In this document: positions 1 through 64,000 of the stretch, in pieces
Position numbering within the stretch: position 1 is the stretch's first letter
How the letters are laid out: every line of letters starts with the position of its first letter
IMG/VR virus record: IMGVR_UViG_3300024239_000014
Location: 124,001 to 188,000 of that record
Strand: one strand, 5' to 3'
Length of the DNA stretch: 64,000 bases
Notes under the pieces: model-generated
Database searches by the model: none
Seen by the model: only the letters and a program-made list of their open reading frames with translations
What the model was told of the DNA's origin: nothing
Made by a program: the position numbers and the translations under genes

Positions 1-2
1 AA

Positions 3-833
3 GTCGCTCTGGAAGGTTTCAAGGAAATGGCCAGCAAACTGGCCGAAACCCTGAAAGCTCTCTGGGCCAGAATGAAAAACATGCTGGTCGGCTTCTGGAA
101 GAAACTGACTGACTGGTCTGGCATCCAGATCAAGCGTGTTGCTGCGCTGAAGAAGAAAGTTGAAGCCGCCAAGCCGGTGAACGGTAAGGTCGACTCCACC
201 AAGCTGGCGGGTATTTCTTCGTTCGTTGGTGGTAACCTGTCTTCCAGCAACGCAGCGGGCGCTGCTGCCACGCTGGCTTCTGTTACTAACGAAATTCTGA
301 ACGGTTACGGCAAGAACCTGGTACACGCGTTCCGCGCCGTGGTCACTGCTGAAGGTCAGCAGTCTGACCTCCCCACGCTGTCCGTAAATCTCGGCACTAT
401 CACCGGTCTGAAGATTGTCGAAAAGGATGGTGCCTACGCCATCGAGACCGTTAAGACCGGCGAAGTCAAAGGTGCAGTACAGGTCGATAAAGCCGACCTG
501 GAGAAGATCTGTACTTCCCTGGAAGCTGCACTGAAGGCCGTTCAGGCCTACCGCGCGATCTGGAAGGAAACCGAAGGCGCCGCTGAAGCCGCGATCAAGG
601 CCGTTGAAAACTACGGCAAGAAGACCGAAGGCGAAGCTGCCGGTAGTGCTCTGGCCAAAAACATGGTTAGCGACACCAAGAAGGCAATGAGCGCTGCCAG
701 CAAACTGCCCGTCTCCTGGGGTAAGGTAGTGACCAACGGCACCAACGGCTTTATTAAGTACGTTGAAAAGGCCCTGAAAGCTACCGGCAAATCTCTCGGT
801 GAAACTGAAGGCAAAGAGCTCGCTACTGCCTAA
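3..833 (+). CDS. Internal head/ejection protein, phiKZ gp93/gp162-like paralogue family (5'-truncated by window edge)
   Basis: Frame is open from base 3 (VALEGFKEMASK...). The ALEGFKE motif followed by a LWARMK helix is shared with the neighbouring paralogues. Ala/Lys-rich. Confidence 0.75.
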   Translation, partial: VALEGFKEMASKLAETLKALWARMKNMLVGFWKKLTDWSGIQIKRVAALKKKVEAAKPVNGKVDSTKLAGISSFVGGNLSSSNAAGAAATLASVTNEILNGYGKNLVHAFRAVVTAEGQQSDLPTLSVNLGTITGLKIVEKDGAYAIETVKTGEVKGAVQVDKADLEKICTSLEAALKAVQAYRAIWKETEGAAEAAIKAVENYGKKTEGEAAGSALAKNMVSDTKKAMSAASKLPVSWGKVVTNGTNGFIKYVEKALKATGKSLGETEGKELATA

Positions 834-857
834 GGCGGACTGATACGTCAGTAACAG

Positions 858-883
858 TACAGGAGGCCGTTAGGCCTCCTGTA
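858..883 (+). terminator. Hairpin terminator
   Basis: TACAGGAGGCC-GTTA-GGCCTCCTGTA just after the stop at 833. Confidence 0.7.
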
Positions 884-907
884 TTTCCGTCATCAAGGAG
901 TTACGTT

Positions 908-2188
908 ATGTTGAAAGAATTATTCGCGCAATCTGGATTAACTCTGGAAGGCGATGTTCCTGACAGCGCCCCAATTGCCTTGGCGGTGCAAGAAGGCTCG
1001 AATGCGATTGATGCTGAATACGATGACGGTGAAAAGGTTATTGATAACCTCGTCGCGCTTGAATCATTGATTATCGATTTTACCGATCGTGGCCAGGCGA
1101 CGCCTGACCAGACTCAGCGTTTCCAGGTAGCCTGTGAAGGCTTCTTTAAAAACCTGACACCGGAAATGACACCGGTCGACCCCGTTGCTCTGGCGTCTGG
1201 TGGGTTGGTTAAAACCGGTTCTCTGGATCAAGGCTACGGTCTGTCCGTAGAAAGCTTCCGTGAATCCGCTCGTCAAATCTGGGAAGTGGTCAAGAAGTGG
1301 TGGGTCAGCTTTAAGACCATGATCAAAGACTGGTGGGTCAGATTGTGGGACGTCGAAGGGCGTACACGGGCTCGTCTGATCAAGGCTCACGAGAACGTTC
1401 ATCGAAGCGGCAAACACTTTCGCGACGGGATAACCATCCCGGAGTCTTTCTTCAAGTCCCATTGCCGGATTGGTTGGGGTGACATTACCGACGGCCGTAA
1501 GTTCACTGATAAAGTGTACGAAACCGGTAAGGCATCGCACTACATCTTCAATGACTACATGAAGGAAATGGAAGAATTCACCGATGGTTGGATACAGATC
1601 CTCAAAACCGGTAAAGACTTCTTGGGTCGTGATGTAATCAAGAATTATCGGGTACGACATCCTAGAGCTTTCGGCTTTGACGTCGAATTCGAACGTGTGC
1701 CGTACATGCCGAAGATTATGAATACTGTCCAGGAACATTGGAAACTGCCGAAATACAAACTTATCATGATGGATGCAGAGGAATCGAAGATTGCCGATGT
1801 AACCATCGATGAAGCGTTTGTGAAGCTGTGCTTTAATGCAACGGTTGCACTGCTCGATTGGGTATCGGGTTTCCGCAAAGATTGGCGCGCTAAGGAAGAG
1901 CGTTTGGATCGCATGTTTAAGGCCGCTGAAGCTGAATTCAATGAAGCCATGAAGGAATTTGGTGCCACGACCCGCACCATGACCTTCGAACAGACGGCTT
2001 ATATGAAATCCATTGCTCAGTTGGTGGAAGCCGTACCTCGTCAGTGGTGTAGTTTCGTTATGCGTATCTGCAACGTCACTGTGGCACTGCTGGAATCTGC
2101 TGTACACCAGGCCAAACCCAACACCGAAAAAGACGTGAATGGGCCGGCTACGGTCAAAGAACCTGGTACTGAAATGGTACCGGCATAA
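908..2188 (+). CDS. Internal head protein paralogue (426 aa)
   Basis: RBS AAGGAG. Acidic N-terminal propeptide with LTLE, VALES and LSVESFRE motifs (S/A/G-X-E type), then a WWV..IKDWW helix. Confidence 0.75.
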   Translation: MLKELFAQSGLTLEGDVPDSAPIALAVQEGSNAIDAEYDDGEKVIDNLVALESLIIDFTDRGQATPDQTQRFQVACEGFFKNLTPEMTPVDPVALASGGLVKTGSLDQGYGLSVESFRESARQIWEVVKKWWVSFKTMIKDWWVRLWDVEGRTRARLIKAHENVHRSGKHFRDGITIPESFFKSHCRIGWGDITDGRKFTDKVYETGKASHYIFNDYMKEMEEFTDGWIQILKTGKDFLGRDVIKNYRVRHPRAFGFDVEFERVPYMPKIMNTVQEHWKLPKYKLIMMDAEESKIADVTIDEAFVKLCFNATVALLDWVSGFRKDWRAKEERLDRMFKAAEAEFNEAMKEFGATTRTMTFEQTAYMKSIAQLVEAVPRQWCSFVMRICNVTVALLESAVHQAKPNTEKDVNGPATVKEPGTEMVPA

Positions 2189-2228
2189 ACGACATACAGG
2201 GAGAGGAATCCCCTCTCCCTGCTTATGT
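2189..2228 (+). terminator. Motif-led hairpin
   Basis: ACGACATA followed by a CAGGGAGAGG/CCTCTCCCTG stem. Confidence 0.65.
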
Positions 2229-2387
2229 TCGCATTTAAAAGAACGAGTTAGAAGTAATGGTCATCTTATGAAAATCGCCCATCGAGAACAGTGGAACGCA
2301 CTTCTCGGCGTGCTACTCGCTGTACAGTTAACGGTGCGGCGGGTGGTGTAATGAAAATCACCATCTCTACGTAGAAAGGAAAATGTC

Positions 2388-3389
2388 ATGTTGAAAGATT
2401 TTCTGAAGGCTAACGGCCTGGCTCTGGAAAGCGAAGAACTTCTGCCGGAAGTAATCCAGAATGATGTGCAGGCGGTTGTTGATGATGTTGAAAAAGCCAA
2501 CACCAGCGCCGACGAAGTCGTGGCTACCGACGACGCAGCCGTCGCCCTCGAATCACTGGTAGCGACCCTCGAGTCTTGCGGTGGCGCCAAGACCGCACTG
2601 GAGAAACACCTGGTTATGACTCAGGCTGCCATGCTTTACAAGAGCATGGGTCTGGCCGCTCCGGTTGTACCCGCTCTGGAGTCTGCTGATTCGTTCGAGC
2701 TTTCCCTGGAAGGCTTCAAGGAAACTGCGCAGAAAGTCGTGGCCGCCATCAAAGCTGCCTGGGAAAAGCTGGTCAAGATGTTCAAAGATCTGTGGGCGAG
2801 AATCGGCGATACCGCCGGTCGGCTGCACAAAGCATTGTCAGCGAAGTTGAAGGAAACCGAGAAAACAACGGTATCTTTCAAAGCCCCAATGTTGAATTTA
2901 GGTACTGAAACGGTAAATGACAGCAACCTTAACGAGGTGTTTACCCGGAACGACATCAAAGAAACCGTCGAGTTCTGCGACAACTTCATGCGCGATCTTT
3001 CGGAAAAGCTGAAAGCTGGAAAGTCTGACACCGTAGGTCAAGAGATTGCAGACCTTGATAAGAAGCAAGCCAACCAGGCTAGCGAGACGAAAGAAGTTAC
3101 TTTCGAAGTAACTGTCTCGAAAGCAGGGCCGGTAATTCTGAATCAGCTCAACCAGATTTCGAAGTACCATCGTGATTGGGCCGGTCGTAATGCTCGTAAA
3201 GAAGCCCTTCTGAATGAATATACAGAAGCGCTCAAGAAAAGTTCAATCGATTCTGACATGTACCCAGAATGGTTTCTTCGCAGGGCAGCAAACGCTATCA
3301 TGAAAGCCGCCAAAATGGAAGAACGTACCATGACCATATGTTCTACTCAGACTATTCGCGTCGCGAACAAGTTCATGGCTACTCTGTAA
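2388..3389 (+). CDS. Internal head protein paralogue (333 aa)
   Basis: RBS AAGGA. LALESEE, AVALES, VPALES and LSLEGFKE motifs. Confidence 0.8.
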   Translation: MLKDFLKANGLALESEELLPEVIQNDVQAVVDDVEKANTSADEVVATDDAAVALESLVATLESCGGAKTALEKHLVMTQAAMLYKSMGLAAPVVPALESADSFELSLEGFKETAQKVVAAIKAAWEKLVKMFKDLWARIGDTAGRLHKALSAKLKETEKTTVSFKAPMLNLGTETVNDSNLNEVFTRNDIKETVEFCDNFMRDLSEKLKAGKSDTVGQEIADLDKKQANQASETKEVTFEVTVSKAGPVILNQLNQISKYHRDWAGRNARKEALLNEYTEALKKSSIDSDMYPEWFLRRAANAIMKAAKMEERTMTICSTQTIRVANKFMATL

Positions 3390-3391
3390 CA

Positions 3392-3431
3392 AACAGCATA
3401 AAGGAGGGTCATTCGACCCTCCTTTATGCCA
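3392..3431. terminator. Bidirectional motif-led hairpin between convergent genes
   Basis: ACAGCATA-AAGGAGGGTC-ATTC-GACCCTCCTT-TATGCC. Confidence 0.75.
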
Positions 3432-3481
3432 CTTATGCATGCAATCAAAAAAAGAAAGGAGTGGCCCTTTCTTTTAGGCTA

Positions 3482-3715
3482 CTAGCCTTCTTCACGTTTA
3501 ATGTTCCTGATGGTGTACAAAATCACCACCAATAAGACGAGAAACGTGGATTGAGGTTCGAGTTGTGCAAACTGGTAAATCTCACGTGCGATGACGCTCA
3601 GGCCGTAGAACAACCCGTAGGTCATGGTACCTAACCCGATAAAGATCAGAAGCAAGATAACCGCGGTGATAATAAAACCAGCAATGGTGGTTTCCATACT
3701 GCGACGACGTAACAC
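3482..3715 (-). CDS. Small membrane protein
   Basis: 77 aa with two hydrophobic segments; lies in the operon downstream of the BRCT gene. Confidence 0.55.
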   Translation of the reverse strand: MLRRRSMETTIAGFIITAVILLLIFIGLGTMTYGLFYGLSVIAREIYQFAQLEPQSTFLVLLVVILYTIRNIKREEG

Positions 3716-3728
3716 AGTGTTCTCCTTT

Positions 3729-4217
3729 CTAACTGTTATCCCAAATGAGTTTCATAAATTCATCCTCGTTCAATCGAGGGATCATGAACTCCATCGCACT
3801 GACGATCTTGTGCTCTGTTGGCAGACGACCGCAGACCAGATAAGTCGTGGTAGCTCTGACTTGAGTGGAGATTGCAAAGCCGGCAGCTTTAGCCGCTTCG
3901 ATGGCTTCTTTACGAGTCATGGTGCTCAAGGTGCCGGTGATCACAATCCGCGGGGCCTTATCAGACGACAACTTACCGTAGATCAGCTCCAGGAGCTCTT
4001 CAGCGTTGTATACGGTCGTTGGCGCATACTGGCGAAAGGAAGGTAGCTTCTTGACCTCGTCGTCTCCTAGCGCGTAATAGCAGCCTTCCTGAGGACGGTC
4101 TACAACCGTACCGCCAAGGAACTCCAAGAGCTCCTTAGCACCGGATTGCGTGAGGTAGCCAAAGACGTTACCAACCAGGAAGAAGGACTTACCTGCTAAG
4201 CTGTGTTTCTTGGCCAT
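3729..4217 (-). CDS. Stand-alone tandem BRCT-domain protein
   Basis: Two BRCT-like repeats: KSFFLVGNVFGYLTQSGAKELLEFLGGTV and RIVITGTLSTMTRKEAIEAAKAAGFAISTQVRATTTYLVCG...IPRLNEDEFMKLI (NAD-ligase-type BRCT pattern). Confidence 0.8.
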   Translation of the reverse strand: MAKKHSLAGKSFFLVGNVFGYLTQSGAKELLEFLGGTVVDRPQEGCYYALGDDEVKKLPSFRQYAPTTVYNAEELLELIYGKLSSDKAPRIVITGTLSTMTRKEAIEAAKAAGFAISTQVRATTTYLVCGRLPTEHKIVSAMEFMIPRLNEDEFMKLIWDNS

Positions 4218-4245
4218 TTAATCCTCCCGTTGATGTTGTAACGAA

Positions 4246-4968
4246 CTACTTCACCACCCGCAGATGGCTTCGTTTTTCTTCGGCGACTTCTGGGAAGTTG
4301 TACTTCTCAGACATTTCTATCTGGTAGGATAAGTCAGAACTCCTACAGGCAACGGTATATAAAACCTCCATGGGTTCGTCCGACGGTGTAGAAGTAAAAC
4401 AGAGTAAAAAGTCTTTGTTTGTAACTGTGACTTGTGTTAGCGCTTTCACTTTACCGGACGTTAGTCGTCTAAAACGATCAAAAAAACGATTGACACTATC
4501 GATATCTACGTGGCGGACTTTTCCATCGCGCTGTGTAGCAAAGTAACGAAAACCGTCAGTCAAAGGTGAGTCAACCAACCTTTTGTAGACTCCTTCTCTT
4601 GGTGGGGAATTTTGGTCATAGAAGCAAGATATGCCCATACCCGTATACGCTGCAATTGAGGTAGAACCAACCTCTATAACGTCAAATCCCACGATACATT
4701 GGATGATGACGACAGAATCATTTACCTTTAAAGTCAATTCGTCGATATTTTGACTGCGAGGTAGCGGAGTATACCCAGAGATGATGTCGCGACCATCCTG
4801 AATAATCGCATCCATGTCATTCAAGACAATCAACGCCGGTGCCAACTTACCGCCGAAAATATCGACCAGAGCGTTTGTCATCTCCCGTCTTGTTTTTGAT
4901 GACACGCCGCCTGCTACAGTTTCTGCATAATAGCAGGCTGCCAGTTCAGTGTGAGTACGATCATCCAT
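4246..4968 (-). CDS. Hypothetical protein (240 aa)
   Basis: RBS AGGAGG; tight operon packing. Confidence 0.7.
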   Translation of the reverse strand: MDDRTHTELAACYYAETVAGGVSSKTRREMTNALVDIFGGKLAPALIVLNDMDAIIQDGRDIISGYTPLPRSQNIDELTLKVNDSVVIIQCIVGFDVIEVGSTSIAAYTGMGISCFYDQNSPPREGVYKRLVDSPLTDGFRYFATQRDGKVRHVDIDSVNRFFDRFRRLTSGKVKALTQVTVTNKDFLLCFTSTPSDEPMEVLYTVACRSSDLSYQIEMSEKYNFPEVAEEKRSHLRVVK

Positions 4969-4976
4969 ATATCCTC

Positions 4977-5411
4977 CTACAGCAACCCTTTCAGTACCAC
5001 CTGACGACCAATGAGTTCTTCTGACTGCCTGACCTTCGTTTCGCGCGATACACCATGTACATCATTCGACCCGTGTGTATTGAGCACCACGAGATCAAAC
5101 ACCTGGTACCCGTACTTCTCAGCCAGGTCACGATACGGATTCGTGTGAATCTCACGGGTGAAGGTGTTGGTCACAAAGATGCGACCATCGCTGATCTTCA
5201 TGGCAGATTCAACGCACTTGATGCACCAGTTATGGGCTTCCTGAATTTCAGCTGGTTCGAACTGATACGCACCGTTCTTGTTGAAGTAATCGTCAGCTGC
5301 CAGTACCACATCGTCTTCGTGCGTGGCCAGGAGTTTAGCCAAGGTGGTCTTGCCGCTGCCAGATACCCCAGCAATCAGAAACAGAATCTTCTCAGCAGAC
5401 TTAGCCATCAC
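4977..5411 (-). CDS. P-loop kinase, AAA_33/N4BP2-like polynucleotide-kinase type
   Basis: GVSGSGKTT Walker A, AADDYF, YQF...AHNWC, FVTNTF. Confidence 0.8.
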   Translation of the reverse strand: MMAKSAEKILFLIAGVSGSGKTTLAKLLATHEDDVVLAADDYFNKNGAYQFEPAEIQEAHNWCIKCVESAMKISDGRIFVTNTFTREIHTNPYRDLAEKYGYQVFDLVVLNTHGSNDVHGVSRETKVRQSEELIGRQVVLKGLL

Positions 5412-5430
5412 ACACCTCGGTTAACATAGG

Positions 5431-5468
5431 GAATAAGTAGGGAGTCCTAATGGACTCCCCGTATGGCG
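5431..5468 (-). terminator. Motif-led hairpin without U-tract
   Basis: CGCCATAC then a GGGAGTCC/GGACTCCC stem. Confidence 0.6.
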
Positions 5469-5846
5469 TCAAAGGTCTTCAAACTGTGGTACAAAGCTCG
5501 TACCGCGACGGGCGTTATACCAATCCAGCAGGTCCTTGGTCTTGCCGCTGCGTAAGGCCTGACCGCAGATTCTGATCCGCCCGCCAGCCAAGTCATCAAA
5601 CACGCACTCCTGGTCTTCACTAAGCAGATAGCGTTTTAACCTGATACCGTATTCGTACTTCCGCACGATCCGTTTACCGGGGCCGCGTTTACGCTTCACT
5701 GCATGTAAACAATGAATGGAGAATAAGGCCTTATACGCACCGCGCACCGAAGGGGGTTGTATCTGACAGCCATTTTCCCATTCGATCTTTTCTTCAGGTC
5801 CCCAACTGTACACGCCTGCAGTTCCCAATTGACCTTTAGTTTTCAT
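5469..5846 (-). CDS. Hypothetical protein (125 aa, basic)
   Basis: RBS AAGGAAG; operon position. Confidence 0.65.
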   Translation of the reverse strand: MKTKGQLGTAGVYSWGPEEKIEWENGCQIQPPSVRGAYKALFSIHCLHAVKRKRGPGKRIVRKYEYGIRLKRYLLSEDQECVFDDLAGGRIRICGQALRSGKTKDLLDWYNARRGTSFVPQFEDL

Positions 5847-5856
5847 GGTGTCTTCC

Positions 5857-6054
5857 TTACTGGATCAGACCCTGCTTGCGGAAACGACGACGCCATTCGC
5901 GGTTCATGTACCGCTCGAGGTTCTCGCTGTCATTGATTTCAAACGGATTGCGCGGCGCTACATGGCGCGGGTATAAACCCGTCACAATCGGGTTACCGAG
6001 AGTTAGCAGTGGAAAGAGGGCACACAAAGCAGCTTTACCGATAAAACCAAACAT
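5857..6054 (-). CDS. Small protein with hydrophobic N-terminus (65 aa)
   Basis: RBS GAGGT; first gene after the promoter motif at 6141-6156. Confidence 0.6.
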   Translation of the reverse strand: MFGFIGKAALCALFPLLTLGNPIVTGLYPRHVAPRNPFEINDSENLERYMNREWRRRFRKQGLIQ

Positions 6055-6140
6055 GATGTTAACCTCGAAACAGGGTGTGGATAAACTAGGATAGAGGGTC
6101 TTCTATAAGGTACCTTTTACGGTACATTTTAACGGATGTG

Positions 6141-6156
6141 CACCGAAGTGATATAG
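6141..6156 (-). promoter_or_regulatory. Putative early (virion RNAP) promoter
   Basis: CTATATCAC-TTCG-GTG; resembles phiKZ early consensus TATATTAC. Confidence 0.7.
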
Positions 6157-6224
6157 GTATCAAATTGACTCGTTTTATATGATCTTGCCTTTCTTATTTC
6201 CATAATTTGCGTTACCGTTAGAGG

Positions 6225-7337
6225 ATGAACGACATGCTCAAGGACCTACTTGCGCTTCGAGGTATTTCGACTGAGTCGGAAGAGCTCGAGCAACCTTACG
6301 ACATTGAAGCTGTGCATGATGCCATTACGTCAGACGTGGCTGACACCGAAACTGCAGAAGGCGTGGTTTCCACTCTCGAATCGCTGGTAGTAGTTCTTGA
6401 AAGCCAGTCGACGCTCTCCGATCGCGAAATCAAATACATTCGCTATGCTGCTGAGGCTGAAGTCTCGTGCCACCTTTTCGGTAAGGCCAAGCCACTGGCG
6501 CTGGAATCAGACGAACCGGCAGACCGTGAAGAAGTCAAGTCTGGCATCGGTGACAAAATCAAAGCCATTGCCAAGACCGTGGTAGACTTTATCCGTTCCA
6601 TTTACGCCAAAATCCGTGGATTCATTGCCAGCCTTGTGGACGGTTGTAAACGCCGTATCGCAAGAGCGCGTGACATGATCCAAAAGCTGCGCGCTAAGGG
6701 CGATAAAGACCCTCAGAACGATCCGGTCGCCAAAGAAGATGCTGGGGTACCCGTTCACAGCTACACACTCGTCATCGGCGATAAGCCGCACGAATACGAG
6801 CACATGCTCAAGGCAGCCAACGATACGGCCAACCACGTTCTGGACGTCAAGAAGTACGAGGCGGTCGTGAAGACCTACGTGGAACACGATCAGCTTGGTG
6901 AACACGCCCTGCCGTTGATTTCACCAATGCAAGCACGTTACCTGCCTGGTCGTCCGACCATTGATTACGATGAGGATAACAAAACCCTGAAGTTCCGGTT
7001 GACGGAAGACATGTTTGATCACGCCGCAGTAGGTGTACCGATGATGGACACCCGTACGCTGATTCGACTGACTGACCTCATTCAGGATATCTCATCCCGG
7101 GTTGGTGAGTTTGGTGATTCGTGGCGTCAGTTTGATCACTACGTTGAACATCAACTGGTGGAGATGTTGCACCACGTCGCCAATGCCGCGAAGGGTGAGA
7201 GTATCGATGTGAAGTACCGTAAGGTGCGCAACCTCTTTACCAGCTTTGCGCAAGCTCCTCGCAGTTTTGGTTTGTACGTGTTGCGTTTGGCTGACGCCTC
7301 GTATGACTATGTGAAGTACTGCTACAGTCGGTATTGA
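6225..7337 (+). CDS. Internal head protein paralogue (370 aa)
   Basis: N-terminus NDMLKDLL..ISTESEE mirrors 2388..3389; STLES and LALESDE motifs. Confidence 0.7.
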   Translation: MNDMLKDLLALRGISTESEELEQPYDIEAVHDAITSDVADTETAEGVVSTLESLVVVLESQSTLSDREIKYIRYAAEAEVSCHLFGKAKPLALESDEPADREEVKSGIGDKIKAIAKTVVDFIRSIYAKIRGFIASLVDGCKRRIARARDMIQKLRAKGDKDPQNDPVAKEDAGVPVHSYTLVIGDKPHEYEHMLKAANDTANHVLDVKKYEAVVKTYVEHDQLGEHALPLISPMQARYLPGRPTIDYDEDNKTLKFRLTEDMFDHAAVGVPMMDTRTLIRLTDLIQDISSRVGEFGDSWRQFDHYVEHQLVEMLHHVANAAKGESIDVKYRKVRNLFTSFAQAPRSFGLYVLRLADASYDYVKYCYSRY

Positions 7338-7340
7338 GGC

Positions 7341-7381
7341 AAAAAAAGAGGAGGACCACTCGGTCCTCCTCTATGCCGTTA
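7341..7381 (-). terminator. Motif-led hairpin with U-tract (convergent junction)
   Basis: TAACGGCATA-GAGGAGGACC-GAGT-GGTCCTCCTC-T7. Confidence 0.8.
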
Positions 7382-7387
7382 GTACAG

Positions 7388-7768
7388 TTACTCGTCGTCG
7401 CTGTCTTCAGGTTCCTCGAGTTCATCGCTGAACACGAAGGACATGCTTTCACGTTCGACCACATCCACTGCCAAAGCTTCAGCCACTTCTTCGGCGTAAC
7501 CGGTGGCCATTGGACGGTTATCGAACACACCGAGCAAGTCGTCGTCAGCACGAACAGGCTCGCCGCTTTCACCGCAGCTTTCACAGTAAGTCAGGATGAT
7601 GCCGAAGCGGGTACATTCACCGTCAAGCGGCTCAACCAACGGTGCAGGTGTTTCGCCGCGATCAAAGGCCTCGAGGTCGACAGATTCAACGCCTTCGGCT
7701 TCGATTTTCTGCCCATACTTCTCGAGCACTTCCTCAGGCGTCGGCGCTTCGTTGATTTTCGTAAACAT
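7388..7768 (-). CDS. Acidic hypothetical protein (126 aa)
   Basis: RBS-like AGAGAG; last gene of operon. Confidence 0.7.
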   Translation of the reverse strand: MFTKINEAPTPEEVLEKYGQKIEAEGVESVDLEAFDRGETPAPLVEPLDGECTRFGIILTYCESCGESGEPVRADDDLLGVFDNRPMATGYAEEVAEALAVDVVERESMSFVFSDELEEPEDSDDE

Positions 7769-7800
7769 GGTGGTGTCTCTCTGGTGTGGAGGTTAAAACA

Positions 7801-8352
7801 TCAGACTTTGGCCATCAGCACCGTGATGCCGCTGTCCTGGTAGTGCTTGAGCAACAGCTCGTACAGCTTCATCGGCGATTCGGCAGCCAGGTAGGTGTCG
7901 GTCGGCTTGTCAAACGCTACGTAGTAGTCGTTGGTCTCACCGGCTGGGGTGGTACGCCCTTTGGCCAGTGGGTTGTAGTGACCGAAGGCCACCAGACGTT
8001 CGTCTGCGAATTCGACCTTCCAGCCGGGAGTAGCCGAAACCTTCAGAGATGCCAGATAGCCCGCCATGGCGGCAGTCCGGGCATTGTAGGTGCCAGCCGC
8101 TGTATGGAAGACCCCTTTCGGGAAACGACCTTCAGCACCCATGGTATCGACCAGACAATCGAGATGGACGATCTTTTCCACGTCTGCCACGAACTTCTCG
8201 GCAGCGCGGGTCAGCAGCTTGAGGCTGCTATCCAGCACGATATTCTGGGCACCTGCCAGGGCTTCATTGGTCTTTTGGACCACATTCGACAAAATAAGCT
8301 TAGCCACTTGAGCTCCTTGTTGGATGAAAACGGATACCGATACCTTACGCAT
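7801..8352 (-). CDS. Hypothetical protein (183 aa)
   Basis: Operon packing; phage-like codon usage. Confidence 0.7.
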   Translation of the reverse strand: MRKVSVSVFIQQGAQVAKLILSNVVQKTNEALAGAQNIVLDSSLKLLTRAAEKFVADVEKIVHLDCLVDTMGAEGRFPKGVFHTAAGTYNARTAAMAGYLASLKVSATPGWKVEFADERLVAFGHYNPLAKGRTTPAGETNDYYVAFDKPTDTYLAAESPMKLYELLLKHYQDSGITVLMAKV

Positions 8353-8376
8353 ACTAGCACCGGTACCCGTTAATTT

Positions 8377-9843
8377 TTACTGAATGGCACTAAAGGCAAT
8401 CCGCTGGGCCACTTTGTTCACTTGTTGGTCAGCCAGATCGACTTTAGCGTTGACGTACTGCAACGACCACTTAGCTGTCGTCACACCATCACCACCCGCG
8501 GCCTTACAAACTGCCATCTGGACGTAGATTTCGTCATCAGACAGCGGTACCACCGCCACAGGCTCACCCAACAGCTTTACCGCTGGACGGGTCGCCTGAT
8601 CAGTCATCGCAACGTCGTACAGTTCCCAGTACTGCTGATAGCCGCAATAGCCATCCACGTACAGAGGATTGATGTCACGATCACCAATCGGTGGCGGATT
8701 ACCATTACGGACTGTACGAATACAGACCAAACGATCACCGGCGACCCAGCCGTCGATTTTGCTATCAGGCTCCAGATGCGTCATAAAGAGGCTATCGGCC
8801 AGCTGGTGAATCCCGCACTCAATGGTGTAGAGAAACCCCTCACTGGCCAGCAAGACCTCCGTCATCCGTCGGGCTGGTGGCATGGTGCGAGCATCGTCTG
8901 CCAGCTTCACCAGTTCTTCACCCATGATCTCATACAGCGTGGCTTCGTCGTAGAAGTAGTTACGACCATTCTCCTGCCAGAAGATTGCGTGATCAGTGAT
9001 GTCGGTCACGACCGTCTTATCGGCAAACAGCGAACGCTTACTACCGTTTTGTCCCAGTCGGTAGACTGTGCCATCTTCAGCCAACAAGATCAGGCTAACG
9101 CCATCGAGTACCCCACGAGAATCGTTCCATGTCGACAGAACGGTCTTCTGGACGGTTTCCTTCTCCCAATTCGGTATCAGCCGCGTCCAGCCAACACCCT
9201 TGAGAAACACTACCGGGTAGGCCAGTCCATTGTGAGGCGATTGTGCAGGGATTACGTATTTACGCATCCCGGTTTCAAACGCTTCATTGAGCTGGTCCAG
9301 AGTTTGCACCAGAATCAGCTTCCCGGTTTCCGGCTGGAACAGGTACTGCCAGGCTTCAATGGCCGCGGGACTTTCTGTGCGGACAAAGAACTCCAGATAG
9401 AGGGTCTGGGCATCCAGCCACATGGCACCCGTAGGACGTACCGCATCATTAACGACCACGGTCTGGCCTTGCTCATTGGTGTAACTGACGGTCAGGGTAA
9501 ATTCAATCCCCTGATCATCCGTGCCGATGAACTCCAGATCAGGGTCAATGGCAGGTACTTCTTCTTGGTCACCGTCATCGACTTCAGGTCGTTCGATCTT
9601 GCGACCTTCGAGTTTATCAATCAGTACCGCCTGGGTACCGATGGTCTTACCGCGAGGTAGGATCGTGGCAGTCAACACCGGTTCTTCCGGATCGACAGGC
9701 TCCTCAGGGTCTGTCGGTTCTTCAGGGTCAACCGGATCAGTCGGAATCTCAGGATCAGGAGTGGACGGCGTCGATTCACCACCACCACCGCCACCGCAGG
9801 CTGTCAGCAGCAGACAGAGCAACAAGACGCTAAGCTTTTTCAT
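8377..9843 (-). CDS. Large lipoprotein with Pro/Asp/Glu linker
   Basis: Signal peptide II MKKLSVLLLCLLLTA-C, poly-Gly, DPEEP repeats, then a beta-rich globular region. Confidence 0.85.
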   Translation of the reverse strand: MKKLSVLLLCLLLTACGGGGGGESTPSTPDPEIPTDPVDPEEPTDPEEPVDPEEPVLTATILPRGKTIGTQAVLIDKLEGRKIERPEVDDGDQEEVPAIDPDLEFIGTDDQGIEFTLTVSYTNEQGQTVVVNDAVRPTGAMWLDAQTLYLEFFVRTESPAAIEAWQYLFQPETGKLILVQTLDQLNEAFETGMRKYVIPAQSPHNGLAYPVVFLKGVGWTRLIPNWEKETVQKTVLSTWNDSRGVLDGVSLILLAEDGTVYRLGQNGSKRSLFADKTVVTDITDHAIFWQENGRNYFYDEATLYEIMGEELVKLADDARTMPPARRMTEVLLASEGFLYTIECGIHQLADSLFMTHLEPDSKIDGWVAGDRLVCIRTVRNGNPPPIGDRDINPLYVDGYCGYQQYWELYDVAMTDQATRPAVKLLGEPVAVVPLSDDEIYVQMAVCKAAGGDGVTTAKWSLQYVNAKVDLADQQVNKVAQRIAFSAIQ

Positions 9844-9889
9844 GGTATCACCTTTAGATGAAACTGGGTTGATGTGGTCCGACGGACGG

Positions 9890-11197
9890 CTATTCGCTCG
9901 AGCCGCGTGAAGACGCTTTCATTACTCTAATCAGCTTCCCGGCAACTTGGATGGCACCGTCTTTATCGTACACCGTATGCAGGGGATTCGGTGCGACACC
10001 GTTCTTGCCCATCGGAATCGACTGTAGTCTGCCAAGCATCTGGGTAAGAGAACTGTGCTTACTAGCCAGCACTTCGGCCGTAGACGGTGTTGCATCTGCC
10101 GTCGCTGTAGATTCGCCTGCACTGGTTGTGACAGCAGGCTCTTCTTTCACGGGGCAGTTATCACTTCTACCTGCCGCACGGTATGCCGCCTTGGTTGTAC
10201 GTAAGTCGAAGACGTAGTCTCCGCTATCCAGGCTATCGATGCATTCACCGTGAGGTTTATAGAAATCCAAGCGTTCAAACGTGTGGCTATAGCCATGATC
10301 TCCGATCACTTCGATGGTCATGAGCATGTCGGCATCGTACTTCATCTCAAACCTCATGTGCTCGTCCTCGCGCACGTCCTGTCCTTTATAGACTGCGCCG
10401 TAGAAACTGGGCCAAAGTACGGCCGGTTTAGGGACGTTGAGCAACAGTGTCTTTTCGATGTAGTCGACAGGTGACACCGCATCCAGCATGTACTTCTTCA
10501 AAGTCAGCAAGCTGTCGTAGGTCAAGGTATCGTTACCGTAAGCAGCACTCAAGAAAGTGTGCATGCGGTCGGTCAACCCCCAGCTGGTCAGGATCTCCTT
10601 AAAGACGTCCTTATCAAGCGTTTCGAACTTAACGCGGTACTTGAAGCGTCCGGGGCGGTTCAGGATGTAGCTGGTCAGCTTATCGTCATCGTTGCAGATA
10701 ACAATTGACAGAACCCCTTCATTCGACTGGTCGCTGAAAAACGTCAGGAGTTTTTCCTGGTACTCCTCTTCGTAACGCTTTTCGAATTCATCGAACAACA
10801 GCACGCAGCGGCCGATCTTGCTGACGACAAGGTCGAGTAGATTGTGCGAGTAGTTGCTGTCGATCAGGACCACCGGCAAACCTGCTTCAATGGCAGAATT
10901 GGCGATCAGTTCAGATGTCAAGGACTTACCAGACCCTTTTACCCCTTGGAAGATAGCGCCCAGCGGTTTGTTGGGGTTGGAGAAGAAATCACCGGCAATC
11001 GTGCTGGCGATCTTCTTGGCATCGCCGAGTACTTCAGCAGGCTGCTTAAATGCCAGCTGCTTCAGACAGAGGTTGACGTCTTTGTCGCTAACTTCGATCG
11101 TGTAGACGCCTGGCTCGACTGACTGAACGACGTCGGGTGCACCGGATACATTGAGCTTGTAGAAACCGCCCATGCGAATCATGTTCTTATTGGCCAT
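9890..11197 (-). CDS. AAA+ ATPase (435 aa)
   Basis: GVKGSGKS Walker A, LLFDEFEK Walker B, ILNRPGRF arginine-finger region. Start reassigned to the ATG at 11197 (RBS GAGGA). Confidence 0.85.
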   Translation of the reverse strand: MANKNMIRMGGFYKLNVSGAPDVVQSVEPGVYTIEVSDKDVNLCLKQLAFKQPAEVLGDAKKIASTIAGDFFSNPNKPLGAIFQGVKGSGKSLTSELIANSAIEAGLPVVLIDSNYSHNLLDLVVSKIGRCVLLFDEFEKRYEEEYQEKLLTFFSDQSNEGVLSIVICNDDDKLTSYILNRPGRFKYRVKFETLDKDVFKEILTSWGLTDRMHTFLSAAYGNDTLTYDSLLTLKKYMLDAVSPVDYIEKTLLLNVPKPAVLWPSFYGAVYKGQDVREDEHMRFEMKYDADMLMTIEVIGDHGYSHTFERLDFYKPHGECIDSLDSGDYVFDLRTTKAAYRAAGRSDNCPVKEEPAVTTSAGESTATADATPSTAEVLASKHSSLTQMLGRLQSIPMGKNGVAPNPLHTVYDKDGAIQVAGKLIRVMKASSRGSSE

Positions 11198-11244
11198 TGT
11201 CTGTTCCTCGGGTCTGTTTTTGGTTTTAGGTGATAGCCTAGAGT

Positions 11245-11260
11245 CACTTAGGTTATATAG
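11245..11260 (-). promoter_or_regulatory. Putative early promoter
   Basis: CTATATAAC-CTAA-GTG. Confidence 0.65.
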
Positions 11261-11284
11261 GCGTGAGATTCGATTGTTTTGGCA

Positions 11285-11320
11285 AATAGAAGGAGAGGGA
11301 CATCCCTCTCCTTTATGTTG
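11285..11320 (-). terminator. Motif-led hairpin
   Basis: CAACATA then an AAGGAGAGGGA/TCCCTCTCCTT stem. Confidence 0.7.
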
Positions 11321-11324
11321 CTTG

Positions 11325-11978
11325 TTATTGTTGGACCGCTTCGATGACCCACGCTCCTTCCGGGAACGCAAACGTCGCCGTCAACAGAACGCCAATACCT
11401 GGAGTACCAAGCTCAGCATTCGGGTAGGTGAATTCGACGTTCTTGGCAACGAAACTGTTGGGTGCTGTAGCGATGAGCTGTTGGATGTCAGTACCTACTG
11501 CCAGTTCAATCAACTTGAGCACCTGGTTAGCGGTATAGGGCCAGTCAACAAAAGTGGACGTCATCTGGATATCGCGACCATCGTCCAGACTCTCCGGTTC
11601 ATTTACCGCAAACTTACAGACCACTTCGATATCAAGACAAGGTTCACCGCCATCAACGGCGTCATTTTCCCACATCGACAATTTCAGTGTGAAGATCGGG
11701 GTTTTCGTTTCTTCATCGACACCCACAGTCATTGTTTCGGCAATGTCGAAGTCACCCATCATCCCGGCCAGAGCTGGGAGTTTCGCAAGCCGCCATGTCG
11801 CATAGCGGATAGCCGCCAATGCAAACAGTCGGTCCAGGCCGTACTTGGCAAGTACATCCGCCATTTGCGCATCGCTGACCCAGCTGTCAGGTCCGGCCGT
11901 TTCCGGAATATACAGGTTAACGCGGTCCATGTACCAGTTTTCAAACAGGCTCTGGTCTTCGGTAGACAGAGTAATCAT
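11325..11978 (-). CDS. Hypothetical protein (217 aa)
   Basis: RBS GAGGT; followed by terminator. Confidence 0.7.
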   Translation of the reverse strand: MITLSTEDQSLFENWYMDRVNLYIPETAGPDSWVSDAQMADVLAKYGLDRLFALAAIRYATWRLAKLPALAGMMGDFDIAETMTVGVDEETKTPIFTLKLSMWENDAVDGGEPCLDIEVVCKFAVNEPESLDDGRDIQMTSTFVDWPYTANQVLKLIELAVGTDIQQLIATAPNSFVAKNVEFTYPNAELGTPGIGVLLTATFAFPEGAWVIEAVQQ

Positions 11979-12095
11979 GAGGAACCTCTTTTCAGTATTA
12001 GGTGGAAATAGTCTCTACAAGGTAGCACAAGCCAATAACAAGTAGACTTGTGTCAGAACAGTTTTGAGCTACGCCTTTTTGGCGCTATTCTCGTT

Positions 12096-12314
12096 TCATT
12101 TCCACCGTGCTCCGTAGGGCCGCCAAACATAATCCCGGGGTTTGTGTTTACCCCTACGCTCGCCCTTGGGTGAACATTTACCTGCGGTCAGCACCAGCAC
12201 CATGACTGTTAACATCAGCATCAACAGCTTCGGAAGTAGCCACCAGGCTATTTCGCGCACTGTCTTAGAGACCACCAAGGCCAGCAGGAAAACAATCGAC
12301 ATAAACACAGTCAT
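12096..12314 (-). CDS. Small membrane protein (72 aa)
   Basis: Two hydrophobic segments, basic C-terminus, RBS GAGGT. Confidence 0.6.
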   Translation of the reverse strand: MTVFMSIVFLLALVVSKTVREIAWWLLPKLLMLMLTVMVLVLTAGKCSPKGERRGKHKPRDYVWRPYGARWK

Positions 12315-12340
12315 CGTCCATACCTCTTTTCTTGATGGTT

Positions 12341-12378
12341 AGAGGAGAGTGGAGTTCCACTCTCCTCCTATGCCGTTA
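12341..12378 (-). terminator. Motif-led hairpin without U-tract
   Basis: TAACGGCATAG then a GAGGAGAGTGGA/TCCACTCTCCTC stem. Confidence 0.7.
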
Positions 12379-13827
12379 GATGTTACCGAGTGGCTCAAGT
12401 ACCTGGTTCAAGGTATCGAGTACAGCATTGACAATCGATGGATCGCCGGTGTTGATGTACTTCAACAGCCCACGACGCAGTTGAGTGGCCACCCAAGCTG
12501 ATGGTTTGTCGCTGTCATTTTCAGGCTGACCATTGACGTGCCCGTTGGTAACACTTAACACGTTATTGAGTGCCGCCTGCATGGCATCGCCCCACTGGTC
12601 ATGCTGATCCAGCAGTTGCAACACCCAGATTGTCACCTGTGCCGCCATCGTTCGACGAAGACACAGGACTTGCAGGAGCTTCTTGATTGGCGACACGTAC
12701 GGCGACACCTGACGACCATCTGAACCGCGTACTCCGTAACCTACATGAGGTGCAGGCATTTCCACAGGGCGATATTGAGGTTGATTCAGCAGACGATTGA
12801 CGACACAACAAGCGGCGTCATCCAACATCGGTACTGCAAACGGATTGATCACTGCCGCCTGTTTGGGTGGAGAAATCCATGCCTGCCAAGTAGACATGCG
12901 CGGCGGTGTCTCCGGGGTAAACTGATAGGGGACACCGTGCTCATGGCGAACTCGATCGTCAGGAGCAGTGGTACTATCAGCAGATGCAGCAGCACCTTCT
13001 TCATCGTTGGTTTCAAGAAGCTTCATGACTTCTTTCAGCTCAGGGATGATGGCATCGAGGAACCAGTAAAGCTGCTGATACAGTAGTTGTTCGAAGCGAT
13101 GCGGGAATGTGTCGGCTTCTGCAGTTTTGATCACCAGACATTCCATGTCTTCGGCGAAAGATTTCACCGGATCATTGACATAAGTCCGCGACAGCTGCGA
13201 CATGGCAGTGGGTGTCAGGTACTTCTCGATCCAGCTGTGCTTGAAGAGACTGACGACCAGTTGCCCCTTCGTTCTGTTTTCTTCTTTGGCGTTTGCTGTC
13301 GGTGCTTCGGCAAACGCTGAGAGCACTTCGCTCAGGACCGCTTTCACCTGATCGACCTCGGTGTCATTCGTCACGTACGGGGTGACGGGTGGTTGATCGC
13401 TGCTCACAGGCGACTCCTTCTGTTTTACTGTGGACTTCTTCATCCGTTCACCCTTACTTGAAAGGTCGGCCTTAAGCAGCGGCACGACTTCTTGGGCGAA
13501 GACATCCAGAACCATCGACAATAACTCCTCGCAGTTGGTTCTAATCGGCATTTGCAAGGGGTCATTACAGTACCCCACGTTTGGAATGCCGCTGCTCGTT
13601 TCTTCAACGAGCAGTAACCAATCGCCAAACGCATTGAAATCACTGACATCAACATTTTGACGCGCAATGCTAATCAGCCGGTTGGTCGTGCTTTTTGGGA
13701 GCATTTGAAAAGCGAGTCCTGATTTACAGAACTCCGCAATTGTCTTGATTTTGGTTTCACGAGTCACCGGAACGAGGGTATCCGTCAGCACGTCGATCAG
13801 TACGTGAACCAGGGTGTTCTTATCCAT
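12376..13827 (-). CDS. Helical hypothetical protein, A-A-B domain layout (483 aa)
   Basis: RBS AAGGAGA; internal duplication and homology to 13839..14612. Confidence 0.75.
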   Translation of the reverse strand: MDKNTLVHVLIDVLTDTLVPVTRETKIKTIAEFCKSGLAFQMLPKSTTNRLISIARQNVDVSDFNAFGDWLLLVEETSSGIPNVGYCNDPLQMPIRTNCEELLSMVLDVFAQEVVPLLKADLSSKGERMKKSTVKQKESPVSSDQPPVTPYVTNDTEVDQVKAVLSEVLSAFAEAPTANAKEENRTKGQLVVSLFKHSWIEKYLTPTAMSQLSRTYVNDPVKSFAEDMECLVIKTAEADTFPHRFEQLLYQQLYWFLDAIIPELKEVMKLLETNDEEGAAASADSTTAPDDRVRHEHGVPYQFTPETPPRMSTWQAWISPPKQAAVINPFAVPMLDDAACCVVNRLLNQPQYRPVEMPAPHVGYGVRGSDGRQVSPYVSPIKKLLQVLCLRRTMAAQVTIWVLQLLDQHDQWGDAMQAALNNVLSVTNGHVNGQPENDSDKPSAWVATQLRRGLLKYINTGDPSIVNAVLDTLNQVLEPLGNI

Positions 13828-13838
13828 CTGTCTTCTCC

Positions 13839-14612
13839 TTACTTAACATTTTGTCTGATGATGTTGACTATGGTGGTCAAGACATCAACGGTCGGTGTCG
13901 AAGGTTGGTCAGCGTCCCCTGAAATGCTCTCTTGCAGTTTCAGTGAGAGCATCATCGCTACCTTAAGCTGTACCGACAGGCGCTCAGACCCACTCTGGCC
14001 GCAGGTCGGATAATGCCTTTCAAGACGATTAGACGCCATGCTAAGAATTTCTTGCATCGACTGACACCACCGACCTTCCTTGATCAACATCTCACGCAGC
14101 CAGTAACATACTTGCAGCGGAGCGGTATACCGGAAATCCAGAAGGATCATCAAACGTTGGAAGTTGTCGGTATGTGGTACAGCGGTTGCCGGATCACTTG
14201 CACGAAACGCGCATTGACTATTAAGGAAGTTTACTGCATTGTCCGGTAATCGCGGCACAATGAGACTATCTTTCGGCACAGGCATGGTCAGCGTTTTATT
14301 CTGGAACTCCCGAAGCGATGGAAGGAGAATACCAACCAGCCAAGTGAGTGCCTCACGGACCAGTTCGTTGCTAAAGGCGATTTCTGACAACACGCCCAGA
14401 TAAGTACCGTACTCGCGAATATCCATAGACGAATACTTGGTACGGAATGCCTCGAAGAACGTTTCAAAGCGTTCTTCGGTTACCCACTCGGTCTTCAGGA
14501 AACGTTCCAGGACCTTAACCAGCTTGTCTGGGTAGTGGTAATCGGGATTGTCTTCAATGGCACGGATGACCTTGGCGACTTCTGCATTGTAATCGATCTG
14601 GTTAGTAGTCAC
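13839..14612 (-). CDS. Helical hypothetical protein, A-B layout (257 aa)
   Basis: Shares the L..L..R.T...QV..W...L.....W...MQ..L pattern with the 483 aa neighbour. Confidence 0.75.
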   Translation of the reverse strand: MTTNQIDYNAEVAKVIRAIEDNPDYHYPDKLVKVLERFLKTEWVTEERFETFFEAFRTKYSSMDIREYGTYLGVLSEIAFSNELVREALTWLVGILLPSLREFQNKTLTMPVPKDSLIVPRLPDNAVNFLNSQCAFRASDPATAVPHTDNFQRLMILLDFRYTAPLQVCYWLREMLIKEGRWCQSMQEILSMASNRLERHYPTCGQSGSERLSVQLKVAMMLSLKLQESISGDADQPSTPTVDVLTTIVNIIRQNVK

Positions 14613-14643
14613 GGTGGAATCCTGTTAACTAGGGTGGATAAGC

Positions 14644-14665
14644 GCCAGCGGTGTAAACCGCTGGC
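14644..14665. terminator. Hairpin
   Basis: GCCAGCGG-TGTAAA-CCGCTGGC. Confidence 0.5.
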
Positions 14666-14692
14666 TACACAAACGGAATGTAGGTCTGAAAG

Positions 14693-14926
14693 CTACTGGG
14701 ATCGACCTTTTGCTTCCTTCAAGGCGCGGTTAACCGACGTAGCGTAGGCGTTCAGTCGAGCAGCTGTACTTAACTGAACCAGTGCTTTATACACCGGTAC
14801 GTTCATTTGGTTGTAGACAATCTTTTTGATCTTCGCCCAGAGATTGGAGATCTCGTCTACCAGCCATTTGGAAAAACCCTTTACCGCTTCTACCACTTCT
14901 TTGATTGCCGGATTAAAGTCTTTCAT
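14693..14926 (-). CDS. Small hypothetical protein (77 aa)
   Basis: RBS GAGGGAG. Confidence 0.65.
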   Translation of the reverse strand: MKDFNPAIKEVVEAVKGFSKWLVDEISNLWAKIKKIVYNQMNVPVYKALVQLSTAARLNAYATSVNRALKEAKGRSQ

Positions 14927-14949
14927 TACTCCCTCTTTTTTGCTGTAGG

Positions 14950-15999
14950 TTACTTATCGTCGGACACCTTCGCGATTTCATGGACTCGCCATTGCGTAAA
15001 GCCAGAGCGAGTAGGTTGCTGAGACCTCTCACTCTTATGCCTTTTCAGGATCTGGCTGATTCGGCCTTTAGAAAGGTCCCAACGAATAGCCACATCTTTC
15101 TGCGGTGTCGTTTCGCATTCCTGCACGATCAGCTTATCGCGCATCTTGCGCAGTTCTTTCGAAACGAGCTGATGCGTTTCAGCATCTTTCACGTAGTTCC
15201 TGATAAACTCCTGTACAGGGACTCCGTATTCGAGCTCGAAACGATTGGCATCCATAGCCGCCAGGAAATCCCTATTGTGATCATTCACAATCCGCTCGAG
15301 CTGAATACCGACGTCTGAAAGAGAATGCACTTCATCCTCTTTGGCGACGTGACGTGTAGGGTCGATGACGTATTGGAAGGCAACATCGACTGCCCGGTCG
15401 TACACGTCCTTAATTCGCTGTTTCAATGACGCGTCATCAAAATCCGAAATCGGGATTACTGACACCTTACGAGCCTTGACATCGTAGGTGTAGATATCGC
15501 CCCCGCAGGTCTTTGGATTAGTAATCTCCGTAATACGGACCGCTTCGACGGCTGACAAATCAGCACTCGTTGCCTTTATAAGCGTACTACAGTAGCTCAG
15601 GTGGTCGCCTGGTTTCATTTCGACCAGGGTGGAGTAGCCAAGACCCTTTAGGTGATAACAGACCGGAACACCTTCACACAGCCCGACAAACGCCAGAGAC
15701 ACTTCCGTACGTCCCAGCGTCATGCCGGTTTCCTTCACCATCTGAAGATGTTCGTTTAACGTACGCCCTTTCTTACCGCAGCTATTTTTCAATGCTGAAA
15801 TGAAGAGCTGACCATGGCGACGGTTTCCTGACGCACTGACGGCATAAAACTCGCAGGTCTTGTTATCGGCATTCTGCCACACTACCGGTTTATCAAACTG
15901 TCGAATTTTGATGGAATCGGCAGTGAAGTCTTCGTCGGATGGCATAGTACCTAGTGAGTCTGCAGCCAATACTTGACCGTCCCAGAAAATCGTCGTCAT
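14950..15999 (-). CDS. HslV/proteasome-beta-like Ntn domain fused to a Mor-like HTH
   Basis: N-terminal MTTIFWDGQVLAADS, IKI, EAV...TCGGDI; C-terminal RDKLIVQECETTPQKDVAIRWDLSKGRISQILKR. Confidence 0.7.
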   Translation of the reverse strand: MTTIFWDGQVLAADSLGTMPSDEDFTADSIKIRQFDKPVVWQNADNKTCEFYAVSASGNRRHGQLFISALKNSCGKKGRTLNEHLQMVKETGMTLGRTEVSLAFVGLCEGVPVCYHLKGLGYSTLVEMKPGDHLSYCSTLIKATSADLSAVEAVRITEITNPKTCGGDIYTYDVKARKVSVIPISDFDDASLKQRIKDVYDRAVDVAFQYVIDPTRHVAKEDEVHSLSDVGIQLERIVNDHNRDFLAAMDANRFELEYGVPVQEFIRNYVKDAETHQLVSKELRKMRDKLIVQECETTPQKDVAIRWDLSKGRISQILKRHKSERSQQPTRSGFTQWRVHEIAKVSDDK

Positions 16000-16017
16000 A
16001 GTGACCTCTTAAAAGCT

Positions 16018-16656
16018 TTAGCTGGATTGTTCTTGCACGACACTAAACCCGCGAGCCAAAACCGAACGGTAAAACCGCACAAGCTCGATGGAGCGCAGAA
16101 CGTCGTCCATTGCACGATGTGGACGATTGGGCTTCGGTACGACTTTATCAGCTTCACCCTCCATACCCAGCGTCTTGCACATCTCGTAGAACGCCGAAGC
16201 ATCGACGTTACGGTGGCCAAAACGTTTGGCGAGTTCAGGCATTTTGTGCTCAATAAAGCCACGATCAAAGTGCACCGAATTACCAACCAGATGCGGTTTA
16301 CGTGCACCGAAGTGCTTGTCCATGAAGTACAGGAGAGCGCTCTTGGATATGTAACCGGATTCCCGACACCACCCGCAGTTGTGACCTAAGTCGGTTCCGA
16401 TGGTTGCTGCTGTAAGTGCGGCAACTTCGGCCAGTAGACCGTTGTTAGTGTGCATTTCCACGACAACCTGATCAAACAACGTTACAGGATGAACATTGTG
16501 AATGCCATTAAACGCGAAGATCATCTGGATGGAGTCGATAACATTGAACTCCTTATCCAGCGCCACCATGGCGATTTCAAGGAGCGGGTATTTTTCTGGG
16601 TCAAAGCCGCCGGTTTCAATATCGACAGCCAGGTATTCGGCAGGGAGTTGTTCCAT
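16018..16656 (-). CDS. orn: Oligoribonuclease-like DEDDh exonuclease
   Basis: VDIETGG, EMHTNNGL, LVGNSVHFDRGFI, HRNVDAS, HRAMDDVLRSI. Start reassigned to the ATG at 16656 (RBS GAGGA). Confidence 0.85.
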   Translation of the reverse strand: MEQLPAEYLAVDIETGGFDPEKYPLLEIAMVALDKEFNVIDSIQMIFAFNGIHNVHPVTLFDQVVVEMHTNNGLLAEVAALTAATIGTDLGHNCGWCRESGYISKSALLYFMDKHFGARKPHLVGNSVHFDRGFIEHKMPELAKRFGHRNVDASAFYEMCKTLGMEGEADKVVPKPNRPHRAMDDVLRSIELVRFYRSVLARGFSVVQEQSS

Positions 16657-16707
16657 GACATTATTCCTCAGGAGTAAGTGTGTGGAGTTACTCCACACAC
16701 ACTTGGT

Positions 16708-17415
16708 TCAGTCAAAGAAGACCTGATCGTAAAGCTTCTTGTAAGCCGCATCAAACCCTTCAGATTCAAACAGGTTGACGTAGTCCTTAAATGCACCCAG
16801 GTCTTCAAACAGCAACTGTAGACCGTCGTTATCTGACCCATTGAAGTCTTCAACCACCAAGACGCCGCGGCGTTCGAGGTATGCCTTGTTTGTCTTCGCA
16901 TTGAAGATAACGGGAGTAGCGAGACCGAGCGTACCGTTACCGCGAGCACGACGGTAGAACAGTCGCAGGTGTTCGTAATCGCTCTTATGCGACTTTAACG
17001 CTCTGAGGATATTACGATCCATCAAGTTACGAAAACCGCCTTCAAGAATGCGTGTGAACACATCAAACCAGTCGACTTCATTGGTATCGACCATGGCGGC
17101 GATGTACTTGTTGAGAGGTTGGCCATCGCCACTACGATAGCGTTTGACTACGCCATCAAGGTCGAGTAACGCGTTGTCGATACCGGTGTATACACTGGCA
17201 AATTTGTAGCGACCAGGCGGTACGAGCACCTCGTCTTTACATGCGACCTGTTTGGTCAGCGTCAGCGTCACAGGTTCTGAAGAGTGGTTGCAATACTCGT
17301 TCAGGAGTACGGTAAGGTCTGCCGGGTCGTTCAGCAGGAGGTTGTAAGGAAGGCGTTTCAGCGGTGCGAGGGTGTTCATGAGAACCTCTACGGAATATTG
17401 GGTTGGTGTTTCCAT
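16708..17415 (-). CDS. Hypothetical protein (235 aa)
   Basis: Operon packing; start inferred at METPTQ. Confidence 0.7.
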   Translation of the reverse strand: METPTQYSVEVLMNTLAPLKRLPYNLLLNDPADLTVLLNEYCNHSSEPVTLTLTKQVACKDEVLVPPGRYKFASVYTGIDNALLDLDGVVKRYRSGDGQPLNKYIAAMVDTNEVDWFDVFTRILEGGFRNLMDRNILRALKSHKSDYEHLRLFYRRARGNGTLGLATPVIFNAKTNKAYLERRGVLVVEDFNGSDNDGLQLLFEDLGAFKDYVNLFESEGFDAAYKKLYDQVFFD

Positions 17416-17417
17416 GG

Positions 17418-17792
17418 TTAGCACTCCGATGCGTCAATCGACAGCTTCAGTGTGCAAACACCTGAGTTCACCGAAAACTCGTAATTGGTGCCGGTATCAC
17501 TGTCGATTGTTTCAAATTCGATCGCACTGGCGGCAGTACTCAGGTAACCGAAGTACCCGGCAGCACGTTTCACGTATTTTTCACCGCCAGGCTGAGTATG
17601 TATCAGTTGTTCACCGAAACGCCCCAACCATGCGCGAAGTACATCTTTGAAGTGCGGTACGGTAAAGACTTTATTCACCTCCATTGATTGGATATGTTCG
17701 CCAGGACGATTTTCAATCTTTACGAGATCACTCCAGAAGTGCAGGCGTACGTAGATGCACTTTTCCGGGATGATCACTTGTTTGACTTCCAT
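17418..17792 (-). CDS. About 120 aa paralogue-array member
   Basis: EKYVKRAAGYF resembles EPYVKKAIAGFL of 18620..18982; RBS GGAG. Confidence 0.7.
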   Translation of the reverse strand: MEVKQVIIPEKCIYVRLHFWSDLVKIENRPGEHIQSMEVNKVFTVPHFKDVLRAWLGRFGEQLIHTQPGGEKYVKRAAGYFGYLSTAASAIEFETIDSDTGTNYEFSVNSGVCTLKLSIDASEC

Positions 17793-17804
17793 AGCCTTCT
17801 CCAG

Positions 17805-18179
17805 TTAACGTTGTTGTTTGATGTCGAGATTCAGATACTGGGTATGCTTGACGTAGAGGCGGGTCGTCAAGTCAGCAGCAGGGATCTTCGTTGAAAGCAA
17901 GCTCATTGCCTGATTAAAGAACCCGGGCAGCTTTTCGAGCACTGCTGGTGCGGTGGTTTCTTTGGTATGTACCGCCAGGAATTGGTCGAACAGCAGTCTG
18001 ACGTCGGTCAGTGACAGGTCTTTGTACGTGAGCATAGTGGAGTGTTCGCCAACCAGCTCACCTGAAACAACGACCGTGTAGCGCGTAATCGCGGGTCGCA
18101 CAGACACGTCCTTTTTATCGGGATCGTAGCCGACGGCTCTCAGGAAACGCCTGGTGTGCTCATTCATCTCCATGGTCAT
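17805..18179 (-). CDS. 124 aa hypothetical, possible distant array member
   Basis: RBS AGGAG; same size and apparent beta-alpha-alpha-beta pattern. Confidence 0.7.
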   Translation of the reverse strand: MTMEMNEHTRRFLRAVGYDPDKKDVSVRPAITRYTVVVSGELVGEHSTMLTYKDLSLTDVRLLFDQFLAVHTKETTAPAVLEKLPGFFNQAMSLLSTKIPAADLTTRLYVKHTQYLNLDIKQQR

Positions 18180-18190
18180 CAGAACACTCC

Positions 18191-18550
18191 TTACGTCGTA
18201 GCAGTGATAACGATCAATACCGTAAAGATTTCGGTCTTGCGCTCAAGTGACGCACGGTTATCACGATGGAGGTGACGGCAAAGCATCTTTGCACTGTCGA
18301 ATACGTCGTCGAATTCGGTTTTCCCGCTAAAACGCAGGAAGCTGAAACGGCGGCGTATGAGGTTAATGGTTTCGTTGAGCTCTTTGACGTCGATGCCGTA
18401 TTCGGTGAAGCCGTAGGTATCCGTTGGCACGCCATTATCAGTAACCGTGACAGTAATGTCGAATTTATCCGACACAAGTTCTCGGATTGCCTCGCCAAAC
18501 GCCTTCATTGCATCGCAATTCGCGTCAATCGAATCAGCTTGTTCAGTCAT
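18191..18550 (-). CDS. 119 aa hypothetical, possible distant array member
   Basis: RBS GAGGT; same size class. Confidence 0.7.
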   Translation of the reverse strand: MTEQADSIDANCDAMKAFGEAIRELVSDKFDITVTVTDNGVPTDTYGFTEYGIDVKELNETINLIRRRFSFLRFSGKTEFDDVFDSAKMLCRHLHRDNRASLERKTEIFTVLIVITATT

Positions 18551-18577
18551 GGTAAATACCTCTGATGTTTGGGAATA

Positions 18578-18611
18578 GGGCGAGGGAGGAAAACCTCCCT
18601 CGCTATGCCGT
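18578..18611 (-). terminator. Motif-led hairpin without U-tract
   Basis: ACGGCATA-GCGAGGGAGG-TTTT-CCTCCCTCGC. Confidence 0.7.
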
Positions 18612-18619
18612 GATGCTGG

Positions 18620-18982
18620 TTACGTAACAGTATCCGCTACTTCGATGGTCACGTAGAGTTCGCAAGCGTCGTCGTAGTGGCTGTATTTCCGTTTAGCTGC
18701 ATTCGGGTCGTTGTAGTCGTAAGACTTAACGAGGTGTGCCATTTCAAGAAAGCCGGCAATTGCCTTCTTGACGTATGGTTCATTGCTGGTCAACCGGTCA
18801 CCAGGGTACAGACGATTTTTCATGCCGAGCAGCATGGTGTTCAGGTCATCCCACGCCTCACCTGGCGGGAATTCACCGCTGGCTACGTAGTACTTACACC
18901 AGGACCAGTTATCGATGTCGTAAGCGACTTTATCGCTCTTGAATTCGACTGTGACGCGATGAACGATTCCAGATTCAGCCAC
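18620..18982 (-). CDS. 120 aa paralogue-array member
   Basis: GEFPPG, PG, NEPYV and FLE motifs shared with 19002..19364; RBS GGAGG. Confidence 0.75.
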   Translation of the reverse strand: MAESGIVHRVTVEFKSDKVAYDIDNWSWCKYYVASGEFPPGEAWDDLNTMLLGMKNRLYPGDRLTSNEPYVKKAIAGFLEMAHLVKSYDYNDPNAAKRKYSHYDDACELYVTIEVADTVT

Positions 18983-19001
18983 TGCGGCCTCCGTACCTGT
19001 A

Positions 19002-19364
19002 TCAGGTTTCGCTGCCGACGTAAACGGTTTCCACCGTCAGGTCGAAGTTCCGGCTGCGGTTACTGAAAATCGCCCGCTTACCGTTCTCGGTGTCATCGAA
19101 CTCGTGACGCGAGATTTGGCTTGCGATTTCAAGGAACGCAGCATGGCAGGGTCGCACATACGGTTGGTTTTCTGCCAAGTTCTGACCTGGGACGACCTGT
19201 TCTGCCAACAGTTTCAGTTTGGCGACCAGGCGGTCTTTGGTCTTACCGGGCGGGAATTCGCCGGTAACGTCGTACGATGATTGCCAGAAGCCATTGTCAT
19301 TGAGGCCGACAGTTTCACCCTTGAAGTTGATGGTGACCTGATAAATCGGATTAGACATTCTCAT
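19002..19364 (-). CDS. 120 aa paralogue-array member
   Basis: GEFPPG, PG, NQPYV and FLE motifs; RBS AAGGAG (start may be 19358). Confidence 0.75.
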   Translation of the reverse strand: MRMSNPIYQVTINFKGETVGLNDNGFWQSSYDVTGEFPPGKTKDRLVAKLKLLAEQVVPGQNLAENQPYVRPCHAAFLEIASQISRHEFDDTENGKRAIFSNRSRNFDLTVETVYVGSET

Positions 19365-19378
19365 TCTCCTTGGAAGTT

Positions 19379-21337
19379 TTACAAACGAACACCACCGCCA
19401 CGCTGACGCGGTTTGAAGTTAAACTGGTTCACCGAAGCCACCAGCTCCTGAGCGGAACCCGTCAACACTTCAGAGCCCTTCCCTACTTGTGTCAGGCTTT
19501 CAGCGTTGGCATCGGACATCGCATTGATGCGGTTCATGTTCCGGGTGATTTCTTCAGCCACATGAGCCTGCTCTTGAGCCGCAGTGGCAATCATGGTGGA
19601 TTGGTCGGCCATCTGACGGACATTGCTGACGATGTCAGACAGCGCGCCAGAAACCTGCACCGCGCCTTCTTTGGTATCCTGCACTGTTTGACGGACAGAA
19701 TCCACGGCACGAACCGCGTTATCAGTCACCTGCTGCAGGGCTTCCACTGTACCGCGAATGTCAGCGGTAGATTGCTGAGTCTTCGCAGCCAGGCTACGGA
19801 CTTCGTCAGCCACCACCGAGAACCCGCGACCCGCTTCACCGGCGCGCGCTGCTTCAATCGCAGCATTCAATGCCAGCAGGTTGGTCTGGTCGGCAATTTG
19901 ATTAATTGCCTCAGCCGCACGTCCAATGGACACCACCTGGTCCACCAGCAAGCGCATTGCAGCTTCAGTCTGCGTGATGTTTTCCACGCCGCGTTCTGAC
20001 CCACGTACCGTCTGCTTGACGATGACGGCAGCATCGTTTACCAGCTTCTCCACACTACCGGCTAAGGCGCATGAGGTTTCGGTATTACGAGCCACTTCCA
20101 GTACCGTCTGTTCCATCTCCGTGATGGCTGTGGCGGCGGATGCGATCTCCTGTGCGGCAGTCGATGTATTGGCAGCGGTCTGCGTGGCGATTGAGCGATT
20201 CTTCTCCGCCGTCACCTTCACTTGGTCGGCGACGTCCGACACTGTGGCCATCTGACGCCGCAGGCTGGCCAGCGTTTGGTTCAGCGACGCCTTGAGCTCC
20301 CCCAATTCAGCTTCAAACTCCGCATCCACATCCCAGAGGTCGCCGCGACTCACGCGTTGCAACTCTGCTTGAATTTTACCAAGTGGTGAGGTCACCTGGC
20401 GTTTCAGGACAGCGATGACTGTAAAGGCAACTGCTATCATGGCGACTACGAAAATACCGCCGAATAGCTTTACCAACAACCACCCTTGAGTGAAGAGTTC
20501 ACTGCCGACTTCAGCAGACACCAAGAGCCAGCCCAGACCTTCGAGTTCCGATTGCTGGTACTGGTAATCCGGTGACGTACCTTGTTTCCTGCGGACATCG
20601 TAAAACGGCGCTTCTTTCCCGACCCACTGTTTGTTCTTCAGGTCGTAAACGTAAATACCGCCAGACTTGCCAATCTTGACATTCGACAAGGTAGTTACCA
20701 AGTCGTTCAAGGATTGGGTAATGTCCTGGCCTACGAAGGTAGCACCGACCACGTTGCCGTAGGCGCTAATCGGGCTGTAGGAGACCACGTACGGCGTTCC
20801 GAACAAGTACGTGATACCCTGGTAGTTCTGATTCGCCAGAAGTGCAGGATAAGCCGGAGATTCACGGCTGAGCATGGTACCCACGACCCGTTTACCGGAA
20901 GTATCCTTCAAGCTGGTACTGATGCGGATAAAGTCATCGCCATCGCGGACCACCAAGGTGCTCACCACGGAATCATCCATGAGTTCACGGAAACGGTCGA
21001 CGTAGAATTCGTCATTATTCATCCGTTCGCCATTGACGGCCATGATGGGTGTTTGGACGCCGTTGACGTCTTCCTTGGTTGCTTGGTTGACAATAGCAGT
21101 GTCAATTTCGATGAAGTTCCTGAACAGGACCTCAATCTTCTTGGCGCTATTGGCCATGGAGAACTCGTAGGTCTTAATCAGGTCACGTGCCTGGTCTACG
21201 AGCTGTTGTTGGGCTCCATGGGTTTCTTCTTTGAGTGACGTTTCCGTCACCTGGTACGATACTGCGGCGATAGCGCCGAGTACCAGTATCAGCACAGGGA
21301 TGACCCGTGCCAGGATTTTACTGCTAATTTTAGTCAC
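19379..21337 (-). CDS. Methyl-accepting chemotaxis protein (TM-Cache-TM-HAMP-MCP signalling domain)
   Basis: TM1; Cache_3-Cache_2-type region VRDGDDFIRISTSLKD..G.RVVGT.L.RESPAY.AL; TM2; HAMP SPLGKI..EL..VSRGDL..ELGELKASLN; tip QTNLLALNAAIEAARAGEAGRGFSVVADEVRSLA. GTG start, RBS GGAGG. Confidence 0.95.
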   Translation of the reverse strand: MTKISSKILARVIPVLILVLGAIAAVSYQVTETSLKEETHGAQQQLVDQARDLIKTYEFSMANSAKKIEVLFRNFIEIDTAIVNQATKEDVNGVQTPIMAVNGERMNNDEFYVDRFRELMDDSVVSTLVVRDGDDFIRISTSLKDTSGKRVVGTMLSRESPAYPALLANQNYQGITYLFGTPYVVSYSPISAYGNVVGATFVGQDITQSLNDLVTTLSNVKIGKSGGIYVYDLKNKQWVGKEAPFYDVRRKQGTSPDYQYQQSELEGLGWLLVSAEVGSELFTQGWLLVKLFGGIFVVAMIAVAFTVIAVLKRQVTSPLGKIQAELQRVSRGDLWDVDAEFEAELGELKASLNQTLASLRRQMATVSDVADQVKVTAEKNRSIATQTAANTSTAAQEIASAATAITEMEQTVLEVARNTETSCALAGSVEKLVNDAAVIVKQTVRGSERGVENITQTEAAMRLLVDQVVSIGRAAEAINQIADQTNLLALNAAIEAARAGEAGRGFSVVADEVRSLAAKTQQSTADIRGTVEALQQVTDNAVRAVDSVRQTVQDTKEGAVQVSGALSDIVSNVRQMADQSTMIATAAQEQAHVAEEITRNMNRINAMSDANAESLTQVGKGSEVLTGSAQELVASVNQFNFKPRQRGGGVRL

Positions 21338-21809
21338 GGTCTTCCTCCGGGATGCGGATGGGATTTACAAGGTAATCCAGCAGCAATGCTCGATTAACCT
21401 TTACGTCGGTGGGGTCGAGACTGAGGTCTATCAGAGACGGTACTCGAATAGCTACCTCATGTCGACCAGTCCAGGTTACAATTCGCGCCAATGGGATGTA
21501 GCGCAAGTTAGATGGAAGAGACTGGATGATTAAACCCGACCCCTTGCAGCGATAGCGGATTTCATACCGCACCAGCTCCACAGTATTCGTCAGTACTCGC
21601 TTAAGAGTCAGGACGTTCATGGGGTCTGAGACCAGTATCAACTTCGTCAGCGGCGGCGTGAGCCGAATGTCATTGAGCAGGAGGTTATGGACAGCACATT
21701 CCACAATGACACGAAAGTCCTGGAGTTCATGCCAGAAGAATTCGCGTAATGCCGGAAGGTACTGCTTTTCCAAGTCGTCTGTTCGCACGATGAAAACGGT
21801 ATCGGTCAT
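21330..21809 (-). CDS. Hypothetical protein translationally coupled to the MCP gene
   Basis: Its stop overlaps the MCP start (GTGACTAA). Confidence 0.7.
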   Translation of the reverse strand: MTDTVFIVRTDDLEKQYLPALREFFWHELQDFRVIVECAVHNLLLNDIRLTPPLTKLILVSDPMNVLTLKRVLTNTVELVRYEIRYRCKGSGLIIQSLPSNLRYIPLARIVTWTGRHEVAIRVPSLIDLSLDPTDVKVNRALLLDYLVNPIRIPEEDRD

Positions 21810-21872
21810 GACAAGAGTACCACGTTTTCGTTAATCACACATGAGGGTGTTGCGTTCTAATAAACGCTACAG

Positions 21873-22028
21873 TCACTGTGTGATGTCGCAGTCGCAGTCC
21901 TCTTCGATAGAAGCGGCGGGAGACATTGACAAGACATCGGTGCTGTGGAGTACTACGCAGCCAATGATAGTGACGGCCAACAACACAATAGCCAGAAGGG
22001 TGGAAAGGGTGAGAGTGCGCTTAGCCAT
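21873..22028 (-). CDS. 51 aa signal-anchor peptide (not in ORF track)
   Basis: MAKRTLTLSTLLAIVLLAVTIIGCVVLHSTDVLSMSPAASIEEDCDCDITQ; RBS AGGT; first ORF after the promoter. Confidence 0.65.
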   Translation of the reverse strand: MAKRTLTLSTLLAIVLLAVTIIGCVVLHSTDVLSMSPAASIEEDCDCDITQ

Positions 22029-22060
22029 TTGGTTTACCTGTCGGTTAATGGGGTTAGGTC

Positions 22061-22076
22061 CACGTAGATGATGTAG
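22061..22076 (-). promoter_or_regulatory. Putative early promoter heading the MCP operon
   Basis: CTACATCAT-CTAC-GTG. Confidence 0.65.
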
Positions 22077-22101
22077 GTGTACAAGATAGTTGGTTTACGG
22101 C

Positions 22102-22131
22102 AAAAAAGAGGAGGGGGCTTCCCTCCTCTTA
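22102..22131 (-). terminator. Intrinsic terminator
   Basis: AAGAGGAGGG/CCCTCCTCTT stem followed by a T-tract. Confidence 0.75.
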
Positions 22132-22132
22132 A

Positions 22133-22237
22133 TCATCTCACGGCTCTATCGCGGGCTTCCACGGCAAGTATGCATTGACGAATTGCCAGAATTTTACTAT
22201 TGCCGTCCAACACATCAAGGTGTTCGCAGTAAATCAT
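22133..22237 (-). CDS. 34 aa micro-ORF (not in ORF track)
   Basis: ATGA overlap with the upstream stop; RBS GAGG; MIYCEHLDVLDGNSKILAIRQCILAVEARDRAVR; ends at the terminator. Confidence 0.45.
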   Translation of the reverse strand: MIYCEHLDVLDGNSKILAIRQCILAVEARDRAVR

Positions 22238-22914
22238 GAGAAGCCTTCCTCAAATCGTGGTGGCAGTTGATCGTACCGGGTCGCCAAGGTTTCGATTTCA
22301 TCCGACATGTCGTCGATCGTCGAACGCCAGTTACAGACACGTCCTTGTACCGCTCCGCGATTGGATCCCAGTTCAGGTACAACCTGGTAATGGTAGAATA
22401 CAGCCTTAGCGACAGACTTGAGGTTGTCGGCTGTCAGGTGCCCCTGAAACCTCAGTAACGTGTATAGTTCATCGATCTCACTTTCAATGGTGTGTTGAGT
22501 GATGTCGTCACGGTCCAAACGCCATTTCATCGGGTATAATGCCGCAAGGATAGCTGCGACGGTGCGGTAGACCATGAGGTCAAACCCAAACCGCCCCATA
22601 GACGAATCCGACAGCGAGAAACCTCTCAGCGGCAGAACCATCTCCAGTTTATAAAGCAGGGAACTTGCCTCGTTATCACACACTTTTGCCGTTACAGGAC
22701 TTCCTGATTCACGCGAAGTGAAGATCTTACTTTCTAAATAGTCGGGGATAGACTCATCACGGCACTTAAAAACGTACCATAACCACAGAAACAACATTTT
22801 AGTGGCAGGTGTGAATTGGACATAACCAAATTCAACCAGTTGCTTCAGGTAGCGTTCAATCATATCCAACTTGAAGCTGTTGGTTGCTTTCTGGTAATCC
22901 GGAAAATAAATCAT
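22234..22914 (-). CDS. Hypothetical protein (226 aa)
   Basis: Operon packing. Confidence 0.7.
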   Translation of the reverse strand: MIYFPDYQKATNSFKLDMIERYLKQLVEFGYVQFTPATKMLFLWLWYVFKCRDESIPDYLESKIFTSRESGSPVTAKVCDNEASSLLYKLEMVLPLRGFSLSDSSMGRFGFDLMVYRTVAAILAALYPMKWRLDRDDITQHTIESEIDELYTLLRFQGHLTADNLKSVAKAVFYHYQVVPELGSNRGAVQGRVCNWRSTIDDMSDEIETLATRYDQLPPRFEEGFS

Positions 22915-22933
22915 GACAGGTTTCCTTGTTAGG

Positions 22934-23512
22934 TTAGTCGTGTTCTGGGACGTGATCCAACATCCCAGAAGGAACTACGCCGTACTTCGCCAGAAATTCA
23001 CGGATGAGTCGTTTTCCGTAATTGTCGTACGGCACCCACTCCTGGATGTACTGTTCGGCACTCCAAGAGCGTGTGAAAAAGCGATTAATTCGGCCTTCTT
23101 CATGACCAAGCATTTTAAAAAGACCTTCAACGCCATTAGGAGTCAAGGTATCAAAATGCCGACCGAGTGCTACGAACCAACCGTGATGGTAGTTGTTGCA
23201 GAAGGAGACTGGTATGTTGTACAGCCCGTAAACCGTCAAGCCGATCGCAAGTGCTGCAACGTGACAATCGCCGTTATTGATGTTCAGCAGCGCTCTTCTT
23301 TCGTCTTCGGAGAGATCGCCAAGCTGGTTAATACGCTTGACCAAGAAACTGCCGATCTTGTAGTCGGCGATTCCGCGCATCTTCCCGATTTCTGGGTTGT
23401 CCTGACGAAACTTTCCGTAATGCTGAACGAAATCTTTGATGATGCCTGGAATGGACATCAAAATAGCGGTCTCGATACGATCTGCCGCTGTGGTGCACTG
23501 TTTGGTATTCAT
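22934..23512 (-). CDS. Papain/transglutaminase-like Cys-His-Asp family protein (192 aa)
   Basis: INNGDC..AALAIG, HHGW, HFDTLTPNG. Start reassigned to the ATG at 23512 (RBS AAGGA). Confidence 0.6.
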   Translation of the reverse strand: MNTKQCTTAADRIETAILMSIPGIIKDFVQHYGKFRQDNPEIGKMRGIADYKIGSFLVKRINQLGDLSEDERRALLNINNGDCHVAALAIGLTVYGLYNIPVSFCNNYHHGWFVALGRHFDTLTPNGVEGLFKMLGHEEGRINRFFTRSWSAEQYIQEWVPYDNYGKRLIREFLAKYGVVPSGMLDHVPEHD

Positions 23513-23546
23513 CGTGATATTCCTTACGATTCTGTCAGACGTGGGT

Positions 23547-23882
23547 TTATTCCACGAGTTTATCGAGCCACCCCATGACGAGGCGTTCTCTTCTGCCATC
23601 GGGGAGTGTGATCCACAGAGTCGCGAAATGACATGACCATTGGCAACGCTCGTCTTCACCGTAGTACTTTATTTCCACGGAAAACTGTCCTACATCAAAC
23701 ACTGTGCGATCGAGCCACGTGCTGACTTCTTCGACCATGTGCTGCTTCACAGCTTCCGCTGTTGGTTCAAGGTACACCGTCGTTTCCAGAGATTCAGCCA
23801 GCAATCCGCGTTGCCAACGGAAACGTACCTTGTCGTCACGTGGCGATAGTGGACAGGTGTATGTAGGTAGTTCCATGGTCAT
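23547..23882 (-). CDS. Hypothetical phage protein (111 aa)
   Basis: RFRWQRGLLAESLETT...YYG.D.R..W pattern; RBS GGAG. Confidence 0.7.
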   Translation of the reverse strand: MTMELPTYTCPLSPRDDKVRFRWQRGLLAESLETTVYLEPTAEAVKQHMVEEVSTWLDRTVFDVGQFSVEIKYYGEDERCQWSCHFATLWITLPDGRRERLVMGWLDKLVE

Positions 23883-23883
23883 T

Positions 23884-24576
23884 TTAGCTCCGTAGTAAAG
23901 CGTCAAGAAATTCACGGTAGTCACTGGTGAGTTCTATCTTGAGACAGGTGACGACACCGGCTTTGATGTCTTTGTCGGTGAGTTCCGCTGCCGGTTTCAA
24001 TGGATAACGCGTACCGGACAACATAGCTGCACCGTAAAGCCGGTGATGCTGACGGTTATCAAACTGGAGACGGCGCGCTATCGACAGGATGGTCATCAAC
24101 TCAGCTGCTAACCCAAGCGACGACTTCACAACGATCGACCGGCTGCCGTGACGATGTGCTGAAATCAGACACAACATCTTGAACAGCTTCATGGTGACGT
24201 CGACCTTATCCGTAATGAAGTGCTTGAGGTTCGACTTCAAGGTGTAGACGTAGTAGGTTTCATCGCCATCGCCTCGAAACGGTATGCCAGCGAAGTATTC
24301 CTTGTAGGGGAGCTTACTCGATGACACCACGGCAATAAGTGGCGCGTAATTAAGAAAGGTGTCAAGGTCATCTGGGCGAGATTCCGGATTGTAAATGCTG
24401 TCGAAGTCTTCATCGCAGAGTTCAAACTCGGTCAAGATGTCTTTGAACGTCTGGCCAGTGATAGCTGAAAATACACCGGTGTTCACGAAGTGATCGATGC
24501 TGTTGAAGTAACGGGTTACCAGTTCGCTGTCTGTATTAGAAGTCATTTCTCTTTTCTCCATCGTAGAGGTATTCAT
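23884..24576 (-). CDS. Hypothetical protein (230 aa)
   Basis: Operon packing. Confidence 0.7.
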   Translation of the reverse strand: MNTSTMEKREMTSNTDSELVTRYFNSIDHFVNTGVFSAITGQTFKDILTEFELCDEDFDSIYNPESRPDDLDTFLNYAPLIAVVSSSKLPYKEYFAGIPFRGDGDETYYVYTLKSNLKHFITDKVDVTMKLFKMLCLISAHRHGSRSIVVKSSLGLAAELMTILSIARRLQFDNRQHHRLYGAAMLSGTRYPLKPAAELTDKDIKAGVVTCLKIELTSDYREFLDALLRS

Positions 24577-24612
24577 GGTGGTAATAAAGGTCTAAAACTT
24601 AATGGAAGATAA

Positions 24613-24647
24613 GCGGCAGGAGGGAATTCCCTCCTGCCGTATGCCGC
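24613..24647 (-). terminator. Motif-led hairpin without U-tract
   Basis: GCGGCATA-CGGCAGGAGGG-AATT-CCCTCCTGCCG. Confidence 0.7.
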
Positions 24648-24648
24648 T

Positions 24649-25053
24649 TTAATAGCCAACCAAGGTACGTCGAGATACCATTTCCCCAACCATACACCCT
24701 CGATTTTTATCGGCGCGGAACATACCGCGACACTTTCTGTCACTGACGTAGATGCGGTCAGCTGACAGATACATCTCCATTGGCAGAAGGAACCCTTCAC
24801 CTTCGCCGACAACATCGGCCGTCATCCCACCGTTCTTCAGTCGCCGGTAGTTCGTGTAGACGAATACCGAACCATACGGACACGCCAATATCTGATCGCG
24901 AACTTCGCCATACGGCATGGGGATAAATGCACGGTTGATGAACAGTCGTTCTTTATCCACGTTCTTTTTCAGACGGTACAATGTATCCTTGTCCTCACCT
25001 TCGATAAACAGTACCGTGATATTGCGGTACTGTGAAACTACTGCATCGGTCAT
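24649..25053 (-). CDS. Hypothetical protein (134 aa)
   Basis: RBS AAGGAAG. Confidence 0.7.
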   Translation of the reverse strand: MTDAVVSQYRNITVLFIEGEDKDTLYRLKKNVDKERLFINRAFIPMPYGEVRDQILACPYGSVFVYTNYRRLKNGGMTADVVGEGEGFLLPMEMYLSADRIYVSDRKCRGMFRADKNRGCMVGEMVSRRTLVGY

Positions 25054-25083
25054 CGTCTCTTCCTTATCGGTTCTGAATGGTTC

Positions 25084-25278
25084 TCAAGGTTCAAGCCAGA
25101 TTGGTTTAACGGGGTCGCCAGAAGACCGTTTTGACATCCACTTACGGAAGCTGTCGAACACGTCCACTTTATCCGAGTGTCTCACCATGACTTCGGTGTA
25201 GTTACCGTCGGGTTCTACAGTAGCGGTGATCGCAAAGTGAAACTGGCTTTTTGGCAGGTCTTCTTGAGACACGGTCAC
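25084..25278 (-). CDS. Small hypothetical protein (64 aa)
   Basis: RBS AAGGAG; GTGA overlap. Confidence 0.65.
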   Translation of the reverse strand: MTVSQEDLPKSQFHFAITATVEPDGNYTEVMVRHSDKVDVFDSFRKWMSKRSSGDPVKPIWLEP

Positions 25279-25652
25279 TCCTTATCTAGAATATTGTCAG
25301 TACCTAGAATCGATGCTGCCGTATCATCGATTTCTCGCGAATGAACGTAGTTATTCGACGATTTCTTCCGCACAGAAGGTTTGCAGTAGGCAGCAGGTAT
25401 AACGATCCTGTTGCCGTTGTCGTCCCAGGCAAGCCATCCACTACCTTTACCTCCGCTCATGGGCGGTCCTTCATACGGCCCGTAAGACCAAATACCCGAT
25501 GGGTAATCACAATGGAACGTGTGCTCAATCGTACGTTCCACTGCTCTGCGCGCATCGATGCTTTGCTTGGCTTTATACAGAACACCGCCAGCAATAACTA
25601 CAGCTACCAGCGTTGAGTACAAAAAGAAGGTTTTATTATTCATTGTCCACAA
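25275..25652 (-). CDS. N-terminally anchored exported protein
   Basis: Hydrophobic N-terminal helix; two Cys in the exported part. Confidence 0.7.
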   Translation of the reverse strand: MWTMNNKTFFLYSTLVAVVIAGGVLYKAKQSIDARRAVERTIEHTFHCDYPSGIWSYGPYEGPPMSGGKGSGWLAWDDNGNRIVIPAAYCKPSVRKKSSNNYVHSREIDDTAASILGTDNILDKE

Positions 25653-25658
25653 TACCTC

Positions 25659-26630
25659 TCATTCAAACGTAGCGGTGCGAATCACCGTTTCGATAAAGTC
25701 CACGTAAGCAGACGTTTGCTCAGCGGCTTCTACGTAGAAGTCATTCTCCAAGAACCGCCATTCGTTACCCTGAAACATCCCGACCATGTGTCCATTGGCG
25801 TGAGAATGTCTCAGGGTAGGGCAATCATCGGAGAATTTAGTAGACCCCACGATGGTTATACCGTCTTTTGGCTGAACATGTGTTTCCAGTTCGCCAAACA
25901 GGTAAGCGTGACCAACATTGGATGTAATAACCCCTACGGTTTCAATTTTGGACGTGATGATCTGTACCACCTTATGGTCTGGACTCACGATGAACGGACC
26001 CATCTTGCGATACGCCCAACACCGGGTGTCAGTGACTTCAAATCGCCACGACGGTGGGTTGGTATTGGCGTCAAGGATTGGTATGACCGACCGTTTAAAA
26101 TCGTCGCATAGGGTGTATATTGGAAGCCTATTGGACGCCACCCAACCAATCAGCTTACGCTCTGCTTCTTCGACCGATTCAGCAGTTTCACCAACAGGTA
26201 TCTCCGTAGACATCCACTCATTCTTCTTGGTCCTGTATGTCACGATGATTCCAGGAGACAAATACGGAGGGTTCAGTATACCTACTTGAAAGCCAAATCC
26301 GTCGATATACAGCCGTGGAAAGCTATAGGTGTCTCCAGAAACCGTTACGGCTCTATCCCACATCTTCTGACCAAGCACGGAGGCGACATACGTGAAGGTG
26401 TTATCCAGAGATCTCAGTGCTTGTCTACCGTAATAAGAGTCATCGAGCTTTTTGATATCGATAACGCCGTTGTTGTGAAAATACTCGAGAATAGTCGACT
26501 GGGTCCAGTTCTTCTTTGCGTTCTCGAGTTGAATTTTCAGTTCATCATCCTGAGATGTCGACGATACCTCAGATGCAGAATTTGCATCGTGCTTACCAAA
26601 CAGCTGTTTCAAACGTTCAATGAATCGCAT
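25659..26630 (-). CDS. Hypothetical protein (323 aa)
   Basis: RBS GGAAGGA. Confidence 0.75.
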   Translation of the reverse strand: MRFIERLKQLFGKHDANSASEVSSTSQDDELKIQLENAKKNWTQSTILEYFHNNGVIDIKKLDDSYYGRQALRSLDNTFTYVASVLGQKMWDRAVTVSGDTYSFPRLYIDGFGFQVGILNPPYLSPGIIVTYRTKKNEWMSTEIPVGETAESVEEAERKLIGWVASNRLPIYTLCDDFKRSVIPILDANTNPPSWRFEVTDTRCWAYRKMGPFIVSPDHKVVQIITSKIETVGVITSNVGHAYLFGELETHVQPKDGITIVGSTKFSDDCPTLRHSHANGHMVGMFQGNEWRFLENDFYVEAAEQTSAYVDFIETVIRTATFE

Positions 26631-26641
26631 AGTCCTTCCTT

Positions 26642-27097
26642 TTAATTACGAAGCCGGTCTTTGATCAGTTGCAGTGCTTCTTCGAGAGTGACGGCGCGCC
26701 CAGGCTGGTTGACTTTGTCCAACTCGACTTTGAATACAGCGACGTTAGCGCCTGGTGACGATTTGTAATCGCGGGTAAACGCCAGGTCTGTACGGAACCG
26801 CCATGGTAGCGTTTCCTGCGCCCAGCCGAACACCAGCGCAGGTTGTTTCATTTCAGTATAAACTTTGATGTCACTGACTTTATAAACCGCCAGTTCCGGA
26901 ACTTCATTCTCGCAAAATTCCTTCACTTGTCGCTCTATGTCGCCGCGTTCATCTGCGGCAATGTGAAAGAGCTTAATATCACCCTCCATCGCCGATACAA
27001 GACGATTAAGGTACCGGAGACGTTCGTTATGTTCGACCACCATCTTGTTGTGGGCGATGATCGACTCGCGAGAATCATTGAGATACGGAAAAGACAT
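26642..27097 (-). CDS. Hypothetical protein (151 aa)
   Basis: RBS GAGGT. Confidence 0.7.
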   Translation of the reverse strand: MSFPYLNDSRESIIAHNKMVVEHNERLRYLNRLVSAMEGDIKLFHIAADERGDIERQVKEFCENEVPELAVYKVSDIKVYTEMKQPALVFGWAQETLPWRFRTDLAFTRDYKSSPGANVAVFKVELDKVNQPGRAVTLEEALQLIKDRLRN

Positions 27098-27103
27098 AAG
27101 GAC

Positions 27104-27850
27104 TTACCTCGTTTTACGTAGATCTGGCGAATGAATGACATTAAGACCCAATTCTTTTGCACGGGACTGTAACGTCAATACGTGTTTGTCGCACAACGCG
27201 TTTACCGCGTGTGCGTCAGAATTGATGATCACCTTAGCACCGGCTTTAGCAACCATTTCCCAAAAGAAGGGTCTGGGGTAATTAACCCCTTTGCGTAAAC
27301 CGTGTGCGTTGAGCTCAAGCGGTAGGTCTAACGCTATTGCTTCGTTGATGATTCGCTCTGACAGCAAAATGGCTTGCGCTGTCTTTTCCTTGATCCACAG
27401 ATCGGGGTGGGCCAAGAAGTCAAAGTAACCAGTACGCATGGCCACGAGCAAGTCGTCTACGTACTGAACGTGGTGCTCTTCTTTAGCATTCGGAACGTAC
27501 AATTGCCGCCCGTTCACTTTCGCACAATGCTGACCGAGTACCAGGTAATCAATCCGCGTATCATTGCTGAGCAGATCGTAGTACCAGTCATGCTCTGGGA
27601 CGTACTCAAGTTCAAGACCTGCGTACAGACTGATTCGATCTTGGTACTTTTCTTTGGCTTGATAAAATGATTCCAGGTATTCACGCAACTGATTGCGTTT
27701 CAACCGATGGTATTCGTTGTCAATCAAAGGACCGTGCTCAGAAAACCCAAGTGCCGTATAGCCGTGCTTAATGGCTTCCTCGATGTAATCCTCGAAGTCA
27801 CCGGTTGCATGGCTGCAACGATACGTGTGGGTGTGCCAATTGGTTTTCAC
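27104..27850 (-). CDS. PHP-family phosphoesterase (histidinol-phosphatase HisJ-like, 248 aa)
   Basis: NWHTHT..C.HA, GFSEHGP, GLELEY, GQH, LAHPD, LELNA, INSDAH. Start reassigned to the GTG at 27850 (RBS AAGGA). Confidence 0.85.
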   Translation of the reverse strand: MKTNWHTHTYRCSHATGDFEDYIEEAIKHGYTALGFSEHGPLIDNEYHRLKRNQLREYLESFYQAKEKYQDRISLYAGLELEYVPEHDWYYDLLSNDTRIDYLVLGQHCAKVNGRQLYVPNAKEEHHVQYVDDLLVAMRTGYFDFLAHPDLWIKEKTAQAILLSERIINEAIALDLPLELNAHGLRKGVNYPRPFFWEMVAKAGAKVIINSDAHAVNALCDKHVLTLQSRAKELGLNVIHSPDLRKTR

Positions 27851-27875
27851 AAACAAGGTCCTTAAGTGAAATAGA

Positions 27876-27912
27876 ACGGGTGGGAGGAATCCTCCCACCC
27901 CGTATGCCGTTA
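27876..27912 (-). terminator. Motif-led hairpin after thyA
   Basis: TAACGGCATAC then a GGGTGGGAGG/CCTCCCACCC stem. Confidence 0.7.
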
Positions 27913-28209
27913 CACGCTGATCGGAAACTCGATCTTGCCTTGGTGGTTGTAATCGATCAACTCGATGTCCTCCCACTTGATGTCAAAGATCGACGTACCG
28001 ACCGGCACCTTGAGTCTCAAGCGCGGTCCTTCGGTCGGAGTGCGTGACAGCTGTTCTTCCACACCAGCAAACTGGTTGCTGTAGATGTGGACATCGCCGC
28101 CCGTCCAGATAAACTCACCAGGCGCATAACCGAGCTGGTTAGCGATCATGATGGTCAAAAGAGCATAGCTGGCGATGTTGAACGGCACACCGATTGGAAA
28201 ATCTGCACT
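27910..28209 (-). CDS. thyA: Thymidylate synthase exon 2
   Basis: SADFPIGVPFNIASY...GDVHIY; joins exon 1 in frame to give LYQR^SAD (spliced product 306 aa). Confidence 0.92.
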   Translation of the reverse strand, partial: SADFPIGVPFNIASYALLTIMIANQLGYAPGEFIWTGGDVHIYSNQFAGVEEQLSRTPTEGPRLRLKVPVGTSIFDIKWEDIELIDYNHQGKIEFPISV

Positions 28210-29310
28210 CAGATCTGTTCCTACGACTCGTGACGTCGCAGCGCACCATTACGTGCTGCCGGTATCACTACCGGTGTCGGTATACATCACAGTCTCCGTC
28301 CTTAGAGACTCTCTCCTGTTTCGGTTCCACTTAGAACCTACTCTACTCGCTTCTCGCTGTTAGTCCTGCGAGGCTTTCGATATACTCTGGGCATTAAGCG
28401 TAAGTCCAGTCTTTAAACCTTTCGCTTTTAGAAGCAATTCTGAAGACCACAGTTGCCGGACAAACGTCAAACTGCCGTGCTGCTTCAGTTACAGAATCGT
28501 AAACACATCCGTCGATTACGACTTTGCGTAGGTTAGTGGGCAAGATGCCTAATCTCTTCTCAGAAAGACGCTCTTTGGTTTCCTGACTGTGTTTTTTACC
28601 GAAGAAAGGATTTTTATCTCCTATCCGTAAAATACCCTTACGGCGGAGTTTTTCCTTCGTTTCTTCAGATAGTGATCTACCCTTACTCCAGGGTGTTCTA
28701 CCTATCCCGGCTAGTCTTAAAGCCTCGATAACGTGCTGAGGTCTTTTCTTACCGTAGTTATGGTTTAATGGACCACTCCTACCGTAGACTTTTCGCCGTT
28801 CTTCTTCGGTTAATGTTTTTGCGAAATCAAGTAGCCTATTTTTAGCTAATTCCTTGATCTCAGCACAGTCGGGATGGTTTGAGTAGGTATCGCCACCACT
28901 CGCACCATCTAGGATGTTGTACACGCTTTTGTTAGCTAGGCCTTCTTTAATGAGTTCTAGCTCGCGTGCTCTAGCATCCTCTTCGGTGGAAAATTGTGCT
29001 ACTTGGAGGATGTTCCAATCCGCCATGTTGCCAGTCCAATCATCCAGCATCTTTCTATTGTGGTGGGTTCCGTTAGCCAATTCCCTAAAATGTCTTTTTA
29101 TCCTTAGGGAAAAGTTTCCAGTACTACCGTAATAGGCTTTCTTCGTCCGCACGTTGTAAAGACAGTATACTTTATATTGCATGTAAACCTCTATTAAAAG
29201 GTAGTCCATACAATAAGTCGCTCTTAGCAACGGATAGCGTCTTTTCGACATTTCCCGTTTTAAGGAGAGTTATTCGACTAGGGTCACCCCTAGAAGGCGC
29301 AGTGTGGTTT
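28210..29310 (-). mobile_element. Group I intron (IA2-like), 1101 nt, in thyA
   Basis: U before the 5' splice site and terminal G. IGS CACUGCGC (29297-29304) pairs with junction GCGU|AGUG. P2 CUAGGG-GUGA-CCCUAG, P3 CUCUCCU/AGGAGAG, P4 AACGGG/UCCGUU, P7 GAGUAUA/UAUACC with bulged A, P7.2 GGUUC/GAACC, P8 AGUCUC/GAGACU, P9 hairpins. Confidence 0.92.
28394..29182 (-). CDS. Intron-encoded GIY-YIG homing endonuclease (262 aa)
   Basis: KVY..YYGST..F..R...H...L, E..LI, YNI; NUMOD3-type HNYGKK, FFGKKHSQETKERLS repeats; C-terminal HTH IDGCVYDSVTEAARQF; RBS GAGG; located in the P6 loop. Confidence 0.9.
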   Translation of the reverse strand: MQYKVYCLYNVRTKKAYYGSTGNFSLRIKRHFRELANGTHHNRKMLDDWTGNMADWNILQVAQFSTEEDARARELELIKEGLANKSVYNILDGASGGDTYSNHPDCAEIKELAKNRLLDFAKTLTEEERRKVYGRSGPLNHNYGKKRPQHVIEALRLAGIGRTPWSKGRSLSEETKEKLRRKGILRIGDKNPFFGKKHSQETKERLSEKRLGILPTNLRKVVIDGCVYDSVTEAARQFDVCPATVVFRIASKSERFKDWTYA

Positions 29311-29931
29311 ACGCTGATACAATTGGCAACTCAATCTCAGCGTCGGAATACCAGCCTCGTCCAACTCCTGCACGGTCGGCATGAAGTCTTCGTCTTTGTA
29401 CAGACGCCACTCCACCACCCGCTCTTCGTGGGTCATTTCTTCCACGATGAACTGGAACAGACAGTGGCACGGAGCCAGTGCCATATTGCCGTTGGCGACG
29501 TTCAGATGGGGAAGAATTGATTCGTCCGGCAGTTCAGCTGGATTCCAGGCAGTTACAACGTGCCGCCGCGAAAATGGTTTTTGATTCAGCTGGGTCAGCA
29601 GTTCCGTAATCTGGTCTACCCCGTTGAAATCGCGCCACTGGGCGCCGTAGATAGGACCAAGACGCCCTTCGGCATCTGCCCAGTCGTCCCAGATGTGGAC
29701 ACCCTTGGCGACTAATTCGTTGTTGTTAGTGCTACCGCGGAGGAACCAAAACAGTTCTTCTGCCAGGCCGCGGAGGAAAACCAGCTTCGTGGTCAGGAGC
29801 GGGAACCGTTGAGCAGACAGGTCAAAGCGCATCTGAGCACCGAAGACTGAACGAGTGCCGGTACCAGTACGGTCTTTCTTGTCGCGACCGGCGGTGTAGA
29901 TGTGGCGCATGAGTTCGAGGTATTGTTTCAT
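29311..29931 (-). CDS. thyA: Thymidylate synthase exon 1
   Basis: [40 protein letters not shown] (catalytic Cys), LYQR. Confidence 0.95.
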
Positions 29932-29994
29932 GGGTTACCTTGTGGTTGTGTGGATCAAAGATGTGACAGTACCGTATTAGTTAACGGCGGTTGG

Positions 29995-30351
29995 CTACTT
30001 AGCCCAACGGAGCGTAAAGGAATGCCCTTTCTTACAAGGACAACCTTTGAGGTGACGAATCGGTTTGACCACGTACTGGTCTTTACTGCTTTCCAGGAAA
30101 TCCGCTAACTGTCGGTTCAGTTCGGTCAAGGAAGCCGCTTTGAGGATCTTCTTGCGCTTGATCGAAGCGTACCATTGGTCATTGGCAAAACCGATGGAGA
30201 GCAGCTGAGTAGCCTGCACGGTAGGTTCGTCTTCATCAGAGGTGACGATTCCTTCGGTGCAGAACATCGTCTGACGGATCAGCAGTTTCCCACTAGCTGC
30301 TACCACACGGACGATGCGGTAGTCAGATGGAGTCGTGAAACGATTGGTCAT
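29995..30351 (-). CDS. Hypothetical protein (118 aa)
   Basis: RBS AAGGA. Confidence 0.65.
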   Translation of the reverse strand: MTNRFTTPSDYRIVRVVAASGKLLIRQTMFCTEGIVTSDEDEPTVQATQLLSIGFANDQWYASIKRKKILKAASLTELNRQLADFLESSKDQYVVKPIRHLKGCPCKKGHSFTLRWAK

Positions 30352-30385
30352 GGGGAATTTCCTTTATGCCGGCGATAGGGTCATA

Positions 30386-30421
30386 GAGCCGTACCGCGCG
30401 GTACGGCTCGTTATGCAGTTA
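30386..30421 (-). terminator. Motif-led hairpin
   Basis: TAACTGCATAAC-GAGCCGTACC-GCGC-GGTACGGCTC. Confidence 0.7.
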
Positions 30422-30423
30422 AC

Positions 30424-30930
30424 TCACGCTTCATCGATCGTGTGGTCCCAGACCAGTTTACACCAGCGTAGGCCGGCTTCTTCTAAGCGACTGGCGAACC
30501 ATTTAGCAATCGCACCAAAGACAATGGCCAAGAGGCCGGCTATGAAGAACATCGCACCCCATTGCGGATGACTATGTCCCAACGGATAGAGCGTAGCAGT
30601 ACCGGAAGAAAACGACAGGATACAGAACACCATGATCATGGTTTTAGGTGTTCTAGTAGACGTATCGTAGATCTCCATGAACTGCTTTGAAAACCCGTGA
30701 CCGAAGTGGGCAATGCGGTTGTAGTGTTTATCCAGATGGACGTGATCAAAGACCAGTAACACCAATGCCGAGTACACCACGAAATAAGCCGCAATGGCCA
30801 CAAAGAGCGCCACCAGGTAAACCAGCGGTGACATCTTCGGAATGAAGTAGCTGTAGGTTAGGCAGGTACCGACATACAGCACAATGCTGTACAACAGTGC
30901 GGCAAGAAACCGCTTATGTCTGGGGTTCAT
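30424..30930 (-). CDS. Four-TM membrane protein (168 aa)
   Basis: Four hydrophobic segments; start inferred at MNPRHK. Confidence 0.7.
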   Translation of the reverse strand: MNPRHKRFLAALLYSIVLYVGTCLTYSYFIPKMSPLVYLVALFVAIAAYFVVYSALVLLVFDHVHLDKHYNRIAHFGHGFSKQFMEIYDTSTRTPKTMIMVFCILSFSSGTATLYPLGHSHPQWGAMFFIAGLLAIVFGAIAKWFASRLEEAGLRWCKLVWDHTIDEA

Positions 30931-31372
30931 GTGCAGGGTCCTCGGTGGTGTGTTCTTGTAAGCACAGCTCACACTGACAACCAGTCAACTTCAATGGCCA
31001 CTTGGGGCCAAAGACGACGTACGGTCGCAGGTGTCTGGAACAGAAAAGTCGTGCAGGTGTCTTGTAGTTCAGCAAGACGAGCTTCAGGCGTTCATAATCA
31101 ACCGTAAAATACCGCGATGTTTCGATATGCGAGACATCGTCGTCTCTTGAACCAACCTTACCACAGATGTCGCAATGATAACTCGGCTTGTGGAACACCT
31201 TCTGCCTAACGTCAACATTGACTTTACCTGTCTCGTTATTCATCGAGTTCCTGTCGACGTCTACAAGTACGGCTTCGTATTTGATCACTTCTTTTTCGCC
31301 AGACCATATACGCATTTGAGAAGGGTGCGAACACTGCAACCGTATCAGCCAATCCTTCAGAAGCTGTAACAT
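30914..31372 (-). CDS. Cys/His-rich, putative Zn-binding protein (152 aa)
   Basis: CSH, CDIC, CSRH, CQC; TGATG overlap with the upstream stop. Confidence 0.65.
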   Translation of the reverse strand: MLQLLKDWLIRLQCSHPSQMRIWSGEKEVIKYEAVLVDVDRNSMNNETGKVNVDVRQKVFHKPSYHCDICGKVGSRDDDVSHIETSRYFTVDYERLKLVLLNYKTPARLFCSRHLRPYVVFGPKWPLKLTGCQCELCLQEHTTEDPAHEPQT

Positions 31373-31950
31373 CACAATCCCTCCAATACTTTTGCCGCAT
31401 CTTGCTGGAGCCAACCGGGAATGACTCCGCTACTGTGGTAGAAGTCCTGCTTCTGACAATCCCGCATCCGGAAGTTACGCGGCCAGTAACCCGTGGTCGT
31501 TAGACCCAAGGCTACACCGGCTACCAGTCCTGCCCAGTCCACACCCGTTTGACCGCCACTGCGGATAGACAGTTCTGGATGGTCAATACGACTCACCAAA
31601 AGACGCAGAGTGCTGAACACAAAGAGGTTAATGCGCTCTTGTGACCATCCATACTTCACCAGGGTGTAAATCCCGTTACCGGCGATATTGATGCACTTGA
31701 CATCGTATTGACCCATGTAGTCCACGATGCGGCGTGCTGCGGTCTCAGGGGTGTCTGAGTGCAGGTTAATCGATACGTACTTCCCGGCAGCAGCTTTGTA
31801 CGTCGTGATTTCACCGGCTGAGGTAAAGTCGACTGCAAAGGCAACCGTCAGGTCGGCGCTCTTGGCATTAACATACGTCCGAGGACCATAGCCTGGGCGC
31901 ATGTCTTCTGCAATGGTCAGCTTATCCAGCGCTATGGTCTTATTGGTCAT
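31372..31950 (-). CDS. SLOG-superfamily protein (cpYpsA/MoCo-carrier-like, permuted motif order)
   Basis: Y.PRT..NAKSADLT, SAGE.TT, INIAGN, then RSGGQTGVD.AGL.AG.ALG...TGYWP. Confidence 0.75.
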   Translation of the reverse strand: MTNKTIALDKLTIAEDMRPGYGPRTYVNAKSADLTVAFAVDFTSAGEITTYKAAAGKYVSINLHSDTPETAARRIVDYMGQYDVKCINIAGNGIYTLVKYGWSQERINLFVFSTLRLLVSRIDHPELSIRSGGQTGVDWAGLVAGVALGLTTTGYWPRNFRMRDCQKQDFYHSSGVIPGWLQQDAAKVLEGL

Positions 31951-32411
31951 GTTCCTTCCTCCAGGATGTAGGTAAAGACAACCCCGTCGCTATTCGCCCA
32001 ACCCTTCTCAAGGCTATTGGGGCGATACGAGTGTGCATACAGCACACCGCGAACGATGTCACCGGCTTTGCATTCTTCAAACGCATCGCCGGCACGATAG
32101 AGTTTGATCCACTCCAGACCTGCTGCCTTAGCCACGTCTTCTTCTGTAGCGTAAGGATTGGTCTCAAGAGCGATCTTCACGAGGTCAGTCTGGTCTCGTG
32201 TATGCGGATGGGTTTGGTAAAAGGCATTACGCCACGGATACCGGCCCTTGTGTCGCCACTGATCGAACACCAGCTGCTTGCACACGGTATTCGGGAGATT
32301 GACGAAGCCAGGGATCTTCCAGACCCGTTTCGCACGACGAATCACAAGGCGGTTATCCATGACCCGGACAAAGTTCACATAAACGACATTGAACTTAGTG
32401 TGCTTGCTCAC
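31947..32411 (-). CDS. Hypothetical protein (154 aa)
   Basis: Overlaps both neighbours. Confidence 0.65.
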   Translation of the reverse strand: MSKHTKFNVVYVNFVRVMDNRLVIRRAKRVWKIPGFVNLPNTVCKQLVFDQWRHKGRYPWRNAFYQTHPHTRDQTDLVKIALETNPYATEEDVAKAAGLEWIKLYRAGDAFEECKAGDIVRGVLYAHSYRPNSLEKGWANSDGVVFTYILEEGT

Positions 32412-32856
32412 GTGCTTTCACCGTCTTCGTTGCTTTCTCAAGAAGGTCATTCAGGTCTTGGTTATTGTGCACCGGGTAGTCGTGTATAGACCACTCGCCC
32501 GTAAGGATCTTGCGTGTAGCGAAGTAAAAGGCAATGGTCGCACCTAATTCCACACACGCAACGTATACGACGATGTCAGAAAGTTCGGACAGTTCGCTGA
32601 AATAAGACGCACCGTAAGTGAACACTGAGAGGCAAGTGAGTCCGGCAATGAGCCCTTCGGCTATACCTGACACCCACCCTCTGGAGTGTGATGAGGGGGG
32701 TAAGAAAAAGAGCACCTGGATGGCCATCAGTACGGTCCATAAAGCACCTAGCACTATGCCGCTGAATTTGTTGTCCGTCAGGTATACCCCGACTGACAAT
32801 ACCGAAGTGATGGCCTGAATCATCAGACAGATAACATACCAAGGTTGAATCTTCAT
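32395..32856 (-). CDS. Four-TM membrane protein
   Basis: Four hydrophobic segments. Confidence 0.7.
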   Translation of the reverse strand: MKIQPWYVICLMIQAITSVLSVGVYLTDNKFSGIVLGALWTVLMAIQVLFFLPPSSHSRGWVSGIAEGLIAGLTCLSVFTYGASYFSELSELSDIVVYVACVELGATIAFYFATRKILTGEWSIHDYPVHNNQDLNDLLEKATKTVKAREQAH

Positions 32857-33290
32857 TTTCCATATCCTCGTTTGCGTGCCAATTTAACGACGTAGCACGC
32901 TACGCCAGTGCAGCATACCTGCCAGATAAATAGCTGGAGCGATATCTCCGTTTCCTTACTTATCGGGTCAGCCGTTTGACCGTAGAATCCCAGTCCTGAC
33001 ATAGCGAGCATGAAGAACGCAAAGTACAGCAGGATGGCAATACGGGTCGCTTCTTCTCGGCGTATACGCGTTTCGGCGTGCCAGAGAAGATCGCAACCGC
33101 TGATAGCAGCTTTGTGAAGAGTGTAGGCATTAAGCCCAAGCAACAACGGTGATGCCACTATTGGCACTGCCTGCCATACACCCGACCCATGAAAGGTCGT
33201 AAAGATCATGGCCAGGAAACCGATCTTTTGGAAGATGACGGAGATTATCATCAACCAGAAAAAGTCTTGCTCGTAAACTGGGTCTTTCAC
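32853..33290 (-). CDS. Four-TM membrane protein
   Basis: Four hydrophobic segments; RBS AAGGAG. Confidence 0.7.
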   Translation of the reverse strand: MKDPVYEQDFFWLMIISVIFQKIGFLAMIFTTFHGSGVWQAVPIVASPLLLGLNAYTLHKAAISGCDLLWHAETRIRREEATRIAILLYFAFFMLAMSGLGFYGQTADPISKETEISLQLFIWQVCCTGVACYVVKLARKRGYGK

Positions 33291-33310
33291 ACGGACTCCT
33301 TAACAAAAGG

Positions 33311-33661
33311 TTAATCGTACTTCGATGGTGACCAAACGCACTCCGGCTCCACAATACAGCGTTTATCCCTACCTGGCCAACGATGGGGTTTATCCTGTCG
33401 TCTAAACATCGATGACATGGACTCCATGGTCACAGTAGGTTTGAATCTCACACCACGAATGTCGTACCAGTATCGACCGATCTTGCTGTAGACATGTCCC
33501 TCGTGATAGTCGTACCAAGCTTCTGCTTCAGGAAACACTGTACGAAGAATCAAGAAGAACTGGTAGCACTGGCCGTTGGTGTAGAGTTCAGTGGTGAGGG
33601 TATTAGGACCCCTCACCGTTGCAATGAACCGCATCACCCGAACATGAAGGGAGTTATTCAT
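33311..33661 (-). CDS. Papain/transglutaminase-like Cys-His-Asp family protein (116 aa)
   Basis: YTNGQCYQF, GHVYSKI, WYDIRG; start reassigned to the ATG at 33661, overlapping the upstream stop. Confidence 0.65.
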   Translation of the reverse strand: MNNSLHVRVMRFIATVRGPNTLTTELYTNGQCYQFFLILRTVFPEAEAWYDYHEGHVYSKIGRYWYDIRGVRFKPTVTMESMSSMFRRQDKPHRWPGRDKRCIVEPECVWSPSKYD

Positions 33662-34037
33662 CGTCCTCGTCTGCCATGTCAAGGGCTTTGAGTCGGTTGG
33701 ATTCTCGCACCCGTCTACGGTGTGCCTTCCCTTCGCGACAATTGGGACATACGGGAATGGGCGGATCTTCTGAGGCGTCACCCCAATAACTGAAGTACAA
33801 CAAATCCTTGACCTTGAATTCACCGTCGCAGTCGTTGCAGTAATCAGTCAGATTTTCAGCTGCCTCCACATTCGATTTATGACAGTCAGCACAACTGGCA
33901 TTGATCTCAATAGTACCGCAGCTATCAGATACGATCGTGATGACTGGTGCAACATCACCCATTTTCAAATGTGGGCAGAGGTCAGCATCTGGAATGTCGA
34001 TGACTTTATTGAAAACGCGTTCGATGCCCATGTGCAA
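33654..34037 (-). CDS. Zn-finger protein (127 aa)
   Basis: CPH, CADC, CNDC, CPNC; first gene after the promoter. Confidence 0.7.
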   Translation of the reverse strand: MHMGIERVFNKVIDIPDADLCPHLKMGDVAPVITIVSDSCGTIEINASCADCHKSNVEAAENLTDYCNDCDGEFKVKDLLYFSYWGDASEDPPIPVCPNCREGKAHRRRVRESNRLKALDMADEDDE

Positions 34038-34058
34038 TTACCTTTGTGAGTACAGGTC

Positions 34059-34074
34059 CACGCTAGTGATATAG
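34059..34074 (-). promoter_or_regulatory. Putative early promoter
   Basis: CTATATCAC-TAGC-GTG with an AT-rich upstream element. Confidence 0.75.
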
Positions 34075-34091
34075 GTGTTTAAAATTTTAGC

Positions 34092-34132
34092 AAAAAAAAA
34101 AGAGGAAGGGTCTCCTTCCTCTTTTATGTCGT
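34092..34132 (-). terminator. Motif-led hairpin with U-tract
   Basis: AACGACATAA then an AGAGGAAGG/CCTTCCTCT stem and a long T-tract. Confidence 0.8.
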
Positions 34133-34139
34133 TTTCAGG

Positions 34140-35078
34140 TTAGTCTTGCTGGTTCGGTTCACCGGCTTCATCGACAGGTTTTGTCGACTCGAGATGACTG
34201 AGCAATTTATCGACAATGCGCGGGAGCTTGCCTTCTGGCTGATGCGGTATTGCGATACAGCGCTTGCTGTACTCTGAGTCAACCAGATCTGAGCCAAGGA
34301 AGAATTCCCAGCGCGGAATCACATCACCGAAGTGGGTACTGAGCACATTAGTCATCGACTTCGCGACAACGTCCGCATCGACGTACTCTTCAACGTCAAT
34401 AGTGCGCACCATTCTCCAACGATCGTCTTCGATGGTTTGCGCTACCCAGTATTCCTTGACTGCAAACGGGTACAGGTTGCCGGGTTCTGACTTGTCCCAA
34501 ATTACGCGAACATGAACCTGGATGCCAGGTGAAACCGAGCCGCGTAATACGATAACATGACACGGTTTCGGATAACTGTTGTCCAGATAGATTCCGGGTT
34601 GCACGTAATCGCCGCGACCGCGCGGTTGTACATATTCCTCAGTCGGCATAGAACCAACAAAGCGTTCGCCGTATTCGTTGTAGAAGACGAGTTCACGTTC
34701 TTCGCCGTTCACCTCGATCAACAACCCAAGGTGACCGATCAGTTCTCCTACCGGGTCGGTGCCACTGATTTCATACACAGCGCCAGCAAGGTAAGAGATG
34801 CGTTCACCTGCTGCCAGCAACCCAGTGGTTTCATTCTTCACGAGGAGTCGTCGGTTAGCCGGCGCGCGCATCTGCGGACGATAGCGACCTTCAATGATAC
34901 CACGGACCGCTTCGTAGAACTCGAGGTCGCCGCCGTACTTAACCACCTGTTGGATAAACTGGTAGTTGGCTTTGTCGGTCTCATGAATGATGGCCGCCTG
35001 CTTATCTTCAGGACGCACCGCGTTGTTCACAGCTTCGCTGAAGTTCTTTACGTAGTTAACGAGACGTTGAAACAGCAT
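34140..35078 (-). CDS. Hypothetical protein (312 aa)
   Basis: Start reassigned to the ATG at 35078 (RBS AAGGA). Confidence 0.75.
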   Translation of the reverse strand: MLFQRLVNYVKNFSEAVNNAVRPEDKQAAIIHETDKANYQFIQQVVKYGGDLEFYEAVRGIIEGRYRPQMRAPANRRLLVKNETTGLLAAGERISYLAGAVYEISGTDPVGELIGHLGLLIEVNGEERELVFYNEYGERFVGSMPTEEYVQPRGRGDYVQPGIYLDNSYPKPCHVIVLRGSVSPGIQVHVRVIWDKSEPGNLYPFAVKEYWVAQTIEDDRWRMVRTIDVEEYVDADVVAKSMTNVLSTHFGDVIPRWEFFLGSDLVDSEYSKRCIAIPHQPEGKLPRIVDKLLSHLESTKPVDEAGEPNQQD

Positions 35079-35079
35079 G

Positions 35080-35475
35080 TCAGTTTCCTTTGAATTTGAG
35101 GTGGTCTTTGTAGCTTTCAGGGGAGAGGGACGGAGAAACAACGATCGCTACAGCAACATCAGCGCTATAACGAAGGACCTTGCGGTAATCGTCTTCTGTC
35201 TCAATCCAGAGCAGTTTGCTACCTGAAAACACGGTCTTGGGTTTGTCTTTGAGAAGCTGTTGCGCCGCTGGGGTTAAGTGAGCAGGCATCGTCACTGCAA
35301 TGCGGCAAACATCGCGTTTACAGACGACGGGATACTTAGGCCACCCCAGTAGCTGTTTGGCGCCAGCAAGCGCTTCCTCGCGCTTTTTGAGGGCTTTGGT
35401 GTTAGTCATCGCCATGGCCGCAAGATGGTGACACTGTCTACGAACTGCGGATTTAGCAGGTTCTTTTTTTGTCAA
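35080..35475 (-). CDS. Basic hypothetical protein (131 aa)
   Basis: Operon packing. Confidence 0.6.
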   Translation of the reverse strand: MTKKEPAKSAVRRQCHHLAAMAMTNTKALKKREEALAGAKQLLGWPKYPVVCKRDVCRIAVTMPAHLTPAAQQLLKDKPKTVFSGSKLLWIETEDDYRKVLRYSADVAVAIVVSPSLSPESYKDHLKFKGN

Positions 35476-35713
35476 AGATGATTGCTGGTCGGTCTTCGTA
35501 ATGATGCATACCGTACCACTCCTCTCCTACTTCCACCCACATTACCTCGTTACTCTGGAAGACATGATTGGGGTCCTTGTCCAGTATGGCACCTGCCGCC
35601 GGATTGACGTACACCTTCATGTTTTTGTAGAGCCCATGTATAGAGATAAACGACGCGATACGTCGTGAATTAGGGTCATCCAAGTTAAACTTGTATTCAG
35701 GTAGAGTAGGCAC
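35453..35713 (-). CDS. Hypothetical protein (86 aa)
   Basis: GTG start; operon packing. Confidence 0.6.
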   Translation of the reverse strand: MPTLPEYKFNLDDPNSRRIASFISIHGLYKNMKVYVNPAAGAILDKDPNHVFQSNEVMWVEVGEEWYGMHHYEDRPAIIFDKKRTC

Positions 35714-35715
35714 CT

Positions 35716-36291
35716 TTATTTACCTCGGTTCTTGATCGGAAAACATTCGTCCATCGAATGTTCCTCGCGAACACCCTTGCGACGAGATACGAAGTTTTGC
35801 ACAATGTTGTGCCAGCAGACCATCAGTTCAGCGCGCTCATCGTCACTAATCTCGGTAATCATCGCTGTACCGAGAAAACGCTTTAGCAGGGTATTCAGTA
35901 GCGGTGCAAGCTCGTGGGCCGACGTGTTACTGAAATACATCCCTCTAAGGTATTCGCAGATGACGTCCGTAAACGGGATCAGTCTGTTCATGCGTAAGAG
36001 TTCTGATGGTCCAAACCAATTGCGATCGCAGATGCTCGCGTATTCAGAATTGAACCAGGCGAACATGATGTACTTGCGGTTAGTGCTGCTGCTTTCTTCT
36101 GCGGCTGCTGGCTGTTGAACGGGCAATTCATTCAAGACACCTGCAACGACAGATTTGGCAAAAGGCGGTAGCAGCTGAAACAGCTTCTTCAGTTCATCTT
36201 TGATGTTATCGGGCAACTCGTGACGAGAAGCGAGATTACTAACAGTTTCAGCCAGTTCGGCCAGTTTCTTCGGATCGTCTGCAATAGTCAT
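35716..36291 (-). CDS. Hypothetical protein (191 aa)
   Basis: RBS AAGGAG. Confidence 0.7.
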   Translation of the reverse strand: MTIADDPKKLAELAETVSNLASRHELPDNIKDELKKLFQLLPPFAKSVVAGVLNELPVQQPAAAEESSSTNRKYIMFAWFNSEYASICDRNWFGPSELLRMNRLIPFTDVICEYLRGMYFSNTSAHELAPLLNTLLKRFLGTAMITEISDDERAELMVCWHNIVQNFVSRRKGVREEHSMDECFPIKNRGK

Positions 36292-36302
36292 GGGTAGCTC
36301 CT

Positions 36303-36581
36303 TTAGCGACGCCAGCTGCGTCGTCTCTTTTGTTCGTTAAGGGTCTCGTAAAAGGGTTTCGGCTTCTCGGCACTCTTGAGCATTTCGGCGTTAACTGATT
36401 TTACTAAAGCTTCTACGAACCTGGCACTGAATTCGATCTTCCCCGTTCGCCGACCATTACTAGCCACGATCCTGCGGTCGATAGTCATTATCGAAAGGAG
36501 TTGTTTCTCGGTGAATGAAGCGCCGTCGAAGATGATGATCGGTTTATCCTCGCCGGAGTCAGAACTATTTTCCTTAGCCAT
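36303..36581 (-). CDS. Hypothetical protein (92 aa)
   Basis: RBS AAGGA. Confidence 0.65.
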   Translation of the reverse strand: MAKENSSDSGEDKPIIIFDGASFTEKQLLSIMTIDRRIVASNGRRTGKIEFSARFVEALVKSVNAEMLKSAEKPKPFYETLNEQKRRRSWRR

Positions 36582-36599
36582 GATATTATTGTCCTTTAC

Positions 36600-36647
36600 T
36601 AACGGTATAAGAAGGGAGGACCGATCGGTCCTCCCAGTATGCTGTTA
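36600..36647. terminator. Hairpin with the motif on both strands
   Basis: TAACGGTATA..GGGAGGACC-GATC-GGTCCTCCC..TATGCTGTTA. Confidence 0.7.
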
Positions 36648-36668
36648 CGTCTTTCCGTGACTACATCG

Positions 36669-37235
36669 TCAACCAATATCAATAAGGAACAATGACGACT
36701 GATGCAACGCTCCCAGCCATTCAACCAGCTTGGCGAATTCGGTGTCACTGGTCGCAGCTGGGTATACGTAGTTCACCGGTGCGGCTGTGGGTTGCACAAA
36801 CGACACTGTGAACGCCTGGCCCGGATGCTCTTGGATGTATGTCGCCAAGGCATACGTGATTTCATTCAGCGTGTGGTTTCTGAACTGGATAACGCCATCA
36901 CCCGTAGACACCCAGACCACATACGGCGGATGTGGTAGTCGCCGCGGGTTGATGATCGATTCGTCCAGTTCAGCTGTGCGCTGACGATACAGTCGGTCCA
37001 GCATAGCAGACAGTTCGGTAATCGCCGTATTGCGGTCAATCCCCGGGATCAATCTCTGCATCTGAAGGACATATTGGTCCACCCGTTCAGCATCGGCGTA
37101 AATCGCCTTAGGGTTGACTTCCACTAACTGATCAGGAATCGCACCTGGATCAGTACTGGCCAGCTCACCCAGTGAAGCTGTACCATCTCCTTCGCCCAAC
37201 ACTGTCGCCAGATCGGTTTCACCGCTCATGTTCAA
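36669..37235 (-). CDS. Hypothetical protein (188 aa)
   Basis: Overlaps the upstream stop. Confidence 0.7.
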   Translation of the reverse strand: MNMSGETDLATVLGEGDGTASLGELASTDPGAIPDQLVEVNPKAIYADAERVDQYVLQMQRLIPGIDRNTAITELSAMLDRLYRQRTAELDESIINPRRLPHPPYVVWVSTGDGVIQFRNHTLNEITYALATYIQEHPGQAFTVSFVQPTAAPVNYVYPAATSDTEFAKLVEWLGALHQSSLFLIDIG

Positions 37236-37801
37236 AACCCTTCTTGCTTTTCGGGGATGACGATATAATGCGGATGTTCATCCGCACAGATTTGCGCCAG
37301 GAAGATCGGAGCCGCTTTCGGGTAGCTAATCGAATAGATACATTTACCCGATGGCAACTCAATCAACTGGTGTAGCAGCTCGCCGGTGTAGATTTCACTC
37401 AAACCAGTGAGGAGTTCTTCAGCAAAGAGCGATACTGCTGAGATGGCTGCATTCTGCGGGGAACCATCGTTCTCCGGACGCTGACGGTTCATCACCATCT
37501 CCACCATTTCCTGAGTACGGATAGCTTCCACACCAGGGATATCAAACAGATGCATCAGGGTATCGCCAGATTGATCCGCCAGAAGCGGTTTATCTGGAGT
37601 CATCTTCACCAGCATGGCAAAGATATTGCCAACAAGGTTGCAGTGGATCACCGAGACCTTGTAATCGTTGTGCGGCAGGTGTGGAGTGATCGACTTAATC
37701 AGCGGCATGATAGAATGGGTCATGCCCGTCAGGTCGACATCGCTATTGGTCGGACCGCAACGCGGGAGAGATGCAGTGGTGGTCACGTAGTAGAACAGCA
37801 T
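37232..37801 (-). CDS. Hypothetical protein (189 aa)
   Basis: Start reassigned to MLFYY (RBS AAGGA). Confidence 0.7.
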   Translation of the reverse strand: MLFYYVTTTASLPRCGPTNSDVDLTGMTHSIMPLIKSITPHLPHNDYKVSVIHCNLVGNIFAMLVKMTPDKPLLADQSGDTLMHLFDIPGVEAIRTQEMVEMVMNRQRPENDGSPQNAAISAVSLFAEELLTGLSEIYTGELLHQLIELPSGKCIYSISYPKAAPIFLAQICADEHPHYIVIPEKQEGF

Positions 37802-37951
37802 GGGGAAGATCCTTATTGTTTTTGGGGTAAGTGAGGACAAAAGGCAGTGACGAAATACGGGTAGCCGCCTAAGTCGGTCAAATCGTTGTCAATGGTTTCA
37901 CACAACGACTCAACCGACTCAATGGTAGCAGTGATAGAAAGCCGCGTTTCA

Positions 37952-38803
37952 TCACACAGGGTCTGCGCTTTCAGAAACAGGTTCTGAAGCGTCGTTTTCT
38001 GCTTGGGCTTCACGGGTCGCCTTGGTGGTATCAAAGTCAGGCCAGGTCGGTACAGCAGTGAACATGATGTTCATTTCAAACTGGTTCAGATACTTGAGCC
38101 ATTCTTCCTTGGTCTTGTTCAAACGACCCGGATTGATGACTTCGATATCCACCAACGTCATTGGCACATTGGCTGATACCGCATCAGTAAACGGCGAGCT
38201 TTGTTTCCACACGTCAAACCAGAAGTCAAACGTGACGGTGAGCTCCAGTTCCGCACCAGTTTGCTTAATCAGCTGCAGTGCTTTAATCGGTGATTTACCA
38301 GAAACAATCACCTTACCGGTAGCTTTACCTTCTAACCGGAGCTCATTATCCTCGATCGGTTTCAGGACAATGAACGACGTCTCTGTGATCGTGCTGAACA
38401 GTTCGCGGGTATTGCTGCTCTTACCGGTAGCATAGCAGCGCGCTTTATCGATCAAAGCTACCTTTGGCAATAGTTGGCCGATGTCTTCATCTGGAAAGCG
38501 TTCGTGTCCCATCCGCCCAGCAGCTTGGTAGTTAATCAAGGCTTCACGATTTGCTGTGCTCTTCAGACGACTACCTGGCAGGTACATGCAGATGCGCGCT
38601 ACGTCTTCTTTGGCATAGCTCACTTCTTTGTTTGACATCGACTGGTGATGAGGTGCCCAGTGATTTTCAGCTGAGATGAAGTCACAGGGGCCAATATGTC
38701 GACCATTCTTCAATTCCAGGCTGTATGCCGAAGTGGGGTAAACTGGTGTATCCGCATCGACCCAAACGCCGAAGTCGTAACACGCGTGATTAAAGGTAGC
38801 CAT
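37952..38803 (-). CDS. Hypothetical protein (283 aa)
   Basis: Start reassigned to MATFNH (RBS AGGAAG). Confidence 0.7.
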   Translation of the reverse strand: MATFNHACYDFGVWVDADTPVYPTSAYSLELKNGRHIGPCDFISAENHWAPHHQSMSNKEVSYAKEDVARICMYLPGSRLKSTANREALINYQAAGRMGHERFPDEDIGQLLPKVALIDKARCYATGKSSNTRELFSTITETSFIVLKPIEDNELRLEGKATGKVIVSGKSPIKALQLIKQTGAELELTVTFDFWFDVWKQSSPFTDAVSANVPMTLVDIEVINPGRLNKTKEEWLKYLNQFEMNIMFTAVPTWPDFDTTKATREAQAENDASEPVSESADPV

Positions 38804-39209
38804 ATCGTTTCTTCTTCCTGTATTCAACAAGGTGGTTAAGGTAGGTTTCAAAAAGGTCGACGGTTTCGGCTGTATACGTCAAAACCATAAACACACCTTT
38901 CTCAGCGAAGCTTTCGCCAAGAAAAACACTACCTGTTTTTAATTGTTGGCTGTCTCGAGGTAACTTGTAACGGATGACAAACTGTCCCGATACCGGTACT
39001 TTCTGAGGCCCGTAGATAATGGTCTGCGTGAATGCACCCGTTCCCACAAAGTGGATAGGCATTACCACTTCGCGAGGGATTGGGTAACGTTCGGTGTACA
39101 GGATTTCGCCATTACCGTCGATGAGGTCGAGTGCCTCAAGCTTGATCGGCGGAGGTGGTAACCTTCGGTGCCCGACACGGAGTGTCACAGACCCATTCGA
39201 GTGCGTCAT
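38790..39209 (-). CDS. Hypothetical protein (up to 139 aa; start uncertain)
   Basis: Fills the operon gap. Confidence 0.6.
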   Translation of the reverse strand: MTHSNGSVTLRVGHRRLPPPPIKLEALDLIDGNGEILYTERYPIPREVVMPIHFVGTGAFTQTIIYGPQKVPVSGQFVIRYKLPRDSQQLKTGSVFLGESFAEKGVFMVLTYTAETVDLFETYLNHLVEYRKKKRYGYL

Positions 39210-39384
39210 ATTTACCTACCAACACCCCGAAGGCGAGCTTGATGCGAAACCAAAGACCATCGAAACGGTGATTTACGGGACGGGCTGCACACCAGACGTC
39301 GTGCAACTCACCGTTCGCTGCCTTTCGTTTGTAGCACGTTTGCACCGACCAGTTCACCATTTCATCTGCGTTATACAGCGCCAT
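39136..39384 (-). CDS. Small phage protein (82 aa)
   Basis: W.AARP...RIKLAFGVLVGKYDALEW pattern; RBS GAGG. Confidence 0.65.
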   Translation of the reverse strand: MALYNADEMVNWSVQTCYKRKAANGELHDVWCAARPVNHRFDGLWFRIKLAFGVLVGKYDALEWVCDTPCRAPKVTTSADQA

Positions 39385-39586
39385 CGGCCTGCCCCTCTTC
39401 CTTGGTTTCGATCAGGTTGTTGACTTCGGTGATGCTGTAGTCGCAACCGCAGTACGCACAGCCATCAGGACACGTGGTGGATTCGGGCAACAACTCCTTC
39501 GAATACTCCAGACGATTCCCTTGAAAACCGTTGCAGTACTCGCACCAGCCATTGTAGAACTTGTCTACGCGATATACGTAAATCAT
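39371..39586 (-). CDS. Small Zn-finger protein (71 aa)
   Basis: CEYC and CPDGCAYC; RBS AAGGAG. Confidence 0.7.
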   Translation of the reverse strand: MIYVYRVDKFYNGWCEYCNGFQGNRLEYSKELLPESTTCPDGCAYCGCDYSITEVNNLIETKEEGQADGAV

Positions 39587-39642
39587 GAGTAGGCTCCTTT
39601 TGCATACATGGGAATGATACGTTTGTATTGACAGCGTCAGTT

Positions 39643-39658
39643 CACAGCGGTAATGTAG
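39643..39658 (-). promoter_or_regulatory. Putative early promoter
   Basis: CTACATTAC-CGCT-GTG with an AT-rich upstream element. Confidence 0.75.
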
Positions 39659-39674
39659 ATCTTAAATAATTTAG

Positions 39675-39737
39675 CAAAAAAAAATTCTACCGACGCACGT
39701 CTACCTACAGACCGGAGTCTGGGTTACATGCGTCGGA
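39675..39737 (-). terminator. Long two-tier hairpin with T-tract (terminator or sRNA 3' end)
   Basis: CCGACGCATGT/ACGTGCGTCGG outer stem, CAGAC-TCCG-GTCTG inner stem, then a T-run. Confidence 0.6.
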
Positions 39738-39750
39738 TTATAACGGCCTT

Positions 39751-39825
39751 TTACCGGGCCGGGACGGTCGGGTAGTCGCCCTGGCGTACAGGGTCTACCC
39801 GGCGGAGCACTTCATCCCACTCCAT
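39751..39825 (-). CDS. 24 aa micro-ORF MEWDEVLRRVDPVRQGDYPTVPAR (not in ORF track)
   Basis: Perfect SD AAGGAGGT 4 nt before the ATG. Confidence 0.55.
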   Translation of the reverse strand: MEWDEVLRRVDPVRQGDYPTVPAR

Positions 39826-39897
39826 AATTACCTCCTTAGGCTAAAGTTAAGAAACACCCCCCGGAATTGTTTTACTAGCCTCCGCGGACTAGGACCC

Positions 39898-40131
39898 TTA
39901 CGCCACGAGGTCGGTGTGCTCTTCCAGAGCTGCGAGTAGGTCAACCAACTTCATGTTGTAACCCACTTCGTTCCGCGTCCATACGGAAAAAACATAGCGC
40001 TCTTCCTCCACCAGCGCAACATCCGTATTCTCCGTCCCGTCTGGTGTGAACATCCGGGATGTCTGCAGGCGGAACAGGAAAGTCCAATCATCCTTGTCAA
40101 ACGTATCGGCGTTGGCTTTAGTGATCAACAT
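39898..40131 (-). CDS. Small acidic protein (77 aa)
   Basis: Start reassigned to MLITKA (RBS AGGAGG). Confidence 0.7.
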   Translation of the reverse strand: MLITKANADTFDKDDWTFLFRLQTSRMFTPDGTENTDVALVEEERYVFSVWTRNEVGYNMKLVDLLAALEEHTDLVA

Positions 40132-40277
40132 GCTGGCCTCCTGGGCTCCGGGGAATTGGTTGGTACACCGTGTTTCTCTGTTCTGTTTCCAAGTCGCCCG
40201 CCACGTGCGGTCACCTGCGCTTTTCAGCAGGTGCAAGACTCAGCCCGACTTTACGGGTAGGTGCTCTGTCGGTCCGC

Positions 40278-40577
40278 TTACTGGCGTTCGATCAGCATCG
40301 CAGTTACACCGATGGCCAGAATTTCTTCTGCGGTGTACTCACGGCCGAACTCCGTGCGACCCATGACTTTAAGGCTCAGAGCCTGGTCATAGCCGTCACA
40401 GACAGAACGATCAGCAGTCGGCTCAATCCCCAGAACCCGCACAGTGGAGTGACCCACGTAGTTCTTAGGATTGTGGGTTTTCACCCACTCCGCAGCTTCC
40501 TCGAGGGAAATGTAGCGCATGGTGTACGCACCTTCCTCGAGCAGCATCGGAGTCGACAGAATGACGTTTCGGGTCAT
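40278..40577 (-). CDS. acrIII-1: DUF1874 / AcrIII-1-like viral ring nuclease (99 aa)
   Basis: ILSTPMLLEEGAY..ISLEEA.EW, YVGH43ST, DR57, DQAL, GR74TEFGREYTAEEI; matches the STIV B116/YddF pattern from memory; RBS AAGGA. Confidence 0.72.
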   Translation of the reverse strand: MTRNVILSTPMLLEEGAYTMRYISLEEAAEWVKTHNPKNYVGHSTVRVLGIEPTADRSVCDGYDQALSLKVMGRTEFGREYTAEEILAIGVTAMLIERQ

Positions 40578-40661
40578 GTCGCTTTCCTTTGTTGGTTAAT
40601 CTTCCTCTTGCGAGGGCCCCAGAATTATTTTACCAGCTTCCGTGGGCTGGGGTGTTAGCCT

Positions 40662-41159
40662 TTAGTGGAAAGATGATGGCCCGCGCGACACAAGCTCGCA
40701 GAACATGGTGAAGGCACCATCCTTGGAGAAGAAGATAGGAGAGATAATCTCCTTGATTTTCTCCCCCTTCTCGGTAATCTCGATAATCTCTTCATGCGAA
40801 GACCGGTAAGCGTCCATGCTCTCGAAAAAGGCCTTGAACTTCTCGGTTTCAACAACCGAGAGTTGACCGAGCACCCCACCGGCCAAGGCGGCGACCGCCG
40901 CCAGCTCGGCGTCCATGACAGGGATTGCCTGGAAGGCGATGCACGCCTCCAGGTTATCGGCCAACTCTGGGAACAACTCGCGAGAGCTGTTCACCCACAG
41001 CTTGGCTGCTTCCAAGTCAGAGCTGGTGTACACCAGCTCTTCTGGAACTACCAGCTCACCCATGAAGGGGGTGAGCTTGGCGACGGCGTCATCGCCGTAG
41101 GTGGCGGCGATGGCGGTACGGAGCGCGGCGATGGTGGTAGTGGTGTCGATAGTATTCAT
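40662..41159 (-). CDS. Acidic hypothetical protein (165 aa), paralogue of 41315..41794
   Basis: Start reassigned (RBS GAGGA); first gene after the promoter; visibly GC-richer codons. Confidence 0.7.
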   Translation of the reverse strand: MNTIDTTTTIAALRTAIAATYGDDAVAKLTPFMGELVVPEELVYTSSDLEAAKLWVNSSRELFPELADNLEACIAFQAIPVMDAELAAVAALAGGVLGQLSVVETEKFKAFFESMDAYRSSHEEIIEITEKGEKIKEIISPIFFSKDGAFTMFCELVSRGPSSFH

Positions 41160-41223
41160 GTCGTAATCCTCTTTTTTGTTCACGTTGTGGAAGCGAGTTT
41201 CCAGTGCACTCGAGCTTCCGGCT

Positions 41224-41239
41224 CACCTTAACGATATAG
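41224..41239 (-). promoter_or_regulatory. Putative early promoter heading the acrIII-1-like operon
   Basis: CTATATCGT-TAAG-GTG with an AT-rich upstream element. Confidence 0.65.
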
Positions 41240-41270
41240 GTTTGAGATTTTTTGGGATTCGATTTTGATG

Positions 41271-41311
41271 AAAAAAAGAGGAGAGGGAAATCCCTCTCCT
41301 CCTATACCGTT
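41271..41311 (-). terminator. Motif-led hairpin with U-tract
   Basis: AACGGTATAG then a GAGGAGAGGGA/TCCCTCTCCTC stem and T7. Confidence 0.8.
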
Positions 41312-41314
41312 GCG

Positions 41315-41794
41315 TTAACGGTATTTGCAATGTTTCACGAGGTCGTAATAAGCCATGTCGGTATACATCCCCATGTGGCAGCACAGAAAGTCCGTTTCCG
41401 ATTTAGCGTCACGAGTGACGACGCTGCAGTAAAATCCCGATGACGCCCTTTCTGCGGTTACTCTGACCGCTTGGAAAACGTCACGGTTGTTAGGTGAGTC
41501 CCCGTAGGCGCCGGCAAGTAAATGAGCAGCTGCTTTGACATTATCAATACGACCGTCGTCGTCTACCGCATCCAGTAGATACATCCCCATGAATTCCATC
41601 GCGAGTTCGTCACTACCGGAACGTTCCACACACTCGTCGATTGCATCGATTAACAGCATGCGTTCTACGACCGACAATCGCAATCCTTCCGGGATTATGA
41701 GCGACGGCAGCACCTTCGCTAATCGTTCGATTGAGTCAGCACCAAACTCAGCACGTAACCGCGAATAGAGTCGTTCTCGCAATTGAGCGTTCAT
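41315..41794 (-). CDS. Hypothetical protein (159 aa), paralogue of 40662..41159
   Basis: Start reassigned to MNAQLRE (RBS GAGGGAG). Confidence 0.7.
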   Translation of the reverse strand: MNAQLRERLYSRLRAEFGADSIERLAKVLPSLIIPEGLRLSVVERMLLIDAIDECVERSGSDELAMEFMGMYLLDAVDDDGRIDNVKAAAHLLAGAYGDSPNNRDVFQAVRVTAERASSGFYCSVVTRDAKSETDFLCCHMGMYTDMAYYDLVKHCKYR

Positions 41795-41804
41795 ATCTCC
41801 CTCG

Positions 41805-42854
41805 TTACTTGACGATGTAGGACGTCGCTTCTCGCAGAACAGCCGCATCGGCCTCGTTCGACGAAAATATCCACCACTCACCAGGATGTGCCTCCGACAT
41901 GTCCATTATAAAGCCCGTCAGATAAGGCAAGCGATCCAGAAATTCCTTTTCGGTGCCAATTACTTGAAAGATCGGGACTTCTCCTTCTTCGGTGATCGGC
42001 AGCTCAAGTTTGCCAGTGCGCTCCCCTATAATCGAAAAACGAGTATTGTGGTGCATCAGTTTATTCCACGTTCTCTCGGACAAACTAGTTACCAAGAAAT
42101 GGACACCGCCATAGAACTGAGGGAAACTGCCGTCATCTGGAACCGACTTAGCCGCCGATTCAAGTAGAGTCTGGTAAACGCCGCGAGGAGTGTAGTTCGG
42201 CGGGACAGTCGGAATCTTCTGCGGTGCGTTAAGGTACCAGTTGGTGTTGTAATACACCCGGATGATAACCAACCCGTCGGTAGCGTACTCAATGAAGCTA
42301 AGACCACCGCCGGTTTTAGCGAGGGCTGCCACCAGCCATGTACGAATCAACTCCCCAGTGAAAGGAACGACCCCTTCCAGCCTCCAGCTGATGCTGAACT
42401 TGCCGTCGCCGATATCTGGGATTTTATCCCAGTGCATTGGCTCGTCAACAATGAACGATACAAGCGACTTGATGTCGCCAAATTCACGCGGATCGGGACA
42501 GGTGTCTGGCGATGCCTTCACTGGTCGTGAAAAACGATACGAGCTACCTTCACCATCTTCAATATCGAAGAGCTCGTTACCGCCGAGTTCTGCAATCACC
42601 TTCAGTACGCACTCTGAAGCTTGCAGGGTACCGAGGTACCACTGAGTCGTCAGCTCACGGCAACGCGACGTAGACAGACGGTTGCCCTTGTATGTCAAAG
42701 CATGCAGGGTCTGAGAAAACGCCTGGCTCAACAGCACCTGGGTTTCATTGGCATAAAAGTCGCCGGCGGTAAGTACCGCAGTGCGTTTCTTCAGATCAGT
42801 GTAGTTTTCCCAGAGCTTAACGAGGTCGGGAAGTAAGGCTTTGGTAAGTTCCAT
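41805..42854 (-). CDS. Hypothetical protein (349 aa)
   Basis: RBS GAGGA. Confidence 0.75.
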   Translation of the reverse strand: MELTKALLPDLVKLWENYTDLKKRTAVLTAGDFYANETQVLLSQAFSQTLHALTYKGNRLSTSRCRELTTQWYLGTLQASECVLKVIAELGGNELFDIEDGEGSSYRFSRPVKASPDTCPDPREFGDIKSLVSFIVDEPMHWDKIPDIGDGKFSISWRLEGVVPFTGELIRTWLVAALAKTGGGLSFIEYATDGLVIIRVYYNTNWYLNAPQKIPTVPPNYTPRGVYQTLLESAAKSVPDDGSFPQFYGGVHFLVTSLSERTWNKLMHHNTRFSIIGERTGKLELPITEEGEVPIFQVIGTEKEFLDRLPYLTGFIMDMSEAHPGEWWIFSSNEADAAVLREATSYIVK

Positions 42855-42870
42855 GTACGATTCCTCAGGT

Positions 42871-42903
42871 TACGGCATAGGAGAGAGGACACCCTCTCTC
42901 CTC
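42871..42903 (+). terminator. Motif-led hairpin oriented against the flanking genes
   Basis: TACGGCATAG then a GAGAGAGG/CCTCTCTC stem. Confidence 0.6.
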
Positions 42904-42912
42904 GTGGTTGGA

Positions 42913-43167
42913 TTATTCAGCCAGTTCTACAGCTTCATTGGGGATGTGGACGAAGATCCACGATGGCTTTTCACCGCCAGCATATTTGTAGTCCTGGTAG
43001 TCGTAGTACATCTGCGTGAACTCAGGAGACTGAGCTGCTGCAGCTTCGATCTTCTTTTTGCTTTTTTGCCCTTCATTCCAAACACCGCTGCGATTGGACT
43101 TGATATAGTCCCAGTTGTGTTTGAGAAGGAGGGAAATAAACTCATTACGAGACAACCTGCGGGCCAT
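42913..43167 (-). CDS. Small phage protein (84 aa)
   Basis: HNWDY..S....W..G pattern; start reassigned (RBS AAGGAG). Confidence 0.7.
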   Translation of the reverse strand: MARRLSRNEFISLLLKHNWDYIKSNRSGVWNEGQKSKKKIEAAAAQSPEFTQMYYDYQDYKYAGGEKPSWIFVHIPNEAVELAE

Positions 43168-43204
43168 GTTAACGCGGTCTCCTTGACCAATGATGATTAA
43201 CAAA

Positions 43205-43471
43205 CTATTTGTCGACTTCAACACACTCGATGTAGAGCGTACCGCTCTCAGCAATCGAACGAGTCTTCTTGGGCAGGAACTTCACCTTGCTTCTAAAGGC
43301 GGCTAACTTACCACCAACCACCAGACTCACACGGACGGATTCGGTCAGGTTGATCGACGGGCTGAACCGATGGGTTTCTTCTTCAGAAAACACCACAGGG
43401 TCAGTTCGCGATTTCTCTTTGCCCACTTGGACGCGAATCTCCAGCAGGTAAGTGTACAATTTCTCAGTCAT
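43205..43471 (-). CDS. Small hypothetical protein (88 aa)
   Basis: First gene after the promoter. Confidence 0.65.
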   Translation of the reverse strand: MTEKLYTYLLEIRVQVGKEKSRTDPVVFSEEETHRFSPSINLTESVRVSLVVGGKLAAFRSKVKFLPKKTRSIAESGTLYIECVEVDK

Positions 43472-43496
43472 GGTGGTATCTCGGTTACACCTGATT

Positions 43497-43512
43497 CACA
43501 CTGGTGATGTAG
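43497..43512 (-). promoter_or_regulatory. Putative early promoter
   Basis: CTACATCAC-CAGT-GTG. Confidence 0.7.
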
Positions 43513-43514
43513 GG

Positions 43515-44348
43515 CTAAAAAGAATTGGAGTTTCGGTACCCCAACAGGAGCACTCCACCGAGATTGGTGCAAAAGTGACTGAGCAGGATTGCAAGTACCG
43601 CATGGTGATTAGGGTTACCGCCTAAGTGCTTACGTGCCTCTGGCGATAAGGGCGAACCGTTATGCAAGATGATGGAGCCAAACAGGTTAAATGGACCAGG
43701 TCGATCGGTGAAGCACCATTGGTCACCGCTGATACGCGTCAAGTCATCGGCAAAGCTTTCCACTACGGATTGCGCAGGACGCAAGAGCGGTAAGATCGCT
43801 TCAATGCCCGTGTCGGATAGGTCAAAGTCCCAGCTGTACACCGAGGCTGGTTTGCGGGTAATGTCGACACCAGTTGGGTTGATCTCATGGAACTTCGGAT
43901 AATAAATCGAGTCCAGGGCTGGAACAGATTCATCCAACACAATCTTCAAGCTCCCCGTCCAGATCAGGTTATTCGCCGTGACCTGTAAGTCCACCGTTTG
44001 AGGTACGCTTTCTACTGATACCACATCATCCACTACGTCTGTGGCTTTTAACTCAATGCCATATCGCTGCGCCAACCGAACAGCCAGTTGGCGAGTGGAA
44101 ACACTCTCTCCTTTATACGCCTTCACAATGGGTGTCATCCCAGCAAAGGTTGCAGGGAGGTTTAGTCGATCGTAATAGAACACCCCTGGGGCAAGGGGTA
44201 CTACATCACGTGTCGGTAGCACCCAACACCCGGTGTTTCTAGCTACTCGCGGCTCATTAGGCACGAACGGGTCTTCCAAAACAACGTCATGTTCTGTTAG
44301 CTGTTGGTTAAAATGAAGGTTCAGCAGATCCACGATACGATGTACCAT
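43515..44348 (-). CDS. Baseplate/tail virion protein, phiKZ gp131-135-like paralogue family
   Basis: YYDRLNL, RYGIEL..DV, LIWTGSL, FNLFGSIILHNG, CTNLGG..LGY; homologous to 47586..48449. Confidence 0.7.
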   Translation of the reverse strand: MVHRIVDLLNLHFNQQLTEHDVVLEDPFVPNEPRVARNTGCWVLPTRDVVPLAPGVFYYDRLNLPATFAGMTPIVKAYKGESVSTRQLAVRLAQRYGIELKATDVVDDVVSVESVPQTVDLQVTANNLIWTGSLKIVLDESVPALDSIYYPKFHEINPTGVDITRKPASVYSWDFDLSDTGIEAILPLLRPAQSVVESFADDLTRISGDQWCFTDRPGPFNLFGSIILHNGSPLSPEARKHLGGNPNHHAVLAILLSHFCTNLGGVLLLGYRNSNSF

Positions 44349-44508
44349 ACAGCATCCCTCTATTACGTCCTATAATGCATTCTAACAGCAAGAGAATAAA
44401 GAACGGTAAAACCGCCAGAGGTTTTAACGAAATCTCTTAGAAAGCCATTTAGACGGCTTCTAGCAAACGCGATAAATTACGCGGTGCTACATAGCTTCCA
44501 TAACATCG

Positions 44509-44548
44509 AACGGCATAAGGGTGAGGGGTTCCCTCACCCGCTTATGAC
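44509..44548. terminator. Motif-led hairpin
   Basis: AACGGCATAAG-GGTGAGGG..CCCTCACC-GCTTATG. Confidence 0.65.
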
Positions 44549-45042
44549 ACATCACTTAACGCAGTGTAAACCCGCAACTTCTTCAGGTCTTTGTAAAAGA
44601 TTGGTTCGTAGTCCGAGAAGAACTCCAACACCACTCTATCCGTAGACGGTTGACTAAACGTCTTGGCCAGGAAGGTATTAAACTCTTTGTTCGTTGCGAT
44701 TTCTTCAAGCGTTAACAATACCGCATTCTTGATTACCGGGTGGATGATGGTACCTTCGTCCGGTTCTGCATCATCGGCTGATAACGTTGAAATGATACCG
44801 TTAAGGTACTGCGGATCTGGCGATGAAATGATAAACTCAAACACTTGTTGGATGGCGCAGACTGGATGCATTGTCTTGGGTTGCATCGCAATCGACATGC
44901 GGATCTTCATGGTCCGCTGTTGAGCGGGCGGTTCAAGCAACATCTGTGGCGTCACGCTGGAGGCCATCTCCAAATTCTGCATGAAGAACCGCCACCGGAA
45001 CTTCAGCAGTGACCACCAGGTCTTGAGTTTTTTCATACTCAC
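44542..45042 (-). CDS. Hypothetical protein (166 aa)
   Basis: RBS AAGGAG; overlaps the upstream stop. Confidence 0.7.
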   Translation of the reverse strand: MSMKKLKTWWSLLKFRWRFFMQNLEMASSVTPQMLLEPPAQQRTMKIRMSIAMQPKTMHPVCAIQQVFEFIISSPDPQYLNGIISTLSADDAEPDEGTIIHPVIKNAVLLTLEEIATNKEFNTFLAKTFSQPSTDRVVLEFFSDYEPIFYKDLKKLRVYTALSDVS

Positions 45043-45398
45043 TCCTTGCGTGGACGAAGTCCTAAGATCATCAGGATCCGTTTGGCTTTGCTGAGGTAAT
45101 GCATGAAGTACGCAGACACCGTATCACCCCAACGAATGTCGGAGTACGGGTTGAGCATAAACTTGTAGTTACCGCTCTCCATCGCCCGTTTGACATCAGA
45201 GCGTTTAACCACATACCGCGCCCCTGAGTGTACCAGATAACGTTGTACCTGAACGTACACCAATACTCCAGGATACTGGTCGTCCGACTGAACAGGATCG
45301 ACCAGCAATGATGGGTTAATCCGAAGGTGGAAATTCCCGTCAGTGTGGAGGATGCCTGGCTGTATCGATTCATCCGATACATACACCCAACGTTTCAT
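45039..45398 (-). CDS. Hypothetical protein (119 aa)
   Basis: Start reassigned to MKRWVY after the tmk stop (RBS AAGGAG). Confidence 0.65.
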   Translation of the reverse strand: MKRWVYVSDESIQPGILHTDGNFHLRINPSLLVDPVQSDDQYPGVLVYVQVQRYLVHSGARYVVKRSDVKRAMESGNYKFMLNPYSDIRWGDTVSAYFMHYLSKAKRILMILGLRPRKE

Positions 45399-45402
45399 GC
45401 CA

Positions 45403-46050
45403 TCACTCCTTATTGAGGTACTTATACCGCACCGCCAGCTGGTCTCGCAACTGTTCGTCAACGCGACTGATGCTGATGTCGCTAACGTGCAGGTACAATG
45501 TCGACTTGCAGTATTTGCGATGTTCAGCCGCATTGTCATAGGCGCTTGCAACGCGTTTGAAGAAGTCCAGCGGTTCTTGCTCAAGACGATCGAGTTCGCC
45601 ACGACCACGAGAACGCGTCAGACCTACCAGTGGATCAACCAACAGGAAGATGCCATAGTCGTACGGAACGTCATCACCGAAGACGATCTCGCGCAGCTTA
45701 TCGACTTCGCGATACAACCCACGACCAGCACCCTGGTACGCATAGGTCGATACCGCAGAACGGTCTGACACCACCGTGATACCGTTATCCAACATAGTCT
45801 TGATGCGCGCGTAACTATCGGCCCGTGCCGCACCAAAGAGCAGTAGCTCCGCACGAGGATCGACGGTATCCAGACGGGGACGTTTAACGACTTCTCGAAT
45901 CTCTTCAGCCAGGACGGTGAACCCTGGTTCACGGACCACTTCGAACTTGATACCTTGGGATACCAGGAATGAGGTCACGGCGCTCATAGCCGTGGTCTTA
46001 CCGGCACCATCCATCCCTTCAACAACGATATATTGGCCTTTGGTGGTCAT
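45403..46050 (-). CDS. tmk: Thymidylate kinase
   Basis: IVVEGMDGAGKTT, REPG, ELLLFGAAR, SDRSAVSTYAYQG. Confidence 0.93.
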   Translation of the reverse strand: MTTKGQYIVVEGMDGAGKTTAMSAVTSFLVSQGIKFEVVREPGFTVLAEEIREVVKRPRLDTVDPRAELLLFGAARADSYARIKTMLDNGITVVSDRSAVSTYAYQGAGRGLYREVDKLREIVFGDDVPYDYGIFLLVDPLVGLTRSRGRGELDRLEQEPLDFFKRVASAYDNAAEHRKYCKSTLYLHVSDISISRVDEQLRDQLAVRYKYLNKE

Positions 46051-46086
46051 GGGATTTCTCTCGTGTGTGGTATAAAAGCGGGGCCA

Positions 46087-46653
46087 CTACAGCCCCGCTA
46101 TCAGCTTCTTGGCTTTCCAGTAGGCCACAGCAATGGCATCGATAGCGTGCTCTGACGCCAACGATAAATCCACCACGTTTGAGCACGGTAGTTGCATAGC
46201 TAGAACAGCTTGCTTTACCGTGTCTTTGGTCGAGTCTCGACCGACCTTAGCACCTACTGCCAGCTTCGCGGTAGGTGGGTCTACCGATTCAATAAGCAGC
46301 GTTGGGTTGTACTGATCACATGCTCGTCTGATCGCACCGATACACTCGGCTAACGCCCGATACGCTTCTGGGAATCTTCCCATAAACGGTGACTCATGGA
46401 CGATAGCAGACGGCATCAGATTAACAAACAAAGACGACATGGCTTTTTCCAGATACTGAATCTGGGCGTAGCGCGATCCCCGAAACACGGATGCTGCAGA
46501 CAGCGGGTCGACATTGCGACTAGCGTGTAGGGTGTAGAGTCGGACGATTTCCACCGACCGACTCTGAACATCCACATCCAGCACTGCAATCCCCAAGGTG
46601 TCGGTACCAGGGTCGATACCAACGATCCGGTACACCGACGGGGAGGAGGTCAT
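46087..46653 (-). CDS. ruvC: Holliday junction resolvase RuvC
   Basis: IVGIDPGTDTLGIAV, IVHESPF, P.TAK.AVG, KDTVK.AV, HAIDAIAVA. Confidence 0.85.
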   Translation of the reverse strand: MTSSPSVYRIVGIDPGTDTLGIAVLDVDVQSRSVEIVRLYTLHASRNVDPLSAASVFRGSRYAQIQYLEKAMSSLFVNLMPSAIVHESPFMGRFPEAYRALAECIGAIRRACDQYNPTLLIESVDPPTAKLAVGAKVGRDSTKDTVKQAVLAMQLPCSNVVDLSLASEHAIDAIAVAYWKAKKLIAGL

Positions 46654-46663
46654 TGCGACCTCC

Positions 46664-47530
46664 TTATACGACCGTCTGGTTGCTGGCTGTGATCATCGGT
46701 TCCTTTTCACCCAGGTCGAAGTTCATGAGGAAACCGTTGTTCAGTACCGCCAGAGCGTGGAAGGTCGGGATGACCGCCGCCAGCTGCGCCGCAATCGCTT
46801 CTTGATACTGGATGTTCTCACCTGAACCACCTTGACCCGTTACCTGACGTTCCACCGCCGAAACCAACCCCACTTCCGATACGATGGCGAGTTCTTCATC
46901 ACCGTACAGTACTTTACAGACTTCTTTGAGCTCGGCCACATCAAAGGCGTCGAAGTTCACCGGTACCAGGGTGCTGGCATGGATGAAACTGCCGGTCGTT
47001 TGTGTCACGGTGGTATTCGACAGAGTCGGTTTAGCAGGCGACAGGTTCTGACTGTCGTAGACAAACGGGGTCACACTTTCCACGCCATTAACGCGGTTGA
47101 TGATGCGTTTCTGAATGGCTGCGGCACTCAGATCGAGCTTCTTCAGGTAATACGCAAAGAAGTCACCTTGACCAGGCACGTTGATTCGCTTACGCAGTGC
47201 GTAGTTGATCCGACGTTCGATCGGCAGGTCATTGAGCACCGGTCGCAGAACGAACGGCAGGTGGTCGTACAGTGCGGCATTGGAAGGGTCGTAATCGTAG
47301 TTGGCGATTTTGACTGTCCCATCAGTGCCGACTGACGCGCGGTGTCCGCCTTTACCGATGCAGAAGAACCGGATAGAAGGGATTTCGTTCGTCGACGGCA
47401 GAACACCGTTTTGGATTTCAAACTTCTCATTCAAGGTGGAATGAGCTTCAATGGTGTACGGAATACCCAGGTTCTTAGCAACCTGAAGTGCCGTACCCGC
47501 AATGGTGCGAGTAGTCTTTTGCATCGACAT
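46664..47530 (-). CDS. Conserved phiKZ-like virion structural protein (288 aa)
   Basis: STLNEKF.I, IG.GGH, A.LYDHLPFVLRP..DL, YYLKKLD; pattern recalled from phiKZ-like core baseplate proteins. Confidence 0.65.
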   Translation of the reverse strand: MSMQKTTRTIAGTALQVAKNLGIPYTIEAHSTLNEKFEIQNGVLPSTNEIPSIRFFCIGKGGHRASVGTDGTVKIANYDYDPSNAALYDHLPFVLRPVLNDLPIERRINYALRKRINVPGQGDFFAYYLKKLDLSAAAIQKRIINRVNGVESVTPFVYDSQNLSPAKPTLSNTTVTQTTGSFIHASTLVPVNFDAFDVAELKEVCKVLYGDEELAIVSEVGLVSAVERQVTGQGGSGENIQYQEAIAAQLAAVIPTFHALAVLNNGFLMNFDLGEKEPMITASNQTVV

Positions 47531-47585
47531 TCGTTCCTATTAAAGGTACCTTCATACATCCACGAGCGGCTGTATAAAAATACGG

Positions 47586-48449
47586 TTACGCGTAATAGAT
47601 CGTCAGCTTCCCGCCAAAGTTAGAACAAAGAGTGTTCGACAGTGCGATGATGCACACCTTGGTAAAACTGGGATTGGTGATCACACCGTGAGCAGCGAGG
47701 ATCGATGCTGCGTTATTCGTGCCGTTATACAGCACGGTACCACCAGCCAGGTTGAAGTCTCTGGGCGCTGTGATGTCGTGTATCCAGGTGTCATCCACGT
47801 TATCACCGCGATTGAACGGTTCGACCATAGCTGCCAACACCGGACCTGGTACCTGGGCAGTCCAGTAAGCGATGTCGGTATCAAGACCCCGGATGGCGTA
47901 CGAGTACACCGCCGCCTGACCTTTGGTCAAGTCGCTGTTCGGGTAGTTGAAACCAAACAGAGTGGCATTCACGATCACGCTACTGAGTTCTTCACTGGAG
48001 CCCGAATACGACACGCGTACACTGCCCTTCCAAGCCGGGTTACCGGCCTTGATAAAGACCTCAATTTCACCGATACCATCGTCATGCGGAATCGCAGTGA
48101 CGACTACGTCCTGTTCTTCCAGATCCAAACCAAAACGCTGGTTCAACGGGCCGACGAGGTCTGTGGTGTAGTAGATGGCATCCACATCACCTTCAGCGTG
48201 ATCAATCACCACGCTGACTGTACCACCACCAAAGATACGGTTCAAGTCAATGCGGTTGTACCACAGGGTTGTTGGACCCTTAAACCGCTGCAAATTCTTG
48301 GAAGTAAGGGTGATGCGACTATCGCGCTGAATCCCCACATCGGGGTTATCAATCGCTTGACTGAAATCGACATCCGTGACCTTCAGGTTCAATCCAGGAT
48401 TGTCCCGGTTCACGAGGTCGACGAATTTTTGCTGAGCACTCATGAGCAT
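47586..48449 (-). CDS. Baseplate/tail virion protein, gp131-135-like family
   Basis: WYNRIDL, DLVGPLNQRFGLDL..DV, W.GSV, FNLAGGTVLYNG, CSNFGG.L.IYY. Confidence 0.72.
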   Translation of the reverse strand: MLMSAQQKFVDLVNRDNPGLNLKVTDVDFSQAIDNPDVGIQRDSRITLTSKNLQRFKGPTTLWYNRIDLNRIFGGGTVSVVIDHAEGDVDAIYYTTDLVGPLNQRFGLDLEEQDVVVTAIPHDDGIGEIEVFIKAGNPAWKGSVRVSYSGSSEELSSVIVNATLFGFNYPNSDLTKGQAAVYSYAIRGLDTDIAYWTAQVPGPVLAAMVEPFNRGDNVDDTWIHDITAPRDFNLAGGTVLYNGTNNAASILAAHGVITNPSFTKVCIIALSNTLCSNFGGKLTIYYA

Positions 48450-48459
48450 TCCTTAATGG

Positions 48460-48486
48460 AAAAGCCGGGAGGATTTCCTCCCGGCA
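48460..48486 (-). terminator. Intrinsic terminator
   Basis: GCCGGGAGG/CCTCCCGGC followed by TTTT. Confidence 0.7.
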
Positions 48487-48489
48487 CTA

Positions 48490-51400
48490 TTACACTTCCC
48501 AGGACAAACTGGAACCAACTGTTCCCGTAGCGCCGTTCACATCATCGCTCACCTGTAGGCCGGTTCCCTCTTCGAGTTTAAATCGATGCACCAGCGTAGC
48601 GCCTTCGTAATACTGAGCGCTGTACAGCGTACCGACACAACCAGAATTACCAACACCGGAGTGCATCAACAGGTTCACTTGGAGTGCCAGTCCCGTACCA
48701 TCGTACCGGCCAGCTTCTACACCATCAACCCGCACGACAATGCTGGTACCGCCGATACATTCCAGCTCGATCACTGACCGATTGGCAGTAGACAGCAGAT
48801 GTGCACCAGCAGGGCGAATCATGACAAGAGACGGCATACCTGGCATGCGTAGACCGATAGAACCGTCCTGATAGAACGCCAATACTTTGCTGGCATCGGT
48901 GCCTGTGACAAAATACCCGCACACGCCAAGCGTAGTCGCCAACGTAGACGGTTTTGCTACAAACACCCACCGTTGTGTGTTACCGGTAACCATGAGGTTG
49001 TTCAACTTGACAGCTAGTGAACTATCGTTACCGCCAGCTCGACGCAACAGACCTTTGGTATCGAGCAACATGTCCCAGGCCGGAGCTACATAGGTCCCAT
49101 CCAAGTGGATCGTAGCAACCAGCTGATTGTCGTCGTTGTAGATGAAGATGTACTTCACCTCAAAGTTGGCGACGGATTGCCAGTAATGCAAGCGCAGTCG
49201 GTTCGCTGACCAGAACTTCGGCAACAAGATAACCTGACGTTCACTCAAAGCTGGATTGGGACCAGATGCAAGCACGGCGTGAGCAAAAGAACCGCGCTGA
49301 ATCAGGATATCCGTTAGCGAAAGATCGATATTGCTTGGCTCGTAACTCCCTGCGGCGATCTGTGCTGGTGAAAAGTTGGTCGTATCAAAGTAATCCTGAT
49401 ACGAAACCCAGTTAATCCGGTTTTCCGAATCACCATCAATCACCATCAGGTTATCTTCAGCTGTCTCCAGATAACGACCACCGTCGTGTCGGTTCATGTG
49501 GGTGATGATGCGGCCATTGGTTGCATTGATATCACCCGAATCCAACATCACGCCGTAGTAACACCAACCATAGTTCACATGCGGGTGGACAATGGTGGAG
49601 TTAGTGGTCAGCCCAGTGGCATCCCACGTTAACATGGCGTTGGTGTGTTCACGGAAGCTGCGAAGGTAGCTTTCGTTGAACGTGTTGTTATCGAGTTTTA
49701 CCAAACCGCTCAGGAACCGGATGGACTTGATTTGCCAGTTCAACGGCACGCCGTCGTAATCCATCTTGTACAACTGGAACGCAGCGATCTTTTCATTGGG
49801 TCCCAGTGGTGGGTTGAGTTCATAACTCAGGATTCTACCTGCGTCTCGATCACCAGACCATGCCGATGGATCAAGTAAACGACTGGCCAGCACACGCACG
49901 CCGTCTTTAACTTCGACGCGGCGCGCACCACCCTCAGCCACATACAGCGGACCAGCTTGCTGTCCGTCCTGCAAGATGGTATTGAGTGCTGTGTTATACA
50001 GGTAGTCTTCACCAAAACCCAGTGACGCTACTTCAGTCGGACCCGTCCCGAAGTTATAAGCCCCGTTGGTTTCGACGATGATTTCATAGCCGTTGGCCAA
50101 GAGGTTGGCTCGCCAGGACAATGTTTCATCGCCGCCGGAAATCACCGTCGGTTGACGGTAGTTCACCAACTTCCCATACTGACTCAGCAGCTGATTATGC
50201 TTGTTGAAGACATAGACGTACTGCGGCCGCCCAGGTAACAGATCGCCGTTGGTATAACGACCGGTCATTTTCTTATTGGCTTCACTCCACTCCACTGGTG
50301 GACAGAGTGCCAGCGAACCACAACGGTCATAAACCGGCTTGTCACCGATCTCAACACGACACGGTGAATTTTCGCCAATGGCGACATACACGTCCCCGTT
50401 CAGGATCTGGGTGAGGCTATTCCCTTCGGTCCACTTGCCAAAAGCAACTTCGTTAAACAATGGTGCGGTAGCTTCGTTATTCAACACCGGCCCGACCATC
50501 GCCCGCTTTACATTACCGCGCGCAGAAACAATGTTGAGTTCCATTGTCCCAGCGTCCCAAGCGGCCGGGTTATGTTTAGCCCAGCAGCGGAAGAAGTTCC
50601 AGCTGTCCCAGTCCCAAGTCGATTCAGCATCGATCCCTACACTACCCCATGCATCTAGGGCATGGGAGTTACCACCGTAGTCCCAAACCTTCGATACCAA
50701 GGTCGGCATGATCAAGTCGGCCGGTTCACCGCCACCGTCGTCGACGTTAGCCCAGAACATCTTGAGCTGGCTGCGACCATTGATGACACCAGGAATCGGT
50801 GTACTGTTAGTCCAGTGTTGATTGGCCGCGCCGAGTGCCTTGCCTGGCGGAACACGCAAAGATGATGCACAAAAGAGTTCACCGAAACGAGGCGTGTGGC
50901 GTACGCTACGACGTACGATGCGACCACCATCTTCATGGTTGTAGTAGTACACCGCGGGGCGACCGTTCATCCCACCTGGCGCATACTTGCCATTATCAAA
51001 ATGACCATAGTCCCATGAGCCTAGTTCGGCCAAGGTCTGTGCCTGGTCACCAATCGTGGCGGTCGTGTAATCGTTGTATGCTTGGCGTTCTGGCATACCG
51101 CCGACAAATGCCAAGGTGGGGCTTTCGACAGTAAACAGAGACCCTTGGGTAAAATTACCCGTCACGATCAGGTCGGGACCAGGATCACCGAGCGGGAATT
51201 CACTGTCAAGCCGTCCTACAAGAGTCGGGATGAGTTGAAAGGTAAACGGCAAGAGTTCGGTATTACCAGACCCTTCAACCACTTCCAGCGTAGCGTATTG
51301 GGTAACACTACCGCCGCGCCCATCGGAGATGACGTATGTTAATCCCAGCGTACCTGTAGTGGTAGCACTGACAGTCCATGGACCGGTACCTGCAAGTGTA

Positions 51401-52014
51401 CCGTTGCCGGACGTGGTTTGAACAAATGAAACCGACAACGCGTCACCATCCGGATCCGTTGTCCCTTGCAGGAGCATCTCAGGCGTTAGGACGACACTGC
51501 CACCCTTCTCCAATTGACCAAGGTTAACCACACCTGTTGTTTGCGGCACCCGGTTTGGTACAGCGGTAGTTGAATTCAAAAAGATGACCGCAGACCCTGT
51601 CCAAACAATACTCTTAGGCTTGGCTTGCAGCGTGATGCCAACTACCGCATCAATCGCCGGCAGCGGTGCATCATAAACGTCGTTAACGGTCAACCCGAGA
51701 CCATAGCGCGCATTGAGCAAAGGGATCAGGTCATGAGTGCGGAGAGCTGCACCTTTAGGCAGCGGGAAACTGATGTTGCGTAACACCGTGCCAAGATTGA
51801 CACGATTGTAATAAATCGGCTTAAAGCCGCGGACTCTTTCACCTTCGCCCACAGTCACAACGGCACGGGTATTTTTACCCGATGAATGATTGGTGACGGT
51901 CTTTAACAAAGTTAAACGAATATCAGAAGGCAACACGGAAGCAGGAAGGCCCTGGTTCTGTGCGCGTAGTTGCGTCATGATGTTTTCCATCACCGACGTG
52001 TAAAAAAGCGACAT
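48490..52014 (-). CDS. Tail fibre/receptor-binding protein (1174 aa)
   Basis: N-terminal family anchor (YYNRVNL..DLIPLLNARYGLGL..DV), cadherin-like TDPDGDALSV, two related beta-rich domains, C-terminal LamG-like domain. Confidence 0.75.
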   Translation of the reverse strand: MSLFYTSVMENIMTQLRAQNQGLPASVLPSDIRLTLLKTVTNHSSGKNTRAVVTVGEGERVRGFKPIYYNRVNLGTVLRNISFPLPKGAALRTHDLIPLLNARYGLGLTVNDVYDAPLPAIDAVVGITLQAKPKSIVWTGSAVIFLNSTTAVPNRVPQTTGVVNLGQLEKGGSVVLTPEMLLQGTTDPDGDALSVSFVQTTSGNGTLAGTGPWTVSATTTGTLGLTYVISDGRGGSVTQYATLEVVEGSGNTELLPFTFQLIPTLVGRLDSEFPLGDPGPDLIVTGNFTQGSLFTVESPTLAFVGGMPERQAYNDYTTATIGDQAQTLAELGSWDYGHFDNGKYAPGGMNGRPAVYYYNHEDGGRIVRRSVRHTPRFGELFCASSLRVPPGKALGAANQHWTNSTPIPGVINGRSQLKMFWANVDDGGGEPADLIMPTLVSKVWDYGGNSHALDAWGSVGIDAESTWDWDSWNFFRCWAKHNPAAWDAGTMELNIVSARGNVKRAMVGPVLNNEATAPLFNEVAFGKWTEGNSLTQILNGDVYVAIGENSPCRVEIGDKPVYDRCGSLALCPPVEWSEANKKMTGRYTNGDLLPGRPQYVYVFNKHNQLLSQYGKLVNYRQPTVISGGDETLSWRANLLANGYEIIVETNGAYNFGTGPTEVASLGFGEDYLYNTALNTILQDGQQAGPLYVAEGGARRVEVKDGVRVLASRLLDPSAWSGDRDAGRILSYELNPPLGPNEKIAAFQLYKMDYDGVPLNWQIKSIRFLSGLVKLDNNTFNESYLRSFREHTNAMLTWDATGLTTNSTIVHPHVNYGWCYYGVMLDSGDINATNGRIITHMNRHDGGRYLETAEDNLMVIDGDSENRINWVSYQDYFDTTNFSPAQIAAGSYEPSNIDLSLTDILIQRGSFAHAVLASGPNPALSERQVILLPKFWSANRLRLHYWQSVANFEVKYIFIYNDDNQLVATIHLDGTYVAPAWDMLLDTKGLLRRAGGNDSSLAVKLNNLMVTGNTQRWVFVAKPSTLATTLGVCGYFVTGTDASKVLAFYQDGSIGLRMPGMPSLVMIRPAGAHLLSTANRSVIELECIGGTSIVVRVDGVEAGRYDGTGLALQVNLLMHSGVGNSGCVGTLYSAQYYEGATLVHRFKLEEGTGLQVSDDVNGATGTVGSSLSWEV

Positions 52015-52061
52015 CCCCGCGCTCCTTATGCTTTTCGGTACGTCATAAAATGACGAAAATA

Positions 52062-52087
52062 GGGCGGGAGGGCTAGCCCTCCCGCCT
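52062..52087. terminator. Hairpin
   Basis: GGCGGGAGGGC-TA-GCCCTCCCGCC. Confidence 0.65.
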
Positions 52088-52091
52088 CCGC

Positions 52092-54245
52092 TTAATACCC
52101 TTCAAAATCGTTCAGCTCGTGCTTCATGACCAGTCTGGCCAAGTCAGGCGATAGCTCGACTTCGGTTGTTTCGATGAGGTCGAATCGGGGACCAGATAGC
52201 AAGACTTTATACTCGCACACCGGTACCTGGAAGATACCAATAGAAACACCTTGATCCGAGTCAACGGTCTGTCGTGCAATAACGTCGACGTTGGTCAATT
52301 GCTCACCAACCAAACCGACGGCATGTCCGCTGGTTTCTCGTTCCTTCAATCCCAGCACCCGGAACTCGGGAACCATGACCGAGAACGTATTACCCCCTTC
52401 GCTATTCACATCACCAATTCGATGAGTCGGTGTCCCTACCGGAATGCTCTTCTCGGTAGACATCGACTGAATGAACTGGATCGTGTAGCTGCTGAGCTGT
52501 GACATGAGCCTCAAGATAGCAGACTGGATGTCGCGCAGGCTGAAACGTTTCGCTGTATCCGATCCAGTGGCCTTGTTCAGGAGTTCTTTCGCAAAGAGTT
52601 CCCAATCAGCCTGTTGCAAGGAATCGAAGTTCAGCCCACGTTCATCGAACCAGCTCTCGTATGTCACAGTCTGGCCGAAATCCAGTGCATAGTGCCAGTT
52701 GTGGTGTTCAACCACTTGTTCGTACTGCGCTCTGACCTTTAAATGATCTTGGACACTGTATAAACGGAAGTGCCACAACTGATGTTGGTGGATCTGATGA
52801 CACAAGTCGAAGAAACCTTCGGTGGAAACAGTCAGTCCCACAGGCGGTAAATTTTCATACGTCTCGTTAATCATCTGATCTGTCACGTACGGTTTATCAG
52901 CCAGTACGCGCAACTCGTTGAATGACGGCACCTTGATCTTTCGCACATGTTTGGCTTGCAGTAATGGTAGGTGCGTGTGTGTGATGCCAACGGCCTTGTG
53001 CTCAGCGTAGAACCACAGCAGAAACGCATCCTTCACTGACATCGTTACGATTTCGCCGGTATTGGGATGAACCGCTGAAATCATGGCACGGTACAGGTTC
53101 TTGTGTACCATGTACATCCAGTGATTCAGCAACACATCCGGTAACGTGAATACCTCGCTATCGCTACTGTCAATGGCGTTTGATTCCACCACTTTAGTAG
53201 GCAGGCGTGAGAAGTTAGAATGCGCCATTTTAAAGGTGGCATTCTCCACTTCTTCAGCGTTGTATTCTTCGTTCTGACGCGCCAGCGCATCTTCCTGATC
53301 CACCACCTGTTGGACTGTTTTGTAGTACCCTCCTGGTGGGACGATGTGTTTGAGGTTTAGTGGCGTTGCCGCCATCTTCACCGCAGGGACCAAATCGGTT
53401 GGCAAGTTTGACGTGTCGTGTACCAACGAATACGAGGCAGCTGGAATACCGCGTTCAGTTAACATGTGCTGGATCAGCATCTTGAAGGTCGACGCTTTAC
53501 CAGCATTGTTGTTGATGTAGCGAATGTTGCGGTATAACCACAACGCCTGTTTGGTGGTCAGATAGTCGCGGTACACATCCAGATTCCCTTGGCCGGCCAA
53601 GAAGGTCCAGATATGGAAACTGTGTGCACGATTGGTGTGACAGTTCTTCAAACGGATGCCAAGGATGGTTTCTGGCAAATGACCGTACATCACTGCCAGT
53701 GCGGCACTATCGTACAGCTCATGATAAATACCATAGGCTGAAATATACCAGCGCTGATAAAAGGCGTTTATCACCAACTGGAGCTCTTCCACCAGGTTGG
53801 TTTCTTGGTCTTCCACCAGGTTGGTGTCGTACCAGAGAATTTGGTGATCGGCTGCCGCGATAGCTGTGTCCATGTCAATCGGACTCAAAATACCGCGGAT
53901 TAGCAGCTCTTGATTCGGATAACGCTCAACCAAAGCTTGATAATATGGCGTTCCGTAGACATAGGCCTTGGCGGTTGCTTTATGTTCCCGCATCGTGGCT
54001 CGTGTGAAAGCAATTTCTTCTAATGTATCGAATGACGTAATTGTCATCGGCACATCGCCTGGACCGTATTCACCGGCCAGGTTAAGATAGTATTTCCACG
54101 TCTTGGGTCGGTACAGGTCGACCTGTACGCCGACCTGCATCAAGGCGTTGTTGATGGCGTTGGCAGCAGCCTCGCTTTTAATCACAATGGTGCGGGCCAG
54201 TGCAAGCACATCCTTGAGATAAAGATCGTAAAGTTTTGAAGACAT
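52092..54245 (-). CDS. Virion structural protein, phiKZ gp128-like (717 aa)
   Basis: LA.TIVIKSE.A..IN, W.YYLNLAGEY, YL..N.GK..TF; divergent from the portal-like gene as in phiKZ relatives. Confidence 0.7.
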   Translation of the reverse strand: MSSKLYDLYLKDVLALARTIVIKSEAAANAINNALMQVGVQVDLYRPKTWKYYLNLAGEYGPGDVPMTITSFDTLEEIAFTRATMREHKATAKAYVYGTPYYQALVERYPNQELLIRGILSPIDMDTAIAAADHQILWYDTNLVEDQETNLVEELQLVINAFYQRWYISAYGIYHELYDSAALAVMYGHLPETILGIRLKNCHTNRAHSFHIWTFLAGQGNLDVYRDYLTTKQALWLYRNIRYINNNAGKASTFKMLIQHMLTERGIPAASYSLVHDTSNLPTDLVPAVKMAATPLNLKHIVPPGGYYKTVQQVVDQEDALARQNEEYNAEEVENATFKMAHSNFSRLPTKVVESNAIDSSDSEVFTLPDVLLNHWMYMVHKNLYRAMISAVHPNTGEIVTMSVKDAFLLWFYAEHKAVGITHTHLPLLQAKHVRKIKVPSFNELRVLADKPYVTDQMINETYENLPPVGLTVSTEGFFDLCHQIHQHQLWHFRLYSVQDHLKVRAQYEQVVEHHNWHYALDFGQTVTYESWFDERGLNFDSLQQADWELFAKELLNKATGSDTAKRFSLRDIQSAILRLMSQLSSYTIQFIQSMSTEKSIPVGTPTHRIGDVNSEGGNTFSVMVPEFRVLGLKERETSGHAVGLVGEQLTNVDVIARQTVDSDQGVSIGIFQVPVCEYKVLLSGPRFDLIETTEVELSPDLARLVMKHELNDFEGY

Positions 54246-54277
54246 AACACGTCCCTACAGTACTGAGGGTTGATTCA

Positions 54278-57199
54278 ATGACAACTGATAATCTTGGCAG
54301 CGGTGCGAAACGGATTGACCCGTTCTCGAAAGACACCGACGTTGGTGCTGTGGTAAACCTGCTGGTTCCTGCCCGCAAAACGGTAAAAGGTCAGCGCGTC
54401 GGTAATACCGGTATCGAAACACCAGACCGCGGTAGATTGGAATCCATTGGTAACGATTTGGCCAGCCAGATCACCAACTCCATGAACCTCTGCGAGATGT
54501 TGCCGGACATTGAGCTCATTAAACGACTGCTGGTTTCATCGATCATATCGCCACAGGATATGGTCTCTACTACGGTCAGTTTTGCCAGCGGTACCACAGC
54601 AATCACCGGTACGCTGTACGCTGAAATGTTGAAATACCTGACTGACTACTTCACAGAGCAGTACAAGGTTAAAGACATTCTACCGAAAGCCCTGGAAAAC
54701 GCGCTCTTTACCCATGGCTCTTATCCGCTGGCAGTAATCCCCGAAAGCGGGTTGGACAGCCTAATCAACAAGGGCGGCGAAATCAGCCTGGAGTCACTGA
54801 CGGCTTGGTACGACCCCCGTGAACATGCGGCGGTGAGTTCCGGATTGCTTGGCTACGGATTGCTGAACGCACCGACAACCAAACCAACAACTACCGTTAG
54901 TTTTGAATCGATGTTTACCACCACGGCTAGTTTGAGCGAGCAAACCGCCCAGGTCTTTAAAGGCGCGGATTTGGGTGGTAAAGTAACGGTGGTGGATAAC
55001 GTCAACGCGCTGAAATTCCCCGGCGTGGCTGAACGAGTCAGACAGAACGCTGTCACCAAAGCACTGATCAAGCAGGGGCTTGCATCGTCGTACGGTGAGA
55101 TCTCACTCGAGTCTTATCTCAGTCGTTCTAGCAAGAAAGACAAGAATGCTGAGATTGTCAACCAAGCCATCGACAAACTGACCCATAACCGTCAAATGCG
55201 CGGCAACGTGTCGGTAGCACTTTACCCGACCGATACGTATCGTCGTACCCCGGTGGGTCACCCGCTGGTAATGACTCTGCCGCCGGAATCCTTGATCCCG
55301 GTCCACGTGCCCGGTAACCCCGAGCAGCACATTGCGTATTTCCTGTTGCTGGATGAGTACGGTAACCCCATCCATCGAGCAAAAGGAAGTGACTATTACC
55401 AGAAGATGAAGACGTCTCTGGCTGATAAGAACGACGGGTCGGCTAACCACCGGATTGTTTCTACCATCTACAACCAGATTTCTGGTGGTGGTGACTGGAG
55501 TAAGGTGCGTGATTCGCAGCAGTTCTACAACAGTTATGCAACAGCAGTTCAGGCGGATTTGATCAATCGTCTGAAGACCGGTAAGTATAACACCGGTGTG
55601 GAACTGGCGAAGAACAACGAGTTGTACCGCATCATGCTGGCTCGTCAGTTGGCAAACATGGGCACCCAGATCCTCTTTATTCCTGCGGAACTGGTTACCT
55701 ACATTGCCTTTGATTACGACGATCATGGCATGGGTCGCAGTCTGGTAGACAAGGCCAAAATCCTGGGGACCATCCGCGCTGCGGTGATGTTCTCCAACAC
55801 CATGGCTGCGTTGCGTAAAGCCACACCGGCGGTGAACCTTAACATCGAACTGGATCCCGATGACCAGGCACCGCAGGAAACCGTGAATGCATTGCTACAC
55901 GAGTTTTCCAAGACTCGGTCAACGACTTTCTTGTTCGATAGCAGCAATCCGCAGGATATCGTTAATCACATCGTCAATGCGAACATCTCGACTGTGGTGA
56001 CCGGTAATCCCAATTACCCAGAAACCAAGGTATCGCAAGAAGACCGTCAACAGGTTGGTGCTGAAATCGACACCGACTACGAAGACGATCTACGGAAACG
56101 GTACATCCAAGCCATGGGGATGCTTCCTGACCTCATTGACAATTCGCAGAACGTCGAATTTGCGCAGTCCATCGTGTCGGGTAACCTCATGATGGCCAAG
56201 CAGATCAAAATGCTTCAGGACGTGGCGGTGGCAGTGTTCAGTGATCACCTGCAGAAGTACGTGTATAACTCAGGTCATCTGATGCGCGATCTGTTGGAAG
56301 TCGTGGTGCGATTCTTGAAGGAACTGGGGAGCGAGGATTATCAAAAATTCTTGGACACCTACGACCTTGAAGAAGAAAACCTTGATGACACTGAAAAAGG
56401 GCAGTCCGAGAACAAGATCCTCGCACGTTTGGCAGAAGCCATCCTCTTCGACTTTGTCGATAACTTTGGCATCACCTTACCCGAACCTGATGTGGCGAAG
56501 TTCGAATCGCAAGCAGCGGCATTGGAAGAATACATCAAAGTGCTCGACCAAACCCTGCCAGCATACGTTGAACAAGCCATGGTTCAAGGGGTGTTCCAAA
56601 ACGAAGCGGCTGACTCTGCTGAGGCGTACACCAAAGCAGTGAGGGCTTACTTTATCCGAGACTGGCTGCGTCGTAACAACATGATGCAAGAATTGGAAAT
56701 TCTCTGCAAAACGGAAGACGATGATCAGAGTGCGAAGACTGTGGCAGGGGAAGTGTTGGCGCATGCCGAATCCGTCCAGAGGTCGCTGGAGGAATTTGCA
56801 ACGCTGATGCAGAAGAATGCCCGTGACTTCACACGCCGTCTGGAAAAGGAAAAGCAATCCGAAGACGAACTGATGGGTACGACCGGTGACAGTGGGTCGA
56901 CTGATAGTTCTGACGGAATGGATGGTGGCGGTGGTGATGATTTCGGTGGGGATTTCGGTGGAGACGACACCGATTCGACAGCCGATGATACTGCAACCGA
57001 TGACGCAGCTTCTACCGACGCGACTGAAGCAGATGGTACGGAAGAAGAAAGTTCGGAAGAGCCGGCTACTGAAGAACCAGTAGCAACGGAAGAAACCGAG
57101 GAAGCACCTAAGGAAGATGGCGACGCGGCAGATACCGAGAAAGCAGAAGATGAAACTTCTGCTAAAGATACTGACGCTAAACCTGACGACAACGTGTAA
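54278..57199 (+). CDS. Putative portal protein, phiKZ gp129-like (973 aa)
   Basis: LVSSIISPQDM, GSYPLAVIPES, GHPLVMTLPPES.IPVH.PG.P..H..YF.LLDE.G.P, YIAFDY...GMGRSL; acidic tail; synteny. Confidence 0.7.
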   Translation: MTTDNLGSGAKRIDPFSKDTDVGAVVNLLVPARKTVKGQRVGNTGIETPDRGRLESIGNDLASQITNSMNLCEMLPDIELIKRLLVSSIISPQDMVSTTVSFASGTTAITGTLYAEMLKYLTDYFTEQYKVKDILPKALENALFTHGSYPLAVIPESGLDSLINKGGEISLESLTAWYDPREHAAVSSGLLGYGLLNAPTTKPTTTVSFESMFTTTASLSEQTAQVFKGADLGGKVTVVDNVNALKFPGVAERVRQNAVTKALIKQGLASSYGEISLESYLSRSSKKDKNAEIVNQAIDKLTHNRQMRGNVSVALYPTDTYRRTPVGHPLVMTLPPESLIPVHVPGNPEQHIAYFLLLDEYGNPIHRAKGSDYYQKMKTSLADKNDGSANHRIVSTIYNQISGGGDWSKVRDSQQFYNSYATAVQADLINRLKTGKYNTGVELAKNNELYRIMLARQLANMGTQILFIPAELVTYIAFDYDDHGMGRSLVDKAKILGTIRAAVMFSNTMAALRKATPAVNLNIELDPDDQAPQETVNALLHEFSKTRSTTFLFDSSNPQDIVNHIVNANISTVVTGNPNYPETKVSQEDRQQVGAEIDTDYEDDLRKRYIQAMGMLPDLIDNSQNVEFAQSIVSGNLMMAKQIKMLQDVAVAVFSDHLQKYVYNSGHLMRDLLEVVVRFLKELGSEDYQKFLDTYDLEEENLDDTEKGQSENKILARLAEAILFDFVDNFGITLPEPDVAKFESQAAALEEYIKVLDQTLPAYVEQAMVQGVFQNEAADSAEAYTKAVRAYFIRDWLRRNNMMQELEILCKTEDDDQSAKTVAGEVLAHAESVQRSLEEFATLMQKNARDFTRRLEKEKQSEDELMGTTGDSGSTDSSDGMDGGGGDDFGGDFGGDDTDSTADDTATDDAASTDATEADGTEEESSEEPATEEPVATEETEEAPKEDGDAADTEKAEDETSAKDTDAKPDDNV

Positions 57200-57201
57200 A
57201 C

Positions 57202-57243
57202 AAAAAAAAAAGAGGAGGACCAAAAGGTCCTCCTCTATGCCGC
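57202..57243. terminator. Hairpin at convergent junction
   Basis: A-tract, GAGGAGGACC-AAAA-GGTCCTCCTC, then TATGCCG. Confidence 0.8.
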
Positions 57244-57244
57244 A

Positions 57245-57745
57245 TTATTCGAGATACTGAAAATTACGACCAGTGCGGCTTTGCACAAACCACTGAATGA
57301 TCGAGTGATCTGTGTCTACTAAACAGGTGTGGTCGGTAAAGATGGTTTTAGCATCCACAATCTTGACTGTGGATTCATTGCCGCAATCGTACAAATCGGA
57401 GATATAGGCTATCCCTGAAAAGTAGAAAGGATCGAAGTACAGACCATCGACCCGTAATACAGGGCGGGCATTGGCAATAAGGTACTGTACTTGATACCCC
57501 ATTTCAGATGCCACTGCACCGATAGCGCACACAAAAAGACCAGGAGAACGCTGACAAAGGTCAGCTATGGCATTACTGTACGCCAGGTGATACGCTTCCA
57601 AATAGTCGCGTTTCTGACACATCCACTTGAAGAACGGGTGATGGGACGACAGGTGAGGTACACCCCCAAAACGTTTGGTCTGGTACTGCTCTACAAAAGC
57701 CAAAATCAGACCGGAGATTTCAGCGTATTTAGCACGATCAAACAT
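57245..57745 (-). CDS. Degenerate member of the Cys-His-Asp fold family (166 aa)
   Basis: AYHL, AIG.V, LYFDPFYFSGI; related to 57751..58362. Confidence 0.65.
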   Translation of the reverse strand: MFDRAKYAEISGLILAFVEQYQTKRFGGVPHLSSHHPFFKWMCQKRDYLEAYHLAYSNAIADLCQRSPGLFVCAIGAVASEMGYQVQYLIANARPVLRVDGLYFDPFYFSGIAYISDLYDCGNESTVKIVDAKTIFTDHTCLVDTDHSIIQWFVQSRTGRNFQYLE

Positions 57746-57750
57746 GGCGG

Positions 57751-58362
57751 TTAGTCAATCCTTTCCAGGTAGTTGATGTACTCGCCAGCGCCTGCAGGCT
57801 GACGGAACAGAAACGAAGGTACTTTGGCACGATTGACGAAACTGTGCAAAAGCAGGATGCCGTCTTCATCGTGGGTCATGTACTTTTCAAAAGCGTCTTT
57901 AAACGAGAGGGAGATCGATTTAACAGCCGGTCGATAACCGTACACATCGGTTTCACGAGGCGTACCTTTGGGATTAAGGGCGTCGTAATAATGCCCAGCG
58001 TGCGACAAGTAAACATGAGTGCCGTTGGTGACGAATTTGACTTCACTACCACGACAGTGAAGTACCCATCCAACCGCTAAGGCGGCGGTAGCTGCGTCGC
58101 GATCGACGATGGCAACGAGGTGTTGTAGGTGACCAAGGTGGTAAGCGGTCAACATCTCATTACGAACAGCGAGATATTTCACCACAGGGTTACGCGGACT
58201 GAGGTGTCCTGTTGTATGGCGTTCGACGGAATAAAAGCGCGTGAATTCCTCAATCACGGCGGCAATACTACACGTGTTGTTTGATGACACGATTGTCCTC
58301 CAGATGACGTATGGGTTAACTACCATAACATTCGCCTGGAGGAACTTCGTGATTAGTGCCAT
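57751..58362 (-). CDS. Degenerate member of the Cys-His-Asp fold family (203 aa)
   Basis: AALAVG, NGTHVY, HYYDALNPKG match 22934..23512 but no catalytic Cys. Confidence 0.65.
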   Translation of the reverse strand: MALITKFLQANVMVVNPYVIWRTIVSSNNTCSIAAVIEEFTRFYSVERHTTGHLSPRNPVVKYLAVRNEMLTAYHLGHLQHLVAIVDRDAATAALAVGWVLHCRGSEVKFVTNGTHVYLSHAGHYYDALNPKGTPRETDVYGYRPAVKSISLSFKDAFEKYMTHDEDGILLLHSFVNRAKVPSFLFRQPAGAGEYINYLERID

Positions 58363-58823
58363 GATGCAAATTTCGGTAAATTCTCCTTGAGGACGTTGAT
58401 CAGTTCGAAGTACTCAACATTGGTCGTCGATGGGTTTTTCACCACAAACTCCAACAGATCGAACAACAGTCTGTTGGCACTAAACACCGGCCGCAGATCG
58501 TCAATCGACGTCATCTTAAGCCGGTCACCGGAGAGCAGCGAATGAACGTACATCAGGTGTGCTTTAGGCTCGCTCTCGCGATGTTTGATGATAAACGTGA
58601 ACCTCCCTTGGGCATTAGGCACGGATGCCTTCATGACGAGTTTAGAGAGCTTGTGGTACAGCAGCAGGTGGTGGTAGAGCCGTTCGATTTCTTGGACGAT
58701 AAATTCCGGTAAGGTCTCCCAATTCTTACCTGCGATCTTAAACACGTCGAGCACTTCCACGTAATGCGTGTTTGACCCCACCAGTGCAATTAGGTCGTCA
58801 AAGTAGGGTGGTTTATCCGCCAT
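58353..58823 (-). CDS. Hypothetical protein (156 aa)
   Basis: RBS GAGGT. Confidence 0.7.
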   Translation of the reverse strand: MADKPPYFDDLIALVGSNTHYVEVLDVFKIAGKNWETLPEFIVQEIERLYHHLLLYHKLSKLVMKASVPNAQGRFTFIIKHRESEPKAHLMYVHSLLSGDRLKMTSIDDLRPVFSANRLLFDLLEFVVKNPSTTNVEYFELINVLKENLPKFASWH

Positions 58824-58840
58824 AAAACACCTCGTTAGGT

Positions 58841-58875
58841 TAACGGCATAAGAGGGCAGGGAATCCCTGCCCTCT
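58841..58875 (+). terminator. Motif-led hairpin oriented against the flanking genes
   Basis: TAACGGCATA-AGAGGGCAGGG-AAT-CCCTGCCCTCT. Confidence 0.6.
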
Positions 58876-58897
58876 CGCGGATTTGCCGTCTGACCTA

Positions 58898-60955
58898 TCA
58901 GACCAGTACGGCGTATACACCTTCATCAAAGAAGGTTTCATTCAGGTAGAGTCGCTGACCACTCCAGTCCACCAGACAGACATCGGTGGCCGGAAGTCGG
59001 TCGTTGAAGGACCGCTTGAAGACCGAGTCGATGTACTCGTACAGGACACTGGTCGTAGCGCGGCTGATGATAGCCGGCTCAGTACCGCCGAGGTCGAGGT
59101 CGAGGTCTTCGGAGCTCATCGGCAACATAGCGACGTAATGCGTGTTGAGCATCACCACCGTATTGTCGATGAGCGCTTTGCGGTGTTCATCCGCCAGCTG
59201 TTCCTTACGCACCGCTGTCTGTGACTTGGAATCCTGGAGCACCACGGTGTGGTCTTTCACCAGGATACCGCTGTTGGTCAGCAGTTCCAGACTACCGGAA
59301 GTAAACCGCAGGTAGTGGGATTCCAAAGACGGGTCGGCCAGGATGGCAATTCGCTTGTACATGGTCTTCTGCGCCGCCAGGAACGCGTCAAAGAGTTCCG
59401 GATAGCTTTCGCGAATGTGTGCTGCCAACTCGGCCCAATCGGTCAAGAACGAATCGATGGTCAGACTCAAGCCCAGACCTGCAGTCACCGTTTCATTGAC
59501 CACTCGCGTAGCCAGCTGATTGAGCGTGTAGTGCAGTCGTTGGCTGTACGTGATGACTTCTTCGATCTGACGATGGATTTCTGTCATGGTGCACGCACCA
59601 GCACCGATGAACAGATTGGGACAGCTCTGGCGCAGGTGTTCACGATTGCTGACGATGAACGGCATTGCCGACACCGACGTGAATTCCAGCGGGACGTTCA
59701 TGTTGGGAACGCTGTGCAAAGCGCCGAGCATTTCCGTGGCCATGTCCAGGTCATCACAAACCACCACGGCTTCGAGCACTTTGGGCTCATTGACCACGAT
59801 TGCGTCGTTGACCTCTTCTTCAACAGACTCGTCGTCGACCAGCGGGGCAGTGCTGAGTTCGGTTTTCAAGAACACGCCTTCAGATGCAGGATTGATCTTT
59901 TGCAGGGCGAGGTTCAACTGATGTGCGTTGTAATCATTCATTGGCTTCTCCCGTATATTGCCATCTTCATCCAGGTAATGGGTTGTTCTGTGGAAACAAG
60001 GGCGAAGAGGAGAATCCCCTACGCGCCAGACGATAAGATCGGTGTTGGTTGACCGTTTCGGTACCGGCGCTGGTGTCGCTGCCGGGACGGGTGCTGGGGT
60101 GATTTCTTTGGTTGTGGAAGCAAACCCAGACATGAAGGTCTTGGTTTCCCCATGTTGGTTGACCGCTTCCGCACCATTATCACCCATGGTCAGTTCCATC
60201 CAATGGTCCTCGGTCGGACGACCCTTCGGCGGTTGACCGATTGAAAACGGCGCTGGAGCAACTGGAGCAGCGGGGGTGGGTGTCGCTTTAGGTACCACAC
60301 CCGGCGTACTCAAACGACCACCTACCATCCCACCCACGGGCGCTACCGGCACAGCGCTAACCGGTGCTGCCGTACCGCCGACCACAGGTGCCCACTGCAT
60401 CGTCTGCTGAGGCATCATGTTGCCAAACCCAGGTACCGCCGGAGCTGGAGTCATCATCGGTGCCATACCGACACCAGGTGTCTGAAACTGACGCTGACGC
60501 TGCAACATGTCAATCTGCTGCGCAATTGTCTCAGCCTGCTGTGCTGCAACCTGAACATCCTGTACCACCTGAGGCTGCACATAAGGCTGCAGCTGCGGGT
60601 ACTTCACCAGCTCACGATACATGTACATCTTCATCATGAGCGGACCTGCGGTCTGCAGCGCAGTCATCACGTCACGGACTTGCTGCGATGCCAACAGGAA
60701 TTCTGTCACCTCCAATGTAGCACGCACTGCACTGGCCCACATCTGGTTCATGTAGTTGTTTTGGCTGTACGTATTGAAGCTGTGAATGCCCAGATGATCG
60801 CCTGACTGGGCGTACTGCTGCAGTACAGTACGCATGATGGCTTCTGCCGCAGGCTGCCACTGGGCCTGGTGCTGCGGCAAGTTCTGGATTGGCACTACCT
60901 GACCCTGCTGGTTCATCGGGTCCTGGCGCCAGTAGGCGGTATTGATCTGGCTCAT
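58898..60955 (-). CDS. Core jumbo-phage protein with Q/P-rich N-terminal half (685 aa)
   Basis: ATGA-coupled to the RNAP subunit gene; low-complexity Q/P/A region followed by an acidic globular region. Confidence 0.75.
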   Translation of the reverse strand: MSQINTAYWRQDPMNQQGQVVPIQNLPQHQAQWQPAAEAIMRTVLQQYAQSGDHLGIHSFNTYSQNNYMNQMWASAVRATLEVTEFLLASQQVRDVMTALQTAGPLMMKMYMYRELVKYPQLQPYVQPQVVQDVQVAAQQAETIAQQIDMLQRQRQFQTPGVGMAPMMTPAPAVPGFGNMMPQQTMQWAPVVGGTAAPVSAVPVAPVGGMVGGRLSTPGVVPKATPTPAAPVAPAPFSIGQPPKGRPTEDHWMELTMGDNGAEAVNQHGETKTFMSGFASTTKEITPAPVPAATPAPVPKRSTNTDLIVWRVGDSPLRPCFHRTTHYLDEDGNIREKPMNDYNAHQLNLALQKINPASEGVFLKTELSTAPLVDDESVEEEVNDAIVVNEPKVLEAVVVCDDLDMATEMLGALHSVPNMNVPLEFTSVSAMPFIVSNREHLRQSCPNLFIGAGACTMTEIHRQIEEVITYSQRLHYTLNQLATRVVNETVTAGLGLSLTIDSFLTDWAELAAHIRESYPELFDAFLAAQKTMYKRIAILADPSLESHYLRFTSGSLELLTNSGILVKDHTVVLQDSKSQTAVRKEQLADEHRKALIDNTVVMLNTHYVAMLPMSSEDLDLDLGGTEPAIISRATTSVLYEYIDSVFKRSFNDRLPATDVCLVDWSGQRLYLNETFFDEGVYAVLV

Positions 60956-62589
60956 TCTTGGTCCTTAGTGATCTGTTCTTGCACGCTATCAAGCAGCGGC
61001 CTGAACTCTTCTGGAATTATCAAATCGCCATGATGAGTAACCTCGCCGTATACGTTGGCGCGGCTGGTACCCACAGGCGATGCCTTTGGTAGATACAGGT
61101 AACTGCCGCACGCAGCGATCGACGCATGCAACCGCAGCGACGGATCGGAGAAGTTCTCTCCATGATCGCTACCACGGCTACTGCGCCGGGTAGTTTCGCT
61201 TTGCGGGATGACTTTGGAAGTAAACCGAATGACTTTACTGTCAGACGGCGAACTTTCGGTGGCTACTTCGCCATGGTTGGAATTGATCTGGTAGATCAAC
61301 TCGGGATTCAAGAAGCGGTTGAACCGGCTTTCGATTTCTGCTTCTGACAGCACCTTCCCTTTGTTGTCCAAACGCCAGGTTAGGTTGAAGATTGCCTCGA
61401 CGATGTTCTGGAGGACGTACTTCCAGCTCATGAGTCGTTTGCCATCCATTCGGTTGTTTTCCGATTGGTTGAGCATCGTATTCATCTTCTCCATTACGTA
61501 GGAGAACAAGTAATAGATGTTCGGGCAATTAAGGCCGTCTGCCATCAGGTTTTCCTGAGAAAGCGGATCAATGTACTGATCCAACGAACGCAGGTGTGCC
61601 TGGACCTTTTCAACCAGAGCACCTTCACTGGCTGCTGGACCAAAGATCGACAACCCCAGTAGACGCATCCACATGTGGGTATCTTCCAGGTCTTCCAGGT
61701 ACAAGATGCGGTTCGGGTAATGATCCATCACGTAGAAGAACCCAGCCACCATGGATTCCACTTTCGCTGTTACGTGAGCCCGTTTGACAGCCAAACGAAT
61801 GGTCGTAGCTGACCACGGCTTACGGCGCATGCTGGAGGGAGTTGACCCCGATGGACCGTAGATGACGTAGCTGTCAGGCGGGAAGTTCGTGGTGTTGATT
61901 TCATCCAACGTACCGACATGGACATTGGTTTCTGCAAACACGGCGAAAGCCCGGCTCAATCCGTATTTGGCGAACATGTACAGCGCCAGCGGTTCCACCG
62001 ATTTCACGAAGTCCGTGTGTTTGGTCACGGAGCGATCGGGTTTGTGGTGGTGGATGGAGCTGTGGTGGTAGAACGTGGGGCGGTGGTTACCGTCGACCGA
62101 AATGGTCCACTGCGTCTGACGGAAGATTAATTTATCGCGCGTTAGCGGTACGTACAGCAGGTTCTTGGTTACCGATACACACCGATCTGCCAATACCGGT
62201 GAAATGGTAAATACCGAGCCTCTGAGCACAATGGTGCCTGCATCGCCCAGATAGGGTAACAACAGGTACCGTGGTCGCAGCTTGGACGCGTTGTATTCGA
62301 AATTGAACTGCACCATGTACAGGTCTGAACGACTAACGTCATAAAGACTTTTGCCGGAAGGACTCCGGCTGGTACGGATGCGAGCCAACTCCATGAACTG
62401 GCGATACGGATCCACTCGTTCATAGCCGAGGTATTTCAGCCCAGGTGGGAAGCTCTGCATGGCACAGCGCCAAATCCGGTCAATATTGACTTCCGGACTT
62501 TCCATTTGTCGAGTGACAATCCCTTCTGCAATCGTTGGATTGAATTTGGGTTGTTTCGACTGGATATAGGCGAATAATCTGTCATCCAT
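60952..62589 (-). CDS. Non-virion RNA polymerase beta subunit fragment, phiKZ gp123-like (545 aa)
   Basis: P.FN..IA.G, FPPGLKY.GYE, SD.YMV.F, LPY..D.G.I.L.GS...ISPVLAD, RD.L.F, K.K.SPVG..R.N.Y; size and synteny. Confidence 0.8.
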   Translation of the reverse strand: MDDRLFAYIQSKQPKFNPTIAEGIVTRQMESPEVNIDRIWRCAMQSFPPGLKYLGYERVDPYRQFMELARIRTSRSPSGKSLYDVSRSDLYMVQFNFEYNASKLRPRYLLLPYLGDAGTIVLRGSVFTISPVLADRCVSVTKNLLYVPLTRDKLIFRQTQWTISVDGNHRPTFYHHSSIHHHKPDRSVTKHTDFVKSVEPLALYMFAKYGLSRAFAVFAETNVHVGTLDEINTTNFPPDSYVIYGPSGSTPSSMRRKPWSATTIRLAVKRAHVTAKVESMVAGFFYVMDHYPNRILYLEDLEDTHMWMRLLGLSIFGPAASEGALVEKVQAHLRSLDQYIDPLSQENLMADGLNCPNIYYLFSYVMEKMNTMLNQSENNRMDGKRLMSWKYVLQNIVEAIFNLTWRLDNKGKVLSEAEIESRFNRFLNPELIYQINSNHGEVATESSPSDSKVIRFTSKVIPQSETTRRSSRGSDHGENFSDPSLRLHASIAACGSYLYLPKASPVGTSRANVYGEVTHHGDLIIPEEFRPLLDSVQEQITKDQE

Positions 62590-63616
62590 CTTTCCCTCCT
62601 CCTAACTTTTTCTTAAAGGTCAGAATCACAGTTGCCAGACCGATTGCCGCAGTCACGACCTTGGCTACTGTTTCAAAGGTTTTACCGGTACCTTGTACTC
62701 GCTGTTCGATCAGTTTACGTTCAGCTTGGATCTCATCTCGAGCCAGTTCGCGAGTGAGGACTTCTTTCTTCAGCTCCAGTTTTTCTTGTTCGAATACGGC
62801 TTCTGGATTGCCGTTTGCTTTCGCAAGGGCATAGGATGAATAAACCCGAATGGGGCACTTACCCTTTTCCAGATCTTCAAACGACATGACCAGGTGGGGT
62901 ACCGCATTCGGAGTACGGCGCAATCCAGAGAACTTCGTATTCCAACCGTTGGTTATTAGATGCACACCGTCCGCTAGGTTGGGGTCCGTCACTCGTGGGA
63001 TTTCAAAGGGCTCTGCTCCGAATATTGAAAACAGTCGACCATAGCGGTTAAACTGATCGACATAAAACATCCGGAACTGAGTGTCGTCCTTATTCTTCTC
63101 GACTTGGTCGTAGAAGTGATTAACGACATCTTCTACGGCATGCGGATGACTCAACAACGAATCAGCACCAACGACACTAATAACCATATCCAGGTTATGG
63201 TCGTAAATCACACCACCAAGTTCGATGATCTCATCAAACGTAACGGTGTAAATATAGCTAGCAGTCTGCGGACCGCTTTGATGCCGGCAAATCAAATCTT
63301 GTAACTTGTTTGCCAGGGAGTAGCCACTAACAGATGATACCGGTACGTCCGTTTTAACATAGTAGTTGTAGGTATCGTAATACTCAATTTCCAAACGCCG
63401 TTGAGCGTTACGCATGTCGCCGCGAATAAACTCCTGTCTGGGTGGCAGGGTAATGCGTAAACCACTACGCTCAATCAGCACAACTTCCCGGTCACTACAG
63501 TTGAGGATCTTGCGGTGAGTGCTAAATTCAGGGTTGCTGTTATTATTGCGAAAGACAGCGACTTCCGGATAATGGACAGTAACCGGGAGGCTAGCGCTGT
63601 AAGTGCGGTCGGTCAT
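62582..63616 (-). CDS. Core hypothetical protein with C-terminal coiled coil and TM helix (344 aa)
   Basis: Start inferred at MTDRTY (RBS GGAG); overlaps the RNAP gene start. Confidence 0.7.
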   Translation of the reverse strand: MTDRTYSASLPVTVHYPEVAVFRNNNSNPEFSTHRKILNCSDREVVLIERSGLRITLPPRQEFIRGDMRNAQRRLEIEYYDTYNYYVKTDVPVSSVSGYSLANKLQDLICRHQSGPQTASYIYTVTFDEIIELGGVIYDHNLDMVISVVGADSLLSHPHAVEDVVNHFYDQVEKNKDDTQFRMFYVDQFNRYGRLFSIFGAEPFEIPRVTDPNLADGVHLITNGWNTKFSGLRRTPNAVPHLVMSFEDLEKGKCPIRVYSSYALAKANGNPEAVFEQEKLELKKEVLTRELARDEIQAERKLIEQRVQGTGKTFETVAKVVTAAIGLATVILTFKKKLGGGKDG

Positions 63617-63652
63617 GTAGAACTCCGTAATGACAAGCACCGCACCTACAGG

Positions 63653-63907
63653 CTACGTAGATTGTCGGTGGCGAAAATAGAGGATGCCGTATGCGACTAA
63701 GGCAGCTGTGGCAGCAACTGTAACCTTAGCCAACAGGCTGGTTTTCTGAGGCGGGTACTCAGTTTCGTCAAAGAGCACTGTCTGATCGTTTTCATCAACG
63801 ACGACTGTGCGCACCATTGACTTCCCGCTGGGATACTTCGTCTGGATGCGATGACGCTTTGTGCGTTTAAGCACCAGCGGCTGCTTCGGTTCGGTCTGAT
63901 CGGTCAT
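63653..63907 (-). CDS. Small protein with C-terminal TM helix (84 aa)
   Basis: RBS GAAGGGG. Confidence 0.65.
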   Translation of the reverse strand: MTDQTEPKQPLVLKRTKRHRIQTKYPSGKSMVRTVVVDENDQTVLFDETEYPPQKTSLLAKVTVAATAALVAYGILYFRHRQST

Positions 63908-63910
63908 GAC

Positions 63911-64000
63911 TTACCCCTTCTTAATGGGTAGCAAGAACGCCAACACCGCACTATACAAGACGATATCGGCATGGCGGTACAACACCTTTACAAAGTCTGG
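63911..64000 (-). CDS. 3' end of a gene running off the window
   Basis: Open frame PDFVKVLYRHADIVLYSAVLAFLLPIKKG followed by a stop. Confidence 0.45.
   Translation of the reverse strand, partial: PDFVKVLYRHADIVLYSAVLAFLLPIKKG

Follow-up and report, generated by a model that had tools for sequence, protein, structure and literature searches.

The minus strand of the window, by which is meant the whole 64,000-nt stretch of DNA analysed here (positions 124,001 to 188,000 of IMG/VR record IMGVR_UViG_3300024239_000014), encodes an intact chemoreceptor of 652 aa between phage genes. The features of the locus, all on the minus strand, are as follows.

22101..22130 (-), intrinsic-terminator-like hairpin AGAGGAGGG/CCCTCCTCT plus T-run, ending the upstream transcription unit
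22056..22080 (-), promoter-like motif ACACCTACATCATCTACGTGGACCT (core CCTAYATC at 22070-22077), 740 nt upstream of the receptor start
21873..22028 (-), putative 51-aa ORF, the first after the promoter-like motif, with a hydrophobic N-terminus and a lipobox-like IIGC
21330..21809 (-), 159-aa orphan gene whose stop overlaps the receptor start by 8 nt, a candidate partner
19379..21337 (-), chemoreceptor (MCP) gene, 652 aa, GTG start, stop at 19379-19381
21254..21316 (-), TM1 (about residues 8-28)
20483..21253 (-), periplasmic sensor (residues 29-285) with a complete membrane-distal Cache module (81-205) and a reduced four-strand membrane-proximal module (226-277)
20408..20482 (-), TM2 (about residues 286-310)
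20258..20407 (-), HAMP domain (residues 311-360)
19412..20257 (-), signalling domain of 282 residues (361-642)
19778..19906 (-), hairpin tip (residues 478-520), the CheA/CheW contact region in characterised MCPs
19382..19411 (-), non-conserved 10-residue C-terminal extension PRQRGGGVRL
19002..19364 (-), 120-aa gene 14 nt downstream of the receptor, paralogue of the next gene
18620..18982 (-), 120-aa paralogue

The sequence-only reading of this locus, a complete TM-Cache-TM-HAMP-MCP receptor in a jumbo phage, was confirmed as an observation. Pfam profiles identified Cache_3-Cache_2 (PF17201, residues 31-240, E 4.9e-43, profile positions 4-217 of 299 only; PF17202, E 3e-20), HAMP (PF00672, residues 311-360, 27 bits against a cut-off of 25) and MCPsignal (PF00015, residues 443-607, E 9e-38, 130 bits against a cut-off of 34.6), and the two TM segments are hydropathy peaks that lie within helices 4-76 and 278-330 of an AF2 model, giving class-I topology. 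The N-terminus aligns residue for residue with the ATG starts of the phage relatives, and a GGAGGA lies 5 nt before the GTG. The overlap behind the proposed translational coupling was also confirmed: GTGACTAA is present and the upstream 159-aa ORF ends 8 nt inside the receptor gene. As had been claimed, there is no xWxxF pentapeptide, and no CheA/W/R/B/Y domain was found in 65 ORFs of the window. The odd tail PRQRGGGVRL is real but is absent from all six other phage-clade members and from the bacterial relatives, the 70%-identical relative ending at FDFR, and it is not a feature of the family. Two further claims were only partly right. Flanking by paralogues applies only to the two downstream 120-aa genes (36% identity over 95 aa, E 1e-20), the first of which had no family hit. 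The early-type promoter is a recurrent motif, CCTAYATC, that occurs 10 times against 2.2 expected, 9 of 10 on the coding minus strand, 26-65 nt before start codons and often directly after terminators, and the same CCTATATCA lies upstream of genes in two other phages, L002 (which carries a related receptor) and L171 (a close relative without one), but its early timing is inferred and not shown. A sigma-70 scan was not above chance, with 8 found against 10.2 expected. The hairpin ending the upstream unit is one of five look-alikes on the minus strand, read directly and missed by the consensus scan. Rfam found nothing in the window, L002 or L171, and PADLOC found nothing.

The signalling domain has about 140 residues on each side of tip residue E501, that is 40-heptad (40H) length. 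It aligns to Pseudomonas putida PcaY (6s18) with only two small gaps, in TM2 and HAMP, and nearly gap-free to the CtpM model (346 residues against 351), whereas it is 27 residues, about 4 heptads, longer than the E. coli 36H receptor models Tsr, Tar and Tap, and it shows no indels relative to bacterial relatives. All 34 columns invariant in 93 relatives carry the family residue in this protein, and 30 of them lie within the tip IADQTNLLALNAAIEAARAGEAGRGFSVVADEVRSLA (residues 478-520), which is near-identical to that of PcaY and TM1143. One sub-lineage of the phage clade has AGNHGRGF instead of AGE(A/Q)GRGF at the very tip. The methylation-type helices noted before, AQEIASA..ITEMEQ and AQEQAHVAEEI, are present. 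Two exact matches to the methylation consensus occur (393-401 and 627-635) and E407 and Q590 are conserved, but the main N-arm pair, EE in bacterial relatives, is TE in the phage clade and the C-arm site deviates from the consensus, so adaptation may be impaired.

The sensor was modelled with high confidence (AF2 pLDDT 86-96 for residues 41-280), and its best matches in structure (Foldseek, target TM 0.67-0.74) and in sequence are the formate-bound single-Cache sensors 8py0 and 8py1. The residues contacting formate in 8py0 (T100, R111, Y160) map to T127, R138 and Y187, and R142/T145/T158 of PacF map to R138/T141/T154 (PMC11804620), all of them conserved in both phage sub-lineages. The suspected shortening of the second Cache module was confirmed in three ways, by the partial Pfam coverage, by a clade-specific alignment gap and by the model, where the proximal module has only four strands (226-277) and no helices. 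The receptor is thereby a reduced variant that has the membrane-distal sCache_3-like module but lacks the full membrane-proximal sCache_2-like module. Characterised Cache_3-Cache_2 receptors bind formate (PMC11804620) or lactate, propionate and pyruvate (bioRxiv 10.64898/2026.04.10.717710).

The contig carrying the gene is 249,640 bp and encodes phiKZ-like virion proteins (phrog_3222 and phrog_3004 at E below 1e-190), four phiKZ_IP internal head proteins and an nvRNAP beta-type subunit. Chimallin was not found in the 64-kb window, and two scans seeded with the chimallin of L002 and L171 did not reach this contig. Codon usage of the receptor gene matches the phage (RSCU correlation with other window genes 0.82 against a mean of 0.75). 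The receptor belongs to a phage-only clade of seven protein clusters (SH-aLRT 100), scoring at least 1042 bits within the clade against 340 for the best bacterial protein, and one member lies 7.5 kb upstream of a chimallin gene. The sister group includes a Vibrio bivalvicida receptor, although with support of only 92-94. In L002 the receptor lies next to chimallin, a divergent DNA polymerase and an RNAP subunit. The dN/dS ratio was about 0.03-0.15 in the sensor and signalling parts alike, being 0.14 for the window against L003 (a clade member), 0.05 for L002 against L006 (likewise) and 0.03-0.14 for the sensor alone; dS is near saturation for the informative pairs (pS 0.67-0.72) and these values are rough. 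L171 lost the gene by deletion, showing that it is dispensable in at least some settings. The flanking genes of the window showed no BLAST-level homology to those of L002 and L003, apart from a weak but confirmed link of the 159-aa gene. Its only library-wide relative, P0251 (E 1.3e-4), is 74% identical to the ORF that overlaps the receptor start in L003, so the pair is conserved. The 159-aa protein had no Pfam, PHROG, PADLOC or NCBIfam hit, and its AF2 model, made without an alignment, was unusable (pLDDT 33).

Other carriers were sought in several collections. Megablast of 17-24 kb of the window against 50,697 phage records gave no match. Of 18 tblastn hits of the receptor in phage records, all except the three Yong phages and three unannotated Pseudomonas Y phages were mislabelled bacterial contigs (Acinetobacter 'phage' MD-2021a with a cheW-MCP-cheA cluster), Salmonella WGS contigs, 2-4 kb fragments or transposon cargo on a P1-like element. 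In IMG/VR 229 contigs have MCP relatives; the best 80, surveyed together and not one by one, are mostly 10-70 kb prophage-type predictions, and none shares another gene with the window or has chimallin nearby. A partial sample from a genome-collection scan contained nothing above 37% identity, and a viral structure library contained no full-length phage receptor.

The interpretation offered by the sequence-only reading, a receptor inserted into host arrays to steer the infected cell, to alter flagellar rotation for exclusion or to feed Wsp/Chp-like pathways, is partly supported. The gene is phage-borne, conserved and under purifying selection in every domain with an unaltered tip, and a working receptor that plugs into host arrays is therefore the most economical reading. 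What the analysis demonstrates is the intact topology, the complete distal Cache module with its carboxylate-binding residues, the HAMP and 40H domains with the tip, the purifying selection, the phage-only monophyly and the phage-like codon usage. The remainder is inferred, and the explanation as a whole, that a lineage of phiKZ-like jumbo phages captured a working chemoreceptor from a bacterium long ago and has kept it, is held only as somewhat more likely than not. In this view the gene would be transcribed from the promoter-like motif together with the small ORF and the 159-aa orphan, and the protein would enter the host inner membrane, join the polar arrays through host CheW/CheA and report a short-chain carboxylate (formate, or a C2-C3 acid such as lactate, propionate or pyruvate) to the flagellar motor through CheY, with adaptation depending on host CheR/CheB. 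Provided that its signalling domain is compatible with the host's CheW/CheA, and that an infected cell still swims and assembles new receptors into arrays in time, the cell would gain or strengthen a taxis response that could keep it in, or move it to, places rich in fermentation products, either dense, active host populations or energy-rich niches, both of which would favour a large phage with a long infection cycle. Literature searches found no data on expression, localisation or behaviour for any phage receptor. Chemotaxis-driven transport of lytic phage with migrating hosts has been shown experimentally (bioRxiv 10.1101/2025.04.18.649568).

Among the alternatives, perturbation of host arrays regardless of ligand, with the receptor flooding or poisoning them and locking CheA on or off so as to stop or fix the swimming pattern, for example to immobilise the cell or to block superinfection by phages that depend on flagellar rotation, would agree with the conserved tip, the partly non-canonical methylation sites, the reduced proximal module and the lack of adaptation enzymes nearby. 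It is considered unlikely, since the sensor is under purifying selection as strong as that on the signalling domain and the ligand-contact residues are invariant in both phage sub-lineages, which a pure poison would not need; nor does exclusion by altered rotation explain selection on the pocket. About as unlikely is a sensor for the phage's own use, read out through a phage partner, such as the 159-aa protein, or through CheY-P to tune phage development, such as lysis timing or replication rate, rather than motility. The overlapping gene of no known family is conserved with the receptor in the L003-type phage, but the L002-type phages have the receptor without it, the 40H domain and tip are conserved exactly as in receptors that signal to CheA, and no phage output domain is evident.

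Input to a Wsp-like c-di-GMP or Chp-like type IV pilus pathway, changing surface behaviour or pilus display, is less likely still. Many hosts of phiKZ-like phages have several chemosensory pathways, but the alternative pathways use dedicated receptors and the cytoplasmic part here is most similar to the flagellar-pathway receptors PcaY and CtpM. Assembly chimerism and relaxed selection had been named in advance as grounds for rejection, and both were contradicted. Most MCP hits in viral collections are indeed prophage-type contigs, mislabelled bacterial DNA or transposon cargo, yet this gene has overlapping or tight junctions with phage genes on both sides, matches the phage in composition, has relatives in independent assemblies from six other samples, one of them next to chimallin, is at most 32% identical to any bacterial protein and is under purifying selection, making a chimera or recent neutral cargo very improbable.

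A broader reading, possible but held with less than even confidence, is that nucleus-forming jumbo phages steer the cells they infect by expressing their own ligand-specific receptor and so adding a phage-chosen taxis, here towards small organic acids, to the host's navigation system, that phage lineages reached this solution at least twice independently, and that it changes where progeny are released. Phages are known to reprogram host metabolism, but direct control of host navigation by a virus-encoded sensor has not been shown. A phage-specific receptor lineage kept under selection with a predictable ligand class, together with an independent counterpart in a cultured Vibrio phage, makes the idea of manipulated infected-cell behaviour open to experiment now. 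It also bears on how phages spread in structured habitats, where chemotactic host fronts are known to carry infections.

MCP-like genes in viral genomes have been reported at the level of annotation, in Nitrosospira jumbo phage roc1 and phage ripk2 (CheR, CheY and an MCP between them), among viral auxiliary genes for sulfate reducers and as PHROG 8572, without evidence of conservation, selection, ligand class, phage-specific lineage or tested function. The cultured Vibrio jumbo phage Yong XC31, which is phiKZ-like and has a known host, carries an unannotated full-length TM-sensor-TM-HAMP-MCP receptor with about 140 residues on each side of the tip. It is at most 39% identical to any bacterial protein and 31% identical to the window's receptor in the cytoplasmic part, and has a dCache_1 sensor of the PctA/PctB-like type, so that it is an independent capture and capture happened at least twice. 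The PcaY and P. aeruginosa CtpM signalling domains align nearly gap-free from HAMP to the C-terminus, but their sensor domains differ and the scores are far below the NCBIfam equivalog cut-offs (186 against 900 bits), so that the phage protein is not an orthologue of any named receptor. The Pseudomonas 658-aa Cache_3-Cache_2 chemoreceptors (e.g. PS417_27650, PFLU5957) and PacF of Pectobacterium atrosepticum share the sensor family, the R/T/T/Y pocket residues, HAMP and a 40H-length signalling domain without indels, with formate (PacF) or lactate, propionate and pyruvate as experimentally shown ligands, but they are only 28-32% identical, match the full-length Pfam profile and are separated from the phage clade by a long branch. 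The single-Cache sensors 8py0 (Oscillibacter ruminantium) and 8py1 (Asticcacaulis benevestitus) have identical formate-contact residues and have lost the proximal module completely, while the phage receptor retains a remnant of it, an intermediate state of the 'decreasing complexity' trend described in PMC11804620 and a natural example of a double-Cache sensor being trimmed towards a single module.

The receptor gene at 19379-21337 on the minus strand is an ORF of 652 aa, in which Pfam detected Cache_3-Cache_2 (residues 31-240, E 4.9e-43), HAMP (311-360) and MCPsignal (443-607, E 9e-38), and hydropathy gave two membrane segments at about residues 8-28 and 286-310. The GTG start is supported both by a GGAGGA located 5 nt upstream and by the N-terminus, which aligns residue for residue with the ATG-initiated relatives. 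The stop of the upstream 159-aa ORF lies 8 nt inside the receptor gene, in the string GTGACTAA, and the next gene starts 14 nt after the receptor stop. On the minus strand the order of features is as follows.
22130-22101, minus strand: strong hairpin plus T-run
22080-22056, minus strand: ACACCTACATCATCTACGTGGACCT, promoter-like motif
21873-22028, minus strand: 51-aa ORF directly after the promoter-like motif, with a hydrophobic N-terminus and a lipobox-like IIGC, which may be a small lipoprotein or membrane peptide
minus strand: 159-aa ORF, overlapping the receptor start
19379-21337, minus strand: receptor gene
19002-19364, minus strand: 120-aa gene of no known family
18620-18982, minus strand: 120-aa gene of no known family, tandem paralogue of the preceding gene (36% identity)

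The carrier, IMGVR_UViG_3300024239_000014, is a contig of 249,640 bp encoding phiKZ-type virion proteins (phrog_3222, E 1e-221; phrog_3004, E 1e-195) and a 'polymerase' that matches the nvRNAP beta-type subunits of 284 phiKZ-like phage records. The window also encodes four phiKZ internal-head-protein paralogues, thymidylate synthase and kinase, GIY-YIG/NUMOD3/I-TevI-type homing-endonuclease domains, and PHP, cpYpsA (SLOG), BRCT and Zeta-toxin-like/AAA_33 kinase domains. Core proteins are at most about 40% identical to those of any isolate and megablast gave no match, showing that this is a distant, uncultured relative. Chimallin is not present in the window and scans for it did not reach it on this contig. 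The receptor gene is compositionally at home, with an RSCU correlation with the other genes of 0.82 (gene mean 0.75), a tetranucleotide correlation of 0.79 (mean 0.73) and a GC content of 0.546 against 0.507 +/- 0.028. None of the 65 window ORFs has a CheA/W/R/B/Y domain.

Among 5.8 billion protein clusters the nearest relatives were the clusters P0002 (70% identical, 642 aa) and P0003-P0007 (36-38%, 631 aa), whereas bacterial receptors start at 31-32%. P0007 is located on a 31-kb contig, 7.5 kb upstream of a chimallin gene and next to the divergent DNA polymerase and an RNAP subunit typical of nucleus-forming phages, and P0003 and P0005 share its downstream genes. P0008 by contrast sits among ordinary bacterial genes. 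In a maximum-likelihood tree the seven phage sequences form one clade (SH-aLRT 100) on a stem of 1.25 substitutions per site, with two deep sub-lineages, and a profile built from the seven scored them at 1042 bits or more and the next protein at 340. Nei-Gojobori dN/dS was 0.14 for the window against L003 (a phage contig in which an ORF overlaps the receptor start), 0.05 for L002 (a contig carrying the receptor next to chimallin) against the receptor-bearing L006, and 0.28 for a near-identical pair. For the two diverged pairs the sensor alone gave 0.05-0.14 and the signalling domain 0.03-0.16. Synonymous sites are close to saturation and these values are therefore rough, but pN is far below pS throughout. 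The gene is therefore old in phages and is maintained as a whole.

Loss of the receptor was documented in a sister phage, IMGVR_UViG_3300027985_001318 (L171; 223,650 bp), whose chimallin is 79% identical to that of L002 and which is syntenic with it on both sides of the receptor locus. Here about 2.1 kb of L002 (L002:601-2682) is replaced by about 207 nt (L171:2427-2634), which end with a remnant of about 40 nt of the last codons of the receptor, outside any ORF. The receptor was therefore present in the ancestor of that group and was later precisely deleted, so it is useful but not essential. A further receptor is that of the cultured Vibrio jumbo phage Yong XC31 (L010:2705-4537; MK308674.1 207397-209229), whose best bacterial relatives are Vibrionaceae receptors of about 623 aa, one of them named PctB, at only 31-39% identity. 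It is 31% identical to the window's receptor in the cytoplasmic part and has a different sensor. The phage has the same RNAP subunit family, and its relatives are described as encoding multiple RNAP subunits and phiKZ-type sheath proteins (PMC7765460). This is a second, independent and equally old capture.

Records filed as phage, such as CAKLQH020000002.1, CAKLQF020000003.1, AFYI01000003.1 and AGRM01000003.1, and others, are in fact bacterial chromosome contigs, 'Acinetobacter phage MD-2021a' for example carrying a response-regulator, cheW, MCP and cheA cluster next to mdtC and dapE, and they inflate the counts of phage chemotaxis genes. A P1-like element (L173; MH445380.1 95801-97378) carries an 'aerotaxis sensor receptor' gene inside IS-flanked cargo, next to a beta-lactamase gene.

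From HAMP to residue 640 the alignment of the signalling domain to P. putida PcaY (6s18) has only two small gaps, in TM2 and HAMP, and the domain aligns nearly gap-free to the P. aeruginosa CtpM model. It is 27 residues, about four heptads, longer than the E. coli Tsr, Tar and Tap models, and about 140 residues lie on each side of E501. These are the dimensions of the 40-heptad (40H) class, which feeds the flagellar F6 pathway in Pseudomonas, Vibrio, Shewanella and relatives. All 34 columns that are invariant in 93 relatives are retained, 30 of them in the hairpin tip, although the P0003-P0007 sub-lineage has AGNHGRGF at the apex instead of the near-universal AGE(Q/A)GRGF. The evidence from the methylation sites is mixed, since E407 and the QEQ at 588-590 are conserved whereas the canonical EE of bacterial relatives is TE here. 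There is no CheR-tethering pentapeptide, and the C-terminal tail PRQRGGGVRL is unique to this copy.

AlphaFold2 with a 93-sequence alignment modelled residues 41-280 of the sensor at pLDDT 86-96, showing a long N-terminal helix, a complete distal alpha/beta module (81-205), a linker helix and a proximal module of only four strands (226-277), in agreement with the truncated Pfam match and with a clade-specific deletion in the alignment. The best solved-structure matches of the sensor are the two formate-bound single-Cache domains 8py0 and 8py1 (target TM 0.67-0.74; sequence E 1e-16). In 8py0 formate is held by R111, T100 and Y160 (PMC11804620), which align with R138, T127 and Y187, and R142, T145 and T158 of PacF align with R138, T141 and T154. 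All of these are invariant in the phage clade. Characterised members of this sensor family respond to formate (PacF; PMC11804620) or to lactate, propionate and pyruvate (bioRxiv 10.64898/2026.04.10.717710), the latter being the 658-aa Pseudomonas group that also dominates the bacterial hits found here. The predicted ligand is therefore most probably a short-chain carboxylate, without sequence alone distinguishing which one. The partly eroded proximal module fits the trend, described in PMC11804620, of this family losing the ligand-free proximal module.

The core of the promoter-like motif, CCTAYATC, occurs 10 times in the window against 2.2 expected (0 of 100 shuffles reach 10), and 9 copies are on the coding strand. 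Intergenic copies lie 26-65 nt before start codons and often directly after look-alike intrinsic terminators, of which five (GAGGAGG...CCTCCTC followed by T6-10) were found on the minus strand of the window at about 57214, 41280, 34104, 22110 and 7350. Three of these are followed within about 30-40 nt by the CCTAYATC motif, and the one at 22110 was missed by the consensus terminator scan. The same CCTATATCA precedes genes in the L002 and L171 phages. In RNAP-encoding jumbo phages only the early (virion RNAP) promoter motif is stated in a review to be identifiable bioinformatically (PMC7598289), and the early timing claimed in the sequence-only reading is thus a reasonable guess, but it is not shown. 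In the L002 group the receptor is preceded by about 700 nt without called genes (L002:131-827), partly conserved in the sister phage (L171:1894-2427), ending in a hairpin plus T-run and without any Rfam match, and there the motif lies after the receptor, so the regulatory setting is not conserved.

The 159-aa protein has no family hit, and its single-sequence structural model was unusable. Its only relative among 1.84 billion representatives, P0251 (E 1.3e-4), is 74% identical to the ORF that overlaps the receptor start in L003. The pair is therefore conserved in this sub-lineage, whereas the L002 group lacks it.

The observation in the sequence-only reading, a complete chemoreceptor gene within a jumbo phage, was confirmed, while its interpretation as a system acting on the motility of the host is partly supported. 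The simplest account of an intact, selected sensor joined to an intact, selected 40H output domain is a receptor that works as receptors do, through host CheW/CheA, which would add a phage-specified carboxylate input to the motility of the infected cell. The architecture, the phage-only clade and the purifying selection rest on the analyses themselves, whereas expression, carboxylate binding, signalling through the host arrays and any change in behaviour are inferred. Pure array poisoning does not explain the selection on the pocket, and coupling to Wsp/Chp-type pathways, also proposed in the sequence-only reading, is disfavoured by the similarity to flagellar-pathway receptors. A phage-private output is possible for the sub-lineage with the coupled orphan but has no positive evidence, and a chimera or neutral cargo is excluded on present evidence. 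The ecological pay-off is speculation; it might be holding the cell in energy-rich, fermentative, host-dense places during a long infection, or delivering progeny there. It is nonetheless consistent with experiments showing chemotaxis-driven transport of lytic infections (bioRxiv 10.1101/2025.04.18.649568).

No functional study of such a phage gene was found in the literature, but MCP-like genes in viral genomes have been listed before without analysis, in the Nitrosospira phages roc1 and ripk2, as auxiliary genes of viruses of sulfate reducers and as the unannotated PHROG 8572. New relative to these listings are a phage-specific, selected receptor lineage in nucleus-forming jumbo phages, a predicted ligand class, a trimmed double-Cache sensor, the documented loss in a sister phage and a convergent case in a cultured phage that makes the hypothesis testable.

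What the first reader, a model, noticed from the sequence alone, without database searches (positions are those of the whole stretch)
27910..29931. thyA group IA2 intron at the phage beta22 site, carrying an intact GIY-YIG endonuclease
Seen: the intron 28210-29310 splits LYQR^SAD. An 8-nt IGS pairs both exons with the U.G wobble, and P2-P9 are traceable, including an atypical P7 (GAGUAUA/UAUACC instead of GACUA/UAGUC) with compensatory pairing. The ORF lies in the P6 loop. The site is 7 codons (21 nt) upstream of the Gly codon where the T4 td intron inserts, and that td site is empty here. Known, from memory: the Bacillus phage beta22 thy intron lies 21 bp upstream of the td site and has only a fragmentary ORF. 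Inference: a still-mobile version of that intron in a Gram-negative jumbo phage, with a new homing specificity that may matter in competition between nucleus-forming phages.
Basis: partly seen in the sequence, partly recalled or inferred. Interest (0 to 1): 0.7.

Follow-up and report, generated by a model that had tools for sequence, protein, structure and literature searches.

The report
Mobile group I intron in thyA
The thymidylate synthase gene of this uncultivated 250-kb phage is split by a genuine group I intron carrying an apparently intact homing endonuclease gene, but the same intron family sits at the same codon in many sequenced phages, so it is a well-supported yet ordinary find.

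Summary
On the minus strand, thyA exon 1 (29931-29311) and exon 2 (28209-27910) match Pfam thymidylate synthase positions 1-168 and 169-266. The 1101 nt between them (29310-28210) form a td-like (IA2-type) group I intron. Eleven homologous introns support the helices by covariation. For 33 pairs of P7-P9.2, 97% of cells pair against 35-46% when slid. P3 pairs in all 11 sequences. P10 follows the Ser codon of exon 2.

The 262-aa ORF (29182-28394) lies in the P6a loop. It keeps the I-TevI catalytic residues plus NUMOD3 and the I-TevI DNA-binding domain. The site is exactly that of the Bacillus phage beta22 intron (R|S), 21 nt upstream of the td site.

It is not new. Homologous introns occupy this site in Erwinia phages RisingSun, Joad and AH06, Pseudomonas phiKZ-like phages (OMKO1, SL2), Vibrio phage phiKT1028 and Bacillus phage Bobb.

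Extras: ORF-containing and ORF-less forms coexist in environmental DNA. The genome encodes a chimallin homologue and has three more group I introns, in two RNA polymerase genes and a DNA polymerase gene. Splicing, cleavage and any role in phage competition are untested.

The parts
29311..29931 (-). thyA exon 1 (207 codons, ends ..LSCQLYQR; last base U29311)
   Evidence: Pfam PF00303 positions 1-168, E=7e-62; sequence
28210..29310 (-). group I intron, 1101 nt, td-like (IA2-type)
   Evidence: Splice sites fixed by Pfam continuity and by 10 homologous introns. Covariation.
27910..28209 (-). thyA exon 2 (99 codons plus stop, starts SADFPIGVPFN)
   Evidence: Pfam PF00303 positions 169-266, E=9e-34
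29297..29304 (-). internal guide sequence CACUGCGC. GCGC pairs with exon 1 GCGU (P1, with U.G). CACU pairs with exon 2 AGUG (P10).
   Evidence: P1 U.G is present in 7/7 sequences. P10 changes with the Ser codon of exon 2 in the homologues.
29278..29293 (-). P2 hairpin CUAGGG-GUGA-CCCUAG. It contains the in-frame stop UAG (29292-29290) that ends translation from exon 1 after 6 intron codons.
   Evidence: GG/CC changes to UA/UA or UG/CA in Bobb and RisingSun.
29263..29269 (-). P3 5' strand CUCUCCU
   Evidence: Pairs with 28317-28311. P3 is fully paired in 11/11 homologues with 9 different sequences. It is also found unaided in the MFE fold of the ORF-less form.
29230..29258 (-). P4-P5-P4' (ACGG .. 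UGUC-GAAAA-GACG .. CCGU)
29219..29228 (-). P6 (GC) and P6a (GAGCG) 5' strands
   Evidence: G-C changes to A-U in P6 of RisingSun, UViG175 and both IMG/VR jumbo contigs.
28394..29182 (-). homing endonuclease gene, 262 codons plus stop. The SD GAGG is at 29191-29188. The last codons overlap the P6a 3' strand.
   Evidence: Pfam GIY-YIG, NUMOD3 and I-TevI_DNA-bd. Y6, Y17, R27, H31, H40, E74 and N89 are conserved. PDB 1i3j and 1mk0 match.
28397..29222 (-). 826-nt segment (ORF plus its leader) that a 14-nt hairpin replaces in natural ORF-less variants
   Evidence: Joint 28396->29223 with 14 letters between, seen in 4 wastewater and 2 subsurface runs
28391..28400 (-). P6a (CGCUU) and P6 (GC) 3' strands
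28381..28387 (-). P7 5' strand G(A)GUAUA with a bulged A. The G-C pair after the bulge is the presumed guanosine-binding pair.
   Evidence: helix 1: 100% paired, 4 of 6 pairs compensatory, G-C 10/10
28323..28372 (-). P7.1 (CUCGC..GCGAG, 28372-28353) and P7.2 (GGUUCU-AAGU-GGAACC, 28338-28323)
   Evidence: P7.2: 6 of 6 pairs compensatory. P7.1 appears only as a hairpin in this sequence and in the MFE fold.
28311..28317 (-). P3 3' strand AGGAGAG
28291..28310 (-). P8 hairpin AGUCUCU..GGAGACU
   Evidence: helix 3 (90% paired, 5 of 7 pairs compensatory)
28279..28284 (-). P7 3' strand UAUACC, preceded by the conserved J8/7 sequence GUGAU
28222..28274 (-). P9 (CCGGUA-GUGA-UACCGG), P9.1 (GCAC..GUGC), P9.2 (UGCGAC..GUCGUA)
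   Evidence: helices 4-7; coordinates
28210..28210 (-). terminal G of the intron (omega G)
27878..27900 (-). terminator-like hairpin just after the thyA stop codon
   Evidence: 10 pairs, 8 G-C, T-rich tail

Best explanation
[quoted passage not shown] It belongs to a family that occupies the same ..QR|S.. codon boundary in many phages.

Proposed splicing (inferred from anatomy):
1. thyA is transcribed as one pre-mRNA.
2. Ribosomes entering the intron stop at the UAG inside P2, after 6 codons.
3. The RNA folds into P1-P10.
4. Free guanosine bound at the invariant G-C pair of P7 attacks after U29311, which is held in a U.G wobble by the guide sequence.
5. P10 then aligns exon 2, and exon 1 attacks after G28210.
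6. The product reads CAGCGU-AGUGCA (LYQR-SAD) and encodes a 306-aa ThyA.

Proposed homing (inferred by analogy with I-TevI):
1. The 262-aa GIY-YIG endonuclease is translated from its own SD and AUG in the P6a loop.
2. Its C-terminal NUMOD3 and helix-turn-helix domain binds an intron-free thyA allele across the insertion site.
3. The tethered catalytic domain cuts some 20-30 bp upstream. A CNNNG motif (CUGAG) lies at -30 to -26.
4. The double-strand break is repaired from the intron-carrying genome, which copies the intron in.

Shown here: gene structure, splice-site geometry, conserved and covarying helices, endonuclease domain content and catalytic residues, presence/absence polymorphism of the sister intron, and ORF-plus/ORF-less polymorphism of this intron. 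Inferred: catalysis, cleavage and homing.
For: - Exon continuity: Pfam positions 1-168 and 169-266.
- Splice-site geometry: U at the 5' splice site in a U.G pair (7/7) and a terminal G.
- 3'-half helices P7, P7.2, P8, P9, P9.1 and P9.2: 33 pairs, 97% of cells paired, 28 pairs with compensatory change. Slid controls pair 35-46%. No shuffle of 500 reaches the observed values.
- 5'-half helices: 91.6% paired against 35-53% slid.
- P3 is paired in 11/11 sequences with 9 different helix sequences.
- The IGS follows the exon 2 Ser codon: CACU/AGUG, GCUGA/UCAGC, CUGA/UCAG, GCU/AGC.
- Homologues not broken by an ORF in P6 pass Rfam RF00028 (gathering score 50): beta22 84.5 bits, OMKO1 69.4 bits, IMG/VR ORF-less relative 58.5 bits.
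- The natural ORF-less form of this very intron folds unaided into P2, P3, P4, P5, P6, P6a, P7.1, P7.2, P8 and P9.1.
- Endonuclease: GIY-YIG, NUMOD3 and I-TevI DNA-binding domains. The residues matching I-TevI Y6, Y17, R27, H31, H40, E75 and N90 are all conserved. PDB matches are 1i3j (E=1.4e-12) and 1mk0.
- Signs of mobility: within Phikzvirus, 12 records carry the sister intron and many others, including phiKZ, lack it at the same site. ORF-plus and ORF-less forms of this intron coexist in the same DNA samples.
- Cultured, viable phages (RisingSun, OMKO1, Bobb) have the same arrangement.
Against: - Rfam RF00028 does not detect the window's intron at the gathering score or at E<=10. I attribute this to the 826-nt insertion in P6a, but the window sequence itself never passed a curated model.
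- P1 and P10 are only 4 bp each.
- There is no RNA evidence. The only runs labelled RNA-Seq that hold the sequence are flagged as probably DNA and show no spliced joint.
- No intron-free allele of this particular thyA was found, so no natural homing target is known.
- Endonuclease activity, cleavage position and entry into a phage nucleus are untested.
Confidence: 0.85

Rival explanations
1. Split gene without splicing. A free-standing endonuclease gene was inserted into thyA, and the two halves are made as separate polypeptides that associate, or thyA is simply dead.
For: Public annotations of relatives list two 'thymidylate synthase' CDSs and an endonuclease between them. Exon 2 has an internal GTG-started ORF. 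No spliced RNA was seen.
Against: About 290 nt of non-coding sequence flanking the ORF are conserved across phages of Erwinia, Pseudomonas, Vibrio and Bacillus and covary as a group I core. ORF-less versions of 371-392 nt still interrupt the gene and pass RF00028. The guide sequence tracks exon 2 codon usage. The break falls between adjacent Pfam positions inside the most conserved part of the enzyme.
Confidence: 0.04
2. The intron splices, but the endonuclease is no longer an active homing enzyme. It may be decaying, or retained for another role such as assisting splicing or repressing its own expression.
For: Endonuclease genes in this intron family are often lost or decayed: the beta22 remnant, the ORF-less L012, a shortened HNH ORF in L009, and ORF-less variants of this very intron in the same samples. 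No intron-free target allele was found.
Against: The ORF is full length with all catalytic residues and both DNA-binding modules. The ORF-plus contig is identical (0 mismatches) in three independent samples. It has a good SD and AUG.
Confidence: 0.15
3. The intron needs a protein or translation-coupled cofactor and does not self-splice on its own.
For: P1 and P10 are short at 4 bp each. From the literature, T4 td splicing in vivo depends on translation and RNA chaperones (PMC3984707).
Against: The core elements are complete and close relatives of the td type self-splice. This is a matter of degree rather than of kind.
Confidence: 0.1

Closest known systems
Bacillus phage beta22 thy intron (L31962; Bechhofer, Hue & Shub 1994)
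   Same: Identical insertion site (..R|S.., 21 nt upstream of the td site). Same td-like architecture. P1 pairs with a U.G wobble. Its 41-aa ORF remnant is 48% identical to the C-terminal DNA-binding domain of this endonuclease.
   Different: beta22's intron is 392 nt with only an ORF remnant, and that remnant lies in the P8 loop, not in P6a. Core identity is only about 47%. Its host phage is a Bacillus phage.
thyA introns of sequenced phages: Erwinia RisingSun/Joad and AH06, Pseudomonas OMKO1/SL2 (Phikzvirus), Vibrio phiKT1028; also Bacillus phage Bobb (160 kb, Herelleviridae)
   Same: Same site and homologous ribozyme. The 5' 49 nt are 94% identical to phiKT1028. The exon/intron junction stretch (last exon bases plus about the first 60 intron nt) is 88-91% identical to RisingSun/Joad, and the guide sequence is identical to RisingSun's. 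Most carry a GIY-YIG/NUMOD3/HTH endonuclease in P6a.
   Different: The endonucleases are only 33-36% identical to this one. OMKO1 carries its ORF in P9.1 and AH06 carries an HNH ORF. The window's P7 sequence (GUAUA/UAUAC) is unique among those seen. The ThyA protein is at most about 57% identical to any other found.
T4 td intron with I-TevI (seen here through T4-like phage TuIa), and the related I-BmoI thyA intron of Bacillus mojavensis
   Same: Same gene and same subgroup, with P7.1/P7.2 and P9.1/P9.2. The ORF is in P6a. The endonuclease has the same catalytic and DNA-binding domains.
   Different: Its insertion site is 21 nt downstream (..FLG|LPF..). I-TevI has a zinc finger in its linker, which this protein lacks. 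Core identity is about 46%. That I-BmoI shares the td site is from memory and was not checked here.
PhiPA3 gp210 intron endonuclease (Birkholz et al. 2024, PMC11620839)
   Same: An intron-encoded endonuclease in a nucleus-forming jumbo phage, and the model for intron-mediated interference between co-infecting chimalliviruses.
   Different: gp210 is an HNH nickase in an RNA polymerase gene. Here the enzyme is a GIY-YIG protein in thyA. No competition data exist for it.

Membership tests
Group I intron | 5' splice site after a U that forms a U.G wobble with an internal guide sequence (P1) | tested here: met
   U29311 pairs with the G of GCGC. The U.G pair is present in 7/7 aligned homologues.
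Group I intron | Terminal G (omega G), with exon 2 aligned by P10 | tested here: met
   G28210. P10 is CACU/AGUG, and its counterpart in the homologues changes with the exon 2 Ser codon.
Group I intron | Conserved core P3-P8, with P7 holding a G-C guanosine-binding pair next to a bulged base, and a P3/P7 pseudoknot | tested here: met
   P7 is 100% paired with an invariant G-C next to the bulge. P8 is 90% paired. P3 is paired in 11/11 sequences.
Group I intron | Match to the curated covariance model RF00028 at the gathering score | tested here: inconclusive
   The window gives no hit. The model cannot bridge an 826-nt insert in P6a. Homologues without an insert in P6 score 58.5-84.5 bits against a cut-off of 50.
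Group I intron | GTP-dependent self-splicing | not testable with these tools
   No RNA data. The runs labelled RNA-Seq are probably DNA.
Subgroup IA2 (td-like) | Extra helices P7.1 and P7.2 between P7 and P3', and P9.1 and P9.2 after P9 | tested here: met
   P7.2, P9.1 and P9.2 covary. P7.1 is a hairpin in this sequence and in the MFE fold. The subgroup definition is from memory (Michel & Westhof 1990).
I-TevI-like GIY-YIG homing endonuclease | N-terminal GIY-YIG domain with catalytic Tyr, Tyr, Arg, His, Glu and Asn | tested here: met
   PF01541, E=2.4e-9. Y6, Y17, R27, H31, H40, E74 and N89 are invariant in alignment A3.
I-TevI-like GIY-YIG homing endonuclease | C-terminal NUMOD3 and helix-turn-helix DNA-binding domain | tested here: met
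   PF07460 and PF20987. PDB 1i3j, E=1.4e-12.
I-TevI-like GIY-YIG homing endonuclease | Zinc finger in the linker (specific to I-TevI) | tested here: not met
   The Cys cluster of the I-TevI homologue has no counterpart here. The linker is instead longer and holds NUMOD3 repeats. This excludes identity with I-TevI itself, not membership of the wider family.
I-TevI-like GIY-YIG homing endonuclease | Site-specific cleavage of the intron-free allele and homing | not testable with these tools
   Indirect evidence only: intron presence/absence within Phikzvirus.
beta22-site thyA intron family | Insertion between the Arg and Ser codons of ..QR|S(A/N/V/C)D.., 21 nt upstream of the td site | tested here: met
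beta22-site thyA intron family | ORF in the same loop as in beta22 | tested here: not met
   beta22's remnant is in P8. Here the ORF is in P6a. The ORF position varies across the family (P6a, P8, P9.1).
Chimalliviridae-like (nucleus-forming) jumbo phage | Encodes a chimallin (nuclear shell) homologue and split multisubunit RNA polymerase genes | tested here: met
   A 627-aa ORF at genome 244132-245598 is 27% identical to phiKZ gp54, E=6e-28. RNAP beta-subunit PHROGs match. Formation of a nucleus was not shown.

The most novel reading that the evidence does not exclude
The endonuclease may be more than a selfish homing enzyme. In co-infections it could enter the phage nucleus and break the genomes of intron-free relatives, giving interference competition as shown for PhiPA3 gp210. 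The coexistence of ORF-plus and ORF-less forms of the same intron in one environment would then reflect an ongoing sweep, or balance, of a competitive weapon rather than neutral gain and loss.
Probability: 0.15. Interest if true: 0.6.

Novelty: new member of a known kind. Interest (0 to 1): 0.3.

Why it matters
On its own this is a correct annotation: one thyA gene, one intron and one homing endonuclease, instead of three genes.

Its wider value is as a data point in a family that turns out to be large. One ribozyme type sits at one thyA codon boundary in phages of Bacillus, Erwinia, Pseudomonas and Vibrio. Endonuclease genes of different kinds (GIY-YIG, HNH) sit in different loops (P6a, P8, P9.1), or are absent.

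ORF-plus and ORF-less forms coexist in the same samples. This fits the old idea that gene, intron and intron ORF evolve independently.

It also offers natural material for asking whether intron endonucleases act as competition factors among nucleus-forming phages, for example the intron-plus and intron-minus Phikzvirus isolates.

Tried and rejected
- Rfam on the window at the gathering score and at E<=10 gave no group I hit. I explain this by the ORF in P6a and did not take it as evidence against an intron.
- Bechhofer et al. 1994 (PMC45293) is not held. The beta22 site was instead read directly from L31962.
- Megablast found only a 49-nt match. Sensitive blastn was needed to find the relatives.
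- tblastn of the 1174-aa neighbouring ORF against phages gave no match, so the phage has no close sequenced relative outside masked records.
- A pattern scan of 185,579 prokaryote genomes for the P1-P2 motif found 0 hits. This narrow motif was seen only in phage sequences here.
- The metagenome scan with ThyA exon 1 returned only the source contig plus relatives at or below 57% identity. None carried the family's canonical motifs. No intron-free allele of this gene was found.
- The wastewater runs labelled RNA-Seq are probably DNA and show no splice joint, so there is no expression evidence.
- The first MAFFT alignment of ORF-less cores misregistered P3, P4, P5 and P7.1 in some rows. I counted those helices only where the register is unambiguous, or from anchored strands.
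- Energy evaluation of my manual structure failed because P3 and P7 form a pseudoknot.
- I considered P7 = GAGUAG (28347-28342) in the conserved GUAGAGUA block. I rejected it because that block is invariant while the 3' strand varies.
Full report
**What is there.**
The feature lies on the minus strand.
- An ORF from 29931 to 29311 encodes 207 residues ending ..LSCQLYQR.
- A second stretch from 28209 to 27910 encodes SADFPIGVPFNIASY.. (99 residues).
- Against Pfam thymidylate synthase (PF00303) the two pieces cover profile positions 1-168 and 169-266, adjacent to the residue.
- The 1101 nt between them (29310-28210) start after a U and end with a G.
- They contain a 262-codon ORF (29182-28394) with GIY-YIG, NUMOD3 and I-TevI DNA-binding domains.
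- The mechanical ORF list gives 285 aa from an ATG at 29251. That start lies inside the P4/P5 region. The homologues and a GAGG six bases upstream point to the ATG at 29182.

**Is it a group I intron?**
Rfam's Intron_gpI model does not hit the window at the gathering score or at E<=10. That could have sunk the finding, so I looked for relatives.
- Megablast found a 49-nt, 94% match of the intron's 5' end in Vibrio phage phiKT1028.
- Sensitive blastn and pattern scans added Erwinia phages RisingSun, Joad and AH06, Pseudomonas phiKZ-like phages (OMKO1, SL2 and others), Bacillus phage Bobb and three IMG/VR contigs.
- In every one, thyA is interrupted at the same ..QR|S.. boundary.
- Relatives whose core is not broken by a large ORF in P6 pass RF00028 (cut-off 50 bits): beta22 84.5 bits, OMKO1 69.4 bits and an ORF-less IMG/VR intron 58.5 bits.
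- Relatives with an ORF in P6 give only partial, sub-threshold hits or none, as the window does.
- So the Rfam miss is a property of the insert, not of the ribozyme.

**Covariation.**
On an alignment of the 3' halves of ten introns I wrote in P7, P7.2, P8, P9, P9.1 and P9.2 as read from the window.
- 97% of 301 cells form standard pairs, and 28 of 33 pairs show changes on both sides.
- Sliding the partners by 1-3 columns drops pairing to 35-46%. No shuffle of 500 reaches the observed values.
The helix is G(A)GUAUA/UAUACC here, G(A)GAGCA/UGCUCC in phiKT1028, GACCA/UGGUC in RisingSun and GACUA/UAGUC elsewhere.
- P7 has an invariant G-C pair beside the bulge, the expected guanosine-binding site.
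- The 5' halves (P1, P2, P4, P5) pair in 91.6% of cells against 35-53% slid. The splice-site U.G is present in all seven.
- P3, which spans the ORF, is perfectly paired in all 11 introns with nine different sequences.
- The guide sequence changes with the synonymous Ser codon that opens exon 2: CACU/AGUG, GCUGA/UCAGC, CUGA/UCAG, GCU/AGC. This is direct evidence for P10 and for the 3' splice site.
- The helix set, with P7.1/P7.2 and P9.1/P9.2, is that of the td (IA2) type. The td intron of T4-like phage TuIa aligns along the whole core.

**The ORF-less form.**
- Contigs from four wastewater runs and two subsurface runs join 28396 to 29223, with 14 other letters between that form a small hairpin.
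- This is the same intron with P6a capped and no ORF.
- In the two subsurface DNA runs, from the same study as the source sample, the ORF-containing form (0 mismatches) and the ORF-less form occur together.
- The ORF-less sequence folds unaided into P2, P3, P4, P5, P6, P6a, P7.1, P7.2, P8 and P9.1.
- No joint at the splice junction was seen, so there is neither spliced RNA nor an intron-free allele. The runs labelled RNA-Seq are flagged as probably DNA.

**The endonuclease.**
- Aligned with the I-TevI homologue of TuIa and the endonucleases of Bobb, RisingSun and phiKT1028, the residues matching I-TevI Y6, Y17, R27, H31, H40, E75 and N90 are all conserved.
- The PDB matches are the I-TevI DNA-binding domain (1i3j, E=1.4e-12) and the I-TevI catalytic domain (1mk0).
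- It lacks the I-TevI zinc finger and has a longer NUMOD3 linker.
- It is only 33-36% identical to the other endonucleases at this site.
- By sequence it is intact. Activity is untested.

**The sites.**
- TuIa td reads ..WYQRSVDVFLG|LPFN...
- beta22 reads ..VGVR|SNDMGLGNPFN.., with a 392-nt intron.
- The window's intron is nonetheless not a close copy of beta22's. Core identity is about 47%, no better than to td (46%), against 61-62% to phiKT1028, RisingSun and an IMG/VR contig (rough alignment).
- The beta22 ORF remnant lies in P8. Even so, it is 48% identical to the C-terminal domain of this endonuclease.
- Across the family the ORF is GIY-YIG in P6a, GIY-YIG in P9.1 (OMKO1), HNH in P6 (AH06, L009), a remnant in P8 (beta22), or absent (L012).

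**Signs of mobility.**
Within the genus Phikzvirus, 12 records carry the sister intron. Many others, including phiKZ itself, have an uninterrupted thyA at 95-99% exon identity. That is the usual signature of a homing element.

**The genome.**
- The window is bases 124001-188000 of a single 249,640-bp metagenomic contig.
The host is unknown.
- RF00028 finds three more group I introns above cut-off elsewhere in the genome. They split two RNA polymerase beta-subunit genes and a DNA polymerase gene.

**Novelty.**
- Group I introns in phage thymidylate synthase genes have been known since 1984 (T4) and 1994 (beta22).
- A GIY-YIG endonuclease in the thymidylate synthase intron of an Agatevirus is listed in a 2025 survey (PMC11878797).
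- The split thyA of Bobb was compared with beta22 in 2015 (PMC4528723).
- The jumbo-phage relatives are in GenBank as two thymidylate synthase CDSs around a homing endonuclease.
- I found no paper that treats the chimallivirus thyA introns as a family.
- The window's element is therefore a new member of a known kind.

**Verdict.**
The intron, the site, the intact-looking endonuclease and the jumbo chimallin-encoding phage hold.
- 'A still-mobile version of the beta22 intron' and 'new specificity' are overstated.
- The link to competition is speculation with one precedent (PhiPA3 gp210; PMC11620839).

Noticed in passing
own genome outside the window: G000:C1:38037-38340(-), 242299-242698(-), 216137-216393(+) (loci L015, L016, L017): Three more group I introns pass RF00028 (78.5, 69.6 and 57.1 bits). 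By length they look ORF-less. They split an RNA polymerase beta-subunit gene (phrog_3148), a second RNAP beta-type subunit gene just before an ..ADFDGDQLN motif and next to the chimallin gene (phrog_2987, exons covering positions 2-411 and 412-476), and a DNA polymerase gene (phrog_3011, 3-488 and 495-571). With thyA that makes four introns in one phage genome.
   Followed up: partly
window 28397-29222 (minus strand): In environmental DNA this 826-nt segment (endonuclease ORF plus leader) is replaced by a 14-nt hairpin. The ORF-plus and ORF-less forms of the intron coexist in two subsurface runs from the source study, and the ORF-less form also occurs in four wastewater runs.
   Followed up: yes
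L002 (IMGVR_UViG_3300036546_000175), minus strand about 1077-2000: The thyA of this contig carries the same intron and, further upstream, an intein with a LAGLIDADG endonuclease inserted just before the catalytic Cys (..VNHN|CHTLSQWY). Pfam gives LAGLIDADG_3 and Hom_end above their cut-offs and Intein_splicing below its cut-off. That is two different mobile elements in one gene.
   Followed up: partly
L005 (Pseudomonas phage OMKO1) 2521-3610: In phiKZ-like phages the sister intron has a contiguous core with the GIY-YIG ORF in the P9.1 loop. Twelve Phikzvirus records carry it, and many others, including phiKZ, KTN4 and Wadjak 2, lack it at the same site. These are ready-made intron-plus and intron-minus pairs of cultured phages.
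   Followed up: partly
L006 (Erwinia phage AH06), L009 and L012 (IMG/VR jumbo contigs): These have the same site and a homologous core, but an HNH ORF (AH06), a shortened HNH ORF (L009) or no ORF (L012, 371 nt), plus a long extension of P5.
   Followed up: partly
window 27878-27900 (minus strand): A strong terminator-like hairpin (10 pairs, 8 G-C, T-rich tail) lies directly after the thyA stop codon.
   Followed up: no
window 27107-27865 (minus strand): The downstream gene encodes a PHP-domain phosphoesterase (Pfam PF02811, E=2e-19). The 290-aa ORF in the mechanical list overlaps the end of thyA only because it is extended to an upstream GTG.
   Followed up: no
window 29290-29292 and the homologues: Every intron of the family has an in-frame stop within 7 codons of the 5' splice site. 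Here it is the UAG inside P2. Ribosomes coming from exon 1 therefore stop before the core.
   Followed up: partly
window 48490-52014 (minus strand): This 1174-aa ORF has no tblastn match at E<=1e-20 in 50,697 phage records. Only its first 150 residues hit virion-protein PHROGs.
   Followed up: no

What the first reader, a model, noticed from the sequence alone, without database searches (positions are those of the whole stretch)
40278..40577. AcrIII-1-like ring nuclease in a nucleus-forming-type phage
Seen: a 99 aa protein with the DUF1874 layout, including GH43, R57, D.AL and R74..G78. It has two deviations from the pattern I recall: GH-S-T rather than GH-x-x-T, and RTEFG rather than RLxEG. 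It is the second gene after an early-type promoter. Known: AcrIII-1 (SIRV1 gp29, STIV B116, YddF) degrades cA4 using that His. Phage nuclei block DNA-targeting CRISPR but not RNA-sensing type III systems, including cA3-activated NucC. Inference: this closes the known gap in nucleus protection. The motif changes might shift specificity (cA3 or CBASS signals), and neighbouring genes may be further anti-defence factors.
Basis: partly seen in the sequence, partly recalled or inferred. Interest (0 to 1): 0.85.

Follow-up and report, generated by a model that had tools for sequence, protein, structure and literature searches.

The report
AcrIII-1-family ring nuclease, jumbo phage
A 99-residue gene in an uncultured phiKZ-like giant phage belongs to the known viral family (DUF1874/AcrIII-1) that destroys the cyclic tetra-adenylate alarm signal of type III CRISPR. 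It is a divergent short form of that family, and I found no earlier report of the family in this kind of phage.

Summary

**Family.**
- Its own Pfam score is just below the cut-off (PF08960, 23.7 vs 26 bits).
- 10 of 11 close homologues hit PF08960.
- A family profile hits the solved structures AFV3-109, Csx1-Crn2, STIV B116 and SIRV1 gp29.
- An AlphaFold model (pLDDT 94) matches only those structures (TM 0.6-0.77).

**Active site.** The catalytic His (H43) and both ligand arginines (R57, R74) are kept.

**Motif deviations.** This short form has GHxT after a 5-residue deletion, and R-x-E-F-G.

**Distribution.** The subfamily occurs in unrelated mobile elements: this phage lineage, a T7-like phage, a phage carrying Acb1/Acb2, and a conjugative-element-like region.

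**Gene context.** It is the second gene of a small operon, after a terminator and a recurring AT-rich phage promoter motif.

**Host phage.** It is phiKZ-like (phiKZ capsid protein, non-virion RNA polymerase subunit, internal head proteins), but I could not locate chimallin.

**Still inferred.** cA4 cleavage, anti-type-III function and any shift in specificity are untested. The neighbouring genes gave no anti-defence signal.

**Verdict:** a new member of a known kind, of moderate interest.

The parts
40278..40577 (-). 99-aa DUF1874/AcrIII-1-family protein (short-form subfamily). Predicted catalytic His is H43. Predicted ligand-binding residues are R57, R74, T45, S8 and K70. The lid loop is G73-Y81.
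   Evidence: ORF. Pfam PF08960 at E 5.4e-5 over near full length. 10 of 11 homologues hit PF08960. The profile hits PDB 2j6b at 2.5e-10, Crn2 at 9e-6, B116 at 5e-4 and SIRV1 gp29 at 2.8e-3. AF2 model has pLDDT 94.2. The Foldseek top 17 PDB hits are all DUF1874 proteins.
41276..41303 (-). Intrinsic terminator that ends the upstream transcription unit (12-bp stem with 7 G-C pairs, followed by a T run)
41221..41239 (-). Phage promoter-like motif CTATATC-N6-GTGAGC, preceded by 70% A+T. It is one of a recurring class, CTAYATY-N6-GTGRMC.
   Evidence: 7 matches in the window against 0.9 expected, and 0 of 100 shuffles reach 7. The layout resembles the AR9 early promoters (PMC5312081).
40662..41159 (-). 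Gene 1 of the operon, 165 aa from the ATG at 41159. It is an ORFan and is absent from the syntenic relative L004.
   Evidence: No Pfam or PHROG family. No match in L004.
39898..40131 (-). Gene 3, 77 aa, with an AGGAGG ribosome-binding site. It is the conserved downstream partner of the DUF1874 gene in this phage lineage. Function unknown.
   Evidence: Homologue directly downstream of the DUF1874 gene in L004, L005 and L006. Only 3 close homologues in the 5.8-billion set. AF2 pLDDT 57, not usable.
39751..39825 (-). Possible 24-codon ORF with a strong AAGGAGG ribosome-binding site, last in the operon. Read from sequence only.
39676..39736 (-). Probable terminator closing the operon: a long imperfect hairpin (CCGACGCA...TGCGTCGG) followed by T9. 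The next promoter-like motif follows at 39658-39640.
   Evidence: Read from sequence. The terminator scan did not list it because the loop is long.

Best explanation
The gene encodes a small homodimeric ring nuclease of the DUF1874 (AcrIII-1/Crn2) family.

**Proposed mechanism, by homology with SIRV1 gp29**
1. Two subunits form a pocket at the dimer interface that binds cyclic tetra-adenylate (cA4).
2. A mobile loop (here G73-Y81, carrying R74) closes over the ligand.
3. H43 from each subunit acts as general acid. The ribose 2'-OH attacks the phosphodiester, and cA4 is cut into two A2>P halves without a metal.

**Proposed role.** The protein is made in the cytoplasm from a short operon behind a phage-specific, probably early, promoter. 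It would remove the second messenger that type III CRISPR (or another cA4-using system) produces on sensing phage mRNA, so that cA4-activated effectors stay off.

**Shown:** family membership, fold, conservation of the catalytic His and the two Arg, operon anatomy, spread across unrelated mobile elements, and the phiKZ-like genome.

**Inferred:** dimerisation, substrate, catalysis, expression timing, anti-CRISPR effect, and phage nucleus formation.
For: **Family and fold**
- PF08960 matches over near full length, and 10 of 11 homologues hit it, best E 5.1e-9.
- The pure subfamily profile A1 hits AFV3-109 at E 0.0038.
- The 37-sequence profile A2 hits AFV3-109 at 2.5e-10, Csx1-Crn2 at 9.4e-6, STIV B116 at 5.3e-4 and SIRV1 gp29 at 2.8e-3.
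- The AF2 model has pLDDT 94.2 and pTM 0.85.
- The 17 best Foldseek PDB matches are all DUF1874 proteins at probability 0.72-1.0 (16 of them at 0.98 or above), including the cA4 complexes 6scf and 8y7g. The next hit has probability 0.06.

**Active site**
- H43 aligns with SIRV1 H47 and with the Crn2 His that is mutated in the H495A structure 8y7g.
- H47 is the residue whose loss costs more than 2500-fold in activity (10.1101/778746).
- R57 aligns with R66, and R74 with the lid residue R85.
- Other listed cA4 contacts map onto positions that are invariant in the close-homologue alignment A1, or at least 90% conserved there in the case of S8: I69 to C60, Q81 to K70, L92 to Y81, N8 to S8.
- The lowest model confidence (83) falls on residues 71-80, the equivalent of the mobile lid.

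**Selection and mobility**
- dN/dS is about 0.40 against the relative L004. At 83% identity the gene is among the best-conserved in that region.
- It is the only gene shared with the flanks of loci from other elements. These are:
  - a T7-like phage, directly after the RNA polymerase pieces;
  - a pRha phage;
  - a large phage where it lies 1.3 kb from an Acb2/Tad1-type gene and 8 kb from Acb1;
  - a conjugative-element-like region with a TraG/TraD coupling protein.
- This is the usual pattern for counter-defence cargo.

**Expression context:** a terminator plus a recurring AT-rich promoter motif, two genes upstream.
Against: - The window protein alone scores below Pfam's cut-off (23.7 vs 26 bits).
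- Several ligand-contact positions differ from characterised enzymes: N8 to S, Q81 to K, E88 to F, and T shifted one residue closer to the His. The helix after the His is 5 residues shorter. No member of this short subfamily has been assayed, as far as the searchable literature shows.
- In the one native-system study, the SIRV2 homologue had no anti-CRISPR effect during infection because it is expressed late, and it acted on a host methyltransferase instead (10.1101/2023.01.10.523387).
- Host and host defences are unknown.
- The documented type III response to a nucleus-forming phage uses cA3 and NucC, not cA4.
- Dimer and ligand docking could not be modelled here.
Confidence: 0.6

Rival explanations
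1. It is a ring nuclease of the same fold and chemistry but with a different substrate. Candidates are cA3, cA6 or a CBASS-type cyclic trinucleotide. The subfamily-specific changes around the pocket would have retuned ligand recognition.
For: - Subfamily-wide changes sit at ligand-contact positions, alongside a shortened helix next to the catalytic His.
- C60, K70, E80 and Y81 are invariant in the close-homologue alignment A1 and are replaced by other residues in the canonical members in alignment A6.
- In one phage (L001) the homologue lies near Acb2/Tad1-type and Acb1 genes, which act on CBASS/Thoeris-type signals.
- The known type III response to nucleus-forming phages uses cA3.
Against: - All characterised DUF1874 enzymes are cA4-specific, and ring nucleases associate only with cA4 effectors in genome surveys (10.1101/2024.09.24.614671; 10.1101/778746).
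- A two-fold symmetric dimer suits cA4 (or cA2/cA6), not the three-fold cA3.
- H43, R57 and R74 are unchanged.
- Proximity to Acb genes is seen in only one locus.
Confidence: 0.15
2. It keeps the fold but acts mainly without catalysis in vivo. It could work as a cyclic-nucleotide sponge, or bind and inhibit a host protein as SIRV2 gp37 does with a lysine methyltransferase.
For: - The native-system study of SIRV2 gp37 found a protein-protein role and no anti-CRISPR effect during infection.
- At least one subfamily member (P0030) has Tyr in place of the His.
- Fused, longer forms exist whose extra domains have no family match.
Against: - His43 is at least 90% conserved across 37 diverse members, and T45, R57 and R74 are conserved too. 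That conservation is hard to explain without catalysis or ligand binding.
- The methyltransferase partner is a crenarchaeal protein, and this subfamily is bacterial and phage-borne.
Confidence: 0.12
3. It is a small DNA-binding or regulatory protein, the older annotation of B116 and AFV3-109 homologues.
For: Several database records still name homologues 'DNA binding protein'.
Against: That annotation predates the demonstration of cA4 ring-nuclease activity with co-crystal structures. The conserved residues here are those of the nucleotide pocket.
Confidence: 0.04

Closest known systems
AcrIII-1 (SIRV1 gp29; PDB 2x4i, 6scf) and its homologues STIV B116 (2j85) and AFV3-109 (2j6b)
   Same: - Same fold: TM 0.6-0.77, Foldseek probability 1.0.
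- Profile homology: 2.5e-10 to AFV3-109.
- The catalytic His (H47/H43), R66/R57 and the lid R85/R74 are aligned.
- It is a small stand-alone viral protein.
   Different: - 15-24% identity, and shorter (99 vs 109-122 aa).
- A 5-residue deletion in the helix after the His and a 2-residue deletion after C60.
- An 8-residue beta-hairpin insertion relative to SIRV1 gp29 near the N-terminus.
- N8 to S, Q81 to K, E88 to F.
- It is a bacterial jumbo-phage gene rather than a crenarchaeal virus gene.
- Its activity is untested.
Crn2 domain of Marinitoga Csx1-Crn2 (PDB 8y6z, 8y7f, 8y7g)
   Same: - Best TM-score of all matches (0.77).
- Profile E 9.4e-6.
- The GH motif aligns with the His mutated in the H495A-cA4 complex.
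   Different: - Crn2 is a cellular, CRISPR-locus-encoded domain fused to a Csx1 effector, and it limits the cell's own signal.
- This protein is stand-alone and carried on mobile elements.
- Crn2 has the canonical R-P-E-E-G and the long helix.
Phage-borne DUF1874 proteins of cultured phages (Thermoanaerobacterium phage THSA-485A; Fusobacterium phages such as Fnu1; Vibrio phage Rostov 7)
   Same: - Bacteriophage-encoded members of the family.
- The THSA-485A protein blocked cA4-dependent type III immunity and matches the model in BFVD (E 3.3e-3).
   Different: - These are canonical long forms.
- The window protein finds none of them by tblastn.
- The 53 phage or archaeal-virus records that hold a canonical homologue include no phiKZ-like phage in the organism counts shown.
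- The published survey found AcrIII-1 in only 36 of 28,114 phage genomes.

Membership tests
DUF1874 / AcrIII-1 / Crn2 ring nucleases (Pfam PF08960) | Significant sequence-profile match to the family over the whole domain | tested here: met
   - The single sequence is sub-threshold: 23.7 bits against a cut-off of 26, E 5.4e-5, covering 11-98 of 101 profile positions.
- 10 of 11 close homologues match, best 5.1e-9.
- Profile A1 hits 2j6b at 0.0038.
- Profile A2 hits 2j6b at 2.5e-10, Crn2 at 9.4e-6, B116 at 5.3e-4 and gp29 at 2.8e-3.
- A2 contains two canonical members, which helps it reach those structures.
DUF1874 / AcrIII-1 / Crn2 ring nucleases (Pfam PF08960) | The family's fold | tested here: met
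   AF2 pLDDT is 94.2. The top 17 Foldseek PDB hits are all family members, with TMq 0.54-0.77. The next hit has probability 0.06. BFVD hits include STIV B116 and the THSA-485A protein.
DUF1874 / AcrIII-1 / Crn2 ring nucleases (Pfam PF08960) | Absolutely conserved catalytic histidine (SIRV1 gp29 H47) at the start of helix 2 | tested here: met
   H43 aligns with H47 and with the Crn2 catalytic His. It is at least 90% conserved in 37 subfamily members. It lies just before helix 44-49 in the model.
DUF1874 / AcrIII-1 / Crn2 ring nucleases (Pfam PF08960) | cA4-contacting side chains (SIRV1 N8, S11, N13, S49, T50, R66, Q81, R85) | tested here: inconclusive
   - R66 to R57 and R85 to R74 are kept and invariant.
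- S49/T50 correspond to S44/T45, with a one-residue shift.
- N8 becomes S8 and Q81 becomes K70.
- S11 and N13 cannot be aligned reliably because of an insertion.
DUF1874 / AcrIII-1 / Crn2 ring nucleases (Pfam PF08960) | Homodimer with the ligand pocket at the interface and a closing lid loop | not testable with these tools
   Only monomer prediction is available. The loop equivalent to the lid (residues 71-80) has the lowest pLDDT (83) in the model, which is only suggestive.
DUF1874 / AcrIII-1 / Crn2 ring nucleases (Pfam PF08960) | Metal-independent cleavage of cA4 to A2>P, and inhibition of cA4-dependent type III immunity | not testable with these tools
   This needs biochemistry and a plasmid- or phage-challenge assay.
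Nucleus-forming phiKZ-like jumbo phages (Chimalliviridae) - the genomic context claimed | phiKZ-type structural and transcription hallmark genes | tested here: met
   - Three ORFs match phiKZ internal head proteins, PF12699; two are above its cut-off and the third (908-2188) scores 26.8 against 27 bits.
- The 717-aa and 973-aa virion proteins have homologues in 290 phiKZ-like records at under 41% identity.
- A 545-aa homologue of the non-virion RNA polymerase subunit matches in 284 records.
- A PhiKZ_MCP (PF25620) gene lies 2.4 kb past the window end on the same 249,640-bp contig.
Nucleus-forming phiKZ-like jumbo phages (Chimalliviridae) - the genomic context claimed | Chimallin (nuclear shell protein, PF25677) | tested here: inconclusive
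   - None is present in the window plus 8.6 kb: the ten largest ORFs have no PF25677 hit, and hmmsearch with four chimallin profiles found nothing.
- About 177 kb of the source contig could not be read.
- One protein search and four pattern scans for chimallin or its conserved RNA polymerase neighbour returned other contigs, not this one.

The most novel reading that the evidence does not exclude
The short-form subfamily is a ring nuclease with a new substrate range that includes cA3. Its distinguishing features are a 5-residue deletion next to the catalytic His, Ser for Asn8, Lys for Gln81 and Phe for Glu88. On this reading, phiKZ-like phages carry it specifically to disarm the cA3/NucC-type abortive response, which is the one CRISPR route known to reach nucleus-forming phages.
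Probability: 0.1. Interest if true: 0.8.

Novelty: new member of a known kind. Interest (0 to 1): 0.45.

Why it matters
The phage nucleus shields DNA from restriction enzymes and DNA-targeting CRISPR. RNA-sensing type III systems still detect exported mRNA and kill the cell through cyclic-oligoadenylate signalling (10.1101/2022.06.20.496707). A signal-degrading enzyme in a phiKZ-like phage would be the logical counter-move.

I found no paper in the searchable library linking AcrIII-1 to these phages. No homologue was detected in the phiKZ-like phages among 50,697 sequenced phage records.

If it is active, this would show that giant phages layer a soluble anti-signalling enzyme on top of the physical barrier. 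It would also add a compact (99 aa), uncharacterised branch to the ring-nuclease family for specificity studies.

The limits are real. The phage is uncultured, its host is unknown, and the enzyme class itself is already well understood.

Tried and rejected
1. **Direct look-ups for the window protein.** tblastn and megablast against 50,697 phage records found no match. phmmer against PDB gave only a chance CheX hit at E 1.5. NCBIfam has no model for it.
2. **Locating chimallin on the source contig.**
   - A protein search with phiKZ gp54 reached only relatives of 37% identity or more.
   - Three pattern scans of viral contigs with chimallin alignments returned 22, 15 and 34 loci.
   - One scan with the conserved neighbouring RNA polymerase subunit returned 72 loci.
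   - None of these returned IMGVR_UViG_3300024239_000014.
   - Two alignments were too diverse to search with.
   - Extending the contig by 8.6 kb and running hmmsearch locally found no chimallin.
   - The result neither shows nor excludes a nucleus.
3. **Function of the neighbouring genes.** Pfam and PHROGs gave nothing for 10 flanking ORFs. The conserved downstream 77-aa partner has only 3 close homologues. Its model reached pLDDT 57, so I did not run a fold search on it.
4. **Fused, longer subfamily members.** They were scanned for informative extra domains, and none was found.
5. **Rfam.** The window scan and the scan of the thyA insertion gave no hits.
6. **Chance ORF or pseudogene.** Rejected on the homologues, the dN/dS value and the ribosome-binding site.
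7. **Cellular Crn2-type regulator.** Rejected because no locus examined is next to CRISPR-cas genes. All of them are mobile-element contexts.

Full report
**1. What is at the coordinates**

The interval 40278-40577 holds one ATG-started ORF of 99 codons on the minus strand. A purine-rich ribosome-binding site lies four bases before the start.

The ORF is not a chance reading frame.
- It has 11 homologues at E <= 2.5e-21 in the 5.8-billion-protein collection.
- It has 59 cluster representatives at E <= 1e-3 in the 1.84-billion-protein library.
- The copy in a syntenic relative is 83% identical in protein and 85% in DNA, with dN/dS about 0.40.

**2. Family assignment**

Sequence evidence:
- Alone, the protein matches Pfam PF08960 (STIV_B116-like, formerly DUF1874) over nearly the whole model, but just under the curated cut-off: 23.7 vs 26 bits, E 5.4e-5.
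- Ten of its eleven close homologues match the same family, best E 5.1e-9.
- A profile of the 11 close homologues finds the solved structure AFV3-109 at E 0.0038.
- A 37-sequence profile finds AFV3-109 (2.5e-10), the Crn2 domain of Marinitoga Csx1-Crn2 (9.4e-6), STIV B116 (5.3e-4) and SIRV1 gp29 (2.8e-3). That profile includes two canonical members.

Structure evidence:
- An AlphaFold2 model built on the 37-sequence alignment has pLDDT 94.2 and pTM 0.85.
- Its 17 best Foldseek matches in the PDB are exclusively these proteins, including the cA4 complexes 6scf and 8y7g.
- They have TM-scores of 0.54-0.77 and probability 0.72-1.0, with 16 of the 17 at 0.98 or above. The eighteenth hit has probability 0.06.
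- In the viral structure library the model matches STIV B116 and the Thermoanaerobacterium phage THSA-485A protein, which was shown to block cA4-dependent immunity.

Membership in the DUF1874/AcrIII-1/Crn2 family is therefore well supported by both sequence profile and fold.

**3. Active-site residues**

I took SIRV1 gp29 from its genome record and aligned it with the window protein and bridging sequences. The residues that the AcrIII-1 paper lists as catalytic or ligand-contacting (10.1101/778746) map as follows.

| SIRV1 gp29 residue | Window protein | Comment |
|---|---|---|
| H47 (general acid; H47A loses more than 2500-fold) | H43 | Also aligns with the Crn2 His mutated in 8y7g; at least 90% conserved in the subfamily |
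| R66 | R57 | Invariant in close homologues |
| R85 (lid "lock") | R74 | Invariant in close homologues |
| S49/T50 | S44/T45 | Displaced by one position |
| N8 | S8 | |
| Q81 | K70 | |
| I69 (main-chain contact) | C60 | Invariant in close homologues |
| L92 (main-chain contact) | Y81 | Invariant in close homologues |
| S11, N13 | not placed | The window protein has an 8-residue insertion there |

The part of the model with the lowest confidence (residues 71-80, mean 83) is the counterpart of the mobile lid.

The catalytic core is kept, and part of the ligand shell is changed.

**4. The two "deviations" define a subfamily**

All 35 non-canonical sequences in the 37-sequence alignment share two deletions. 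One removes 5 residues from the helix after G-H-x-T. The other removes 2 residues after the conserved Cys. Most also read G-R-[LV]-E-F-G where canonical members read R-[LP]-x-E-G.

The window copy has Thr at the second position of that motif, and P0061 shares it.

The subfamily is small: 59 representatives at 50% clustering in 1.84 billion proteins. It is absent from the 50,697 sequenced phage records at tblastn sensitivity.

I found no assay of any member in the searchable literature.

**5. Operon and signals**

Reading the minus strand, the elements run in this order:
1. A strong intrinsic terminator (41303-41276).
2. A 70% A+T stretch and the motif CTATATC-N6-GTGAGC (41239-41221).
3. Gene 1 (41159-40662, 165 aa).
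4. The DUF1874 gene.
5. Gene 3 (40131-39898, 77 aa).
6. A possible 24-codon ORF (39825-39751).
7. A long hairpin followed by T9 (39736-39676).
8. The same motif again (39658-39640).

The motif CTAYATY-N6-GTGRMC occurs 7 times in the window against 0.9 expected, and no shuffle out of 100 reached 7. Five sites have AT-rich upstream DNA, and four of them directly follow terminators.

Its layout resembles the AR9 early (virion RNA polymerase) promoter, TATATTAT-N6-G (PMC5312081). It also fits the AT-rich early promoters described for phiKZ (PMC10914365).

"Second gene after a phage promoter" is therefore shown. "Early" is an analogy only. Timing matters, because the SIRV2 homologue failed as an anti-CRISPR in native infection precisely because it is expressed late.

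**6. Genome context**

The window is positions 124,001-188,000 of a 249,640-bp metagenomic viral contig (IMG/VR UViG 3300024239_000014).

Evidence that it is phiKZ-like:
- Three ORFs match the phiKZ internal head protein family; two are above Pfam's cut-off and the third (908-2188) scores 26.8 against 27 bits.
- The virion proteins have homologues in about 290 phiKZ-like jumbo phage records, all below 41% identity. The nearest are Xanthomonas RTH11 and LucasX, Klebsiella Eowyn, Goslar and PhiPA3.
- It has a homologue of the non-virion RNA polymerase subunit.
- A phiKZ-type major capsid gene lies 2.4 kb beyond the window.

It is thus a deep-branching phiKZ-like phage.

Chimallin, the defining nuclear-shell protein, is not in the window or the next 8.6 kb. 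I could not reach the rest of the contig. One protein search and four pattern scans returned many other jumbo-phage contigs but not this one. Nucleus formation is therefore inferred from family resemblance, not shown.

**7. Distribution of the gene**

- A syntenic relative (L004, a 139.6-kb contig) keeps the DUF1874 gene together with the 77-aa downstream partner, while the surrounding small genes differ.
- Elsewhere the gene is the only thing shared with the window.
- It occurs in a roughly 120-kb phage contig, 1.3 kb from an Acb2/Tad1-hairpin gene and 8 kb from Acb1.
- It occurs in a T7-like phage, right after the RNA polymerase pieces.
- It occurs in a phage with a pRha regulator.
- It occurs in a Thermodesulfobacteriota chromosome, beside a TraG/TraD coupling protein, a DUF6094 methyltransferase and an SNF2 helicase, which looks like an integrative conjugative element.
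- No locus examined is next to cas genes.

This is the signature of mobile counter-defence cargo rather than of a cellular Crn2-type regulator.

**8. Mechanism proposed, and how sure**

By homology, the protein most likely dimerises and binds cA4 at the interface. The R74 loop closes, and H43 protonates the leaving group while the 2'-OH attacks. The products are A2>P, and cA4-activated effectors are silenced.

My estimates are:

| Claim | Estimated probability |
|---|---|
| Family membership | about 0.97 |
| An active cyclic-oligoadenylate nuclease | about 0.7 |
| cA4 as the main substrate, with an anti-type-III role in nature | about 0.6 |

Rivals:
- The same chemistry with a retuned substrate (0.15).
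- A mainly non-catalytic role such as sponging or inhibiting a host protein (0.12).
- The old "DNA-binding" label (0.04).

However, a two-fold symmetric pocket and the strict cA4 association of all known ring nucleases argue against it.

**9. Comparison with what is known, and novelty**

AcrIII-1 is a well-characterised family. It is already known in some tailed phages: 36 of 28,114 genomes in one survey, and 53 records by my tblastn, none from a phiKZ-like phage in the organism counts shown.

What is new is the host genome type and the uncharacterised short-form branch. I found no paper joining AcrIII-1 with Chimalliviridae or with nucleus-forming phages beyond shared reference lists.

I therefore rate it a new member of a known kind, with moderate interest (0.45). 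The idea fits the known weakness of the phage nucleus and is easy to test in vitro. But the enzyme class is understood, the phage is uncultured, the host is unknown, and nothing about activity or specificity is yet shown.

**10. The neighbours**

The claim that adjacent genes are further anti-defence factors has no support so far. Ten flanking ORFs have no Pfam or PHROG family of known function. The conserved 77-aa partner is lineage-restricted, and its model is too poor to compare.

Noticed in passing
window 19379-21337 (-): A 652-aa chemoreceptor-like ORF (Cache_3-Cache_2 sensor, HAMP, MCP signalling domain) sits inside a phiKZ-like phage genome. It is the second gene after a promoter-like motif at 22076-22058. 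It is probably host-derived and could hint at the host.
   Followed up: partly
window 27913-29931 (-): The thymidylate synthase gene is split. Pieces at 29931-29311 and 28209-27913 match the uninterrupted ThyA of relative L004. They are separated by about 1.1 kb that encodes a GIY-YIG/NUMOD3/I-TevI-type homing endonuclease (28394-29251). The arrangement resembles the T4 td intron, but Rfam found no group I intron.
   Followed up: partly
window 6156-6138, 22076-22058, 34074-34056, 39658-39640, 41239-41221, 43512-43494 (all -): A recurring phage promoter-like motif, CTAYATY-N6-GTGRMC, gives 7 hits against 0.9 expected (the seventh, on the plus strand at 42933-42951, lacks the AT-rich context). 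Five sites have AT-rich upstream DNA, and four of them lie directly after intrinsic terminators. This delimits a block of short operons of small ORFan genes between about 30 and 44 kb.
   Followed up: partly
L001 11653-11931 and 18166-18690: In an unrelated phage contig of about 120 kb, the DUF1874 homologue lies 1.3 kb from an Acb2/Tad1-hairpin gene and 8 kb from an Acb1 gene. This may be a cluster of anti-signalling genes. A TnpB/IS605 OrfB gene is also nearby.
   Followed up: no
window 58898-60955 (-): A 685-aa ORF sits between the non-virion RNA polymerase subunit and conserved virion genes. It has no tblastn match in 50,697 phage records and only weak N-terminal PHROG hits.
   Followed up: partly
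window 39371-39586 (-); L004 9700-9918: A Cys-rich 71-aa ORF (zinc-ribbon-like spacing of cysteines) lies directly upstream of the DUF1874 gene in relatives L004-L006. In the window it lies in the next operon downstream, which indicates a local rearrangement.
   Followed up: no
L051 9485-10303; proteins P0013, P0027: Some subfamily members are C-terminal domains of proteins 225-281 aa long. Their N-terminal parts match no Pfam family.
   Followed up: partly
BFVD entries J7KCD4, A0A1B2IEJ3, A0A1B2IEC3: The model gives weak fold matches (probability 0.66-0.96, 8-10% identity) to 133-145-aa proteins of the Erwinia jumbo phages phiEaH2 and Kwan. These may be very remote DUF1874-like proteins in other giant phages.
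   Followed up: no
L143 (IMGVR_UViG_3300024239_000016): The same metagenome sample holds a second jumbo-phage contig of 194 kb. It carries the gp55-like RNA polymerase subunit that normally follows chimallin.
   Followed up: no
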